64,000 nucleotides of DNA from an uncultured Planctomycetota bacterium (GCA_963823665.1 CAWGMQ010000002.1:32001-96000); one strand, 5' to 3'. Counted from the stretch's first letter, positions 1 through 64,000 are shown. Made by a program: numbers and translations. The notes: a model not told the origin generated them from the letters alone.

Positions 1-3000
1 GGGAGACACGGCGACACTGACCGACACCATCGTCGCCGGCAATAACGCCGGCAGCGTCGCCAGCGATATCTCCCTTGGGTCGGCCAGCAGTGTCACCGGC
101 AGCTACAACCTGATTGGCACCGGGGGTTCGGGCGGGATCGCGAACGGAGTGCACGGCAACATCGTCCTGACCGGCTCCGAGACAGCCGGCCTGGCTCCCC
201 TGGGGAATTACGCCGGGCCGACATATACCATGGCCCTCATGCCCGGCAGCCCCGCCATCGGTACGGGATCGATCGTCAGTGGGATCACGACTGACCAGCG
301 GGGGGAGATCCGGGGTTCCGTGGTGGATATCGGCGCGGTCCAGGTGAGCCTCGTTGTCGAATCGACGGCGGGGACGGTCAGTGAGGTCCCCAGCTCCTTG
401 ACCTTGCCCGGCGCCGTCAGCCTGGCCGATACGTATTCTGACTCCGAGATCACCTTCGGCCCGAACGTCTTCGGCACTCCGCAGACCATCACGCTGGCAT
501 CCGGCACGCTCGACCTGACCAACACCGTCGGGACCACGACAATCACCGGCCCGACGGCCGGCGTGACCATCAGCGGCGGCAACGCGGTCCAGGTGTTCGA
601 CGTCGCCTCCCAGGTCAACGCCACGATCTCGGGCTTGACCATCACCGAGGGCAATGCCGACGAGGGTGGGGGCCTGTATAACAGCGGCACGGTGACGCTC
701 AACGACTGCACCATCAGCGGAAACTCCGCTGGCGGCAATGGCGGCGGAGTGTACAACTACGGGAACCGCAGTACCCACTACGGAGCTACGCTGACGCTCA
801 ACGGCTGCACCATCAGCGGAAACTCCGCAGGGGCGCCGGCGGGGGGGTGTGCAACTACGGCACGGCGACGCTCGACGACTGCACCATCGCCGGAAATTTC
901 AGCAATCAAGTCGGCGGCGGCGGGGTGAATAACGGCGAGTACGCCACGGCGACGCTCAACGACTGCGCCATCACCGGAAATTCTACGAGCGGCGACGGCG
1001 GCGGTGTGTACGTCAACTTCGGTACGGCGACGCTCACGAACTGCACCATCAGCGGAAACTCCGCGGACGCCGGCGGCGGCGTAGACAACTTTGCCACGGC
1101 GATAATCGACGCCTGCACCATCGAAGCAAACTCCGCTAGCGCGTATGGCGCCGGGCTGGTCAACTTCAGTGGTACGGCGACGCTCACCGACACAATCGTG
1201 GCCGGGAACACTTCGAGTGGGGCCGCCAGCGACATCAGCACCATGGGCGGCACGCTCACCGGCTCGTACGACATGATCGGCACCGGCGGCTCGGGAGAGC
1301 TCTCGAACGGGGTCGACGGCAACATCGTCGGAGTCTCGAATCCGGGCTTGGCCCAACTGGGCAACTACGGCGGGCCGACTCAAACGATCGCGCTCTTGCC
1401 CGGTAGCCCCGCGCTCGCCGCCGGGACGGCGACCGGCGCCCCGGCCACCGATCAGCGCGGCGTGGTCCGTACCAGTGGCGTCGACATCGGCGCCTTCCAG
1501 AGCCAGGGGTTCGTTGTCACGATCACCGGCGGCAACAACCAGGCCGGCATAGTCGGCAGCTCGTTCGCAGATCCCCTCTCCGTGACCGTCACGGCCAATG
1601 ACCCCCAGGAGCCGGTGGCAGCGGGCGTCGTGTCCTTCGCCGCTCCTGCCTCGGGCGCCTCGGCCAGCTTCACTGGCAACCCGGCCGTGATCGGCGCCAC
1701 GGGCTCGGCCTCGGTCAGCGCGACCGCCAACTCCATGGGCGGCACCTACGCCGTGACGGCCTCCACCGGCGCGGGCTCCGCCAGCTTCTCGCTGACCAAC
1801 GTCGCCCAGCCCACGTTCTCAAACCTCGCCTGCGCGACGATCACGTACGGCACCGCCTCGGCGACCTTGGGCGGCACCATCCTGGCCGGCTCGTTCGTCC
1901 CCACGGGCGACGTGAACATCACTGTCGACAACGTCACCGAGCAGGCGACCATCGACGCCAGCGGCGATTTCTCGCTCGCCTTCCCCACCGCAGGGCTGGG
2001 CGTGGCCGGCGCTCCCTACACGATCACCTATGCCTACGCGGGCAACGGCACGTTCCAGCCGGTCACCGACAGCAGCCCGGTGCTCACCGTGACCCAGGCG
2101 ACACCCACACTGGCGGTCACAGGTGTGACGTCGACCTACGACGGCGAATCGCAGCCGGCGAGCTTCACGATCACGGGCGTCAACGGCGAAAACCTGACGA
2201 GCCTCGTGACGCTCACCTACAATGGCTCACCCAACCTGCCGGTCAATGCGGGCAATTACGCCGTCGTCGCGACCTTCCCGGGCGACACCAATTACGCGGC
2301 GATCAGCAACGCGTCGCAGTCGGTCGTGATCGCCCAGGCGACACCAACCTTGAACGTCACCGGCGTGAAGTCGACCTACGATGGCCAGCCGCAGCCGGCG
2401 AGCTTCACGATCACGGGGGTCAACGGCGATAACCTGACCAGCCTCGTGACGCTCACCTACAACGGCTCGCCCAACCTACCGGTCAATGCGGGCAATTACG
2501 CGGTCGTCGCGACCTTCCCGGGCGACACCAATTACGCGGCGATCAGCAACGCGTCGCAGTCGGTCGTGATCGCCCAGGCGACACCAACCTTGAACGTCAC
2601 CGGCGTGAAGTCGACCTACGATGGCCAGCCGCAGCCGGCGAGCTTCACGATCACGGGGGTCAACGGCGATAACCTGACCAGCCTCGTGACGCTCACCTAC
2701 AACGGCTCGCCCAACCTACCGGTCAATGCCGGCACCTACGCCGTCGACGCCAGCTTCCCCGGCGACAACAATTACGTACCCGTGAGCAACTCGTTGCAGT
2801 CTGTCGTGATCGCCCAGGCCACACCGACCTTAAACCTCACCGGTGTGACGTCGACCTACGACGGCGAGCCGCAACCCGCGAGCTTCACCATCACGGGGGT
2901 CAACGGCGATAACCTGACGAGCCTCGTGACGCTCACCTACAACGGCTCGCCCAACCTACCGGTCAATGCCGGCACCTACGCCGTCGACGCCAGCTTCCCC

Positions 3001-5604
3001 GGCGACAACAATTACGTACCCGTGAGCAACTCGTTGCAGTCTGTCGTGATCGCCCAGGCGACACCAACCTTGAACGTCACCGGCGTGAAGTCGACCTACG
3101 ATGGCCAGCCGCAGCCGGCGAGCTTCACGATCACGGGGGTCAACGGCGATAACCTGACCAGCCTCGTGACGCTCACCTACAACGGCTCGCCCAACCTACC
3201 GGTCAATGCGGGCAATTACGCGGTCGTCGCGACCTTCCCGGGCGACACCAATTACGCGGCGATCAGCAACGCGTCGCAGTCGGTCGTGATCGCCCAGGCG
3301 ACACCAACCTTGAACGTCACCGGCGTGAAGTCGACCTACGATGGCCAGCCGCAGCCGGCGAGCTTCACGATCACGGGGGTCAACGGCGATAACCTGACCA
3401 GCCTCGTGACGCTCACCTACAACGGCTCGCCCAACCTACCGGTCAATGCCGGCACCTACGCCGTCGACGCCAGCTTCCCCGGCGACAACAATTACGTACC
3501 CGTGAGCAACTCGTTGCAGTCTGTCGTGATCGCCCAGGCCACACCGACCTTAAACCTCACCGGTGTGACGTCGACCTACGACGGCGAGCCGCAACCCGCG
3601 AGCTTCACCATCACGGGGGTCAACGGCGATAACCTGACGAGCCTCGTGACGCTCACCTACAACGGCTCGCCCAACCTACCGGTCAATGCCGGCACCTACG
3701 CCGTCGACGCCAGCTTCCCCGGCGACAACAATTACGTACCCGTGAGCAACTCGTTGCAGTCTGTCGTGATCGCCCAGGCCACACCGACCTTAAACCTCAC
3801 CGGTGTGACGTCGACCTACGACGGCGAGCCGCAACCCGCGAGCTTCACGATCACGGGGGTCAACGGCGATAACCTGACGAGCCTCGTGACGCTGACGTAT
3901 AACGGCTCGGCCAGCGTGCCGGTTAACGCGGGGACCTATGCGGTCGTTGCCAGCTTCCCCGGCGACACCGACTATGTGCCGGTGAACAACTCGTCGCAGT
4001 CAGTCGTCATCAACGCCTCGGCGACCACGACCACCTTGACATCGTCGTCCAACCCGGTGATTCCCGGCCAATCGGTAACGTTTACGGCGATTGTCTCGCC
4101 GGTCGCGCCCGGTGGCGGAACACCGACCGGCAGCGTGACGTTTCAGTACGGCTCGACCGTGATCGCCACCGTGCCGGTCTCAGCCGTGGGAGGTCAGGTC
4201 GAGGCGAGCGTGACGACAACACTCTCCACATCGGGCTCTTCCCCGATCACGTCCTCCTACGCGAACTCCAACGGCAACTACTCCGGCAGCTCGGCCTCGC
4301 TCAACGAGACGGTCAAGGGCCCCGGCGTTTACGTGTCCGGCACCACGCTTTATGTCGTCGGTGCCAACACGTCCGACTACGCTTCGATCAGCCCGGCCGG
4401 CAGCAAGACCGACGGCAGCACGGGACTGGCCGTTTCGGCGACATTGAACGGGACGTGGAGCTCGCAAACCTTCACCCAGACGTTCACCGCCATCGTCATT
4501 ACGGGCTACGGCGGCAACGACGATTTCCAGCTCGCCTGCTCGCTGGCCTTGCCGACGACGGTGACCGAGGGGAACGGCAATAACTACATCCTGCTCGCCG
4601 GCGGCAACGACACGGTCACACTGGGGACCGGAAGCAACCAGGTCTTCGGCGGCAACGGCAACATGACGATCACCGACTCAGATGCGGCCTGCACGAGCGC
4701 CTACATCCAGCTTGGCAACGGCAACGATGTCATCAACATGGGCGCCGGCAATGACCAGGTCGTGCTGGGCAGCGGTAACAATACCGTCACCACGGGCAAC
4801 GGGAACGACTCGGTGACCACGTCGGGCAGCGGCAATAACACCGTCACCCTGGGCAACGGCAACGAATACGTTTCCACCGGCAACGGCAACGACGTGATCG
4901 CGCTCGGCTCGGGCAACGAGACCATTCTGACGGGCAACGGCAACAAGACGATCACGGCCGGCAACGGCAATGACTACGTGTCGGCCGGAAGCGGGACGGT
5001 CGTCGTCACCCTGGGCAACGGCGCCGATAACGTCCAGGTCGGCAACGGCAGCACCACCATCACGCTGGGCAGCGGCAATGACTACGTCTCCAGCGGCAGC
5101 GGCACCGACGTCGTCACCGCAGCTTCCGGCGCCGACAATGTCCAGGTCGGCGGCGGCAACGACAAAGTCACGCTGGGAGACGGCAACGACTACGTCTCTG
5201 CAGGTGGCGGCAACGACAATGTGACTGTCGGCAATGGCAACGACAACATCCAGCTCGGCAACGGCTCGGATGTGATCATCGAAGGTAACGGCAACGACTA
5301 CGTGTCGGCCGGCAACGGCGCAGACCTGGTTGTTGCGGGGCTGGGGCAGCACACGGTGCAGCTCGGCAACGGCAACGACCTCCTGATCGACGGCTCGGCC
5401 ACGGTCGTCAACTCCGGCGACTCGTTCCGGCAGATTCTTTCCGACTGGAACTCTAGCTCCTCGGCGTCAGTCGATACGCGGCTGAAGGTCGTCTACAACA
5501 CGTCGCATCCCAGCGTGATGCAGGCCGGCAGTGGCCGAAACTGGTGGTTCTACACCTACTCGAAGGACGTGACCAACAAGAAGCCGACGGACCGGCTGAA
5601 TTGA
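1..5604 (+). CDS. Giant surface/secreted adhesin-like protein, 5' end outside window (beta-helix/choice-of-anchor Q repeats, 8 MBG-like repeats, Ig-like domain, C-terminal RTX-like Gly/Asn/Asp repeats); frameshift near 841-847
   Basis: Frame is open from base 2 into ORF 149..928 and continues in ORF 847..5604 after a G7 run. Repeated TISGNSAxxGGG and LGNYGGPTxT...DQRG...DIGA motifs; 80-aa tandem repeats; many GNGNDxV nonapeptide-like repeats. Confidence 0.85.
2092..4020 (+). repeat. Intragenic tandem array of eight 240-bp (80-aa) units containing a near-perfect 720-bp higher-order duplication
   Basis: Units recur at 2101, 2341, 2581, 2821, 3061, 3301, 3541 and 3781. 2341-3060 and 3061-3780 differ only at the last base by line-to-line comparison. 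Confidence 0.95.
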
Positions 5605-5650
5605 GCGGATGTTCGGCGTGTGTCTCCAGGCCGCGCCCAGGTCAAGACCG

Positions 5651-5685
5651 GAGGCCTCCCGACCCTCGCCGAGGGTGGAGGCCTT
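5651..5685 (+). terminator. GC-rich stem-loop after the adhesin stop codon (possible terminator)
   Basis: GAGGCCTCC-cg-ACCCTCG-c-CGAGGGT-GGAGGCCTT inverted repeat about 45 nt after the stop; no clear U-tract. Confidence 0.35.
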
Positions 5686-5911
5686 CGCTCGGCGCGTGTG
5701 TTCAACGTCAGACCTTTCACCGCTTCCGGTCTCATTCGGGAACTGAGTCCCCGGCTTCTCATAACGTACGCGGCACATCCAGTGCCGTAAGTCTCATATA
5801 TGGTGCGTACGAAGCCGCAAATTGGCCGGCGGCACTCGCCACATGGAGCGGACGTAAGTAATTACTTGAAAAGGAATAATGCAATCTACGCGCGAGCAGA
5901 ATTCGACTGGC

Positions 5912-5975
5912 ACTGGAAATGCCGTGTGCGGGTCAAACTGCACCGTGGGTTCGAATCCCACCCTCTCCGCTACCC
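5912..5975 (+). repeat. 3' half of tRNA-Ser(GGA), copy 1 (att-like direct repeat)
   Basis: CTGGAAA anticodon loop, long variable arm, GGTTCGAATCC T-arm and CTCTCCG acceptor 3' strand are present; no 5' GGAGAG strand or D-arm upstream. Confidence 0.85.
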
Positions 5976-6317
5976 ATTTGAAAAATTAGACTTGCGTCTT
6001 CAGGTTTACGAAGTGCCGCACTTCCGCGAAACGGACCAGTCTGGTGCCGCATGTGCACCCACGGAGGGGGTTGACGTACCCCAACCAACCGGGCGAGATC
6101 AACTGAGCGCGAACTCAATAACTGCTTTGACCTTGAAGACGTCGCGATGACGCATCCAGGGCATCAATCGCACGCGTTCGCACGATACCTCCCGGTATCC
6201 TTTTTCGCACGGCCTGGCGTAGAATCAACCGTGCATTCGTCACTCGGATCGGGATGAATCGCGAAGGGACGCTATCTGCAGACCGCAAGTTCGGCGCCCC
6301 CGGTGTCTGGAGTCATC

Positions 6318-6899
6318 ATGCATCAGCACAAATGTTCGTTGTGCGGAACGATGTGGCAGCATGGGGAGGAATGGGACAGAGACATGCTGGCCCATGAATG
6401 CTCAGTCTGTGGCTGCCACCAGTTTCGCGTCTTCAAGGTAGACGGCGGGCAGACCGCAGCTCTGCCGGAGCAAACCTACGACAAATTGCTGGAGGCCTTC
6501 GCTAGTGCCGACCCGTTTGTCCGGTCAACAACGCTGTTTGCCTTGAACGTTGGCGATCGGGCAGCGCGCGGCGTTCTGCCCAACCTGGCAACGATGGCCA
6601 CGTCTGACCCGGAAGCCATGGTGCGGTTGGCGGCCGTCGAAACCTTGCGTCGCTTTGGGGCCGATGCAGCGGCGGCGCTACCAGTCCTCGCCCAAGCACT
6701 TGCCGACCGGCATCCCGAGGTTCGACGTGCGGCCGCGCTCACTTTGGGCGATCTTGGCACCGCGGCGCAGAGCGCCTTGACCGCGCTGACGGTCCGTCTA
6801 AGCGACAACCATCCGCGAGTTCGAACTGTAGTGGCCGCGGCTTTGGCAAAGATTCGACCGATGACCGACGTTTGGCAGATCACCGTAGGTCAGGGGTAG
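6318..6899 (+). CDS. HEAT-repeat protein with N-terminal zinc ribbon
   Basis: CSLC and CSVC motifs, then DPxVRxxAxxxL repeats. Confidence 0.8.
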   Translation: MHQHKCSLCGTMWQHGEEWDRDMLAHECSVCGCHQFRVFKVDGGQTAALPEQTYDKLLEAFASADPFVRSTTLFALNVGDRAARGVLPNLATMATSDPEAMVRLAAVETLRRFGADAAAALPVLAQALADRHPEVRRAAALTLGDLGTAAQSALTALTVRLSDNHPRVRTVVAAALAKIRPMTDVWQITVGQG

Positions 6900-6917
6900 C
6901 CGCGCAGCCAAGATTCG

Positions 6918-9900
6918 TCACGTCACTGTCACGGTCAGCACCGACGAAGTACTGCTGTCGAAGTTCGAATCGCCGCTGTAGACCGCCTTGATCTTGTGCT
7001 TGCCCGGCGGCGTCCAGGTTTCGGTGAACGTAGCATCGCCGATGTTGTCCAGGGCCACCGTACCCAGCACCGTCGATCCATCGTAGAAGGTTACCGTTCC
7101 CGTCGGGACGCCCGAACCTGGGGCTTTCGCCTCTACCGCCGCTGTGAATGACACCGGCGTGCCGGGTGGCACGGAGGTTTGCGAGGCGCTGATGGTCGTG
7201 GTCGTCGGGTCTTGGTTGACTGTCTGCGTCAGCGCGCTGGAGGTACTCGTCGTGTAGTTCGTGTTACCGCCGTATTCGGCCGTTATTGCGTGCCTCCCCA
7301 CCGCCAGCGCCGACGTGATGAACGTCGCCTTGCCCGAACTGTTGAGCGTGCCCATGTCCAGCACGTTTGTGCCGTCGTAGAAGGTGACCGTGCCGGTCGG
7401 CGTGCCGCTACCGGGGCTATTGGCTTTGACCGTGGCCGTAAAGGTCACTTTCTGGCTGTAGACGACCGTGGACGACGACGTCGTCACCTTGGTCGAGGTC
7501 GGATCTTGGTTGACCGTCTGCGCGAGAACCACGGACGTGCTGGCTGCGAGACTGCTGCTCCCGGAGTATTTGACCGTGATGGAATTGCTGCCCACGCCGA
7601 GGGCGAACGCCGGGGTCGTGTAACTCGCCTTGCCCCCGCTCAAGTGGGCAGTGTCCAGGACCGTCGCGCCATCGAGGAACGTGACCGTTCCAGTGGGCGT
7701 GCCGGACCCGTTCACGACCGGTGTGACGGTGGCGGTGAAGGTCACCTTCTGTCCGTATACCGAAGGATTGGTGCTCGAAGTTACGGCGCTAGTGGTTGCG
7801 CCCACGTTCCAGGTGAAGTTCTGGTTGGCGCTGGCCCCATGGCCGTCGCCAGCAGCGACCGAGACGGCATAGGCGCCGGGCGCCGCGGAAATCTTTCCAC
7901 TGATCAGGCCCGAAGGGGTGTTGATCGACAGGCCCGATGGCAGGCCGGTGGCCGAATAGAGCCAGGTGTCGCCGCTGGGCAAGCCGCTGGCCTGAATCTG
8001 CAGCGATACCGATTCGCCAACCGCGCCGTTCTGCGTCCCTGGATTGGTCACCGACAGGGTGGACACGTTCCAGGTGAAGCTCTGACTGACGTTGCCGCCC
8101 TGGCCGTCGCTGGCCGTGACCGAGACCGAGTAGGTATTCGCCGAGCCAGTGATGGTGCCGGTGATCAGCCCTGAACTGCTGATGATCGACAGCCCGGGGG
8201 GCAAACCCGTTGCCGCATAGGTCCAGGCGTCGCCGGAGGGCAGACTGCTGGCCTGGATTTGCAACGAGACGTTATCGCCTGCGGCGCCGTTCTGGGTGCC
8301 CGGATTGGTTATGTCGATCACGTATACCGGAAGTGTCGCGGAGATGCCGTTGGCGAAGTTCTGGTCGCCACTATAGGCGGCCGTGATTGAGTTGGTTCCT
8401 GTAGGCAGGCTTGGGACAATCAATGTGACCTGCTGGAGGTAGGTCGAGGAGTAGGTCCCATTCTCTAATGGGTTGAGCGTAACCGTGCCGAGCACAGTGC
8501 TGCCGTCTATGAAGGTGACCGTTCCGGTGGGCACCCAGTAGCTTGACGAGCCGTTGCCGTTCTCTACCACGGTATTCGGCGTGCCGTTGGGCGTCACCGT
8601 GGCGGTCAAGGTGACAGAATTGCCAGGAGCCACCGGATTGGCCGACGCCGAGACGCTTGTGGTGGCCGTTTCCAGTACCGGCAGCACGAAAGTCGCCACG
8701 CCGGAAGAGTAATTGGAATCGCCGCTGTAGTTGGCGGTCACATGGTAGTGGGCCGCCAGCAACACCGCTGCCGACTGACTGGCCGATAGCGACAGCGTGG
8801 CCACCCCGTTATCCACCGTCGCCGTGCCCAGCGTGATGGGCGTCGTGTCGTAGTTGAGCGCATTGTTGGCCCCGGCATAGGCGGTGAAGGTCACGGTACC
8901 GGTCGGCGTCGGCCCGCCGATGCTCGAAGCCAGGTCTGCCGTGAACGTGATCGCATTGCCGTACACCGCCGGGTTAGCCGACGCGGATGCGCTGAGGGTG
9001 AAATTCGAGTAGCCGCCCAGGGCGAAGAGCGTGCCGCCGTTGTCCGAGAAGACCTCGCCATTGGGAGCAATGGCCGTCGGTGTGTAGGGCACACCGTAGC
9101 CGGCGCTGACCTCGACGGTGTTGGAGATTGTGTCGGTGCCCAGATTCCACTGGTAGGTGTAGCCGTCCTCGTCGTTGACGTAGATGCTGTCGGTCGCCGG
9201 GTCGACCGCCGTGCCGTTGGTGCACCACTCGCGGACGGCGTCGGGATCGCCGGCGTTGATGTTTCCCAAATCGGGCGATGGGCTAGAGAAGGTCATGACC
9301 TGCTGCATGACCGGAATGGGCTGCCCGTTGACCTCGGCGTCGTAGTTGGGATCGGGCTGACTGGCGTAGGGATCCAGGATGGCGATCTCGTTGACACCGT
9401 TGCCGCCGTAGGGTTCGCCGACCTCAGTGTTGGCGTAGTTGTTGTACTTGGACACAATCAGGTACGAGGACGAACCCGTGTAGCCGGGAACCGTCATCGC
9501 GTTGGGGCCGGTTAAGGGGATGATCGAGGGAGTGTCGTCCCAGCCGAAGGCCCCGGGGGTGTATTCCGTCTGCAGGTTGCCGGAGAAGTGCAAGAGGAAG
9601 CCGCGCGAGCCGTTGCCGTAGGTAGAGCCAAACGCCCAAACGCCGAAGAAAACCGTGCCGTCCGGAGCTACCATCACCGACGCCGTGCTGTCCGGGTGCA
9701 GGTAGGCGCGGTCGCCGCTGCTCTGCACACCACTGGCCGGGACGCCGCTGCCGGTGTCCGGGTAGTACAGTGGTACCGAGTACTCGGGCGCCAGAGTCGT
9801 GCTGTTGAGTCCGACCAGGTAGGAGTTGTACAAGTTGCCGTTGAGGTTGTAGCCGCCATCGGCCACGGGAAGGTACAGCGTCGAGCCGTCGTTGCCCAGG

Positions 9901-10970
9901 GCCAGCGCCGAGCCTTGCGCCGCGGTCCAGTTGCCGTCGTCGGTGGGGGTCTGCCCGGCGGTGTTTACGGCGGCGAATGCCGACACATCCGTGCCCGTAC
10001 CCGAGACGCTGATCCGGGCGATGCCTCCCTCGGTGATGCCGGACGGATTCGAATTGCCGGGGTTGACCACGTATCCGAAAAAAATGTCTCCTTGCGAGTC
10101 CACCGTCACGGGCGTGTTGATGTAAATCGACTGGTTGTAGGCGGACTGGTTGGCGTTATAGCTGGAAGTCCCGTAGAATGCCTCCTGCGTCGGAGTCACC
10201 ACACCGGTGGCCGTGTCGGGATTGCTGATGCAGTCGATCGTGCCGCCGGGGCCGGGGAAATAAACGCGGTCGGTGACCGGATCGTAGGCCGGTTGGTCGG
10301 GCGGCAACCAACCGTAAGGCGGCTCGATGTAGCTGGTCGCGGCCGAAGAGGCCGTGCTCAGCGTCCACAAACCGTCACCGGTATAAGCGCCGTTACCGGC
10401 GACGTTGATGGTGAATGAACACGTGGTGCCGTTGGTGCTAACATTGCTGACCTGATAGGTCGTGTTACCCTCGCCGGGGTTGGCGGCAGTGTCGCCCTGG
10501 GGCACGTAGACCGTAACCGATTCACCGTTGGTCAGCACCGTCCCGGGCACGATGGTGCTGGTGATCGTCATGGTGTCGTTGGCGTTGTTGGTGATCGAGC
10601 TGATCGAGCCCATGGGCGCCGTGCTCCACACTACCGCGCCGGTAACGTCGTTGATCCCGACCTCGAAGAAATTGGTGGCGCCCTGGTTGTTGGCGCCCCA
10701 GGTCACCTTGATGGGCACGACGACGACGTTGTTGGCGGTGAAAACCGGATCGCCGTAGTGGACAGCCCCCCATGGATCTATGTCGAGCGGCACTTCCCAG
10801 AGGAGTTGGTTAATGGGCTGGGCGGCGACCTGGGCCACGTCGGTGTGCTGTGCGTTGCCGCCGAAATTATTCCATGAAGCCGTAAGAACCGTACGCTCCT
10901 CCAGCCGTTCGAGGGTAACTTGGTACTGAGATCGAAGAGAACTACGCCGCGATCGGTTCTTCAACCGCAT
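6918..10970 (-). CDS. Large extracellular Ig-like repeat protein (Big_3-like and He_PIG-like domains) with planctomycete LExLExRxVL N-terminal motif
   Basis: 1350-aa ORF; N-terminal LERLEERTVL; repeated PTGTVTFxDG...YSGD domains; two NPGTQ...LPxGLSI repeats. Confidence 0.85.
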   Translation of the reverse strand: MRLKNRSRRSSLRSQYQVTLERLEERTVLTASWNNFGGNAQHTDVAQVAAQPINQLLWEVPLDIDPWGAVHYGDPVFTANNVVVVPIKVTWGANNQGATNFFEVGINDVTGAVVWSTAPMGSISSITNNANDTMTITSTIVPGTVLTNGESVTVYVPQGDTAANPGEGNTTYQVSNVSTNGTTCSFTINVAGNGAYTGDGLWTLSTASSAATSYIEPPYGWLPPDQPAYDPVTDRVYFPGPGGTIDCISNPDTATGVVTPTQEAFYGTSSYNANQSAYNQSIYINTPVTVDSQGDIFFGYVVNPGNSNPSGITEGGIARISVSGTGTDVSAFAAVNTAGQTPTDDGNWTAAQGSALALGNDGSTLYLPVADGGYNLNGNLYNSYLVGLNSTTLAPEYSVPLYYPDTGSGVPASGVQSSGDRAYLHPDSTASVMVAPDGTVFFGVWAFGSTYGNGSRGFLLHFSGNLQTEYTPGAFGWDDTPSIIPLTGPNAMTVPGYTGSSSYLIVSKYNNYANTEVGEPYGGNGVNEIAILDPYASQPDPNYDAEVNGQPIPVMQQVMTFSSPSPDLGNINAGDPDAVREWCTNGTAVDPATDSIYVNDEDGYTYQWNLGTDTISNTVEVSAGYGVPYTPTAIAPNGEVFSDNGGTLFALGGYSNFTLSASASANPAVYGNAITFTADLASSIGGPTPTGTVTFTAYAGANNALNYDTTPITLGTATVDNGVATLSLSASQSAAVLLAAHYHVTANYSGDSNYSSGVATFVLPVLETATTSVSASANPVAPGNSVTLTATVTPNGTPNTVVENGNGSSSYWVPTGTVTFIDGSTVLGTVTLNPLENGTYSSTYLQQVTLIVPSLPTGTNSITAAYSGDQNFANGISATLPVYVIDITNPGTQNGAAGDNVSLQIQASSLPSGDAWTYAATGLPPGLSIISSSGLITGTITGSANTYSVSVTASDGQGGNVSQSFTWNVSTLSVTNPGTQNGAVGESVSLQIQASGLPSGDTWLYSATGLPSGLSINTPSGLISGKISAAPGAYAVSVAAGDGHGASANQNFTWNVGATTSAVTSSTNPSVYGQKVTFTATVTPVVNGSGTPTGTVTFLDGATVLDTAHLSGGKASYTTPAFALGVGSNSITVKYSGSSSLAASTSVVLAQTVNQDPTSTKVTTSSSTVVYSQKVTFTATVKANSPGSGTPTGTVTFYDGTNVLDMGTLNSSGKATFITSALAVGRHAITAEYGGNTNYTTSTSSALTQTVNQDPTTTTISASQTSVPPGTPVSFTAAVEAKAPGSGVPTGTVTFYDGSTVLGTVALDNIGDATFTETWTPPGKHKIKAVYSGDSNFDSSTSSVLTVTVT

Positions 10971-11347
10971 GAAGATGTCTCCTGAGGCTCGTTCGACGCG
11001 AAGCAGATGGGCTGGACAGGAAATATATCGTCAGCTCGTAACCGCGCCCATTCGTCGCCTCGGCATACCTGACTTGGGCCAGTTCTTGGCAGATTCTCTC
11101 GCTGACGGTCTCAGCCGGGAGCACTCCCCGTTCAGCACCCGCAGGTCGTCAGTGAGTTCGGTCACAGCGATCCCTCCGAACGCGCAAACCGCCATCGTGA
11201 GATCGTTGAAGCAGTCACGTAGAATACCGCCGGAGACTACCAAAGCAAAGCTCGGTCGGGCGCGTAAGCTCATTTACCGGTACAACGGGGTCACGATGTC
11301 GGGAGCTTGAAATCGAACGGCGCTGGAGCGGCCAATTCACGTGCGGG

Positions 11348-11411
11348 ACTGGAAATGCCGTGTGCGGATCAAACTGCACCGTGGGTTCGAATCCCACCCT
11401 CTCCGCTACCC
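11348..11411 (+). repeat. 3' half of tRNA-Ser(GGA), copy 2 (att-like direct repeat)
   Basis: 63/64 identical to 5912-5975; 5' half of the tRNA absent. Confidence 0.85.
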
Positions 11412-11489
11412 GATCGAAAATCGGCGTCTGCTCGAGTCGTCGCGGGAAGGGGTCTCGCTGGGCAGTGACCTGCTCCTGCTCGATGACTA

Positions 11490-12763
11490 CTATGCCGTAC
11501 CAGAAACACCGATCGCTTTCGGAGCAGTTAAGTTCGTGCCCGTCACGATCAAAGTACCCGCGAGATTCCCGGCGCCTGAGGTGTGAAGGTCACATCGACG
11601 GTCCGGAATTGACCCGGCGCCAGGTCTCCGCCACCGGTCACTCGGTCGTTGGCCGTGCCGAAAGTCGTGACCGGAGCCGTGGTGGTTACGGCTACGGCTG
11701 GTGCAATGAGCGGCGCGCTACCAACGTTGTGCACTTGCACCGCTACGCGTGCAGTCGTGGCAACGGCGGTAGACGGAAAGCTGATTTGCGACGAGGGGAC
11801 GCCGCCGACCTTGATGGCCACGGCAGGTGCCGGAGGAGCCTTTGCGGCGGGCTGCAGGATGAGGTCCGTTGCACGTTTGATCAGATCGCGAAACGTCTCC
11901 TCGCGGTAACCCACGAGAAAGGCGACCACGTAATAAATGATGAAGTCTTTGCCAGTAGTCGCTTCGTCGGTCAGGAATTTCGGCGGAGTCGCCGCGGCAG
12001 TCACGATCAGGACAAAGAGGAAAAACGCCACAATTCCCAGCACCGCACCAAACACCGGCCTCCCGATGTGCCAGTAGTTGAATTTCTTGTCCCACTGACT
12101 GTTCCACAGGAACACGCCCTCCAGGCTGATCGTGACCGCGCCCAGCGCACCAAACCAGGGAACTGCGATCGGCAGCATGCCGCCGATTATGAGGGTGGAT
12201 CCGTCAGGGCTGGCTAACCAGATATTGTAGGCCGCGGCCATCAGCAACAGCAGAGTGGTGTAGCCCATTCCGAGCCAGAAGAAAAACGACGGCCCGAGTT
12301 GGAGGATAAAAGGATTTGTCGGCTTACGACTCGCAGACCAGAGCAGCACTCCCATGCCAATGACGAGCGCGATGGCAGGAAGTACCACCCACCATGCGTG
12401 TTCAGACACGATCACCCACGGGGTTTTTGCCGTCTCAGCCGGCGATTTGCCAGCGTTCGACGCCTGACCACCCGTCTCTTTGGGCTGCTGCGAGTCTTTC
12501 TCCGGCGCCGGCTTGACGTTATTACTTGAAGCCGCCGGCACTGTCTGCGCATTTGCCCGAGGCATCAGCACCCCAGACATCATCCCGGCCCAGACGCATA
12601 GAACCACGAGAGCAACGAGGAGTCTCACGATTGTAGCTCCGCTGTTCAAAAGAAGATCACAGCAGAATTTCTTCGGAGATGATTGGATCGATCGCGTGTG
12701 CAGACAGAGACTGCGCTGCGGAACACTCAGGCGTCGACAGAACTGATTTGCAAGCTCAACCAA
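11490..12763 (-). CDS. Multi-TM membrane protein with C-terminal ASH/choice-of-anchor D-like Ig domain; probable frameshift near 11565; true start probably downstream of 12763
   Basis: ORF 11549..12763 has a signal-like segment and about 5 hydrophobic helices, then VHNVGSAPL...LAPGQ...VTFTP. A shifted frame supplies GTLIVTGTN...VSGTA* ending at 11490. Confidence 0.65.
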
Positions 12764-13276
12764 GCCTCTGACCGACTTGCTGAATGATCGAGCATCGTGT
12801 CGACAATGATCTGCGCTACGCCAGCCACGTTACCACGCCGGTCAAGCGGTTCAAAAAGGATTCTTCACGAACCTCATCAAGGGAATCCCGGCGCACCCGA
12901 AAGACAGATCGGTATCGGGCCGCCATCCTGACGCACCCGCGCGCCACGCGGTCCAGACCGGCCGTGCCTCAGGACGTAGTGGCAACTGCTCACCTGGACG
13001 GCACGTGGGCCAATCGGCTCTCTGAAAATTTTGGTGCAGTGTAGATTGACGTTGCCCGGCCGAGTCTGGCCAGGGCCTCCGACGCCAGACCGGCGGCGGG
13101 TCCCCGGTCGGCTGGCAGCTGTCACAGGACCCCAGCAAGCGCGCCTGGCGGCCGAGTTGCCAGGGTCGGGGGAGAGCCGACAACCTTGCCGATCGAACTT
13201 AATAGTATTGACGTGCCGCCTAAGAAATGCCCCTCCCCAGCAATCTCCAGGCGAGCCTGGCCTGAATACAGAGCGA

Positions 13277-14455
13277 TCAGCGCGCCAGCGCGTGCAGCAT
13301 CCGACCGAACAGACCACGTCCGTTGTGCGGAGTCGAGCGGCGGTCCAGGCCCATGGCATCATTGATCAAGGCATCGAGGTCGCGCAGGATTGCGGACCCG
13401 GCGGCAACCTGCCGGAGTGGACGACACCTGCTCGCTGCGAGGTTCACAGCCGGAAAGTCAGCGGCGATCGTGACCACGCGAGCGACACCAAGCATTTCTT
13501 TGATCTCCTCGCACGTGAACCCTTTCATTCGCGGATTGTAGCGGTTGAGCACGATCCACAGCGAATGCACCAGGCGCTCCTCGGGCAAGGATTCACAGAA
13601 AAGCCTCAGCGACTTGAGCGATTGCACACTCTGCATTCCGACGACGACCACTTTTTCACAGGTCCTCAAGACCTGGAATTCGACCTCGTCAAACGTACCT
13701 GGCATGTCGAGGACGGTGACATCGGCGAGTTTGCGCAGACACTCGACGATTTTGACAAACTCTTCCGGCTCGGCTGACGTCATCGAATTCAGTTTGTCAG
13801 GACCGGCGAGTATTTTGAGATTGTCCGTGAAGCGGACCAACGTTTTCTCGACAAGGTAGTCGTCGATGCGATGAATCTCGCGGATCAGGTGCGGAAGCGT
13901 CACGCGCGGCTGGAGATCGAACATCGAGGCCAGCGAACCCATTTGTTGAGTGAGCTCGGCAAGGAGCGTCGTTCGTCCCACCTGCTCCGCGATCTCGTAC
14001 GCGAGATTCGCTGCGATCGTCGTTGCCCCGCTGCCGCCTGTCGCACTCGTGACGGCAATGACCTGCCGGTCTAGCATCCCCCTGTCGAACTGTGACCCGA
14101 TCACAGCAAGCGCCTGCTGGAAATCATTCGAGTCCAGCGGCAGCGCGAGAACCTGGACCGCACCCGCCCGGTTTGTTCGGAGAAAGTCCCCGCCGTCGCT
14201 ACTTGACGATAGCGCAAGTATCGGCCACCCCTTCAAGGCCGTCGCAACACGTTGAAGTGCCTCTGGCCTTAGATCCGGACCCGACTGAACAATCACCAAT
14301 CGCGGCTGGTTCTTGTAGTGACGCAGGCAATCGACCGCCATATAAGCCGACTGAAACTCACTTTCCACGGTCGCTGACGCGTTCCACAGCTCCGTCCGCA
14401 AGCTCGGAAGTAGCTCGTCTTCGATCCCCAGCAGTACGACGGGCAACGCATACAT
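13277..14455 (-). CDS. CpaE/TadZ-like protein (atypical receiver plus MinD/ParA-like domain)
   Basis: TSATGGSGATTIAANLA deviant P-loop, VLDMP and IVLNRY motifs; N-terminal receiver-like region. Confidence 0.8.
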   Translation of the reverse strand: MYALPVVLLGIEDELLPSLRTELWNASATVESEFQSAYMAVDCLRHYKNQPRLVIVQSGPDLRPEALQRVATALKGWPILALSSSSDGGDFLRTNRAGAVQVLALPLDSNDFQQALAVIGSQFDRGMLDRQVIAVTSATGGSGATTIAANLAYEIAEQVGRTTLLAELTQQMGSLASMFDLQPRVTLPHLIREIHRIDDYLVEKTLVRFTDNLKILAGPDKLNSMTSAEPEEFVKIVECLRKLADVTVLDMPGTFDEVEFQVLRTCEKVVVVGMQSVQSLKSLRLFCESLPEERLVHSLWIVLNRYNPRMKGFTCEEIKEMLGVARVVTIAADFPAVNLAASRCRPLRQVAAGSAILRDLDALINDAMGLDRRSTPHNGRGLFGRMLHALAR

Positions 14456-14621
14456 TCGGCCATATCCTCCGAGCTTACACCGTCCCCGAGCCGCCAATTC
14501 ACACGACAGACTGATCGAATAATAGTTCAAGAAACGATCGAGGACGCCTCAAACATGCCGAGATTCCCGCATGCAAGGACCCGAAAGGACCCAGAGCCAA
14601 GAGCGACGAGGGCATGGGTTC

Positions 14622-15065
14622 TCACCGCCAGTAGTGATCCCTGTCGTGCTCGGGCAATTCACGATCCACAACTTGGTGTAGATAGTCCTCGCCGAAAACC
14701 AGGCGCCCGAACGTATCGTAGGGAAGCGGAGAGACAAACTTGATCCGGATTCGCCACTTCCGGAACCAGGGTTTCCATGCGGCCACGATGACTCCTTCTG
14801 TCCAGTCCGCCGGCGAAAGATCGGGTATCCGCAACCAGACCGGTTGCTGTTCCATCCGCGTCGGAAGAGAGGCTGACTCGACCAGACAGCCAGCCATCGA
14901 AATGTCGACAACTTGACAAGCGTTCTCCACCAAGCATGAATCCTTCTTCCACGCCAAACAGCACTCCGGCAAGACGACGCTATAGCGACAAGCCCGACGA
15001 CGGTCACTGCCGCTTGAAAGAGGCGCGCTGATGGTCCTGCCGGCGTGATAACTACGGATGCTCAT
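14622..15065 (-). CDS. PilZ-domain protein
   Basis: DRRRACRY (RxxxR) and DISMAG (DxSxxG) motifs. Confidence 0.75.
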   Translation of the reverse strand: MSIRSYHAGRTISAPLSSGSDRRRACRYSVVLPECCLAWKKDSCLVENACQVVDISMAGCLVESASLPTRMEQQPVWLRIPDLSPADWTEGVIVAAWKPWFRKWRIRIKFVSPLPYDTFGRLVFGEDYLHQVVDRELPEHDRDHYWR

Positions 15066-15251
15066 CGGGGTGTGTCACTCTTGCAATCGCCGCGAATTTA
15101 ACACGTTCCTGGTGCAGGGGCCGTCACCAGCGGTGGCGCGACTGCACCGCTCCCGCAAGAAACCTAGGCCCCGGGCCAAAGGCTGTCAAACTCGCTGTTC
15201 CGTTCGAGCATCACGGACTTCATCAAAACCCCAGGCGCAGCTTCAACCGAT

Positions 15252-15584
15252 TCAAGGAGGGTCGTACCCTCCCGGATTCCAGGGATGACAGCGAGCGACC
15301 CTTCGCAGACCTCGCCCAAGACCCTTGAGCAGCCCGTATTTCCGCAGCGATTCCACCATGTAGCGGCTGCACGTCGGCTCGAACCGGCACGCCGGGCCAA
15401 GCAGCGGACTGAGCGTGACCTGGTACAACCGGATCAGCAGGATCAAGAGCGCCGTCATCACCCGCGCCGGCCAGTGCAAGATCGCCGAAGCGGTGGCCCT
15501 GACGCGGCTGGTGCTGCTTCTGGAGCTTGATGCCTGCTCCTCGCCGACGGACAAGCCAGCCTCTCTTTCCTGGCAATCGATCAT
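15252..15584 (-). CDS. yidD: Membrane protein insertion efficiency factor YidD
   Basis: LIRLYQVTLSP, CRFEPTCSRY and RCHPWNPGGYDP motifs; ATGA overlap with rnpA stop. Confidence 0.92.
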   Translation of the reverse strand: MIDCQEREAGLSVGEEQASSSRSSTSRVRATASAILHWPARVMTALLILLIRLYQVTLSPLLGPACRFEPTCSRYMVESLRKYGLLKGLGRGLRRVARCHPWNPGGYDPP

Positions 15585-15946
15585 CGCCGTCTTCCGCCGA
15601 GTCGGCACGCCACGCGACCCCCCAGGTTGACCAGTGATGTCCGGACCGCATCGAGGCTCGCGTTCTGCAAACGCGGAATCACAACCAGATCGATACCCGA
15701 GGGTAGATTCCCCTTGCTCAGACGGAATGCCTCGCGCACCAGGCGCTTGAGCCGGTTCCGGGACGAGGCGGCGCGGACTTTCTTTCGAGCAACGGAGATT
15801 CCCACGCGGGAGTGAGCCAGTCCGTTCTCGACGCCGTAAACCACGAGCACCTGGTCCGACTCGGAGCGCCGCCTATCAAATGCCCGGCGGAAGTCCCTCG
15901 GGTCCTTCATTCGCTCGTGTGGCCGAAAAGTCGCGGTCACGTTCAT
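15581..15946 (-). CDS. rnpA: Ribonuclease P protein component
   Basis: RVGISVARK...ASSRNRLKRLVREAFR (RNR motif) and DLVVIPR. Confidence 0.92.
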   Translation of the reverse strand: MNVTATFRPHERMKDPRDFRRAFDRRRSESDQVLVVYGVENGLAHSRVGISVARKKVRAASSRNRLKRLVREAFRLSKGNLPSGIDLVVIPRLQNASLDAVRTSLVNLGGRVACRLGGRRR

Positions 15947-16230
15947 GACTGAGGATCGATTTCCTGGGCTGGGAATTCCGGCATACGAACCACCCGAGGA
16001 GCGCTCAATCGTTCCCGGATCATGCGGCCGCGACGGGCGATGTGCCAGATGAATAAAGCTCCGAACGCGGCGAAAGCAACCAGCGTCGTCCCGCACAGGA
16101 TTGCGATGGCTCGACCAAGCCGCGGCCGGGCTTCGGGGCGTTCGTCGAGAATTTGACGCAGCCGGCTTCGACGAGGTTCATCCGGTCCAGAGGCCGGGCC
16201 GCTCGAGGTCTTACCATCCCCGTCAATCAT
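15943..16230 (-). CDS. Small single-TM hypothetical protein
   Basis: One hydrophobic helix; stop overlaps rnpA start (ATGA). Confidence 0.65.
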   Translation of the reverse strand: MIDGDGKTSSGPASGPDEPRRSRLRQILDERPEARPRLGRAIAILCGTTLVAFAAFGALFIWHIARRGRMIRERLSAPRVVRMPEFPAQEIDPQS

Positions 16231-16293
16231 CGAGATCGCCCTTCGCTCCTGATCGACGCCGGCGAAAAATTGTCGCCACTCACCTGGAAAAGG

Positions 16294-17260
16294 TCACCAC
16301 AACCCGGCACGCGGGTTTTGCGGGTTGCGCTCGGAAAACTCCTGGATCAAGCGCTTGCCCGTCGCGTCGACTGACTTGGGCACGACGATCTTGAGCAACA
16401 CGAACAGGTCGCCCTGGGGTTTGGCGCCGGATGCGGGAATTCCTTGCCCTTTGATCCGAAGCCGTTGACCGCCGGAGCTCCCCGGCGGGACGGTGAGCGA
16501 TTTCATGCCCTCGAGCGCAGGAACTTCGATCTTCGCTCCGAGGACCGCCTCACCCACGGTGATCGGCACCTCAACCTGGAGACTCTGACCGTCTCGCTTG
16601 AAATACGGATGTGGTTCGACCTGCACGGTGATCGTCAAATCGCCAGCCGGCGTCGTCTTGGTGCCGGGCTCCCCTTGGCCCTTCAGCCGGAGCTTCGCCC
16701 CCGTATCGATGCCGGACGGAATCTTGACGACCAGGCTCTCCGGCTTGCCGTGCCCGCGCTGCAGCTCGATCGTGGTCTCGCCGCCACGTGCAGCCGTCAG
16801 AAACGGGATGATGAGATTGGCCTCGATCGATCGCCCAGCTCGCTGCCGCGGTGCACGCGACCCGCGCACCCGCCCCATCAAGTCTTCAAAAATGCTGGCG
16901 CCGCCTGCCTCCTCACCGTGCTGGCCTCCGCCAAATGAGCCGAGCAAATCGGAGAGATCGATGTGCTCGAATCCTTGACCACCGAAATGGGTGGTCCACT
17001 CGCCCCCCCCAGGCCTCGCTCCGGCGGCAGCCATGCCCTCGAACGCAGCAGCACCGAACTGGTCATAACGTGCCCGCTTTTCCTTGTCCGAGAGAATGTC
17101 GTAGGCGTGCTGCACCTCCTTGAATCGAGCTTCGGCCGACTTGTCCCCCGGATTCACGTCGGGGTGATTCTTGCGCAAGCGCGCGGTACGCCTTCTTGAT
17201 AACCTCCGGCGTTGCATCGCGAGCCACGCCCAGTACGTCGTAATAATCTCGATCTGGCAT
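16294..17260 (-). CDS. DnaJ-class (CbpA-like) chaperone; frameshift near 17180
   Basis: MPDRDYYDVLGV N-terminus in one frame; HPD motif and DnaJ C-terminal domain in ORF 16294..17217; no zinc finger. Confidence 0.9.
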
Positions 17261-17505
17261 CGTGCGACCGACCCTCGCGGTCCAGTCCTTTCGATTCGTC
17301 CCTAACTGTTTTCTACCAGAGAATTGTACTCGTCGATCAACAACGGATTCAAGCGACGCGAAGCCCGAAAGCAAGGCCCAAGACGGCATTTCGAGCCTTG
17401 CCGTGCGCATGTTTCTTGGACCAATGCACCTCTGCTCCCATCACGTGAGGCCAGGGGCAATGCCCGACAGCCCTCGAACGGCGGCCTCAACCGAGATACA
17501 ATCAA

Positions 17506-17533
17506 TCTGTCTGTCTGTCTGTCTGTCTGTCTG
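17506..17533. repeat. (TCTG)7 simple sequence repeat in a divergent intergenic region
   Basis: Seven perfect TCTG units read directly. Confidence 0.95.
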
Positions 17534-17595
17534 TAGAAGATACGAATCCATCCGCCGCCTGTTCACCAGCACAAGTGGAAAGCACCCGGTCTTTG

Positions 17596-18033
17596 ATGCA
17601 CGTTCCTCTGATCTTGCACGAGCGCTTGGGCAACTGGGCCGGGCAACTCCGTTCGCGACTGCAAAACTTGCCGATCCGATGGTTTGAAACGCGGTCGCGT
17701 CGAGACCTCGATGACGTGCTGACCGGACTCGCTTGCCCCGTAGTCCTGATCGACCCGGGAACGCAATTGGCCAATGGCCTGATCGACCTCGATCTGGTAC
17801 GAATGCGGGCTCCCGATGCGCTGGTCCTGGTCAGAAACGCTGGGGGCGAAAGCGAAGCAACACTCCTCGCACGGGAGCTCGGCGCGACCCAGGTGCTTTC
17901 CGGATTCGTGCCTCCGCCGGAGGTCGCTTGCCTGCTGAGTCGCTGGGTGCTCTTGGCCCAGCGCCGAATCGAGTGCAGCGGCTGGTCACGAATCTCATCC
18001 TCTGAATCGAATCTCCTGGAGGGTTCTTTCTGA
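17596..18033 (+). CDS. Receiver-like hypothetical protein
   Basis: PVVLID...ARELGAT pattern resembles a degenerate REC domain; stop overlaps the next start. Confidence 0.55.
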   Translation: MHVPLILHERLGNWAGQLRSRLQNLPIRWFETRSRRDLDDVLTGLACPVVLIDPGTQLANGLIDLDLVRMRAPDALVLVRNAGGESEATLLARELGATQVLSGFVPPPEVACLLSRWVLLAQRRIECSGWSRISSSESNLLEGSF

Positions 18034-19199
18034 TGTTCGGCAAAACCAACACCCCTCTGAGCGAACGGGCTGTTATCGAAGCGTTGCGAGGCGTCAAGGA
18101 CCCCGACATCGGTCGCGATCTGGTCGATCTCGGGATGATCAAGGATATCAAAATCGGTGACGGCACCGTGGCGCTGACGGTCAATCTCACAACCCCGGCC
18201 TGTCCGCTCAAGGCGCAGATCGAGCGCGACGTGCGGACCGCGCTCCAGAGCCGTTTGCCCGGTGAATGGAGCTTTCATATCACGATGACTGCGGAGGTTC
18301 GCGGCAAAGGAATCACCGAAACCGGTGACATCCCCGGCATAAAGAACGTGATTGCCGTCGGCTCCGGAAAAGGGGGTGTCGGCAAATCGACCATGGCCGC
18401 GGCAATCGCCTTTGGCCTGCGTTCTTACGGAGCAAGTGTCGGCCTCATGGATGCCGACGTCTACGGCCCGTCCATCCCCCACCTGGTAGGAGCCGGTGGC
18501 CGCCCCATGGCGCGGGGCGATCGCATTCAACCAATCGAGACCAACGGCCTGAAGCTGATGTCGATGGGTTTTCTGCTCGAGCCCGAAAAAGCGGTCATCA
18601 TGCGCGGGCCGATGCTTCACGGAATCATGCAGCAGTTCCTTCGCCAGGTCGACTGGGGAAACCTCGACTACCTCGTGATCGACTTGCCCCCGGGTACGGG
18701 TGATGTTCCCCTCACCCTCGCCCAGGCGCTCCCACTCACCGGTGCAGTAGTGGTCTGCACGCCCCAGGAGGTTGCTCTGCTCGATGCAACCCGCGCGATA
18801 ACCATGTTCCGTCAGCTCAAGGTGCCCATCCTGGGTATGATCGAGAACATGTCCTTTTTCGATGTGGTCGCATACCTCAAAGAGCGCGGCGGGCCGGAGG
18901 CTCAGAAGCATATCGATGCTAAGGGGTATTTCGACGTGCCCGGTGACGAGCGCATTTATATCTTCGGCCGCGGGGGTGCCAGGCGCAAGGCCGAACAGCT
19001 CGCTGTCCCGTTCCTCGGCGAAGTGCCTCTCAATATTTTCCTCCGCGAGTCGGGTGACGCAGGCAAGTTGGAATCAGCACTCCTTCCCGGCTCTCCATCG
19101 CGGCCCTATCTGCTCGGCGTTGTCGAGCAGCTCGCGGCCCAGATCAGCATCCAGAACATCAAGACACCCAAGATGCCGAAGCTCGAGGTCATCAGTTAG
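18033..19199 (+). CDS. mrp: Mrp/ApbC/NBP35 Fe-S cluster carrier ATPase
   Basis: N-terminal DPDI...TTPACP domain; GSGKGGVGKST, DADVYGPS, DLPPGTGD and ENMS motifs. Confidence 0.93.
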   Translation: MFGKTNTPLSERAVIEALRGVKDPDIGRDLVDLGMIKDIKIGDGTVALTVNLTTPACPLKAQIERDVRTALQSRLPGEWSFHITMTAEVRGKGITETGDIPGIKNVIAVGSGKGGVGKSTMAAAIAFGLRSYGASVGLMDADVYGPSIPHLVGAGGRPMARGDRIQPIETNGLKLMSMGFLLEPEKAVIMRGPMLHGIMQQFLRQVDWGNLDYLVIDLPPGTGDVPLTLAQALPLTGAVVVCTPQEVALLDATRAITMFRQLKVPILGMIENMSFFDVVAYLKERGGPEAQKHIDAKGYFDVPGDERIYIFGRGGARRKAEQLAVPFLGEVPLNIFLRESGDAGKLESALLPGSPSRPYLLGVVEQLAAQISIQNIKTPKMPKLEVIS

Positions 19200-19204
19200 T
19201 ATTA

Positions 19205-20764
19205 TCAACCTCGCCGCAGCGCACGCCCCGGCGTCGCTCCGGTGGGTTCGCCGTCCTTCAGGACGATCGTCCCGTTGACCAGCACGTGTTCGACACCTTC
19301 GGCCGGAATTCGGCCCGCGGCGTAGGTTGACCGGTCGATGACCACATTCGGATCAAACACCGCGATATCGGCAACGAAGCCCGGACGGATCAGGCCTCGG
19401 TCAGTCAGACGAAATCTGCGGGCCGCATGGGTTGAAAGATGGGTGACCGCCTCCGGCCAGGAGTAATCGCCGAGCTCGCGGGTGTGGTAACCAAGGTACC
19501 GCGCAAAGGCGCCCCATCCCCGCGGATGGGGAAAACCGCCGCAGAAGATTCCGTCAGACCCGGCCATGTGAGCCGGGTGACGTAGAATCGCACGCACGTC
19601 GGCTTCGGTTCGCTCACCCGGGCGAAACGCAACAATCCCAACGGCCATACCCGACGCCGCCAGTATTTCACACACGAAGTCACCGGCAGCCAGCCCCGCT
19701 TGCTCGGCCGCCGAGGCAACCGTATGCCCTTCAGCCCACCGCCATTCGGCGTTCGCGACCATCCCGATCGTCACGTTCTCCAGTGCATAAGGGATTTCGG
19801 TTGCGAACCATTCCGATCTCAGCCGGGCGCGAACCGCCGTGTCCCGGAGCCGGTCCACTGTGGCTTGAACCCCACCCTCCTGGACCCACGGAGGCAGGGC
19901 GATCATCCCCAGGATCGTGCTTCCGGCCAGATAGGGATACGTATCAAACGTCAAGTCTAGACCCAACGCGCGCCCTTCATCGATCATCGGCAGCAAGACA
20001 TCGGCCCGCCCGTTGTAATGCGAGACGTGCGCAGGAACGCCGGTCTTCTGCGCGATCTCACAAACCTCGCGCATGCCGACCGGCGCGAGACGGCCATAGC
20101 CCCTCATGTGGGTCACGTAAACACCATTCTCAGCAACGATCGCCTCGCACAGAGCCGCGATCTCTGAAGCATCAGCATAGCGGCTGGGGATGTAGTCCAG
20201 ACCAGTCGAGAGCCCCACCGCCCCCGCGTTCATTCCGTCGCGCACCAACTTTTGCATCGCACGCACCTCGTCGTGGTGCGGCGGCCGAGCATCGAGGCCC
20301 ATGACCTCCATCCGAACGTTTCCGTTGGGAATCAGGTAGGCCACGTTGATGGCCACTCGCCGGTCGAAGCAGGCGAGGTATTCGTCGATCGTCCGCCACT
20401 GGCACTCAAGGCCGGCCGGGTTGCCATTGAAGCCGGCCGTGTAGCGTCTCATGTAGTCGAGCGTCGCCGGTGAAGCCGGGGCAAAGGAGCTGCCGTCTTG
20501 CCCGATCAGGTAAGTCGTCACGCCTTGCCGCAATGCGGGCGTGTGAATCGGATCGGCCAGGAGCATGAGATCGCCGTGGACGTGCGCGTCGATAAACCCG
20601 GGAACAACGTAGCGACCTTCGACGTCGATGACCTCGGGTGCCACGGCGCCGTCCAGACGCCCAACCTCGGCGATCATCGTCTCGAGCAAACCCACGTCGG
20701 CCAGGAAAGCTGGTCCACCGGAGCCGTCAATCACCCACCCACCCTTCAAAATCAAATCGAACAT
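19205..20764 (-). CDS. N-acyl-D-amino-acid deacylase (D-aminoacylase) family amidohydrolase
   Basis: PGFIDAHVH, GLSTGLDY, SH, GSDG...HPRGWG and RGLIRPGFVADI motifs. Confidence 0.9.
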   Translation of the reverse strand: MFDLILKGGWVIDGSGGPAFLADVGLLETMIAEVGRLDGAVAPEVIDVEGRYVVPGFIDAHVHGDLMLLADPIHTPALRQGVTTYLIGQDGSSFAPASPATLDYMRRYTAGFNGNPAGLECQWRTIDEYLACFDRRVAINVAYLIPNGNVRMEVMGLDARPPHHDEVRAMQKLVRDGMNAGAVGLSTGLDYIPSRYADASEIAALCEAIVAENGVYVTHMRGYGRLAPVGMREVCEIAQKTGVPAHVSHYNGRADVLLPMIDEGRALGLDLTFDTYPYLAGSTILGMIALPPWVQEGGVQATVDRLRDTAVRARLRSEWFATEIPYALENVTIGMVANAEWRWAEGHTVASAAEQAGLAAGDFVCEILAASGMAVGIVAFRPGERTEADVRAILRHPAHMAGSDGIFCGGFPHPRGWGAFARYLGYHTRELGDYSWPEAVTHLSTHAARRFRLTDRGLIRPGFVADIAVFDPNVVIDRSTYAAGRIPAEGVEHVLVNGTIVLKDGEPTGATPGRALRRG

Positions 20765-20827
20765 GATCGCTCGCTCCCGCGTTCGTCGCGCGCTTCCTGA
20801 GTGCGTTCAACGACCACGCTTGGTTGC

Positions 20828-21535
20828 TTAAGAAGTGGACCGAGGCTTGGTGAGATCGCCCGCGGACACCGGGATTGGGCTGTCGATGCCCCGCCAGATG
20901 TACCAGCTCGCGATCGTCCGGAACGGCCGCCATGGCTCCGCCAGAGCGTGGCAGTCCCGCGGATGTGGCAGCTCGGGCAAGCCGTGCCTGTCTCGCAGCG
21001 CCACACGCACCCCCAGGTCGCCCGCCGGAAGCACGTCGGGCCGATTCATGACGAAGATCAAGAACATCTCGGCCGTCCAGACGCCGATGCCCTTGACTGC
21101 AGTCAATGCATGCGTGATTGCCTCGTCATCCCACGTGTCGTCGAATTCTTCAATCGGTAACTCTCCACTGAGCACGGCCTCCGCGAGATTAAGAATGTAC
21201 CGGGCCTTTGCGCTCGAGAGTCCGACGGTTCTCAATTCGGTCTCCCCCAGCTCGATTAATCGTTCAGGACACGGCGGATCACCGCCGAGCGCCGTCAGCT
21301 TCATGTTGATCGACCGGGCGGCCTTCGTCGAAATCTGCTGGCCGATGATCGAACGAACAAGCGCGGCAAAGCGATCGGGGTGTGCCTCCAGCCGGCAGGG
21401 GCCGATCCGATCGATGATCGCCTTCAGGTGGGCGTCAACCGCCCGCAGATGCTTGACGGCGGCATCCCACCGATCCAGGGAACGCCGATTCTCTCGTCGA
21501 CGTCGGATCGAGCGCGGGCGTCGCTGTTTGCTCAT
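20828..21535 (-). CDS. DNA-3-methyladenine glycosylase II (AlkA-like, HhH-GPD)
   Basis: IIGQQIS, VKGIGVWTAEM, LPAGDLG and WRPFRT motifs. Confidence 0.9.
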   Translation of the reverse strand: MSKQRRPRSIRRRRENRRSLDRWDAAVKHLRAVDAHLKAIIDRIGPCRLEAHPDRFAALVRSIIGQQISTKAARSINMKLTALGGDPPCPERLIELGETELRTVGLSSAKARYILNLAEAVLSGELPIEEFDDTWDDEAITHALTAVKGIGVWTAEMFLIFVMNRPDVLPAGDLGVRVALRDRHGLPELPHPRDCHALAEPWRPFRTIASWYIWRGIDSPIPVSAGDLTKPRSTS

Positions 21536-22830
21536 GACCGCACTCTGCTCATCTGCGACGTCGTTTCCGAGTGCTGCTCATACGGTTCGACAAGCTTGTA
21601 TTCCGGGTTGGCCTCGACGTACTGTTTGACCCGGTCGCGACGGTCAAGAGCCTTGGGGAGAAACTCCATCGCCTTTTCAATTCGGTCATTGGGCTCAGCA
21701 CAACTGAAACGCAGGAAACCCCGGCCGGCTTCGCCGAAGCATTCACCACCCAGGCAAGCAATTCCGAACCGATCGTCTGCACCCTCGAGAAGGTAGTAAG
21801 CCAGACCGTGCGAGGTGATTCGCAGCCTGTTACACACCGTGCGCACGTCGGGGAAGACATAAAAGGTGCCGGCTGGGCGGGCGACGCGGAACCCCTCGAC
21901 TCGTTGCAGACCTTCACAAAGACGCTCAACCTTGTCGCGGAACCGTTTCATATAGTCATCGCGAGTTTCTGTGTCACGCTCGAGGGCAGCTTCTGCGGCT
22001 CGTTGCGCAAACGGTGGCGTACACGACGCCGACGTGTTGATCAGCTTGCCGATCGCATCAACCACTTTCGGCGCCGCCACGGCGAATCCCAGCCGCCAGC
22101 CGCTCATGCTGTACGACTTGCTGAACGTGTACGCTGCCACGACGTGCTCGAGCATGCCCGGTTCAGCCAGGATCGACGTGTGCTGCCCGTCCCAGACCAT
22201 GTGGCAATACGGCTCGTCCGAGAAAACCATCAACTCGCTTCCGCGCACGATATCGGCAATTTCGGCCAGGTCGCCGCGAGTGGCCACGCCCCCAGTCGGA
22301 TTGTGAGGCGAGTTCAGCATGATCCCACGCGGCCTGGAATCGCTCGCGAGAAATCGCCGTACAGCCTCCGCCGACGGCCGAAAGTCCTGCTCGACCAGGA
22401 GCGGAGCAAGAACGGCCCGCGCCCCCCTCCGCTCGAGGTTCGGGATGTAGGTCGGAAACTGCGGGCTGAACACGAGTACCCCGTCTCCCGGGTCGAGCAC
22501 CGCCTCGGCAAAATACTGCTCGAACGGCTTTGCACCCGAACCGACGACTATATTCTCAGCCGTGACGGAATAACCAAACTCGCGCGAGACAAATCTCGCC
22601 GCTGCCGCACGAAAACTGGGCAGGCCCAGGCTCGGACAGTAGCCCGTCTCGTTATCCTCGATCGCCTTGATTCCCGCCTGCTTGGCGTGCGGAGTCGTGG
22701 GAAAAGGGCTGTCGCCGATCTCCAGCTCCACAACATCTTTACCTCTGGCACGAAGCTGCTGCGCAACCGCCAAGACCGTGAAAGCCGATTCAGCCGTCAA
22801 GTTGCGAGCGAGCGAGCTAAGTCCAGGCAT
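21532..22830 (-). CDS. PLP-dependent class I/II aminotransferase
   Basis: NSPHNPTG, SDEPY and SKSYSMSGWRLG motifs. Confidence 0.92.
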   Translation of the reverse strand: MPGLSSLARNLTAESAFTVLAVAQQLRARGKDVVELEIGDSPFPTTPHAKQAGIKAIEDNETGYCPSLGLPSFRAAAARFVSREFGYSVTAENIVVGSGAKPFEQYFAEAVLDPGDGVLVFSPQFPTYIPNLERRGARAVLAPLLVEQDFRPSAEAVRRFLASDSRPRGIMLNSPHNPTGGVATRGDLAEIADIVRGSELMVFSDEPYCHMVWDGQHTSILAEPGMLEHVVAAYTFSKSYSMSGWRLGFAVAAPKVVDAIGKLINTSASCTPPFAQRAAEAALERDTETRDDYMKRFRDKVERLCEGLQRVEGFRVARPAGTFYVFPDVRTVCNRLRITSHGLAYYLLEGADDRFGIACLGGECFGEAGRGFLRFSCAEPNDRIEKAMEFLPKALDRRDRVKQYVEANPEYKLVEPYEQHSETTSQMSRVRS

Positions 22831-22873
22831 GTATACCCCTGAATTCGAGAACGTCCGGCCGGGCACACCGAGC

Positions 22874-23617
22874 TCAGTGCGAGGCGATGGCCTGCACGAG
22901 CGGCTTCACGATCCGTGGAACGACCGATTGCTCCAGAAGTTCCTCGCCAATTTGCCGCTGCCGCCGAACCGCTTCTAGAAACGTTGTCTCCGGTCCACTC
23001 CCCCAGTATCGCCGCAGCGTGAAGTAGACGCTGATCTGGTCGTCGATGAACTCGCGCCCTCGAGGCGGAGCGGCACTTGTATGGTTCTCGATCAAGAGCT
23101 GGCACTGAAGACCGCCTGACTCGTCAAGTGCCAGAATCAGCGAAGGCTCGAATTTGACCACCTGCGACTTCGGAAGCTCGAATAGACCTTCCAGACCATG
23201 CCCAACGCCGATCGCCTCGGCAACGACCTCGTCGTGATTTCCGTCATAATGAAAGTCGAACTCGTACATGATTTCGACCGCCTCGCAATCCAGCGTGCTG
23301 ATCGTCAGCAGGTGCGGGGCCAGATCCAGCACCAACTCATGCTGCCGGAACGCAGCGTCCATCGTCTCCGGATTGAACTGCCCCGAGCACAATCGTCGTG
23401 GCTGAATCGCCAGCCACCGATGAGATTCCCGCTCTTTCTCGCTTTCCAGCACGAGATCCCCGTTCTCGCGTTTGAAAAAATGCTTTAACTCAGGGAATCC
23501 CTTACGCATCTGCTCGAAAAAGTGCAAAACCGTGTCGCGGTTGTTCGGCAACTCCATTTGCGTGATCAGGTGGACGTTAACATGAAACCCGTCGGCAATG
23601 CCAGTATAGCCGTTCAT
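22874..23617 (-). CDS. Hypothetical protein
   Basis: Long ORF with natural composition, co-oriented with neighbours; no motif recognised. Confidence 0.7.
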   Translation of the reverse strand: MNGYTGIADGFHVNVHLITQMELPNNRDTVLHFFEQMRKGFPELKHFFKRENGDLVLESEKERESHRWLAIQPRRLCSGQFNPETMDAAFRQHELVLDLAPHLLTISTLDCEAVEIMYEFDFHYDGNHDEVVAEAIGVGHGLEGLFELPKSQVVKFEPSLILALDESGGLQCQLLIENHTSAAPPRGREFIDDQISVYFTLRRYWGSGPETTFLEAVRRQRQIGEELLEQSVVPRIVKPLVQAIASH

Positions 23618-23796
23618 CCTTGTATTCCTGAAAACTCGGGGACACCCCGGCTTGATCGCAGAACGGTCAAGCCCAAGGCATGAAGCCAATCCCGAAGAAG
23701 CGAAGTTGCCAAGCTTATCTCCTGTTAATCCAATCTACCACACCCGGATTGATCAAGGAATGAATCCAGTTCCCACAGACGATCCACGAATCCGTC

Positions 23797-26700
23797 TCAG
23801 ACACGTGTCTTGCCCGTTTCTGGGTGCCGAAGGCGGATCGGACCGATCGTATCGGGTTCGACGTTCGGGTCAGTGAACACGCGGGCGTGCTGCCGCGGAA
23901 TGCGAGGTGGTAATCGAACCGGGAACGCAGTGCCATCCCTTCCGGAAGGAAATCGCGCGATGATCTGCCCATCGTCGACGCAAAGAGGAACCACGCGTTG
24001 ATGAGCGACCAGAACCATGGGAGGAATGACAGTCCCTGGCGGGTCGGTCCGTAGTGTTAATAACCACGGAAGCCCCGGTAGCCACGGTCGCTTGAGACAA
24101 TAAGAGACCGTCACTTCCGGATGCGGCCCGGGCAAGACCGTGGTAGCCGTCGGCTCTAGACCCGGCGAAATCGACCGGGCTGCGTCAAGGTTCACCACGC
24201 TGTAGACCCTGATATGCCAGGGGCCATTGTAGGGCGACGCCGATTCAGATCTGTCGCCGGGTGAGGGCAGGGGGGGCTCGGTCGAGCCTGCGGAATGCTC
24301 GGTGATCGGCAAGTTGAGAGTCCAGCATTCGTGACGATTATAGTCATCCCGCTTCACCATCTCATTGATCGCGCCCGGATCGTCCGGACCTTCCGGAGCC
24401 GTCCCCTGGCGAGCAACGATCAGGGTCGCATCGGCGACTCCCGTCCAGTTCCATCGTAGCGTCACGCGAACACCAAGCGTCGATGCTCCCAGGCCTTGGC
24501 CGGCACGAGTGGCGCGAAGCTCGGTGGGATCGGCGACCCGCGAAAACGCAACGCTATGCCCAACCGTCGCCATTTCACCCCACGCGACCAGCGGCGTGTA
24601 ATAGCAGTGGCCTTCGGATGGCGGATCCGGATCGATCGCGCGATCGGGAGCAACCGATTCGATCCAGCGGCCATCGAGTGCATTCGTCTGCCGGCCCGAA
24701 AGTCGTGTGCCGATCGCGTGTGGCAACGCCCCGGCTGTCCGTAGTACCCTGACCGACCCCCGCGCCGGCTCGACCCAGTCGATGCGAACCCGGCCGCTCG
24801 GTTCCACCAGAAGTCGCGGTGCCTCGAGCGTCGAGATTGGTGCCTGCGGCCGCGCCGATACAACCACCCCTGGGGCTGGGAACAGCTTGCCGTCAGCCAT
24901 CGCATAGATCGCGTAAATTCCGTAATGATAGACCTCGTTGGGGTCAAGGTTGCGGTCCAGCGTGTGGTCCAGCGCCGCTGGAATCCGGTCACCGTCCCGT
25001 GGACTCTTGGGCGGACCTCCCTGCTTCCGGATCACTCGCACCTCAGATACACCTCGAGGGAGCGACCAGCCGAGCTCGACCTCGCGATTTCGAAACTCGA
25101 CCCGAACATCTTTGACATCCGCAAGGAACAAAAACGGCCCGAGCGAGATCGCGGCAACTGATTCGACCGAGCCTCGTTTAGAGAGCACAGCGTATCCGAC
25201 CGTATCGCCAGGCGTCACGTGCATATCGTCAAACTCGCTGGTGCTCACCTCGGCGATGCGCGTTCCGTCACCGGGATGCTCGAGAGCTCCTCCTCGCTTA
25301 CGAACAACGACAAACGTCAGTGGGCCCAACCCGTCGGGCGGAGGAGGCGTCCACGAAAGACGGATCCGATCGCCCAGAACCTGTGCATCAAGCGAAGTGG
25401 CTGTCTCGGGTGGAGTTCGTTTCAACCCGGTTATCGCCTCTGGCAAGTCCGCCGCAATCGCCAGGCTCTGTCGATACAGGTATCTCGCCGCCGCCGCGTC
25501 GGTCCTCTCCATGCTTCGTGCCTTCGCCGCCAAAGCCTCTGCGCGAAGCAAGGCATTCGACAGGTCGGACCAGGCTGCCTGAAGGTCCGGCGACGCCGGA
25601 TCGACCATGCGGCTCCAGGCTTCGATAGCAGCACGGGCTGACACCAGCCGGCCTCCCGCACGCGCCGCCTGATAAGCGAGTTGCACCCGTCCAATATCCG
25701 CCTGTCTCTGCTTGATCTTGGCCACCCCACTCCGAGCACCAGGAAGATTTGGCACAATCTCCTGCACACGATCCAGATGCTCGAGCGCGCGTTCAAGGTC
25801 GAAATTGCGAAAGGCGCTTTGCGCGGCCTCAAAATGCCGCACCAGGGGCTCATGAAACGCCTGTCGAAACCCGCAGCCGCACCGGCGCTCATCAATCCAG
25901 AGATTGGCCTTGCACACCGGGCAATCCCATTTGAGCGACGCCCCGCAGTGCCGGCACCGCGCTGGGCCGGACTTCCGCGCAATCGGGCTCATTTCACTCA
26001 CACCCGTGCAGTGCCGGCACCGCAACAGACTCAACTTTGCCGAGCCGTTGACGTGCGATGTCGCCGCCCCAGCAGGAGAAATGCCCGCTCCAGAAGCAGC
26101 ATGATCAGTCGTCCCTCGATCGCGGGCGATGTTCGAGCGACGGCAGATGCGGCCAACCAGTCGATCGGCCCGCTCGGATGCGATCCCTAACCGGGCGCCT
26201 TCTTCGACCAGGACGGATGTTGTTCCCTGATCAAGCCGCTTGAGCCCCTTGAGCGCAAACTCAGCCAGCGATTCGAACGACTCCTCTGCCTCCAGAGCCA
26301 GTGTCTGGTCGTACCTCGCCCGCGCTTTGCCCGAAGTCAGATGCGACTGGGCATGGTTGATGACCTCGAGCCACGCGGTCTTCTCGGCTGTGACCTGTGC
26401 TTTTTTCATCCACCGCTGTCGCTCGGCATCGGCGCGGGCAACAATATAAGAACCTGGCGCGTCGCGACTGACTCCGAGAGCATCATACAGATCCAGACAC
26501 CCAAGGTGTTCGAGCGCAGCCCGTATCTGCCGCCTTGTCGACGGATCGAGCGTTTCGCGGCGATCGTCGTCGTCCAGCTCGGGCCCGGTCTCGACGACCT
26601 CACTCTCGACGAGCTCCGGAATCGGCCGTGTCGCTCGAATAACGTCTTCGTCGCTCAATCCCAGATTCGCCGCCTCTTCGCTCAGGAGCCGCCGATCCGT

Positions 26701-27006
26701 CGCCGTGAGCCCTCCTTTGGCGGCACGAAGGTTCACGCGACGGAGCAACAAGTCGAGCTTCCGCTCTCGCTCGGCCACCTGAACCATGGCGAGTTCGGCG
26801 TCGTACGCCGCTCGGGAAGCAGGATCGCTCAGAACCGCCTTGCGCAGCGCGGGAATCTCATCGAGATAGAGTTGATTGGCGTGCCGCGTCTTGGGGTTTC
26901 GGGTTCCCATGGACCAGACCGGCTGCATGCGTTTGAGCGCGCCCTCGATCTCGGCCCGATCGGCCCCCGGATCAACCCCTAGCCTCGCATAGTAGTCTGG
27001 AACCAT
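23797..27006 (-). CDS. Multidomain protein: J-like domains, zinc ribbons, TPR-like helices and fibronectin type III-like repeats
   Basis: PDYYARLGV and DLYDALGV J-like starts without HPD; CRHC, CRHC, CPVC and CGC motifs; LSWTPP, LGWSLP, IDW and LRW FN3-like repeats. Confidence 0.75.
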   Translation of the reverse strand: MVPDYYARLGVDPGADRAEIEGALKRMQPVWSMGTRNPKTRHANQLYLDEIPALRKAVLSDPASRAAYDAELAMVQVAERERKLDLLLRRVNLRAAKGGLTATDRRLLSEEAANLGLSDEDVIRATRPIPELVESEVVETGPELDDDDRRETLDPSTRRQIRAALEHLGCLDLYDALGVSRDAPGSYIVARADAERQRWMKKAQVTAEKTAWLEVINHAQSHLTSGKARARYDQTLALEAEESFESLAEFALKGLKRLDQGTTSVLVEEGARLGIASERADRLVGRICRRSNIARDRGTTDHAASGAGISPAGAATSHVNGSAKLSLLRCRHCTGVSEMSPIARKSGPARCRHCGASLKWDCPVCKANLWIDERRCGCGFRQAFHEPLVRHFEAAQSAFRNFDLERALEHLDRVQEIVPNLPGARSGVAKIKQRQADIGRVQLAYQAARAGGRLVSARAAIEAWSRMVDPASPDLQAAWSDLSNALLRAEALAAKARSMERTDAAAARYLYRQSLAIAADLPEAITGLKRTPPETATSLDAQVLGDRIRLSWTPPPPDGLGPLTFVVVRKRGGALEHPGDGTRIAEVSTSEFDDMHVTPGDTVGYAVLSKRGSVESVAAISLGPFLFLADVKDVRVEFRNREVELGWSLPRGVSEVRVIRKQGGPPKSPRDGDRIPAALDHTLDRNLDPNEVYHYGIYAIYAMADGKLFPAPGVVVSARPQAPISTLEAPRLLVEPSGRVRIDWVEPARGSVRVLRTAGALPHAIGTRLSGRQTNALDGRWIESVAPDRAIDPDPPSEGHCYYTPLVAWGEMATVGHSVAFSRVADPTELRATRAGQGLGASTLGVRVTLRWNWTGVADATLIVARQGTAPEGPDDPGAINEMVKRDDYNRHECWTLNLPITEHSAGSTEPPLPSPGDRSESASPYNGPWHIRVYSVVNLDAARSISPGLEPTATTVLPGPHPEVTVSYCLKRPWLPGLPWLLTLRTDPPGTVIPPMVLVAHQRVVPLCVDDGQIIARFPSGRDGTAFPVRLPPRIPRQHARVFTDPNVEPDTIGPIRLRHPETGKTRV

Positions 27007-27319
27007 CGTTGCATTCGTCTGGGCTTTTCGTCATTTGCCCCCGGCTTGCGATCTCCTCGCCCGTCGAGACCTGAACGTGCAAATCAGAAAATCATTGTCG
27101 AGCAATTGTCTCAAAACGTCCAGTCGCTGGGTGAAACCACGATCGTCGTCTTCTGGCAAGAGCTCTGAGCATGCGCCAAGTACTCTAGATTCGCCTGAAA
27201 ATCGTCCCGAAAGCTACGCCAAACCGCCCCTACCAAGTTACAATCGCTCCTGGGAAGCCCCAACATTTACCCAAACCATCCCCGATCCACGCCCGCGACC
27301 GAACGCCTGGGAGCCCGCC

Positions 27320-27778
27320 ATGACACCTGCCGTTCATTTGACAGTGGATATCCGAAACGGCCGGAAATGCGTATCGACTGGCTCACCGTGGGAACCCGTT
27401 GTCGGCTACTCGCGAGCGACACGGGAGGGAGATTTCATATTCGTCACCGGCACGTTGGGGCTCGAGCCCGATGGCCGGTTCGGTCCGACCCTCAAGGATC
27501 AGACGCGCCGGGCTCTGGCGATAGTCATTGCGGCGATCGAGGCGCTCGGCGGCCGAGCCTCCGATGTCGTCAGGACCCGCATCTACGTGACCGACATCTC
27601 CCGCTGGCGTGAAGCCGCCGACATTCACAGCGAGTATTTCGAGTCAATCCGTCCAGCGACGACGATGGTTCAAATCGCCAAGCTGATTGACGACAGGGCC
27701 ATGGTGGAAATCGAGGCCGATGCGATCGTTCGTCATGAGCCCCACGACCCAGCCCCGCAGAACCCGGCAACTCACTGA
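27320..27778 (+). CDS. RidA/YjgF family protein
   Basis: WEPVVGYSRA, VVRTRIYV, RPATTMV and VEIEADA motifs. Confidence 0.9.
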   Translation: MTPAVHLTVDIRNGRKCVSTGSPWEPVVGYSRATREGDFIFVTGTLGLEPDGRFGPTLKDQTRRALAIVIAAIEALGGRASDVVRTRIYVTDISRWREAADIHSEYFESIRPATTMVQIAKLIDDRAMVEIEADAIVRHEPHDPAPQNPATH

Positions 27779-27824
27779 GCTCCGTCGACCGAGAACCATT
27801 CACCGACACCGACACCTTCCCCGT

Positions 27825-28286
27825 TCACTGCCGACGGATTTCCGCGGGCACCGCACGCCCGGCCAGATAATACACGTAAGCCGTAACCGCGTTTACCTCA
27901 GGAGGGTCGAGAACCCGGCTCCAACCCTCCATTCTGGTGTTGGGCACTCCTCGGCCGATAACGGCAACAACCTGTGCGGGACTGTCGCCGTGCTTCCATA
28001 CATCGTCCGTGAGGTTGCCTACCGGCGGGCCGATCAATTGCCCGGCAAGCGGGCCGTCGCCCCGCCCGTCATTTCCGTGGCATGCCACGCAACGCGCCAG
28101 GTAGATGAGCCGGCCCTGGCTGAGCAATGGGTCTCTCGCAACCTCAGGGGGAGCCGGCCTTGCCGGCTTGCTCAGGATCCGGAAGCCGATGAAACCCCCG
28201 GCGACGAGCGCCGCCATCGCCAGAACAATCAGCCCGGAGATCCAGGGACCGGAGCTGCCGCCAGAGGCTCTTGTCGGAGCTAGCAT
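27825..28286 (-). CDS. Membrane-anchored monoheme cytochrome c
   Basis: N-terminal TM helix, CVACH heme motif and distal Met (TRMEGW). Confidence 0.88.
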   Translation of the reverse strand: MLAPTRASGGSSGPWISGLIVLAMAALVAGGFIGFRILSKPARPAPPEVARDPLLSQGRLIYLARCVACHGNDGRGDGPLAGQLIGPPVGNLTDDVWKHGDSPAQVVAVIGRGVPNTRMEGWSRVLDPPEVNAVTAYVYYLAGRAVPAEIRRQ

Positions 28287-28353
28287 GATCACTGAACACC
28301 CGCCTTGCTCCCGAGACGTGAAAACTCCAGAAGACACTCGACAGCGGATAACT

Positions 28354-30892
28354 TCAGAAATCGTCGGGGGCGATCACCTCGCCCAGATTCCGCGTGATCA
28401 GCCATCGAAACTTCTTGGGGTCGATCGTGTCCTTGATGAATCGCACCGACCCGTCTCCCATCGCGGCATTGAAGCCACCGGGGTGGGCAGACCCGGCTCC
28501 GCACAGAGACGGCGCGGCCGCGGGATCAAACATCAGATCATCAGGTTTTGTCCACGAAACCGCATTCTTGGCTTCCACCACCAACAGTGTATGCGACGTG
28601 CCGTCAGTCACGTCGCCCATCCCAACGTCTTGATCCTTCTCGAATATCGCGTTCTTTCCGACGATTACCTGGTAACAGGTCGTGAATGAGTCTGGCTTGA
28701 CTCGGTCGGGGCACAAATAAACCGAAGGCATTTCCTTGATGAGAGCTCTGTTGCGGCACACTATCCCACGGTTCGTCCAGATTGAATTTATTGTACAGCT
28801 CCTGGTAGCCCAGGTACGGCAGAATCGCGACCCGCCAGCTTAGAAGCGGCTTTCCGTTCTCGCTCCAGCCTGCAGCCCTTGGGAATTTAGTATTGACGGC
28901 AATGTAGTTGTGCATTGCCAGCGCGATCTGCTTCAGATTGTTCACGCACTGCGCCCGTCGCGCAGCATCCATAGCGGCCCGAATTATTGGCACACTGTAA
29001 GCGATCACAGCCGCCACCGCAGCCGGTGAACTGATTGCAGGAATCGCCTCGCGATGGCACAGGATGGCCCCCTCTCCATCGACGGTCACCGTGGTCGACG
29101 ACGGACCGAGTCGAGCGTTAATCTCCTCTACCTTCGGAATCATTTCAGGATCGAGCCGCAGGTAAACGTCTTTCGCATTCTTTCCGGCTCCGCGCTCTCG
29201 CAGCTCGATCTCGGCGTTGACTTGACGGATCAGCACCGGCAGGCTCGCAATCAGCACCGGTGCTGCCGGGCGTGGATCGGCGAGTCTCATGTAGATCATC
29301 TGGGCCGGAAGCCTTTGCACGCAGGGGACAAACACTTCCGGCGGTTTCCATGATCGACCGCCGGCCAGTGCACGTTGAGCTGCGTCATCCGAAGCGGCCA
29401 TCACCAGCTCGTTCTCGCCGACAATCACCGTCGGCCGCAAAAGCATCGAGTAGGGCGGAACCAACGAATTCGGTGGCCAATCGATCGCGTACGCGGGATG
29501 GGGAGGCCCGGCTGTCCTGTGGAAGGAGAGCGAAGCCGCGATCAGCCATTGCCGGTTGCGCCCACCGAATCGAAAACGCTGCCTCATGAACGGGCCGAAT
29601 GACCTCATGAGCGGATCGATCGCCCGGCCCACTTTATCGTGGTCCCGAATCTCAACTGAGAACGTAGACCCCGACGCGCGCGAGGCCGCGAGTTCGGCTG
29701 CGTTGTTTGATTCGCCTGGAGTATCGGATTGCGTGTAGAACGCCAGCTTCGGGCCGAGATTCGCCAGTAAGTCCCTGCGCAGATCCAGGCCTTGCTGTTC
29801 CAGGATCACCGGGTTTTTGAGCCCCGTTGCCCCGTTCGGTCCGCTCAACTTGATCACGGAGTCGACCAGGTCGTAACTCTTCGCCAGGTTGATTGACATC
29901 ACCGTCAGGCCGTTCACCTTTGCCGGAATGCGAGGAAGCGACCCGATCCCGAAGCTCGGCTGGTCCAGGAGCGCAAGTGCTCCTGTCCGAGGCGCTGGTG
30001 CCACCACTCGAACCGTGTAGAGCAGCGCGTCTTGATCGAATCCCCACTTCAATTCGACCCGCCTCAGGCCGCCTAAACCGAGTTGAGTCATCTCCGACGA
30101 AAGTGGCGCGAGCACTTGGGCGTCGAGAAATCCGCCCGCAAGAGGCTCGAAGCCCTCTTGCCCCTTGAACGACTCGATGCGCAGCGGATGATCATCCGCG
30201 CTCGGCCGCCGGCCTTCGATCACGTCCACAATCTCCTCAACCTTGGCGTTCTCTGTCAGCAAGAGTACGTCGTTCTCCACCCACCAAACCTGATCGGCTC
30301 CGAATCGATGAAGCGTGCGACCGGCCTTTCCAGGCGCGCCAGGTTCACCCTTCTCTAGAGCCTCGCCGTGAAGCCTCTCGGCCAGGGCCGCCAGCACGGT
30401 CTTCAGCTCAGGCTGATCACCTTTACGCAGGATGACAACATACCGCGACTTCTCTGGCGGTTTGCCAGACAACGCAATAGCAAACCCATGCTGCGCAATT
30501 CGTTTCAGTACATCGACGGCATCCACTCCCTTGAATCGAACCTTGCTCGGGACGGTCTCCTGGTAGACTTCGATGGCCTGTATTGCCATGTCTTCCAGAA
30601 GAGCGCCGAGCTTGGTTTCAGTTAGCAGCCGCGAAGCCGCCGTCTTCTGCCAGGCCGCCGCCTGCGCTTCGAGGCCTTTGAATTCCAGGTACAGCAGTAA
30701 GTCCTCGCGCGGAACGTAGCTTGCCAGCGAAGGCGATGATTTCCGTGCAGCAGCTTCCTTTGGTTTCTCGTCCTGAGCACAAGCAGTACCGACGAGGATT
30801 GACACCGCCAGGATCGGACCGATGCCGACGGCACAAGCCCGCGGCGATCGGTTCTGGCCAAGCTGCATGAACCAGAGGATGGTGCGGCTCAT
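28354..30892 (-). CDS. DUF1559-containing planctomycete protein with large N-terminal domain; frameshift near 28760
   Basis: AARRAQCVNNLKQIALAMHNY...LSWRVAILPY continues in the next frame to HPGGFNAAMGDGSVRF (H-X9-DG). Confidence 0.85.
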
Positions 30893-30993
30893 GTACGTTT
30901 CCTGTGCTCGCAAAGTCTCAGGTGTAACGAGATGGTCCAGGATATCCGCGAGTGTGCAGGCGTTCCATCTCGAATCTCGTCTTTGCTCACCAC

Positions 30994-33900
30994 TTACGCT
31001 CGCGCGACGGGCAATATCACGCGAACGCATGTTCCCCGTCCGGCAACACTCTCGACCTGTAGGCGGCCTCCGTGGTCCTGGATGATTCCAAGCGTGATGG
31101 AGAGCCCAAGCCCGGTGCCGTCGCCAACGCCCTTTGTTGTAAAGAACGGAGTAAAGATACGGGGAAGGTCCTCATCCGGAATTCCGCAACCGTTGTCGCT
31201 GATCTCCACGAAAACCTCACCGGATTTCTCCTCGGACACGATCGTGATGCGGCCATCACCGCGGCCGGTCGTCTCGATCGCCTGCACTGCGTTGACCAGC
31301 AGATTCAAGAAAACCTGATTGAGCTGCGCGGGCGAGCCGGCCACGAGAGGTGACTCGCCCTTGGGCTCAAGAACCGTGATCCCATATCGATCCAGCCGCC
31401 CTCGCAGCATTTCGAGAGCCGCTAGTATTGCTTCATGGACGTCTGCCTGATCGTCTTGGGCGCAATCAACGCGTGCGAAGCCGCGAAGGTTTTGCACGAT
31501 GTCGGCCACCCGCTTCACTCCTTGCCTGGTGCGCAGCACAATCTGCTCCAGATTCTCCCGCACATAGGCAAGGTCAAACTCTGCCGCGAGCCCCTCGATT
31601 TGACTTTGCAAGTCAGGATGAGCCGTCGCAAAACGATCTCCGGACTGCTCGTACAGTGCGAGCAGCCTCAGCAAGAACCGCGAATCTCGTTCAAGTACAG
31701 CCAGGTTCGTCCCGATGTACGCCAGCGGATTGTTGATCTCATGCGCGATTCCCGCGGAAAGCATTCCCAGGGACGCGAGCTTCTCCGACTGGACAACACG
31801 TGCGCGCATCTGATGACGCTCGATGAACTGTCCAATCTGGGAGGCCAGATTGAGCGTCATCTCAAGCAGATCCGGGTCATTTTCACGCGGAGCGATTGCG
31901 AAGAATTCCAGCACGCCCAGGCAATCGCCCCGGAGAAGGATGGGCACGCCGAAGGCCGTCCGAAATCCATCCGCCTCGGCAGCCGACCGGCGAAGAAAGC
32001 TCAAGTCAGCCCCGAGATCGGAAATCCATTCCGGCTCGGCGCGATCCCAAACCCGCCCCGTAAGACCGACCCCGCGTTCCATCACGATTTCATTATTCAT
32101 GGACTCAAGAGCTGATTTCTCCGCGCTTGGCCGTCTCCAGACCGCTCCACAGCGCAGTGATTGGGCGAGTGTATCAACTCTCCAGAACGCTCCCAGGTCC
32201 CAGTCGAGGCACTCACAGATCGTCTGCAGGATCTTCGGAATGGATTCGCCGGGCGAGTCTGCCTCGGCCAGAACACGTGTCGTCTCATATTGCGCTGCGA
32301 GTCTTCGTTCCGACTTCTTCCGTCGAGTGATATCGTGCAATACAGCCACTCCGCCCTGAAGCGTTCCGTGCTCGTCGCGCAGTGGTCGGCCGGTGACAAG
32401 GATCCAGGTCCCGTCGTCCCGGCTTGGATACGCTACGTAGAGTTCGGCTTGGTCCATTGACTCGCCGCGAATCGCACGCACGAGCGGCAAATCGGCGACG
32501 GGATACGGGGTCGCGCGATCGGGCAGAAAGATCTCATATTGACGCGACCAATCCTCGGCTGCGGCATCGCTCTTTCCCTGGCCCATGATCCTCGCTGCGG
32601 CTGGGTTGAAAACCAGGAACCGTGAATTCGAATCGGCAACGACTACGCCGTCGCCCATGCAGTCCAGCACAGACTGCAAGATCCTGGTCTTTGCACGCAG
32701 CGCCAGCTCGGATCGAGCGAGCTCCTGGGCATGCTGTTCCTGCGTCTCATTCAGCCGCCGGATCTCCTCCACTTGACGAAGACCCGCGAGCGCCCGCGCC
32801 GTGTGGTTTGCAAGGGTCTCGAGCGGGCGCAAGTCAATCTGGCTGGGATCAAACGGTCGAAGCGACGCCACTTGAAGAGTGCCCAGCACGTGATCGCTTA
32901 CGAGCGGCACGATGATCTGACCGCGAATACCCGAAAGGGCAATCGCACCCGAATCGCACCGTGGGTCGTCCCGGGAGTCTGGAATGACGACCGCACGGCT
33001 GTCGCGCACCACCTCGGCCAGGATGTCTTCCCCCGCGATCGAACGTACCGTCAGCTCCACGATCCCGGTCATCCGTCCCGTGGCTCGCGCCGCCCTGATC
33101 ACTCCGGCAGACCGATCGACGAACGAAATCATTGCCTGGTCATATCCGAGCCGCGAGCAGAAGTGCAGAACGGAATCCAGCGTCTTCTCGAAGTTGTCCG
33201 GGTCCAGACGAGAGGTCAGATATCCGGAAGAACGCATCGAGCATGTCGCGGGCCGCTTCCAGGTCACGCGTCCGCTCCGAGATTCGTCGCTCGAGTTCCG
33301 AATGCGAGCGTTCCAGCTCTTCCGTCATGCGGTTGAATGTGCTGCTTAGCACGCCCAGTTCGTCTGACGAGTGAACCTTGCTTCGAACCGAAAGATCGCC
33401 CGCGGCAACAGCGGACGACGTTCTCGCAAGCTGGCGAATTGGCCTTGCGAACCGGCGCGCGATCAAATTCGACGCGCCCAGTCCCAGCACGAGGGCAGCA
33501 ACGCCAAGTGCCGAAAGCAGCCATTGCAACTGCCGGACGGACGCATGCGCTTCACTTGTGTCCATCTTGGCGATAAGTCCCCAGCCGGTGAATCCTCGGC
33601 CAATGGGTCGATAGGCTACCAGCACGTCCTGACCGCGGTAGTCTGTCGTCCGCTCGTGGCCAATCTCCCCCCGGCTCGCGGCCGCCAGCGACGGCAGTCG
33701 GCTGGCAATCACTTCAGCCAGTGGAAATGGTCCCGGACGCAGACCTCGCGTCGGTGTAATCAACTGGATCGCCTCGCCGTTCTTGACTCCCACCAGTACC
33801 TCTCCGCTCTCGTCCAGGCCCGTCGGATCCATGAGCATCGAAGCGATCGGGCTGAAGTCGACCAGCACCATCACGGTTCCGAGAAGTTTGTGATTACCAT

Positions 33901-34441
33901 CCCGTACCGCGGCAGAGAGCGGCAACACAAACATTCCGTCGACTCGACGCGGCGGAAACGCCAGGTGGCCGTCTGGTTTCTCGGTTGATGCAGTCGCTCC
34001 CGGAAATGAGGCAATCAGATTCGCCGGCCCACTCGAGGCAATCACTTGACCCTGATCATCTTCGATCCAGACCGCCATGTACTCGTTGATGGTCGCCAGC
34101 GCATTCGACAGCAAGACATTGGCCTCGCGGCGGAATTGAGCCGGACTGAGCGGCTCTTCGGTTCTCCGCAACAGCAACCGCTGAATCCCCGAACCGCCCG
34201 CAAAGTCGATTACTCGCTCTTCGTGCTTCTCGAGCGTCGTCGCCAGCATCTGCTGGCGCAGCACGGCAATCGTCACTAGGCGTTTGAAAATCTGGTCCTG
34301 GAGAATCGAGTTAGTCGCCAGATAGGCAACACCGATGAGTGCGGCTCCGCTAAGCGCCACCACAACGCCCACGAATCCGGTTAACTTCCAGACGATCGAA
34401 GACCATCGCGAGGGCCCTGACACAGCACGCACGTCCGACAT
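30994..34441 (-). CDS. Membrane sensor histidine kinase (Cache-like, HAMP, GAF, PAS, GAF, HisKA, HATPase); frameshift near 33230
   Basis: Two TM helices, DELGVLSSTFNRM HAMP, GIAHEINNPL H-box, NLLVNA, DNGCG and GTGLGL boxes. Confidence 0.9.
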
Positions 34442-34449
34442 CGAATCAC

Positions 34450-36463
34450 TCAGGGTGAGGCCGAGATTGGAAATACACTGACTCTTAAATCTGTGGACCC
34501 ATACGGCACGAGCAGCAGCTCCTCGGTCGGCTCACGACTGACGGCCGGGCTTGATGGCGGAGGAGCAGCGGCGCCTTTTTCCAGCTTCCAGTCCGGCAGA
34601 CGACGGCCCTTGACTTTGGCCGAAAGTGGAGCGCCGGCGGACGTGAACAGAGGCCCGTTCGCTGTGCGCGACTCGAATCGAATCGTTCTCTCGGGATGCT
34701 CGCGGTCGATCTCGAGTGCGTAGTTCCATGGCGTCTTCGGGAAAACTTCCCAGTCGTCGAACGGCAAATCGGCCCTGTCTTTGAACATCTTCCACCCCGG
34801 TTCGATCGGCAGCGCATAGATCACCGGCCCTCGCTGGATCGAAACCGCACCGTTGAAACCATCGCGCAGCCGGGCGGGCATCGGAACTGTCAGCTTGATT
34901 TCAGCCGGCGGATTCACACCCCACTCCCGGTTCAGAGTCACAAACGTCCCCGGCTTCAAGTCCTCGATTCGCTCGAACGTCGTCGCGTCATCCCACACCC
35001 CACAAACGGCTCCCTCGTCCCACGACGGGATGCGGAGATGAAGGGAAAAGCGGCTCTTCACAGCCGGTTGCACCTTGATCACAATGAGCGATTCCGTGCC
35101 GTCTCCAAACGGATAAGTCGTTTCCGCAGTGACCTCGACACGCACGGGCCCTCCCGCGATTGTCGTATCCACCACGCACGGCGCATAGGCGAGGGCGGCC
35201 AGTCCTCCGTCAGAGCTGACCATCCACAAGCTGCTGGCAAACTTTGGCCAGCCCTGGTGCATGTTGGCCGTGCAGCAACCAAAATTTGGCTCGAGTCCAT
35301 ACAGATTCGAGTCGGCCTCGTTGCTCACGTAGACATGGTCGCCCGCAGCCGAGCAAAGGACCTGATTGCACTGCTGATCATACTGATGGGCCGTCATGTC
35401 CTTCTTGAATGTCGCCGGTAAGGCATTGAACGCGAGCATCTCGAGCCTGTCTCCCAGGCGCGGGTCGCCGATGATCGCCGCCAGAACCTCAAGCGAGTAC
35501 ATCGCCTCGACGACCGTACAAAGTTCGGTCCCCTGAGACGGGCTGCGGCCCGCAAGGTGTTCGTCGCATGTGAAAATCCCCGTGGGCTGCCCGTGGTACT
35601 TATCCAGAATCTCGAGCATCGAAAAGATCGCGGTCTTGTCTTTCGCATCGCCGCTCAGCCGGTGTCTGACACCACCGTACTTGAGCGCCATCGCCGTGTT
35701 GACTCCGTGGTTTTCCAGCGTCTTCTTGTCTTTGGCCTTCTCTTTGTAGGGAAAATTCTCGTACAGGACACGCCAGTCATGGCTCTGCGCAAACGCTTTC
35801 TTCGCCAGATTCAGAACCTGAGGCTCTCCCGGTGCGCGAATAGAGCCAGTACAGAACAACGGCAAAGTCGGCCGCCCGAAACCTCGCCCAACTGTAGAGC
35901 GGATCATGAGAGATTACCTGGTCGATTTTCCGGCAGCACGCAAGCAGCGCAGGAATGATCCGCGGATCACCGGTCGCCTGCTCGTACTGCATGAGCGCCT
36001 TGAATAGCGGAAACAGCGGCCACACGTCGTATGGTTTGTGTTTCTTGCTGTCGCCAATCGGCCCCAGCCAGCCATCGGCTTGCTGGTGAGCAAGAATGTA
36101 CTCGATCGCATTCCTCACCTTGCCTTTGAGCCCCGGTTGATCGGCCAGAAAAGCCAGCGGAACCAACCCGTCGAGCCAGTACGGAACGCGTTCCCAACCC
36201 TCGGCGGTTCCGCCGAACCAGGCGCTGTTCTTGATGTCCGGCCAGAACTCGTCAACGTGTCCGCTCAACCCATCGGCCTGGATGCGCAATTGGTCCTTCA
36301 GCCACCCTGCCGGCTTGATGCTTCCCAGAGGCAACGGCTCGAAAGTCGAAGCCCGCAATGGCGGCTCTGTCGCCTTGATTTCTTCTTGCCAGAACGCCCT
36401 CGCGACGGGACCGGATAGCAGAACGATCAATAACGCCAAGATCCCGCGCCCTTCAAGCTTCAT
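34450..36463 (-). CDS. GH127-like (beta-L-arabinofuranosidase family) glycoside hydrolase; frameshift near 35840
   Basis: Signal peptide, PLGSIKPAGWL, GWERVPYWLDG, TELC, CCTAN and LRIPSW motifs. Confidence 0.85.
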
Positions 36464-36689
36464 GACAACCCCCGAGAACCCGGCCTGTTTGCATGAGGTT
36501 CAGCCAGAACGGATTCTAGAAGGAGACTTCTGGGAACGCCAGGCTGCCGCCAAGTACACGACCTGCCGTTGGACTGAGGCCAGAACGAAGGATGTCATGC
36601 ATCTGCGATGTTTTCAGAGCCTGACGTTCAACGGCAATTGTTCCCAGAGAGGCTTCGTGGAAGCCGGGAGAGCCACAGCAGCGACACAC

Positions 36690-37451
36690 TCAGGGATCGA
36701 TGTTCGCGTTGCGAAGGATAAATCCAACGTTGGCAGTATAGACCTGGGCATGAATCGTCACGACTACCTTACCCTGGCTGAGAACACCTGGCGTTCGCTT
36801 GGCACTCGGTTCGTAGTGAATGTTCATGGTGCCCACGGCGTACCCTTCATCGTAAGTGCCGGAGCTCAAGTTGGGGTCCAGGCTCACTTTGGGCAACACC
36901 GAGGGCAGTCCGAGCCGGCTCACGTACTGACTCGTTTGAGGAGCCGCCACATCAAGCCCCAGTGTCGTGTTGCTATTGAGGTTGCGGTCGAAGATCGCGC
37001 TGACACCGCCAATTGGGAGTGTCTTGTCTTTGGGCGTAACAAGCAGCAATTGGATGTCCGAGTGCAAGAGCGTGTTCGCGGTACCAGCCGCCGTGATGAA
37101 CGTCTGAATCTGCTCGTCGCTTGTCCGACCGGCACCGACCGTGTAGGTGCCAACATACCGTCCCACGAATCGCTCTCTTCGTTGCTCTCGCTTGCTCAGA
37201 GTCCCCGTCGGCGCAAGCGCCTGATTGTTGATGGTCCCGTCGGCGTTCAATAAAGGACCTTGATTTTCGGGCACAGCGATCGATTGAGAGGAGAAGCTTG
37301 CCAGACTCTGGACCAGAGCCGCCGTGCGCGAATTCGAGTCTGTTGCGTAGATGCTGTTGCCGGCCATTACGTCAGTGATCGCGGAAAGCAAGTCGCGGCG
37401 CTCGAATTCTTCGAGAACTGGCCATCGGTCACGCGGGATTCGACGTCCCAT
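36690..37451 (-). CDS. Hypothetical exported protein with LExFERRDLL planctomycete motif
   Basis: ATG preceded by GAGGAG; N-terminal VLEEFERRDLLS. Confidence 0.7.
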   Translation of the reverse strand: MGRRIPRDRWPVLEEFERRDLLSAITDVMAGNSIYATDSNSRTAALVQSLASFSSQSIAVPENQGPLLNADGTINNQALAPTGTLSKREQRRERFVGRYVGTYTVGAGRTSDEQIQTFITAAGTANTLLHSDIQLLLVTPKDKTLPIGGVSAIFDRNLNSNTTLGLDVAAPQTSQYVSRLGLPSVLPKVSLDPNLSSGTYDEGYAVGTMNIHYEPSAKRTPGVLSQGKVVVTIHAQVYTANVGFILRNANIDP

Positions 37452-37510
37452 CTTCTCCTCCCTGAGGTCCCGGGCCTCGCCGGACCGTGACCTCTTCCCA
37501 TTCGATCTGA

Positions 37511-39154
37511 TCAAGGCATGATCCGTCGGCCCACCACGGTGTTGAGCGAGAGCATGCTGCGCCGGTGGCGAACCGCTGTGTCGAGGTATTGTTTGACAAC
37601 CTGGTTGTACGCGAGCTGAGCGTCCAGGTAGTCGAGAATGCTCTTCGCTCCCTCATTGTACAGGCGAAAGACTTCATCACGCACTTGCAGAGCTTTCGGG
37701 TTGACCTCATCCCGCAGCTCGTCCACCAGCCGGCGTGAGACCTCGTATTCCTGGACGGCTTCCTCGATGTCAATCACAGTCTGCCGTTCCAGGTCCGAAA
37801 GCTCCATCTGGCTCTGGCCCACGTTGATCTTGGCCCGCGCGATTCCACCCTGGTTCCGGTTGTAGAGCGGCAAGGGAACTGTCACGCCGAGGGCCCAGGA
37901 ATACTGGCTCTTCAAACCATATGGCGAGTTGTCTTGAAAGGTATAAGGTTGCCAGAGAACATATACATCGCTGAATGCGTTAGCTTTCGCCAGCCGAACG
38001 TCCGCTTCCGCACGATTGACTCCAAACCGCAGTGAGAGGATGTCGGGCCGTTCCTCCAGTGCGATCTTCCGAAGTCCCTCGACGGATGGAGGAGGGGGGG
38101 CGAAGTCCTCTATTGCCCCTCGTATCTCGAGCGAAGCAATTTCGCCGAGCTTCAGGTTCATGAGCGATCCCAGATCGAGTTTTGCCTTGCGATACGCCGC
38201 TTTGGAATCAAAGACACCGAGCTCGGCGTTTCGAAGCCGTATCTTGATCTGGTTCAAGTCGCCCTGGGAGATATCACCCTTCAGGAATTTCTGCTCGTTC
38301 CTTGCCGTAAGATCCTTTAGACCCGTTACGCTTTTCGTCGCGTACAGCAGAGTTTGGCGTGCCGCCAGCGCCGTGACAAAAGCGCCATACACATCGTCGA
38401 TCCGCTGTCTGACGGCATCCTGGTATTGCGCCTCCAGCACACGCTCGGCGCGGCTCGCCACGATCGTTCGGGCCTGGCGTTTGTGCGAGACATCAAGTGG
38501 ATACGTGATGTTCGTGTCGAACTGGCTCGGGCCGCCGGGAGCCGCCCGAGTGAACGCTGTGCTCGTGCCTCGGTACTGGAGAAGCTGCCCGTCCTGGTAA
38601 AAGACAGGGTTCGAGCGGAGGTTCGCCTGAAGGATGTCGGCCCTCGCCATGGGGATCTCAAAGAACTTGGCTTTGAGGTCGCGGCTGCGCTCCAGCGTGA
38701 CGTCGATCGCACGGTCGAGCGTCAGACCATTCGCCGGTCCCGTGCTTTCTTGGGCCAGCTCCATCGTGCCGTAGTAAGTCGTCTCCGGCGCTGCAATTGG
38801 CGCTGGCTGGGGTGCTGAGATCGGCATCTGTAAATCCGCCGGTCCCGCCCCAGACCCCGGTGACGAGATCGACGTTGGAATGCCTTTCGGCGTCGATACA
38901 CCCGGCCGGCCGCCCAGAAGCCCGCCGGTACCAGGCAAATTGATGAACAAGCTACCCCCGGAACCAGGCGATTGTCCCAGGAGTGAGCCTGTTCCACCGG
39001 GAAGCGCCGGCACGCTGGTGTCGACCGTCGGCGCCTGGGCCCTCGCACGCCCTGTCGGCATGCAGAACAAGATGAATAACGACAGGCATGAAAGAGGAAT
39101 GAGACTCCGTGCGACCTGGGCGCCCGTTCCGGGACGCGCCTCCAGCACGGTCAT
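37511..39154 (-). CDS. TolC/CzcC family outer membrane efflux protein
   Basis: LTLDRAI, ERPDIL and VTVPLPLYNRNQG motifs; downstream of RND and MFP genes. Confidence 0.9.
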   Translation of the reverse strand: MTVLEARPGTGAQVARSLIPLSCLSLFILFCMPTGRARAQAPTVDTSVPALPGGTGSLLGQSPGSGGSLFINLPGTGGLLGGRPGVSTPKGIPTSISSPGSGAGPADLQMPISAPQPAPIAAPETTYYGTMELAQESTGPANGLTLDRAIDVTLERSRDLKAKFFEIPMARADILQANLRSNPVFYQDGQLLQYRGTSTAFTRAAPGGPSQFDTNITYPLDVSHKRQARTIVASRAERVLEAQYQDAVRQRIDDVYGAFVTALAARQTLLYATKSVTGLKDLTARNEQKFLKGDISQGDLNQIKIRLRNAELGVFDSKAAYRKAKLDLGSLMNLKLGEIASLEIRGAIEDFAPPPPSVEGLRKIALEERPDILSLRFGVNRAEADVRLAKANAFSDVYVLWQPYTFQDNSPYGLKSQYSWALGVTVPLPLYNRNQGGIARAKINVGQSQMELSDLERQTVIDIEEAVQEYEVSRRLVDELRDEVNPKALQVRDEVFRLYNEGAKSILDYLDAQLAYNQVVKQYLDTAVRHRRSMLSLNTVVGRRIMP

Positions 39155-39529
39155 CGCACCTTTCTGTGTCAACCTCGGCTTGAGACCCACTTGTTGTGCC
39201 CCGAGACACCCTATTGCTTCGCTCAATTCAGCACGCTCATGATAATCGTCACCACCCTGAATCGGCTGGCAAGCAGATCGCGCTGAAGCCTCGGCAAAAG
39301 CGCGCGACTCCCTGGAGCTCGTCGAATCAGCACAACCCGAACAGTCGACGACCGACGGCGGCTGATTGAAGCCTTCGGAACCGGTCTAGCCGGCGAACCA
39401 GCACAAGCCGGACTGGAAATCAGGAAGAGTTTTCCGATTATGCCGAGTTCTCGGATTGGAAGAAACGCAACGAATTCACGGAGTCAACGAGGCGGCACGC
39501 CCGGCACTGGATCTCGAATTTCACCCGGA

Positions 39530-40921
39530 TCACTGATTCGCCCGCGGCATGCTCGAGATAACCGAACTCGAAAAGTCCAACGGGTCAAGATGGCCTTCCT
39601 CCGTCCGCGAGAACAGGAAAGTGCCTTCGGTCATGACCCGATCCTCGAACATCTGTTCCAGGATCAGGCTTCCGATCGTTGCCACCTCTTCGCCCGCTTT
39701 CAGGCCGGGTTGATCCTTGGAGGGCGCCTCGACAATGACGACGTCGTTGCTCTCCTTCGCCAGGAAAATCTGTCGCCTCTCGAACTGGTCGGATTTACCC
39801 GCCTTCTTGACGAACACGTAGTCGAACCGGTCCACTGAGACCATCGCCACGCGGGGTATGACCGTGCGCCCCGCTACTGGGGGAATGTCGAGTGTCATTC
39901 GGACGAACATTCCCGCTTTGAGCTGGCCATCAGGGTTGCGAATTGTCGTGCGAAACTTCGCGGACCGCGAATCTGCGTCGATCGCCTTGTCGATGTAGTT
40001 CACCTCCGAGTCAATCGTTCGATCAGAAAAAGGAAAAATGACTTTCAGCTTCTGCCCGACTTTGACTTTCTCGGCGTCAAGTTCGCTCACACTGCCCCGG
40101 ACCCACAGATGGTCAAGTGGCGCGATGGTCATCAGCAGGTCGGCCGAAGTGTAGTAGTTTCCCGGAACCACCGATCGCAAGACCACGACTCCATCGGCAC
40201 GCGACCGCAAGATCATCTTCGCTTTCTGAACGCCGTCTTCCTTCTTGGCATTCTCGATCTCTTCCGCCGTCAAGCCGTACACGAGCAGCTTGTCTTTGGC
40301 CAGCTTCATTTTCAGCCGGCTTTGCGCCTCATCGTTTTTCACCTCGATCAATTCCTTTCGAGGCAAATTATTATCGAGCGCCAGTGGTGTCTTGTAATCG
40401 AGAACTTCTTTGTCATGAACCCATTGACTGGTCGCCACTTCGTAATTGCTCTTGGCCTCCGCCAGATCGGTGCTGAAGAGTTCCAATAGCGGGTCGCCGG
40501 TCTTGACGATCGAGCCATAGTCCACGAGCACCTTTTCGACACGGCTATCAAACTGCGTGCGTACGACCGTCACCGTTGCCGGGTCGTAATCGGTCGTGCC
40601 GAAGAGTTTGAGCACAGTGTCTTCGGTCTGCGGTTTGACTGCGACCGTTTTGAGTCCGATCGCTCCCGCCTGCGCGGCATCAAGCGTGAGAGTGCGGTCC
40701 CATGGGTCCTCCTTGCCCAACGAAATCGCGCGAACCCAAGATTTATCGGGCCGCCCGCTTTCATCGTGGCTACCCTGAGCCAGTTGCTTGAATGCCCCCA
40801 CGACATGGCCGCGAGTCCAGCTATTGAGCGCTACCACCATCGCAGCCGCGGCGATCAACACGATTCCGATCAGAAGCTTCCGGTTGCCGTTCATGACTCT
40901 TTCTCCCCCAAATTGTCTCAT
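39530..40921 (-). CDS. RND periplasmic adaptor (CzcB/CusB-like)
   Basis: N-terminal TM, lipoyl-like VKTGDPLLEL, LWVRGSVSE and LKAGMF motifs. Confidence 0.9.
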   Translation of the reverse strand: MRQFGGERVMNGNRKLLIGIVLIAAAAMVVALNSWTRGHVVGAFKQLAQGSHDESGRPDKSWVRAISLGKEDPWDRTLTLDAAQAGAIGLKTVAVKPQTEDTVLKLFGTTDYDPATVTVVRTQFDSRVEKVLVDYGSIVKTGDPLLELFSTDLAEAKSNYEVATSQWVHDKEVLDYKTPLALDNNLPRKELIEVKNDEAQSRLKMKLAKDKLLVYGLTAEEIENAKKEDGVQKAKMILRSRADGVVVLRSVVPGNYYTSADLLMTIAPLDHLWVRGSVSELDAEKVKVGQKLKVIFPFSDRTIDSEVNYIDKAIDADSRSAKFRTTIRNPDGQLKAGMFVRMTLDIPPVAGRTVIPRVAMVSVDRFDYVFVKKAGKSDQFERRQIFLAKESNDVVIVEAPSKDQPGLKAGEEVATIGSLILEQMFEDRVMTEGTFLFSRTEEGHLDPLDFSSSVISSMPRANQ

Positions 40922-43900
40922 GCAGGAGGCGATTCGCTGTCGACACCACCTTGATCTTGATCGCCAGTCCCATGGGCCGATGATGCGGAAGGACGCAGGA
41001 ACCGGTCAGTGTAGTGCGAGCCCAGGATCAAGTCGCTCTGACACTGCGTGTGGCCCGCTGGAGCCGGGAAAAAGCTGTACAATACCGGCATCAAGTAGCG
41101 TGTCAGGAACAAGGTGCAAAGCATCGCCCCAACCACCACGATGGCCAGCGGCTTCTGTGCCTGTGAGCCGATCGATGTCGCGATCGCCGCGGGAAAGAGC
41201 CCGAGTGCCGCCGTCAGCGAAGTCATCACAACCGGTCGCACGCGCAGCTCGGCGCCGCGCATCACCGACTCGCGCACCGATAGACCCGCACCTCGCAATT
41301 GGTTGAAGTACGAGACCAGCAGCACGCCGTCCTGCACCGCAACCCCGAACACCGAGACGAACCCGACGGCCGCCGAGATCGAGAACGGCGTGCCAGTCAG
41401 CCAGAGCGCCAGCACCCCCCCCATCGACGCCTCCACCACGTTCACCATCACCAGTAACGAGTCCTTCATCGAATTGAACGCGGAGTACAGCAAGCCGACG
41501 ATCAGCGCAATCGAGATCGGGACGATAAAGAGCAAGCGGTAGTTGGCCTCTTCCATCTGCTGGAATTCGCCCGACCAATCGATGTCGTATCCCGGCGGAA
41601 GCTGTGCCCCATACTTGGGATCGGTCACTTTCCGCTGAGCTTCGGCAATGGTCGAGGCCAGGTCGCGGCCCTTGACGCTGAATTTGATCGGGATGTAACG
41701 GCGATTGTTTTCTCGGTAAATGTAGGCCGCACCCGGCTTGTGTGGAATGATGTTGGCCAACTGTCGCAGCGGAATCCGCGCCCCCGGCTTACCGTCCTGC
41801 CCGGGCGTGTCGACCGGAATTCGGCCGATGACTTCTGGATCGTCACGCTTGTCCTTGGGAAGACGAAGGACGATGTCGAAGAGCTTTTCACCTTCAACCA
41901 TCCGCGTGAAAGCGCGCCCCCTACGGCAACCTGCACCACGGCCTCGACATCAGAAACGTTGATGCCGTACCGGGCGCACTCGTGCCGGTCGATCTGAATC
42001 TCGAGGTTCGGCTGACCGACAATATGAAAAAGCCCCGGGTTGAAGATCCCCTTCACGTCGTTCAGGATGTTGATGACTCGCTGCCCCGCCCGCTCGAGGA
42101 CTTGCAGGTCGTTGCCGAACAGCTTGATCGAGTTGGCTCCCTTGACCCCGGAAAGCGCCTCCTCCACGTTGTCTCGGATCAATTGCGAGAAGTTGAAGTT
42201 GACTGACGGGAACACCTTGAACTTCTCCATCAACTCGTCCTGAATCTCCTCCCGGGTGATCTTGCGACTCCACACCGTCCGGCCCAGGAACTTGACCGGC
42301 TTTTCTCGCCAGTCCTCCATGGGCGAAAGTGGGGCGTTGAATTCCAGATTGAAATAACTCGTCACGTCGGTCCCGTCGTCCGGGCGGCCGACGTGTGACA
42401 TCACCCCCTTGATCTCCGGAATCGAGCCAATCACACTACGCAGCCGCGGAGCCATCCGCGCCGCCTCTTGAAGCGTCGTCGTTCGCGGCAAGAGTGCCCG
42501 AATCCAGAGGTTGCCTTCCTCCAGGGGCGGCATGAACTCGCCCCCCAGCTTCGGTATCAGCGTGATCGTGAACACTAGGAGCGACCCCATCGCCGCCAGC
42601 AGCAAATATCGGTGCTTCAACACCCGGTCAAGCATGATCAGATAACGAAGCTTCATGATGCGATCGATGAATGTCTCCTTCTCCTCCTTCTTGTTCTGGA
42701 ACAAGAAAGAGCAGAGTACCGGCGTCAGCGTCACCGCCAGTAAGAGCGCACCGCAGATCGCAAAGGCGTAAGTGTTGGCCATCGGGCCGAAGAGCGCACC
42801 TTCCGGTCCCGTCATCGAGAAAAGCGGTATAAACGCGCACACGATGATCAGCGTCGAGAAAAAGAGGGCGCGTTCGATCTCGTGCGATGCATCGATGATC
42901 CGGTCGATCAAGGGCCGTGTCCGATCGGTATTCTTCGCCGTGATGTGCCGGAAAATGTTCTCGACAATGATCACCGAGCTGTCGACGATGATCCCGAAGT
43001 CAACCGCGCCGATCGAAAGTAGATTGGCCGACTTCCCCTGGATGTGCAGCACCGACACCGAGAATAACAGCGCCAGCGGAATCATGATCGCCACGATTCC
43101 CGCGCTCGAGATGTCGCCCAGGAAGATGAACAGGATCAAGATCACCAGCCCCATGCCAACCACGAGGTTGTGCACAACGTTGTGCTTCGTGACGTTTACC
43201 AGCTCAGTCCTCTGGTTAAAAATCTTGATCCGCATGCCTTTGGGCAAAAGACCGCTCGTGTTCAAGTGCTCGATCTTATCTTTCACCCGCTCCGACGTCG
43301 GAAGCGACTTCTCGTACTTCCGCATCAGCACGATGCCTTCGACCACGTCGTTTTCACCGTTGCGGCCAACTACGCCCAGCCGCGGCTGATAGCCGATCAC
43401 CACCTTGGCGATCTGCTTGACGTACACCGGCATGTTGTCGTGAGTGGTCACCACCACGTCTTGAATGTCTTCGAGTTTCTCGACCTCGATCGCGTAAGCG
43501 TGTTCGGCGACCGCCGGGTCCAGCGAGTCGATCCCTTCGCCCAGATAACCGATCGCCCGCACGTTGTGCGATTGCGGCCCGAGCGGTAAAACATCACCGC
43601 CCACATTGGCGTTCGACTGCGAGATCGCATCGGATACCATCTGCAAGGTCACGTCGTACCGTCTCATCAACTGCGTGTCGAGCAAGATCTGGAATTGCTT
43701 GACCGTCCCGCCGTAACCGGTCACATCGATCACGCCGGGCACCGTCCTTAGCTGCCGTTCGAGCACCCAGTCCTGCACCGCCTTGATCTGATTCAAGGTG
43801 TAGCCATCGCCCTCGAGCACATATCGCACGATCTCGCCGGTCGGGCTCCAGGGTGATAGGCCCGGGTTTACTCCCGGAGGCAGGTTGCTCACCATCCCGA

Positions 43901-44240
43901 TCCGGTTGATCACCTCCTGCCGGGCAGTCCAGTAGTCGGTCCCGTACTCGAATTGGCATTTAATGTCGTTGAGACCCGCCAGCGAGATGCTCCGCAAGTA
44001 CTTCAGACCCGGCATCCCGTTCAAGGCCGTCTCGATCGGAATGCAAATCAATCGCTCCATTTCCTCGGGGCTCGCCCCGGGATTCTGGGTGATCACCTCC
44101 ACGAGCGGCGGCGTCGGATCCGGATACGCCTCGACGTTCAGATTCCGCGCTGAATGAATGCCGAACACGATCAGCCCCACCGTCCCCAGAAGGACAATGA
44201 AGCGATTATGCAGGCTCCACGTAATGAGCGCGCGAACCAT
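40918..44240 (-). CDS. CusA/CzcA family RND efflux permease; frameshift near 41920
   Basis: VEAYPD, GAVDFGIIVDSSVIIVEN, AVGFVSVFGVAVQDG and RVRPVVMT motifs. Confidence 0.92.
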
Positions 44241-44441
44241 GAGGATGCTCTACAGCTGGCAGTGACAGGCGACAAAGCCTGAGCCCGGGGTCCTTTGCCC
44301 GGCAATCGGAAACGCCCGGGCACAAGTCTGTAACCCCATTGCTCCTACGAGCATCGAAGGGATAAAGATCGGGACGGTTCGAAATCGTCGTTCGGTCCAC
44401 CGGCGGAATAGCCCCGGTTTCCCGCTATCAACGACCCAAAG

Positions 44442-44514
<73 letters not shown>

Positions 44515-44647
44515 AATCGGATCACTGGAATTAAAGTACACTGCTGACCGCTCCTTCGCAAGTTAAGATGGAAGTCTTGTCTCCGAGCTGCGACGCGCTG
44601 GCGGAATCGATTCAGCCAGTTAACGCACTGATGCACTCGGCCGGTCA

Positions 44648-45613
44648 ATGATAGGAGTCTCCAGTGTGATTCGTAAATGCCTGCTTACTCCTGACAACCG
44701 TGGGCTTGCTGGCCAACCGCCGCCGCACCGAGCCCTCCGGTCGCGCCGATTCAGGTCCGCCCGACACCGCAGCAAGCCCCGCAATCATGGCCTCTGGTCC
44801 ACTGGAAGCCCCTTCCTCGAGAACCCTGTCTTCACCGGCACCGGACGCGAGACTTGGGACCGCAAGATCCGTGAGCGAGGCTACATCTTGCCCGATCGCA
44901 ACGGAAGCTATGACCTTTGGTACACCGGATACGCCGGTGATCGCCCGGTGACGATGTCGCTTGGCCACGCCACTTCACCCGATGGCATCCATTGGACGCG
45001 AGACCCGAGCAATCCCATCTTCACCGGATCCTGGGTGGAGGATATGTGCGTCGTGCACCAGGACGGCACTTTCTTCATGTTCGCCGAAGGAAAAAACGAC
45101 ATCGCCCACCTCTTGAAATCGACCGACGGCCGCAAGTGGATTGATCACGGGTCCCTCGACATCCGCAAACTCGATGGCAAGCCAATCGAGCCCGGCCCGT
45201 ACGGCACCCCAACTGTGTGGTTCGAGGATGGGACGTGGTATCTCTTTTACGAGCGCGGCGATCAGGGTATCTGGCTGGCGGTCTCGAAAGACCTCAAAGT
45301 CTGGACCAACGTCCGAGACGACCCGGTCATCGCCATGGGTCCCGAGCCGTACGACAAGACGGCCGTGGCTCTCAATCAGGTCGTCAAACGCGATGGTATT
45401 TACTACGGGTTCTATCACGCCAATTCGAACCGCCCCTGGAAGAACTGGACCACTTGCCTGGCCCGCTCACGCGACCTGATCAATTGGGAGAAATATCCTG
45501 GAAACCCCATCGTCGAGAATAACTGCTCGAGCGCGATCCTCGTCCAGACCCCCACAGGGGAGGATCGGCTCTACACCATGCACCCCGATGTGAAAGTGTT
45601 CGTGCCGAAGTAA
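44648..45613 (+). CDS. Five-bladed beta-propeller glycoside hydrolase-like protein; N-terminus uncertain
   Basis: Repeated ATSPDGIHW, STDGRKW, SKDLKVW and SRDLINW Asp-box-like motifs with NP(V/I). Confidence 0.75.
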   Translation: MIGVSSVIRKCLLTPDNRGLAGQPPPHRALRSRRFRSARHRSKPRNHGLWSTGSPFLENPVFTGTGRETWDRKIRERGYILPDRNGSYDLWYTGYAGDRPVTMSLGHATSPDGIHWTRDPSNPIFTGSWVEDMCVVHQDGTFFMFAEGKNDIAHLLKSTDGRKWIDHGSLDIRKLDGKPIEPGPYGTPTVWFEDGTWYLFYERGDQGIWLAVSKDLKVWTNVRDDPVIAMGPEPYDKTAVALNQVVKRDGIYYGFYHANSNRPWKNWTTCLARSRDLINWEKYPGNPIVENNCSSAILVQTPTGEDRLYTMHPDVKVFVPK

Positions 45614-45638
45614 CGCTCGACTTGAAGTCGAGGCGATG

Positions 45639-46422
45639 CTACCGATACAACACGCCCACCCGACGACGATAGTCATCGTACGTCTCCTCAAAAAGCCCAC
45701 GCGACCGCTCCACACCCAGGTGGCAGGCCGCCGTCAAGACCTTGGGAGGAGAGCCTGCCTCGGTCAGTAATCGTGCAACTTCTGCTTTCAGCAGGTTGAT
45801 GATCGTGCAGCCGGTGACGCTCGAGAGCGGCGCAACCGGCGTCTCGAGCCCGTCGATCCAGACCGTCGAATCGCCCGCTGGAGCATGCTGGTCGATCGCG
45901 ACCGTGGCCAGTTCGTGCAGTTTCTTGCCCGATTCGTGGCGTGAAGTCGAAACGCCGGCGTTCTGGAACGACGTGACCGCCACAACCGGCATGCCAAGCC
46001 GGATCGCTTCCACTGCGACGTCGATCGTCACCGCGTTGCAGCCGCTGCTCGAAATCGCCAGCAGCACGTCCTGGGCAGACGTTGCGAAGTTGCGCCACAA
46101 AACCGGTCCGAATCCCTGCACGTTTTCCAGGTACATCGCCTGGCGCTGACCGTTGGCCCCCACGACCGGATTGTGATAGGTCATCGAAAGTTCCACGATC
46201 GGGTGAAAACCCGGGAATGACCCATACCGCGGAAACATCTCCTCCACGGCCATCCGCGAATGACCCGTGCCGAAAACATGCACCAGCCGCCCTTTGAGAA
46301 TCGCGTCCGCAAACAGAGCGGCCGCCGCGCGAATCGCGGGCAACTGCGTCGCCTCGATCGTTGTCGACCGCGCGGCGAACTGCGGCCAGATACTGAGAGA
46401 GGGCGTCGCGATGTTCGCTCAT
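45639..46422 (-). CDS. SIS-domain (sugar isomerase) protein; frameshift near 46355
   Basis: VFGTGHS and ISSSGCNAVTID motifs; N-terminus MSEHRD in another frame, overlapping the SDR stop. Confidence 0.85.
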
Positions 46423-47268
46423 GGCCCTGGCTCGCTCGGGTTATCGTCCGAGAGCATTCCCTCCGAAACACACCAGCCGCCGTCGACGACCAGCTCGGCA
46501 CCAGTGATGAATCGCGAGGCCCCTTCACACAGGTAGAGAGCCGCTTCGGCCACGTCCATCGCACTTCCGGGACCGCCCGCGATGGGCTGCTTCGCCGTCA
46601 GGTAGGCGCGAACACGGGCATCGCTCATCGCTCGCGCAGCCATCGGCGTATCGATCAAGCCCGGCACAATCAAATTGAACCGGATGCGGTCCGGCGCAGT
46701 ACTGCGCAGCCGCCGCCAGCGTCAGGGCCCGGACAGCTCCCTTGCTCGCGGCATACGCGAGCGTTCCGAAGTGCTTCGGTGAAGGTGAACGGTCGAGGAC
46801 TGACCCGACGTTGATCACGGTTCCCCGCAAACCGCGAGAATCGAGCGCCTGCTGGAGCATGCACTGCACCGCACTGCGGTTCGTCAGAAAGGCACCGAAA
46901 GCGTTTACCCGCATCACGCTGTCCCACGCCTCGGCCGAACATTCGTGCAGGGCGGCGTCACCGAACCTTCGACCGCTGATCCCGGCCACATGCAAGAGCA
47001 CGTCGAGCCGTCCACCCAGAACGTCGACGGCAAACTCAAATAGCCGAGCCGTCTCGCTTTCACCGGCTAAGAGATCAAGCGTGAACTCCCACGCCGAGCC
47101 AGTCGCGACAAGCTCCGCCACGGCCGCTCGACCACGCTCCTCCGATCGGCCGGCCACAACAACGCGGGCACCCTCTTCGACGAATCGCGCCGCTGAAGCC
47201 AGCCCGATCCCGCCGGTTCCACCCACGATGAGACAGGTTCGGCCGTCGAGCCGGCCGGGCCTTGACAA
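46419..47268 (-). CDS. SDR family oxidoreductase; frameshift near 46695
   Basis: GGTGGIG and YAASK motifs, then PGLIDTPM...VDGG in the next frame. Confidence 0.88.
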
Positions 47269-47333
47269 GGTACAAGCTCCCTCGTGCCACCGAAGCGTTC
47301 CGATCCGGTCGCACCAATTGATTCGCGTTCGTC

Positions 47334-47798
47334 TTACGCCCGCTTGACCTGAAAAACGGCCTCGATCTCCACGGCGATTCCAGCAGGCAGCGCCACCATG
47401 CCGACCGCGCTGCGCGTTCCGACGCCGGCGTCGCCGAATACGTCTTTCATCAGATCCGAATAGCCGTTGATCACCTTCGGCTGCTCAGCGAATTCCGGGG
47501 TCGAATTGACCATGCCCAGGCTCTTGATCAGCCGTTCGACCTTGTCAAGTGTGCCGAGCTTGGCTCGAAGTGTCGACAGGATCGCCAACCCTGTCTGTCG
47601 GGCCGCCGCTTGACCACCCGCCACGTCCATGTCAGCCCCCAGTTTGCCGGTGATCAGTGTGCCGTCGGATTTGAGCGGACCGTGCCCGGAAACATAAATC
47701 AAATCATCGTGTTGTATGGCCGTCACGTACGTGGCCACCGGCTTGGGTGCCGGCGGCAGCTCCAACTTCAATTCGGCCAGGCGGGCTTCGGCTCCCAT
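47334..47798 (-). CDS. Rid (YjgF/UK114-like) family protein
   Basis: LPPAPKPVATY, YVSGHGP and GTRSAVG...VEIEA motifs. Confidence 0.9.
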   Translation of the reverse strand: MGAEARLAELKLELPPAPKPVATYVTAIQHDDLIYVSGHGPLKSDGTLITGKLGADMDVAGGQAAARQTGLAILSTLRAKLGTLDKVERLIKSLGMVNSTPEFAEQPKVINGYSDLMKDVFGDAGVGTRSAVGMVALPAGIAVEIEAVFQVKRA

Positions 47799-48046
47799 GA
47801 CGATCTTCCTTCCCTTCACGTGCAGCACTAGAGGACCGATCTCTCGACTCAACATCGACCAACACTACCGGTTGCTCGCCCTCAATTCAACTATTCGGGG
47901 TTTCTCGCGATCGCCGTCATCCCGCGCCGGCGAGTGGCCGATGCAAAGGGCGTTCGGCCCGCAGGCAACTCGTCCAAGCTTGACTGCATCGTTACGATGT
48001 TCCAAGCTTCGTTAACTTGCCCGTTCGTCCCGATCGTGAACCCGCC

Positions 48047-48934
48047 ATGAGCCATCACCAGGATTTATTCACCGTCGGTCTGATCCAGATGCGATGTTCG
48101 ACTGACCCGGACGACAACCTCGCGCGAGCGGCCGGCCTCTTGCGCCAGGCCGCAGCTCGCGGCGCCCAGATCGCATGCCTGCCCGAGCTTTTTCGCACCC
48201 AGTACTTCTGTCAGGTGGAGGAGGCCGCGCGTTTCGATCTCGCCGAGCCCATTCCCGGTCCAACCACATCCGCTCTGTGCAACCTCGCCAACGAAACCCG
48301 CATGGCGATCGTCGGCTCGATATTCGAACGCCGCACCGCCGGGCTTTACCACAACACGGCCGTCGTGATCGACTCGGATGGAACGCTCCGCGGCCGCTAT
48401 CGCAAGATGCATATTCCCGACGACCCGCTCTACTTCGAGAAGTACTATTTCACCCCCGGCGACCTCGGGTTTCAGGCGTTCGACACCACGTATGCCCGGG
48501 TCGGTACGCTCATTTGCTGGGATCAGTGGTATCCTGAAGCCGCGCGGCTCACCGCCCTGAATGGCGCCAGCATTCTCTTCTATCCCACCGCGATCGGCTG
48601 GCATCAGCACGAAAAAGCGGAGTTCGGCGCCGCTCAGGCAAGCGCCTGGGAAACCATGCAGCGGGCCCACGCCATCGCGAACGGAGTCTACGTCGCAGCC
48701 GTCAACCGGATCGGTCACGAGGGGCCCTTAACCGGAGGCCTGGAATTCTGGGGCCGCTCATTCGTGGCCGACCCCTTCGGTCGCATCCTCGCCCAGGCAG
48801 GCGAAGAATCGGAGGAGATCGTGATTGTCACGTGTAACCCGCGGCTCCAGGAAGAAACGCGTCGAAACTGGCCGTTCCTGCGCGACCGCCGCATCGACGC
48901 CTACGGACCAATCACAGAGCGATTTCACGACTGA
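48047..48934 (+). CDS. aguB: Carbon-nitrogen hydrolase, probable N-carbamoylputrescine amidase
   Basis: LPELF, RKMHIPDDP and ICWDQWYPE (Glu-Lys-Cys triad); adjacent to agmatine deiminase. Confidence 0.88.
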   Translation: MSHHQDLFTVGLIQMRCSTDPDDNLARAAGLLRQAAARGAQIACLPELFRTQYFCQVEEAARFDLAEPIPGPTTSALCNLANETRMAIVGSIFERRTAGLYHNTAVVIDSDGTLRGRYRKMHIPDDPLYFEKYYFTPGDLGFQAFDTTYARVGTLICWDQWYPEAARLTALNGASILFYPTAIGWHQHEKAEFGAAQASAWETMQRAHAIANGVYVAAVNRIGHEGPLTGGLEFWGRSFVADPFGRILAQAGEESEEIVIVTCNPRLQEETRRNWPFLRDRRIDAYGPITERFHD

Positions 48935-48976
48935 ATCGGAAACCCTCAATTCGCGAACCGTTGTTTTCCGGTTCCG

Positions 48977-50086
48977 GTGACCTTACCCATGCTAGAGACG
49001 CCTGCCGCACTCGGTTACCGCATGCCGGCCGAATGGGAGCCTCACGAGGCAACCTGGCTCGCCTGGCCGCATAATCGCGAAGACTGGCCGCGTAAATTCT
49101 CGCCCATCCGCTGGGTCTACACCGAGATCGTCCGTCATCTGAGCCGTGTCGAGCAAGTGCGAATTGTGGTACGCAACGACACGGCAAGGCAGCGCGTGGC
49201 CGACCACCTCGATGCGGTAGGCGTGAGCCTCGACCCGATCTTGTTCTTCACGGCGCCGACCAATCGGAGCTGGCTGCGCGACACCGGCCCGACCTTTGTC
49301 GTGAAGGATGTGCCCGCCTCCGCATCGGACGCCACCGTCGCCTTGGTGGACTGGAAGTTCAACGGCTGGGCCAAATACGCCAACCACGTCCTTGACAACC
49401 GCCTCCCGCGCAAGATCGCTAGTAGCCTTGGAATGCCCCGATTTATACCACGGGTCCGTGACCCGAAATCGGGCATGCGAAGGATTGTTATGGAAGGAGG
49501 CGCGATCGACGTCAACGGGCGCGGAACACTGCTTGCGACCGAGGAATGCCTCTTGAGCGAGGTCCAGGCCCGCAATCCCGGGCTCGATCGATCCGGGCTC
49601 GAGCAAGTCTTCGCTGACTATCTTGCGATCAGTCATGTCATCTGGCTCGATAGGGGAATTGCAGGTGATGACACGCACGGCCATGTCGACGATCTCGCAC
49701 GGTTCGTCGCGCCCCACATCGTCGCGACCGTTGTCGAGCCACGACGCAGTGACCCAAACCATGAAGCGCTCGAAGACAATGTGCGCCGCCTGCAGGATGC
49801 CCGTGACCAGGCTGGGCAGCACCTGAGCATGGTCACGCTGCCGATGCCCAGCGCGGTTGTTTTCGACGGCCAGCACCTGCCTGCCAGTTACGCCAATTTC
49901 TACGTGGCCAACGGCATCGTCCTCGTTCCGACGTTCAACGATCGCGCCGACCGCATCGCGCTCAATATCCTGGCCGAGCTGTTCCCGGACCGCGAGGTGA
50001 TCGGCATTCACAGCGTTGACCTCGTCCTCGGGCTCGGCACCTTGCACTGTTTATCGCAGCAACAGCCGGCGGGCCCAACCGGTTGA
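48977..50086 (+). CDS. aguA: Agmatine deiminase family protein
   Basis: RMPAEWEPH, WLRD, EGG, DDTHGHVD, ASYANFY and GTLHC motifs. Confidence 0.92.
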   Translation: MTLPMLETPAALGYRMPAEWEPHEATWLAWPHNREDWPRKFSPIRWVYTEIVRHLSRVEQVRIVVRNDTARQRVADHLDAVGVSLDPILFFTAPTNRSWLRDTGPTFVVKDVPASASDATVALVDWKFNGWAKYANHVLDNRLPRKIASSLGMPRFIPRVRDPKSGMRRIVMEGGAIDVNGRGTLLATEECLLSEVQARNPGLDRSGLEQVFADYLAISHVIWLDRGIAGDDTHGHVDDLARFVAPHIVATVVEPRRSDPNHEALEDNVRRLQDARDQAGQHLSMVTLPMPSAVVFDGQHLPASYANFYVANGIVLVPTFNDRADRIALNILAELFPDREVIGIHSVDLVLGLGTLHCLSQQQPAGPTG

Positions 50087-50118
50087 GTCGGTGGTCATTC
50101 TGCTGGGCCAGGGACTTG

Positions 50119-51531
50119 TCAGAAAACCCGCGAAGCATGGATCCGCGGCAGGCCAGCCTTGGCCACACTCCCTTCCGGCATCGCATCGCGAATGCCACCC
50201 CGAAGCGCATCAATCATGTCTTCCTCCGGATGTCCATCAGCCGGAAAGTCAATCCACTCCCCTCCTCGTCGCTCCCGGCAATAATTCGCAAACGCCTCCT
50301 TCAATCGAATGCACCGCGGATGGATCGTCAGGCAGCCGGCATCCAGAAGCAATTCCATCATGTCCAGCCCGTCCAGCACCGGATGCTGCGGCCATCGCGC
50401 AACGAAACGCGAGCCGAAGACCCGCTCATATTCGCCGTAGGCAACTGGGCCCAGAGACGTCCGGGCCGACGACGCAGGGTCGAGCCTCACCAGGTCGATC
50501 CGGCCCCGGCAAGGCAGCTCATCCGCCTTCGCCTTGATGTCGAGTGCATTCTTGAGGCTCATCACGTCGACGGCGAGGTATTCGCCAAAGACAGTGACCC
50601 GCATCCGCTCGTTCGCCGAATCCCTGCGAACCTGGAAGAACACCGCCGCCGTGTGCCGCGATGTTCCCGCGTCGATCGCGCACCGTACGTGATACGCAGG
50701 GTGGTATTCAGCATCCACCGAAACGTGCCGCGCCGGGTCGAAGTTGGTGAACCACACACCGTCGGTCGTCTCCAGGAATTCCGCGTAGATCTCCTGCCTT
50801 CCCAGCCTCGTGTTCTCGTACAGCGTGACGATCTGAGTGACGAATTCCACCGGCAGATGGGCCTGGTTCGCGTAAGTGGTGTCGGTGGTCTGTACGGTCG
50901 TCGGCTCGGCCAGAATGCGTTTCAGCACGGCCAGCCGCCGCGGCGTGGTGGTGATGAGCGCCTGCGGATTGGCCCCGGCCCGCAGCGCCAGCATCACCAG
51001 CTCCCACATCGATTGAGCTCGCTGCCAGCACGCCAGCTCGTCGGCCCAGATGGTGTCGATGTTCAACCCGCGGGCGCGCTCGGGCTCCTCGCCGCTCAGG
51101 CAGATCGCGCGAGCCCCGTTGGGCCAGCTCACGCGTCGCTTTGAGGGCTCAAACTTGGGCCGCATCCACGGCGGCGCGACGTTGAGCAACCCCGAGGAAC
51201 CTTCGACCAGCACGTCGCGGATGTCGTTGGCGGTCGGGGCGATCAGGCAGCCGACCTTCATGGTGCCTTGTTCAACCCGCCGCTGAATCCACTCCGCTCC
51301 GGCCCGTGTCTTGCCCGCTCCGCGCCCGGCGACATAGCCCCACACCCGCCAGTTGCCCTCGGGCGGCCGCTGGGTTTGTCGCGCCCGCGGGTGCTTGCGG
51401 CACTCTCCCGCCCGCAGGTCGCACGGGCACGATTCTGCGTACCAGTCCCACGGGACGCGGTCGGTCACCTGTACCGGGTCCGGGCCCAAGCGGGCGTCAG
51501 CCCGCTTGACCCGCCATTCGATCTCGTTCAT
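50119..51531 (-). CDS. Phage terminase large subunit
   Basis: Walker A AGRGAGKT, PERARGL, Walker B IWADE, coupling motif ITTTP, RQEIYAEF, and C-terminal RNase H-like AIDAG...EDMIDALR. Confidence 0.88.
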   Translation of the reverse strand: MNEIEWRVKRADARLGPDPVQVTDRVPWDWYAESCPCDLRAGECRKHPRARQTQRPPEGNWRVWGYVAGRGAGKTRAGAEWIQRRVEQGTMKVGCLIAPTANDIRDVLVEGSSGLLNVAPPWMRPKFEPSKRRVSWPNGARAICLSGEEPERARGLNIDTIWADELACWQRAQSMWELVMLALRAGANPQALITTTPRRLAVLKRILAEPTTVQTTDTTYANQAHLPVEFVTQIVTLYENTRLGRQEIYAEFLETTDGVWFTNFDPARHVSVDAEYHPAYHVRCAIDAGTSRHTAAVFFQVRRDSANERMRVTVFGEYLAVDVMSLKNALDIKAKADELPCRGRIDLVRLDPASSARTSLGPVAYGEYERVFGSRFVARWPQHPVLDGLDMMELLLDAGCLTIHPRCIRLKEAFANYCRERRGGEWIDFPADGHPEEDMIDALRGGIRDAMPEGSVAKAGLPRIHASRVF

Positions 51532-51892
51532 CGAGCTTTTCCTCGATCTGTGTCATGCGCTCTTCCAGGCACGAAAACTTTGACACGGCCAACATGTCCC
51601 TGATGAGGGTCTTGATCGCCCCCAACCGAACTGACTCAGACTCGGCGTCCGCGGCCAGGACAACGAGCTTGGGTACTGCCCACGGCACGCGCTTGACCAT
51701 CATGCCGACTGCCCGATCGAGCATCCGGTGCCGGCACGCCTGCATCGCTTTGCGAACTTCCGGTTCCTTCGCCCACCGATAAACGGTTGGTCTGGGCACG
51801 TTGTTGTCTCGCGCCCATGCGGTGATCGAACGACCTTGCGCAAGTGCAACAGCGAGTTGCGCTTTCGTTCCTCTCTGCGTCTCGTCGCCCAT
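51497..51892 (-). CDS. HTH protein, putative terminase small subunit
   Basis: ALAQGRSITAWARDNNVPRPTVYRW HTH, helical body and coiled-coil end LEERMTQIEEKL; overlaps the terL start by 35 nt. Confidence 0.65.
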   Translation of the reverse strand: MGDETQRGTKAQLAVALAQGRSITAWARDNNVPRPTVYRWAKEPEVRKAMQACRHRMLDRAVGMMVKRVPWAVPKLVVLAADAESESVRLGAIKTLIRDMLAVSKFSCLEERMTQIEEKLDERDRMAGQAG

Positions 51893-52126
51893 GATAAAAA
51901 TGATAATCGGTGATGAATTTTTCACCGATTTTCCTCTTCGCCCGTCTCACGGTTCTCAGCCCCGGGCAGGCTGGCCGGCACACCCTCGTTCCGAGGGCCA
52001 GGTAAATGATTCTTCGAGATATTTGAGTCGCGCCTCGCTCGCGCCTGACGCTTGGACCATGGCCCGCGCGCCGATCCGCGACTGGAAACATCGCCCCTGG
52101 CCGGATAGGATGGGTGGTCGGACAAA

Positions 52127-53671
52127 ATGACCGATCGCCCCATCACGGGCGCTCACGTCTTGATGTTGACCGGTTTGGAGCAGCTCGCAACAATGTCTCG
52201 CCGCGATTCGAATCATCACAAACCGCCTCGATCGAATCGGCGGCCGAAAACGAATGCCAGGGCCGGCGGCTCGCGCTCTCGCCCGCCGGCACCAGCCGTT
52301 CCCGAGGCCCACTCGAAACAATCCCAAGAACACGACCGCGAGCGTCGCGGTCCCGGGCGTCGTCCCGATCGCGAATCCGGACCGGGAACGCTCGAGCGCG
52401 TTCAGAAAGTGCTGGCACATGCCGGCCTCGGCTCTCGTCGAAGTTGTGAAGAGCTGATCAGACAAGGGCGTGTTGCCATCGACGGGCAGGTCATTCGCGA
52501 GCTCGGCACTCGAGTTGACCCCGATAAAGCACGAATCACCGTTGATGGCGAAGCGATTCGCCGTGAGTCCATGGTGTATTACGCCGTCAACAAGCCCAAG
52601 GGATACGTTTCAACCAACGCCGATCCTGCTGGAAGACCCCGTGTCGTTGATCTCCTCCCGGAGATCCCCGAACGCGTCTACACGGTCGGTCGACTCGACG
52701 AGGAAAGCACCGGGTTGATGATCTTGACCAACGATGGCGAGTTGGCCAATCGGCTGGCTCATCCACGTTACGGTGTCGAGAAAGTGTACCGTGCGCTCAT
52801 CGCGGGTGCCCCTGATCAGGAGGTTCTTGCCAAGCTGACGGCCGGAGTTTGGCTCTCTGACGGCAAGATCCGCGCCAAGCGCGCCCGACTCGTCGGCCGC
52901 CAGGGCCAGGCCCATGTGCTCGAGCTCGTACTGGCCGAAGGAAAAAACCGCGAAATTCGTCGGATGTTGGCCAAGCTCGGGCACAAAGTGATGTCGCTGA
53001 GCCGCATTGCCGTAGGCCCCGTCAGCGGCAAGGGGCTCTCCAGTGGCGAACACCGTTCCCTCTCCCGGCACGAGGTCGATCTGCTTTGGAAGGTGGCTAA
53101 TGGTGCCGACGTATCGTTGCCACGGTTCCTCGATGGTGAATCCCAGCCCCGAGCTCGGGGTGATTCAAGGCGTCATCCCCAGCCCGGCGGCGGCCGTGGC
53201 CAGCGGAATAGACCCGGCTCACCGCAAGGACACCATGGCCAGTTCCGCCGCGAGACCGGCCCAACTCCTGGCTCAAAACAAAGCCGGCCGGCACTGTCAT
53301 CACACTCAACTCAATCTCCGCCTCCTCCGTCACACCGGCCGGATTCCGCGCCCCGAAACACGCGGCCGTCCCATGAACCAGCAGCCCGCAAGCCACCGAA
53401 CCGCGAGCGGTCCGGCGGTGCTCCGCGAACAGACAGGGCGAAGACGCTGAAGCACGCACCGGCAAGTTCCCGGCGCTCGGTAACCCCTGCGCCCATTCGC
53501 CGCATCATCGGCCTGGAGCCCCAGGCGCGACCGCAGCCGAACCCGCAATTCGAGCAAAAGCGCAGTCGCAAACGCCCCCCGCCCAGAACTTACCGCCGGT
53601 CCCCATCGCCGAAGGCGACGAAACAAACATTTCCATCCCCGCCGCCGCGCACTGTCGGTGAAGATGCATGA
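52127..53671 (+). CDS. rluB: RsuA/RluB family pseudouridine synthase with long low-complexity termini
   Basis: S4 domain (ERVQKVLAHAGLGSRR), NKPKGY, GRLD and EGKNREIRRM motifs. Confidence 0.88.
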   Translation: MTDRPITGAHVLMLTGLEQLATMSRRDSNHHKPPRSNRRPKTNARAGGSRSRPPAPAVPEAHSKQSQEHDRERRGPGRRPDRESGPGTLERVQKVLAHAGLGSRRSCEELIRQGRVAIDGQVIRELGTRVDPDKARITVDGEAIRRESMVYYAVNKPKGYVSTNADPAGRPRVVDLLPEIPERVYTVGRLDEESTGLMILTNDGELANRLAHPRYGVEKVYRALIAGAPDQEVLAKLTAGVWLSDGKIRAKRARLVGRQGQAHVLELVLAEGKNREIRRMLAKLGHKVMSLSRIAVGPVSGKGLSSGEHRSLSRHEVDLLWKVANGADVSLPRFLDGESQPRARGDSRRHPQPGGGRGQRNRPGSPQGHHGQFRRETGPTPGSKQSRPALSSHSTQSPPPPSHRPDSAPRNTRPSHEPAARKPPNRERSGGAPRTDRAKTLKHAPASSRRSVTPAPIRRIIGLEPQARPQPNPQFEQKRSRKRPPPRTYRRSPSPKATKQTFPSPPPRTVGEDA

Positions 53672-54528
53672 ATCCCCACTCATGCATATCGAGTCCCACC
53701 GCGACTGATCGCATGATTCGGATTTTGGAGAACGTCGCAATTGCTCGCGATACCTTTCGGCTGCGCCTGGATGACCCCGCGCTAGCCCAAGCGATCCGGC
53801 CCGGCCAGTTTGTCATGATCCGTCCGGGACTCGTGGATGCATCCGACCCGTTGCTGGGCAGGCCGCTCGCCCTCTACGACGTGGCTTGCTCCCGATCAGG
53901 CACGCCGGAATCGTTCGACGTCGTCTATCTGGTCGTAGGCCGTGGCACCGCCTCGCTTGCGCTCCGACGGCCCGGTGAGCAACTCGCCGTGTGGGGACCG
54001 CTGGGAAACGGGTTTGGCCCGCCGCCCGGCGGCCCTGTGTTATTCGTCGCCGGCGGTATCGGCCAGACGCCCTTTCTTGCCCTGGGCCGGTCCTGGCTGC
54101 GAGCGCGGGGCCCGGCGTCGTCGATCACTTTGCTTTACGGCGTGCGATCCGCGGCGTTCCTGGCGGGTGTCGAAGACTTCCGGCAAGCCGGTATCGAGGT
54201 CGAGCTCGCAACCGACGACGGGACGGCTGGCCATCACGGCTTCGTCACCGAGTTGCTGGCCCGTCGTCTTGCGGCTGGAGAGCGGCCGGCGAAGGTCGTC
54301 GGCTGCGGGCCGCCCGCGATGCTTGCTGCCCTGGCCAGGCTCGTTTCGAGTTATCGCATCCCCTGCGACGTCTCGCTCGAAAATCACATGGCCTGCGGCT
54401 TCGGCGCATGTTTCAGTTGCGTAGCCCCCATACGTAAAGATGATGGCGTACTCGACCTTCGACGCGTCTGCGTCGAGGGACCCGTTGTGCCGGCAGAACG
54501 CGTTGACTGGGCAGCCATGACCCACTGA
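53668..54528 (+). CDS. pyrK: Dihydroorotate dehydrogenase electron transfer subunit
   Basis: PGQFVM, GPLGNGF, AGGIG, CGP and MACGFGACFSC...VCVEGP motifs. Confidence 0.9.
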   Translation: MNPHSCISSPTATDRMIRILENVAIARDTFRLRLDDPALAQAIRPGQFVMIRPGLVDASDPLLGRPLALYDVACSRSGTPESFDVVYLVVGRGTASLALRRPGEQLAVWGPLGNGFGPPPGGPVLFVAGGIGQTPFLALGRSWLRARGPASSITLLYGVRSAAFLAGVEDFRQAGIEVELATDDGTAGHHGFVTELLARRLAAGERPAKVVGCGPPAMLAALARLVSSYRIPCDVSLENHMACGFGACFSCVAPIRKDDGVLDLRRVCVEGPVVPAERVDWAAMTH

Positions 54529-54586
54529 ATCGCCGCAGAGACGCCGACGTTGATCCGAAGCCGGGGAATAATACCCGCGCTCACAA

Positions 54587-55354
54587 TCAACCCTGCGACT
54601 CGGCCTTGATCAGATCGCGAAGCCTGGCTGCTAGCTCGTAATCTTCCCGCACCACCGCTTCCTCGAGTTGCTCACGCAGCGTTTTCCGTACGAGGAATCT
54701 CTCACGGACGTCCCGCTCGACCTTGCCGAGTCGCTCCACGAGCTTGGGCACGGGCGACTCGTCCGGGTCGTTCTCTTCCCACCAGACGCGTTGATGCGTG
54801 TTCAAACGATCGATACCCTCACGCAGCGCATCGACCGCCTCTTCCGGTCGTTTGCGTTCCAGCGCCATGGCAAAGCCGGCCTCCGCGCGGTGAAACAGAA
54901 CAATCGCCCGACACTGCTCGTGCGAGCCGATGTATTCTTCATCGATACCATGCCGCAATACGAAATCCATGAGCCCAAGGGTATGTTCGGCGTCCTGGAT
55001 CACCCGGTCATGCTTTCCGAGAAACCGCCAGGCAACCCGGCGATGATAGAACTGGATGAACTCTCGGTCCAGCTCGGCGCATTGTTCTGTCGACATCGAC
55101 CAGCGCACCACCTTGCTGCCGAGAGCATGCGCCCGACCGCTCGTGAGATGACGCAGATAGTCGAGATAGGTAACAAACCCATGCGGGCGCGCGCCGTCGG
55201 GTCTCCCGGTCACCTCGAGTTGAAGCACTCCAAGCTCGATGCGAACCTGCAAGACCTTCCGCCCGTCACCCGCCCGCCCCTCGCGAGCCACGTGTTCGCC
55301 CTTGGCTGGTTCATAAGGCCAGCTCCGGAGCAGCTCATCCAGGTCCGGTCGCAT
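54587..55354 (-). CDS. UvrB/UvrC (UVR) motif-containing protein
   Basis: C-terminal LEEAVVREDYELAARLRDLI; QVRIELGVLQLEVTGRPDG. Confidence 0.82.
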   Translation of the reverse strand: MRPDLDELLRSWPYEPAKGEHVAREGRAGDGRKVLQVRIELGVLQLEVTGRPDGARPHGFVTYLDYLRHLTSGRAHALGSKVVRWSMSTEQCAELDREFIQFYHRRVAWRFLGKHDRVIQDAEHTLGLMDFVLRHGIDEEYIGSHEQCRAIVLFHRAEAGFAMALERKRPEEAVDALREGIDRLNTHQRVWWEENDPDESPVPKLVERLGKVERDVRERFLVRKTLREQLEEAVVREDYELAARLRDLIKAESQG

Positions 55355-55448
55355 CAACTACTCCCTCGCGATCAAAGCGATTAAAGTCATTCTTGCAAAC
55401 CGACTGTACCTTCGTCATGATGGATTTCCCTATCGAGCGAGCGTTCCC

Positions 55449-55521
<73 letters not shown>

Positions 55522-56109
55522 TTTTCGACAAGAAGTGCAGGTGGTGCGTCCGAGCATCGAGGGTGATCCTTCGCCGATCGCACAGCTTCGTTGATCATTG
55601 CCGACTTCTGGAAATCCGAGATCGATCCACCCTTGGCCCATGATGCCACGACCGCGGATGGCCCACGCCCCTCCGCGGATTGATCAACAACGCGCAAAAG
55701 CAAAGGGGGCTCGGACTTCCGTCGCGTTTCAACGTTCTTCGACGATGGATCATTCTGATAGCAAAATGATAGCATATTATAAGCGATCTGCTCTTCCCGC
55801 TCGCGGTTCTCAGCTCGAGTCCCGAGTTCGCGTCTCAGGCTGTTTGGCCAGTCGCAAATTGACGCGATCCCAAGACCGAATTCCGAGCACCACCACGAAC
55901 AGTCGCTCAATCTTTTGAGAAAGCCGTGCGCAAGCGTGGCCCCAAGCGCCGCGGTGAGCCGCGCTTGGAGGGCACAGAACCGACCGGCGGTGCGGACAGA
56001 GCGTGATCTTGCGTTCATGATCGCCCCGGAGGGCTATTCGAGAGTTGCTGTCAACAACCGGATCGCCGATCCGTCAATCGACCGGACCGGCGAAGTCGGT
56101 GTTGCGCAA

Positions 56110-56283
56110 TCACTTGAGAGCATCAAGCTTCGAATGAGCCGACGCCGCGACCTGATTGACGCCAAACGCGGCAAGGAATGCCGTGAGCGCAGGTGTGACC
56201 TGGTCTGTCTTGCCCGCAGCAACGACATACAGCAGGTAGAGCCCCGCGACGACCGCGGGCCAGTAGCGCACCAGAGTTGACAT
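56110..56283 (-). CDS. 57-aa small membrane protein (holin-like), absent from the ORF track
   Basis: Manual translation MSTLVRYWPAVVAGLYLLYVVAAGKTDQVTPALTAFLAAFGVNQVAASAHSKLDALK*; AGGAG RBS 8 nt upstream; starts 11 nt after the protease stop. Confidence 0.65.
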   Translation of the reverse strand: MSTLVRYWPAVVAGLYLLYVVAAGKTDQVTPALTAFLAAFGVNQVAASAHSKLDALK

Positions 56284-56294
56284 TCAGGTGTCTC

Positions 56295-57053
56295 CTATTC
56301 GACAGTACGAATTGTCCAGAAATCGCTCGTCAGCGCACTTGTCATGTACGCATAAGGCAAATAGAAATACCCCCCATCCCCCCAGCTCGACCCCCACGAG
56401 TTTCGCACGGTAAACGTCGACGACGCGTCGTCGTAGCCGACAGCCATCACCGCATGGCCGCCGATCGCACGCTCAAACCAGTTCGGCATCGGCACATGCC
56501 CCGTTCGCGCGACGTAATCCGACTCGAAGCTCGCATAGACAGTGAAGCCGAAAACAAAGGGAAAGCCCGCCGCAAGGCAGCCGCGGAAATCGCTCAGATC
56601 CTGATTGACAGTCTCGTAAACGAGCGCCAGATGCTTGGAAGCATCGTCGTAGCACGCCGCCGGCGGCTGGACCGTGAACTGGCTGACGTCGTACGGCCAT
56701 TCCGTCTCAGGGCAATCACCCCACTGGGCTACACTCTTGATGCCGTCCCGGATCTGTGCACCTGAATCGGACCCGACGGTCCCTTCGATCGCGCGCTCAT
56801 TATAATAAATGAATAAGCGAGATGGTGTTGAAACCGGCAGCTTCTGGCGGGCCGCGTCGAACTCGAGTGCCGCTGCAATCGCATTCGCCGTGCAGCTTCC
56901 AAGTTCTCCCTGGTCATAAACCGGTGGACATTGTGCTCGCAGATCAACGGCCGGCGGAAGTCCGGCAGCCGCTTTAGCATTCTGCGCGAGTTGGAACTTT
57001 CGGTCTCGTTGATCCGGCAAGTCGCGGACCCACCCATACCTTCTTGTCGCCAT
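56295..57053 (-). CDS. C1A papain-family cysteine protease without signal peptide
   Basis: QGELGSCTANA (catalytic Cys), GGHAV (His) and RNSWG (Asn); start overlaps the upstream stop (TAATG). Confidence 0.92.
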   Translation of the reverse strand: MATRRYGWVRDLPDQRDRKFQLAQNAKAAAGLPPAVDLRAQCPPVYDQGELGSCTANAIAAALEFDAARQKLPVSTPSRLFIYYNERAIEGTVGSDSGAQIRDGIKSVAQWGDCPETEWPYDVSQFTVQPPAACYDDASKHLALVYETVNQDLSDFRGCLAAGFPFVFGFTVYASFESDYVARTGHVPMPNWFERAIGGHAVMAVGYDDASSTFTVRNSWGSSWGDGGYFYLPYAYMTSALTSDFWTIRTVE

Positions 57054-57361
57054 TATGGATAACTCCTGACGCATTGGATGCATTCCAAGGTGCTTACTTT
57101 CGCCCCGCAGCGCAGACCACACCGCGCACAACCGCATCCTCCGGCTTCGGTTGACCGGAACATGCAGTCGCGTACGGCGCGTGCCAGGGCTATGGACTCC
57201 GCCGCCGTCGGTCCGGGACGCGGCGGCTCCTTCGCCAATCGCTGCACCAGTGCCGAATACTCGGCACGAACTAGAGCATTGGGATGCTCGAGGCAGAGAT
57301 AGCGGTATCGTTCCACCCCGGTGCGGACGATGACCAGCTCGAGTGCTTCAACAAGTGTCAA
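57053..57361 (-). CDS. Small Cys-rich hypothetical protein
   Basis: C-terminal C...CGCARC...C...CIQC cluster; translationally coupled to the protease. Confidence 0.65.
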   Translation of the reverse strand: MTLVEALELVIVRTGVERYRYLCLEHPNALVRAEYSALVQRLAKEPPRPGPTAAESIALARAVRDCMFRSTEAGGCGCARCGLRCGAKVSTLECIQCVRSYP

Positions 57362-57390
57362 TGGAGAGGCGCAGCGCCGCTGAGCAAGCC

Positions 57391-57726
57391 TTACTTCGCT
57401 TCTCCGCCCTCGCCGGCGAAGGGCATTTCCCCGCCGTGCTGCTCCCCGGGCTTTTGATCGGGGGCCAGCCGACGACGGTTGAGCTCGGCGTCAACCCGTG
57501 CGAGTAGCTCGGCGTGCGCACGCATTTTTCCGCGAAAGATGTAGAGGGCGACCGCGCTGCCGAACATGGAGACGACGATCGAGACCATCCATTTCACGTC
57601 GTCGAATTGCAAGCCGACGACAGCCGTGGTCGCCGACGCCAGTGCAAGAAAATGCACCGCCCCGTACTTTTGGGATAACAACATGAGCGTCCCTATACCA
57701 CAATTCCCGATGTCGTTTTGGTCCAC
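57391..57726 (-). CDS. Small membrane protein (holin-like topology)
   Basis: One or two hydrophobic segments followed by a charged C-terminal tail; in operon after the portal-like gene. Confidence 0.55.
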   Translation of the reverse strand: MDQNDIGNCGIGTLMLLSQKYGAVHFLALASATTAVVGLQFDDVKWMVSIVVSMFGSAVALYIFRGKMRAHAELLARVDAELNRRRLAPDQKPGEQHGGEMPFAGEGGEAK

Positions 57727-57762
57727 AGTGTCGATCAGTCCCTGTCCCGGATCCGCTTCGAT

Positions 57763-59712
57763 CTACTCGACCGACGGAATCATGTTTCCGATCATCGTGC
57801 TCCCAGACTCTCCGGTTGGATCTTCGCCACCGGCTTGCTCGGGTGAGCCTCCCCCGGTAAAGGCCTCGGCCTGGCTTGAGATGCCTCCCGGCGCCCATTC
57901 ACTGGGCTGACCCGATGCAATCGACTTGGTCGCCAGCATCGAGTCGATCTCCTGGTCGAGAGCAACGTATTCCTCGTCCGACAGTCCTAGGAGAAGCTGG
58001 CGAATGATCGACTTGTACCCGAGACCTTCAGTCTGCGGCGCCGTTCCTGCCGACTTGAATGACTGCTGCATCCGCGTGAGGCCGTCAATGAGCTCGGAAG
58101 CGCTGAATAGCTCAAATCGCGCGGGATAGATCACCCTGATCGCCTCTCTCTCCGCCGACGTCACGGGGCGGCCGCGAAGAACCAGAAGCGCGAATTCGGC
58201 GATGAATCGTTCCGCGCGCGCCAGCGACTTCGCTATCGACCCGAGCAGCTTGTGCCCCGCCGCCGCGTCGAGCTGCTTGGAGATGCCCGACTGGGCCACG
58301 GTCCACCCGCCGTGACCCGCGCCGGAACCGGCCGCCACACCCGCCGGCTTGATGAGACACGCGCGTCGGTCCTTCATGTCGATGAGATCTTGCTTGTTCG
58401 TACGGAGCGAGGCGGCCGGGTCCTTCGGTGGGGATGTGTACTCCCAGCCTTCGTAGGCACCGCTCTCCGGGCTCTTTTTCTTCGGAAGAACGTAGCCGGG
58501 GCCAATCGACAGAGTGTTATCAGCCTTGCAATAATCCTCGGGCCCGGACAGGAGCGGATGAGCCTGCAAGGTGTCGGATAGGATCAGTTCGCTGTCCCTG
58601 TTGTAGTACTCTCGCTGCAGCTCCGCGATTGCTTCATACCGCGATTTCCCGATTGTCGGCGTGCGGTGCTTTTTCAAATCGATGAGACGAACGATCGGCA
58701 CCCGGCCGAACGAATGCGGAACCCGATCGATCACCTCGTCGCCGCTGAAGTTGTAGAGCACCGACTCGTCCGATTTCCAGTGCCGGTAGCGGACGTAGTT
58801 CTTCCGCCAGGCTTCGCCTATCTTACCGGGGTCATCCACGTCGACTACGGTCCCGTTGCTGTCGACATCGATCCGCGCCGACGGGTCTTGATATTCGCGG
58901 ACCAGGCATTCGACGTAGCGACCGGAATTATCGCACCGCCACCAGACCATATTCTGTGGCAGGATGTACGAGGCCACGCATTTGTCCAGACCGAGCCGAA
59001 GTTCGTCCGCTCTTGTCTCGATGCGTTCGCCGGGCGGGGCCATCGGGTGGTCCAGACAAATGTCGATGCAGCCGAGCACCAGCAAAAGAGGCGCGACGGT
59101 CTCCCGCATCCAGTCATCGATCGGCGTTCCCCGGCCGTCGACGTCTTTCCACCATTCCGCGAGATCAGCCGGTCCCGCGCGGGTGACCTCTTGGTCATAG
59201 ACCTTGCTCAGGTGAATCTCGACCGCCTCGGCCACGAATTCGGGCACCGGCGTCCGGGCTCGCCGCAGCTCGTAGTCATCATCCTGCGCAGTCGACGCTG
59301 GATCTGCCCCCAGCATGCCGGGATACGGCCCGAAACCGATGCTCTGGCCTTCACCGCTCACCGCGGCCAGGCCGCCGGCAAACCCGCCATAAACAACCGG
59401 GAATTGTTGCGGGTCCGGATACTCTCGCCGATGTCGGAATAAATTGCGACATGGCAGCCCCTTGCGATCGGGACCGTATACCGCGTTTCGATATCGGTCG
59501 CCCCCTTCGTAAGAGTCGAGCAGCCAGCGCCAGCGGATCTGATGCTCGAGAAAGTCGACATGCCGCCGCTGCACGACGGTCTTCCCATCCGTCTCCGCTT
59601 CGCCGGCAACGATTTTTGCCCGCGACTGATGTGTCTCCGCACTTGTGATCGACCCGTCCCGACCTGTGCCCAGGCCGGCAGACGGTGAGGTCCGCTGCAG
59701 GAAGTTCAACAT
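57763..59712 (-). CDS. Probable phage portal protein
   Basis: 649 aa; WLLDSYEGG..Y and YELRRAR...VAEAVE N-terminal patterns, HSFGRVPIV and QSGISKQLD recall SPP1-type/DUF4055 portals; acidic flexible tail. Recognised by eye only. Confidence 0.68.
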   Translation of the reverse strand: MLNFLQRTSPSAGLGTGRDGSITSAETHQSRAKIVAGEAETDGKTVVQRRHVDFLEHQIRWRWLLDSYEGGDRYRNAVYGPDRKGLPCRNLFRHRREYPDPQQFPVVYGGFAGGLAAVSGEGQSIGFGPYPGMLGADPASTAQDDDYELRRARTPVPEFVAEAVEIHLSKVYDQEVTRAGPADLAEWWKDVDGRGTPIDDWMRETVAPLLLVLGCIDICLDHPMAPPGERIETRADELRLGLDKCVASYILPQNMVWWRCDNSGRYVECLVREYQDPSARIDVDSNGTVVDVDDPGKIGEAWRKNYVRYRHWKSDESVLYNFSGDEVIDRVPHSFGRVPIVRLIDLKKHRTPTIGKSRYEAIAELQREYYNRDSELILSDTLQAHPLLSGPEDYCKADNTLSIGPGYVLPKKKSPESGAYEGWEYTSPPKDPAASLRTNKQDLIDMKDRRACLIKPAGVAAGSGAGHGGWTVAQSGISKQLDAAAGHKLLGSIAKSLARAERFIAEFALLVLRGRPVTSAEREAIRVIYPARFELFSASELIDGLTRMQQSFKSAGTAPQTEGLGYKSIIRQLLLGLSDEEYVALDQEIDSMLATKSIASGQPSEWAPGGISSQAEAFTGGGSPEQAGGEDPTGESGSTMIGNMIPSVE

Positions 59713-59794
59713 GATGATTAATAGTGAGTGAGATGCACCCCGCGCAACCTGTCACCGGGTACGTCCCCGATTCGGGCTGTCTGCGGATCGGTGC

Positions 59795-60202
59795 TTATCG
59801 TTGGTGGTTGGCAGTCGCAAGTTGTGGTTTAACGGCCGGAGTCGGTGGATCCGGGAACCTCGCCAGCTCCGCGAGCAACCCGTCGAGGCGATCGAGCACC
59901 GCAGTCGGATCCCGCACGGCTCGCAAATTGTCCAGCTCCGCGATGGCACGCCTGAGCCATCGCGCCGTGATATGTTCGTCTTTGTCCGGCCTTCGCTCGA
60001 AGTAACCCGATTCGACGAGCCCGATTAATCGCCTCGCGATGGCCGCCGCCCGTAACGGTGCGGACCCAGCTTTGATGTGGGGAGGACGGATGGCTGTCAT
60101 GTCTTGCTCGTGTAAGCGCCTCAATGTGTGAGTCATCCTCCATGACACTCCCGCGCACTTCGCGGACACCTCTTGGCCGGTTTCGATCGCGAGGGCAATC
60201 AC
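59795..60202 (-). CDS. Hypothetical protein upstream of the portal-like gene; start uncertain
   Basis: Co-oriented ORF with amphipathic helical character. Confidence 0.45.
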   Translation of the reverse strand: MIALAIETGQEVSAKCAGVSWRMTHTLRRLHEQDMTAIRPPHIKAGSAPLRAAAIARRLIGLVESGYFERRPDKDEHITARWLRRAIAELDNLRAVRDPTAVLDRLDGLLAELARFPDPPTPAVKPQLATANHQR

Positions 60203-60491
60203 ACGCCACTCGCATTAATCTCACCAGTCGCTCGTCGCGCCTTACCCGGAGACCCCAATTTCGACATGCTCGATCTCCGGGTTCGCCGCCTCACGCTCCA
60301 ACGTGTGAGTATTTTGTCACCTGAATAATTATGCGCCGATTTTGCCAAAACGGCCGTGCCTGGAACTTCGACGACGCTTCGACCTTCGGCGCAACTCGAA
60401 TCCCCACAACGTGTACCGGATTCGCAAAAAACGTTCAGTTGAGCCCGTTCAATACGAATTGAAACATGACCGCTGTCCGTTCAAGTCGCAC

Positions 60492-61553
60492 TCAGTGCCC
60501 AGCTTTTACCTTGGCCGGTTCACCCCCACGCACATCGCGATACAAGCGTGCCAGTTCGACCAGCAGTTTCTCTAGTCGGGCATAATACTCGTCGTCCTTG
60601 AACTTTTCCTTCTGGTCGCGCAAGGCAGCAACCGCTGCTTCGAGCTCGTCGCGTCGTTGCCGAATCTCCACCGGCATCTCCCGCTCTCGGTCGCTGGGAA
60701 TGAGATGCAACTGATGAGCCCGAATCCCGTCGACGCTGGCACCGTCTTTGGCACGCTGGGTGGCACGGACACCCTTGAACCAGCTTGCCGGAGTCCCGAG
60801 GCGGTCGCCATTGTCATCCAACAGTGCATGTTCCGTCGCGAGCTGCGAATGCGTCCGATAATACTCTTCGACGCGGTGGCTCGCCGTTAGATATGCTTCC
60901 AGCAGAGAGACTTGGCCATCCTTGTCTAGATCAGCGAGTGGGTCGGTCATCGCCTCCGCAATAAACTCGCCGAACCGCGAAAAGTTCATCTCGAACCCAC
61001 TTTTGGTCGCCACCACAACCACCCGCTTGGGGCCCGAGAGCCGATTGAGGAACGGACCGCTTGCCGACGCACAGTTGATGATCACAACAGGTCGCTTGAC
61101 CGCGCTCAGCCAATCGGCAAGCTCCGCGTCCGTCAGGTCCGGTCCCTGGAGATTGAACTTGGCCTCGCGGCCGTCGTAAGTTCCGTGCCCGATCAAGACG
61201 ATCCAGAGTGGCTCGAGGCTCGGTTTCGACTTCTCGACCACCAAGGCGTGCAGTCGATCGTGGTCGGTAACACCCGGTTGTCCCGTCGCGCCGATCACGA
61301 TCGATTCGGCGCTCGCCTTGCCTGCGGCGGCCTTCCACGACCCGGCCCACCGTTCGAACTGGCTCTTGTATTCACCTGCACCCGGCGCCCCGACGACGAT
61401 AACCACACACTGCTTTTCCAGAGCGTTCACTGCTGCCAGATGGAAGCAAATCGTGAGCAACGCAATCATGATCCAGATCCGTCCTGTCTTTGCAGCCGAT
61501 TGACTCGATGATTCGCTCGCGACCCGGCGCCTGATCGCGTCAGGCCAGGCCAT
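60492..61553 (-). CDS. Exported hypothetical protein with possible caspase-like His-Cys dyad
   Basis: Signal-like segment, IVLIGHGT...VIINCAS and DLDKDGQVS EF-hand-like motif; last gene of an operon. Confidence 0.65.
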   Translation of the reverse strand: MAWPDAIRRRVASESSSQSAAKTGRIWIMIALLTICFHLAAVNALEKQCVVIVVGAPGAGEYKSQFERWAGSWKAAAGKASAESIVIGATGQPGVTDHDRLHALVVEKSKPSLEPLWIVLIGHGTYDGREAKFNLQGPDLTDAELADWLSAVKRPVVIINCASASGPFLNRLSGPKRVVVVATKSGFEMNFSRFGEFIAEAMTDPLADLDKDGQVSLLEAYLTASHRVEEYYRTHSQLATEHALLDDNGDRLGTPASWFKGVRATQRAKDGASVDGIRAHQLHLIPSDREREMPVEIRQRRDELEAAVAALRDQKEKFKDDEYYARLEKLLVELARLYRDVRGGEPAKVKAGH

Positions 61554-63900
61554 TCAAGCGCCTCAGGCCCCATTCCCCCAGCAAGCACACAATGGCGACC
61601 AGAAAATACAGGGGCTGATGCCAGAGCGGAGACGTCCAAGGCTCGGTGATCGGTGCGCTGCGCGAGGAGAGACTCGCTACGAATGAGGCAAGTCGATTGC
61701 CATCCACGACCTCGCCGCCTGTTTTTGCCGCAATCGTTCTCAGGTATTCTTGGTCAGGCTCGAGGCGGGCAAACTCGTCGGCAGCCGGCTGAGCCGCCCA
61801 GCCGGCTGCCTTCTCGCCTAGGGCGCTGCCGTCCGGCGCGGTCGCGGCGGCGACGATGTTGTAGGCACCCGGCTCTCGAGGAACATAAGTCGTCGCGTAA
61901 GCACCGGCCTCACGCAGGTCCGGCTCGCCGTCGAGTGTGAGTGTTTCACCCCCGGGTAGACGAACGCGAAAGGCGACCTTGGCATTCTCCAGCGGACGAT
62001 ATTCCGCATCGCGCACTCGGGCAGTGAGGCGAAGCGCCGGTGTCTCCGAGTCCGTCCTGGGACGCACGGTCACTTCAACGCGGCCTGGCACGTCGCCGAC
62101 CAGCCAGCGGACGGTCTGCCGCCATGAGCGATCGAAGTCGTCCTCCACCTGGTTCTCGCGGTACATTCCCCACCGCCACAAGTCGCCGATCAAGAGCGCC
62201 GCCACATGCCCCTTTCCAAACGACTGCGCCACGAGAGCCGGTGCCTTTGCCCCCGCTACTAAGTCCTGAACCTCCGAGAGCACCACGGCCCCAGGCTTCA
62301 CTTCGCCCGACCTGCTCAGCGTTTGGAACTCGACCATTCCGGCCAGCCGCTTGTTCTCTTCGTCTTCGGTCTTGCGTACCCGCACCCAGGGCTGTAGCCA
62401 GCCTTCTCGCGTCAGCACCAGGCGATACTTGCCGTCATCCTTCGGCACCACAGGCCGGCTCAGATAGACCGGCAGCAGCTCACCGATGGGCGTCTTGTCA
62501 TACCTGCCCTCGACAAAAGAATCCGGGCCGCCGAGCATCAATAACCCACCCCCGCGCTGGCTCACGAAATTCCTCAAGAGCGCCTGCTGGTCCGGGCTGA
62601 AAAAAGATGACCTCGAGATCGTCGATAATCACCGCGTGATACTTGTACAGCTCGTCAGCAGCCTTCGGAAAGCCGTCTCTCAGGTCCACTTCGTTCGTCC
62701 CTAACCGGATCAGCACCGGCTGGTCTTGCCGCTCGGCCGAATCGGGATCGGAGTGATCGAAACCGTCGAACAGAGGGCTCGTCGATCGCGCCCGCGCGCT
62801 GCGGAAGTCGAATTTCGGCTGGCGACTTGGCAATTCGCAGCAGCCCGATCAGCTCAACCTCTTTGTCCTCGTCGATCGCCCTGCGCAGGAACTTGAATTC
62901 CCAGTTGGGACGCCCGCTCACATAAAGCACCCGGTACGGCCCGCCCCCCTGATCAACCACGACCAGCCGGCTGTTATTGGCAAGAGTCTGCTCGCTCGTG
63001 CTCTGGAGAGTCGCCGGCTCCATCGTCTTTCTTCTCGTCGGCAACCGGTAACGCTTTGACGTGATAGAAGCTCACTCCTTTGCGCTCGGGTCGGAACTGA
63101 AATCGAAAGCCCAGCGGCTTGCCATCGCCGGTTGCTTTCAATACCTGGCGCTCGACTTGTTTGCCCCCCTCGTCGGCCAGAACAGCCACGATCTGCTCTC
63201 CGTTCAAACCGCTTGTCGCTACGTCCGCCCGGATAACAACCGGCGCCGACTCGAAATTCGTCTGATTGATCGAGACATGAGTGACGCCCACATCGCGACT
63301 GACCGATCCCGATGGAGGAATAACCGGATAGATCGGCCGTGACTGCGATAGATCCAGATCCTTCAGATCGGTGCGATTGCCGTCGCTGAAGAGCAGAATC
63401 CCGGCCAGCGGCAAGCCCCGGAACCGCTTCGAGAGCGCCTCGATCGATGTAGTCAGTGCGCTGCCCGTGCCGTCAAACGTCAACCCTTCAAATCCATCCA
63501 CGGCCCGGAGGTGCGTGTCGAACACATAGCTGCGGACGTCATAATCCTGGCCCAGTCGCGTTTTCCAGGCCGGTTCCCCCTGCAGCAGGCCGAGCATCCA
63601 ATCTCCATTCGTCTGGGTCGTCTTGCCGTCGCGAATCTGCAGACTCTGGCTGTTGTCGGCCAGAATCACGAAGGCATTGGCCCCCCGGCGCGGCCTTGAA
63701 CCGGTGAGCAGCGGCTCGAGCAAGCAGATCGCCAGTGCCGCGAAACCCAGAGCTTTCAGCACTCCGGCCGCAATTCTCACCGATCGTTTCGCCTCGGCCC
63801 GCGCGTAGCTCCAGAGAAGCGCCGCCACGGCCAGACCCACGAGCCCAACCGTCACGGCCATCCATTGCGGTGAGCCCCAGATCAGGGAAGGCAACGTCAT
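61540..63900 (-). CDS. Membrane protein with vWA-like and glutamine amidotransferase-like (DUF1355-type) domains; about three frameshifts near 63010, 62825 and 62590
   Basis: ORF pieces 62974..63900, 62655..63044, 62498..62833 and 61540..62577 form one protein: DNSQS MIDAS-like, LLFSDG, RPNWEFKFLRRA, FVSQRGGGLLMLGG, and C-terminal EWGLRRLNGLA. Confidence 0.8.
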
Positions 63901-64000
63901 TTACCGCTCCCCAGTCGCTCGTAATAACGCCGCACGCCCTCGGCGAACTGGGGCGGAACAGGGTCGCGATCGATCGGCACCAGCGCATCCGGCGACTCGC
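63897..64000 (-). CDS. C-terminal end of the upstream operon gene (partial)
   Basis: Translates ...VPIDRDPVPPQFAEGVRRYYERLGSGK*; stop overlaps the ATG at 63900. Confidence 0.7.
   Translation of the reverse strand, partial: ESPDALVPIDRDPVPPQFAEGVRRYYERLGSGK

Follow-up and report, generated by a model that had tools for sequence, protein, structure and literature searches.

A candidate gene transfer agent-like system, encoded at several loci, in an uncultured planctomycete and its family Isosphaeraceae

The window, a stretch of 64,000 nucleotides from the genome of an uncultured planctomycete (G000), carries two groups of phage-type genes set among housekeeping genes (Table 1). A terminase pair, preceded by a predicted structured RNA leader, lies between aguA and rluB, and an operon containing a portal gene lies about 6 kb away. 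The genes aguA, rluB and pyrK, the gene for a UVR-domain protein and the tRNA-Lys gene are all found where the first-pass annotation placed them.

Table 1. Features of the packaging loci in the window of G000 (positions counted from the first nucleotide of the window)
Feature	Position	Strand	Remarks
TerL	50119..51531	-	470 aa, uninterrupted; chimeric by alignment, class A
TerS-like HTH protein	51497..51892	-	131 aa counted from ATG; start 51925 according to the ORF tool
Predicted structured RNA leader	51925..52002	-	hairpin, short stem, covarying stem, pseudoknot; common with the capsid-gene leader
Host genes rluB, pyrK, UVR-domain protein	52127..55357		outside the packaging system
tRNA-Lys(CTT)	55449..55521	+	likely rearrangement breakpoint
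Papain-like C1 peptidase	56295..57137	-	PF00112, phrog_16701; same orientation as portal
102-aa protein without assigned function	57053..57361	-	conserved in G001
Small protein with one hydrophobic stretch	57391..57726	-	holin-like by size only
Portal	57763..59712	-	649 aa; one copy only in the genome; ortholog of the family module's portal
135-aa ORF without assigned function	59795..60202	-	upstream of portal; among the loci compared, elsewhere only in G001

The terL gene was recognised by profile searches (PF03237, E 3.5e-25; phrog_2, E 1.6e-24). Its product retains GRGAGKT, D164/E165 and the acidic residues D287, D438 and D441, which we take to be the Walker A, Walker B and nuclease positions, respectively, and an alignment with 11 relatives shows both the ATPase and the nuclease motifs to be conserved. 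The adjoining HTH gene overlaps terL by 35 nt, so that the pair is as first described, an HTH gene overlapping an uninterrupted TerL with all its motifs. The HTH protein matched the small-terminase family phrog_2538 (E 8.9e-9) and, at residues 20-53 of its 142-aa ORF form, HTH_23 (E 6e-5); counted from the ATG, it has the length of several homologues. Its naming as TerS-like rests on the phrog_2538 match and on position. The portal, previously called portal-like, matched phrog_145 (profile E 1.1e-31), and its fold was confirmed with an AlphaFold model (pLDDT 62), for which all listed Foldseek hits were portals or portal-containing assemblies (best E 1e-10). Searches of PDB sequences with the portal and TerL gave weak matches only (E 0.15-0.7). 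The C1 peptidase has a weak homologue in a related prophage-like locus (L302) and possibly has a role in lysis.

PHROG scans of the 48 ORFs of the window detected no capsid, tail, integrase, repressor or replication gene, as already noted in the first-pass annotation, and neither a GTA model nor a phage-head model of NCBIfam was matched. The missing capsid, for which the first-pass annotation advised a search of the rest of the genome, was found on another contig of G000 (C8), together with a scaffold gene, an adaptor-like gene and large fibre-like genes. The capsid is of the SU10 type (PF17236) and matched one phage capsid, 9in6, among the PDB sequences (E 9e-18); the adaptor-like gene resembles Mu gp36, a likeness to be taken as a lead. 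In all, G000 encodes one portal, two full TerLs and a truncated one, the latter on C8, and 9-11 TerS-like genes. In G001, a second species of the genus, an unbroken capsid gene occupies the same contig as the portal, ~390 kb away, and the split is thus a physical one. The ORFs scanned from the modules included no recognisable gene for lysis, a tail tube or a tape measure, and no replication or integration module was found in those from the window and parts of four modules.

The head genes are widespread in Isosphaeraceae. A capsid profile matched 90 of 121 genomes of the family, including 37 of the 47 high-quality genomes and 42 of 53 genera; the capsid-negative genomes number 31, ten of them among the 47 good ones. 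Outside the family, only four weak hits were obtained among 300 other genomes of the phylum. The capsid is mostly single-copy, with a second locus in about six genomes, and co-occurs with the portal (the same 16 of 24 family genomes). A set of 69 capsid loci came mostly from Isosphaeraceae or Planctomycetota records, including Tautonia sociabilis, Tautonia sp. JC769 and Tundrisphaera TA3. The usual order is terS-terL-portal-scaffold-capsid-(small gene)-adaptor-(variable fn3/Gp80 fibre genes)-c7, over ~8-14 kb, and in 19 of the 69 loci the host flank ppa-rmlD-cvpA-S4-pfk-egtD is present, whole or in part, upstream of the module; the remaining loci are short or have a different flank. Loci of the cultured T. 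sociabilis and Tundrisphaera TA3 are among those with this fixed flank. The terS of a compact module also gives a weak HTH hit, and no phage integrase or replication gene was seen in the compact modules scanned. Absence or pseudogenisation in close relatives, named beforehand as evidence against domestication, was not what these genomes displayed, and the layout of the window is common to the sister species G001.

Related free phages exist among IMG/VR contigs, and one locus, G013:C69, appears to be a true prophage of the same family, having an intein in its TerL and numerous small early genes. The planctomycete SU10-type phages and prophages (G013:C69 and IMG/VR loci L210-L248) have the same terL-portal-scaffold-capsid set, but stand on branches separate from the host modules. 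Several IMG/VR contigs nested in host-tracking clades are probably chromosomal modules that were called viral.

The inheritance of the module was followed in 55 genomes having both markers, the capsid+portal pair and RpoB (in G110, with two copies, the syntenic one was used). The capsid+portal tree had 28 of 52 splits in common with that of RpoB, as against a random mean of 0.19 and maximum of 3, and recovered 19 of the 23 strong RpoB splits, with three strong conflicts; a recommended comparison of gene and species trees thus came out in favour of congruence. In the clade of G000 all five strong splits were recovered and the Mantel correlation was 0.85, the overall Mantel rho being only 0.31. 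The largest conflict involves the genera g17 and g66, which have a separate module lineage nearer to viral contigs that is internally host-tracking (3/3). Second copies, plus those of G013 and G024, cluster with IMG/VR contigs. The head module is likely inherited by descent, as judged from these trees.

Between G000 and G001, dN/dS was 0.15 for terL, 0.10 for the portal, 0.45 for terS, 0.08 for the C1 peptidase and 0.19 for the small protein with a hydrophobic stretch, compared with 0.12-0.30 for the host neighbours. Family medians, from 13-19 usable pairs of 20, were 0.11-0.12 for ATPase, nuclease, portal and capsid and 0.20 for the adaptor-like gene; being Nei-Gojobori estimates on GC-rich genes, all these values are rough. 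They lie around 0.1, and neither a dN/dS near 1 nor nesting among active prophages, the pattern that would have spoken against the first proposal, was found for the host modules. Purifying selection is reported for defective prophages as well. Domestication of the module is strongly supported by these findings taken together: its spread through the family, the agreement of its tree with that of the host, purifying selection, the fixed host locus, and capsid genes located elsewhere in the genome.

Domestication rather than a recent prophage was also the preference of the first-pass annotation, and that part stands; its account of a packaging set split locally had to be corrected, since terS and terL form a mobile cassette that was inserted on its own, and the portal was relocated independently of the head module. 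On the coding strand terS-terL lies downstream of the portal, so that the order is not that of a canonical terL-portal pair pushed apart, and the idea of such a pair split by inserted housekeeping genes was rejected both for this wrong order and for the empty site in relatives. The aguA and rluB genes are separated by 339 bp in G073 and by 436 bp in G015, compared with ~2.3 kb in G000, which shows the cassette there to be a separate insertion; aguA-rluB is its insertion site in G000, and in five other relatives 1.8-11 kb of DNA lies between the two genes. The portal-side operon was not beside this tRNA-Lys in any of the ten relatives searched, in which synteny breaks at that point, and no attachment-site repeat of the tRNA gene was found within the window. 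The nearness of terminase and portal is therefore likely a coincidence, a by-product of later rearrangement at the tRNA gene.

Most modules encode a TerL of a different class, B, with which the window protein (class A) aligns over residues 255-470 only. Residues 50-262 of the latter resemble the TerLs of unrelated phages (up to 47%; 42% for the ATPase against Dinoroseobacter phage R5C), and among 118 phage records there is none with coverage of 80% of the protein. The accessible text of PMC7947584 lists a Dinoroseobacter vB_DshS phage among the viruses with GTA-related TerLs. By these alignments the window TerL is a chimera, in which a foreign phage-type ATPase (about residues 50-262) is joined to the nuclease and C-terminus of the resident module (about 255-470). 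In a tree from FastTree only, the class A nucleases are united in a single clade (support 0.97), which joins the class B nucleases found in the same host clade (0.96, with one long viral branch inside). An exact-word search of IMG/VR with the chimeric TerL, of low sensitivity, returned one locus, matched in the nuclease part only.

The module itself occurs in several states, from which we infer a temporal order: complete with a class B TerL; with class A in place of class B (G015); with terL gone or reduced (G073, G066, G088, G072, G021 and G008, all six of which have class A elsewhere); and with the portal gone as well (G000 and G001).

The terS of the cassette is preceded, ~35 nt upstream of its start codon, by an 80-nt motif, and a profile built from terS leaders alone also matched directly before the capsid gene in modules of the clade of G000. 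From 90 pattern hits, 50 preceding terS, the capsid gene or c42 were aligned; near-identical copies from G008, overlapping duplicates and hits in unrelated contexts were dropped. The proposed structure was paired in 94.5% of cells compared with 71.8% in shuffles, and two-sided changes occurred at all four variable-stem pairs and all five pseudoknot pairs (slid controls at most 43%; second count independent), figures that are uncorrected for relatedness, that come from the same sequences from which the structure was read, and that include one invariant 3-bp stem. G-U pairs alternate with standard pairs, which favours an RNA on this strand. Single-strand folding did not stand out (z from -1.5 to +1.3), in keeping with a pseudoknot, so that support for the leader comes from covariation only. 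Neither the window copy nor a capsid-leader copy had a relevant match in Rfam at the gathering score, and an initial likeness to TPP, c-di-GMP and HDV-type RNAs was dropped for lack of any Rfam hit.

The leader model had hits in 31 of 121 genomes, which almost coincide with those carrying class A TerL. Among 150 hits listed, with 120 more beyond them, 77 preceded a terS-like gene and 16 a capsid gene, and the other 57 were not assigned to a gene. The three hits of G000 precede the two intact cassettes and the capsid gene, and the leader was absent at its seven solo terS-like copies and in the compact modules tested. In viral contigs the pattern scan gave 35 hits, of which only four exceeded 40 bits with the model. 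As a predicted structure held in common by cassettes and capsid genes, the leader shows common origin and suggests co-regulation of the scattered genes, although it may simply have been carried along with the cassette.

The cassette behaves as a mobile element in the clade. Of the 121 genomes, 30 have class A TerL, at 1-7 matches per genome when frameshifted pieces are counted apart, and 35 have TerS-like genes, for which the number of matches reaches 25. Cassette flanks are common almost only within a genus, the sites being unrelated between genera, and the class A copies of g17 group beside the genus of G000, against the host tree, which by tree position suggests transfer between genera. G008 has near-identical cassette copies with ragged ends. 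Apart from the RNA leader, the G000 cassettes have no terminal repeats or common flanks outside the coding region except at orthologous sites. All of this would agree with a cassette that is a selfish passenger of a host-kept head module, its TerS marking its own DNA and its chimeric TerL loading the host capsid, as the TerS of phage-inducible chromosomal islands (PICIs) redirects packaging in lateral transduction, according to the part of PMC12829572 consulted. This explanation seems unlikely to us, since both G000 cassettes have stayed at the same sites as in G001 since the split of the two species, under purifying selection, and there is no other full TerL in G000, so that the host system would depend on the cassettes. 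Its further element, spread to new sites and genera with neither integrase nor transposase, is likewise doubtful: the route of integration is left unexplained, and many of the G008 copies have long common flanks and may be riding in a larger repeat.

Vertical inheritance and the selection data would also be expected had the module been domesticated for a role other than transfer, such as phage interference by decoy capsids or redirected packaging, a store of DNA-repair templates, or a protein container. The smallest modules, which stop two or three genes past the capsid with no recognised tail, the failure to find a lysis gene and the existence of related free phages all point in this direction. 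Such a role is nevertheless improbable, given that the terminase ATPase and nuclease residues, the portal and the adaptor-like gene have been kept together and that the fn3/Gp80 fibre-like genes vary between genomes as receptor-binding parts would.

Very unlikely is that these loci are decaying, shuffled relics of repeatedly acquired prophages of one family and that the G000 system is dead. In G000 the capsid gene is interrupted by 1-bp insertions, its leader copy departs from the consensus, terL on C8 is truncated, and the module there has IS elements and a 119-aa integrase fragment in its flanks; the separate g17+g66 lineage and the second copies clustering with viral contigs would also suit such relics. 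Against this stand the RpoB congruence across dozens of genera, the fixed host site, the single copy, dN/dS values equal to those of housekeeping genes, and genes left intact after moving hundreds of kb apart. The frameshift is plausibly an assembly error, since rpoB is likewise split in the G000 assembly; as the leader copy before the capsid is also deviant, it may instead reflect decay in this one genome. An assembly or binning artefact as the source of the layout is scarcely credible, for although G000 has two 1-bp indel differences from near-identical public contigs and a split rpoB, and the public contigs aligned to the interval are short, mostly from relatives and never span it, the independently assembled G001 is collinear from ~41 kb to past the end of the window, with identical gene order at 82-86% identity, which shows the layout to be real and largely refutes misassembly.

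We therefore favour, with moderate confidence, a multi-locus, GTA-like system of independent origin. By the genomic criteria applied to GTAs, as given in the consulted part of PMC9662315, the planctomycete system is GTA-like: its head and packaging genes are derived from Caudoviricetes, and they show vertical transmission and purifying selection (the G000 capsid gene being frameshifted). The same source, in the part seen, describes RcGTA and the other alphaproteobacterial GTAs (Rhodogtaviriformidae) as having phage-derived packaging and head genes that are vertically inherited and encoded at several loci, as here, and, together with the portion consulted of PMC11841831, it presents a multi-locus layout as typical of GTAs. 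Compared with the RcGTA family by gene content and description rather than directly by protein, the planctomycete system has an SU10-type capsid (PF17236), a phrog_145 portal, a scaffold instead of a recognised prohead protease, an HTH TerS, several mobile terS-terL cassettes and an RNA leader, and has no recognised tail tube or tape measure. Membership in Rhodogtaviriformidae was rejected on the capsid type, the scaffold, the lack of a recognised tail tube and tape measure, and the planctomycete hosts. Characterised GTA TerS proteins have no N-terminal DNA-binding domain, according to the available part of PMC11841831, and the TerS of the window, which keeps its HTH, differs from them in this respect.

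In the BhGTA (VSH-1) of Brachyspira, terL is encoded apart from the structural cluster and has diversified along with the host, as reported in the same accessible part of PMC9662315. That terL is single-copy, whereas the planctomycete one is chimeric by alignment, multi-copy and moves between genera; the likeness drawn here is one of layout. Lateral transduction by PICI/SaPI elements, as far as the portion consulted of PMC12829572 describes it, uses a separate TerS that redirects packaging to chromosomal sites, as proposed here. The cassette has no integrase, replication gene or att site and brings its own TerL, and its helper would be a host-inherited module rather than an inducible phage. 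Classification as a PICI or satellite was rejected, the cassette consisting of terS-terL and a leader only, with no repeats or att site, and so was that as an intact prophage, there being no contiguous genome with integrase, repressor, replication and lysis genes.

The presumed starting state of the proposed GTA-like system is the compact terS-terL-portal-scaffold-capsid-adaptor module, which is present in most genomes of the family and tracks the host tree, and in the large-genome clade a chimeric TerL, with new ATPase and resident nuclease and C-terminus, is observed with an HTH TerS at many unrelated sites. In lambda-like phages, the C-termini of TerL dock on portals. The retained C-terminus would likewise dock on the resident portal, thus making the terL of the module dispensable and allowing its repeated loss; in the genus of G000 the portal would have moved too. 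Exchange of the ATPase and TerS with retention of the nuclease and C-terminus would change the packaged DNA and preserve docking. The structured leader may place the scattered genes under joint control, probably at the level of translation, given that the end of the pseudoknot is often found immediately ahead of a GGAG ribosome-binding site. The scattered terminase and portal would likely assemble with the scaffold and capsid encoded elsewhere into particles packaging host DNA. If established phage biology is applied to the genes found, the prohead would be nucleated by scaffold and portal and filled by TerS-TerL with the host DNA that they cut, the adaptor and fibres serving to close and direct the particle. 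As TerS keeps its HTH, packaging would likely start at preferred sites: headful packaging would begin at or near the terS copies, and the packaged DNA would be biased to those sites rather than random. A tentative extension is that a selfish element of RNA leader, terS and chimeric terL took over the packaging of an independently evolved Isosphaeraceae GTA and became an essential satellite of it. Equally speculative is that such an element seeded packaging start sites, made the original terminase dispensable and brought a coordinating pseudoknot regulator.

A literature search, with most subscription papers and all supplements outside its reach, found no description of a planctomycete GTA or of this pseudoknot leader. 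In the accessible text of PMC7947584, planctomycetes are mentioned only for a Zavarzinella prophage, and that of PMC13092639 mentions unspecified phage genes in four planctomycete strains. The 11.5-kb 'incomplete prophage' with head, capsid and tail genes in one Isosphaeraceae metagenome-assembled genome, given in the part consulted of PMC8597652, may be the same module. Reviews note that GTAs are difficult to detect outside Alphaproteobacteria and that it is not known how common they are (PMC11841831, as available in part).

The genes described here thus indicate a candidate new GTA lineage with two new features, namely a clade-specific mobile terminase that is chimeric by alignment, and a predicted, uncatalogued pseudoknot leader with no Rfam match. 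It is a family-wide GTA candidate in Planctomycetota, with T. sociabilis and Tundrisphaera TA3 as cultured carriers. Its covarying pseudoknot leader is associated with capsid and terminase genes, and the module would illustrate the stepwise break-up of a phage module under continuing selection, in which the terminase was replaced, terL lost and the portal moved. For the 10-16 Mb genomes of the clade of G000, such a system may provide a route of gene exchange.

The predicted pseudoknotted RNA leader that precedes the terS-terL cassettes and the capsid gene is not confined to these positions. A search with the leader model found 21-38 copies per genome in four Isosphaeraceae genomes (G070, G069, G071 and G072), many of them not adjoining a terS or capsid gene among those listed, and two head modules carry a second copy (see table). 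The weak match near the UVR gene in the window is possibly a leader remnant. CGGTG...CACCG stems similar to the further hairpin of the window cassette are present in several other cassettes.

Genome G008 contains about 25 terS-like matches (L404-L417 among the loci). Most of the 14 copies examined belong to two families of near-identical sequence; these copies share flanking sequence over several hundred bases and have ragged ends, as if a small repeat or mobile unit had recently multiplied. The extra terL(A)-portal pair of G001, another species of the genus, has neither scaffold nor capsid alongside, and the TerL of the G013 prophage is a protein of 1216 aa with intein and LAGLIDADG domains.

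One base at window 53015, in the long low-complexity tail of rluB, is absent from a near-identical public contig and is possibly an assembly error. Head-module loci L168, L170, L171, L178 and L205 are titled as other taxa (Ca. Kuenenia, Geminicoccaceae, Alcaligenaceae and Alphaproteobacteria); L170 carries the pfk-egtD flank known from Isosphaeraceae modules, and thus some of these five are likely mislabelled or mis-binned.

Additional features in the window and in related genomes
Feature	Location	Strand	Remarks
Unannotated gene run	G000:C8:2017324-2025231 (L128, L018)		window's own genome; downstream of head module
Unannotated gene run	L192:13441-19902		downstream of head module
GT2 glycosyltransferase gene	L085:5739-6629		between portal and scaffold
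Second leader copy	L143:13808-13886		inside head module, before gene c42
Second leader copy	L213:13942-14020		inside head module, before gene c42
Weak partial match to leader 3' half	window 55796-55823	-	upstream of UVR gene; E 0.09
Further hairpin, AATCGGTGA...TCACCGATT	window 51897-51925	-	between leader and terS start
Extra terL(A)-portal pair	G001:C18:398660-401965 (L079/L080)		terL frameshifted
Prophage	G013:C69 (L090)		same family as head module

The gene run downstream of the head module occurs in several genera, with products of about 139, 101, 136, 196-240 and 700-770 aa. The genes of the two tabulated runs had no match in Pfam or PHROG, and they are candidate tail or delivery genes. 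In most modules of the large-genome clade a GT2 glycosyltransferase gene lies between portal and scaffold, and its product may glycosylate the capsid.
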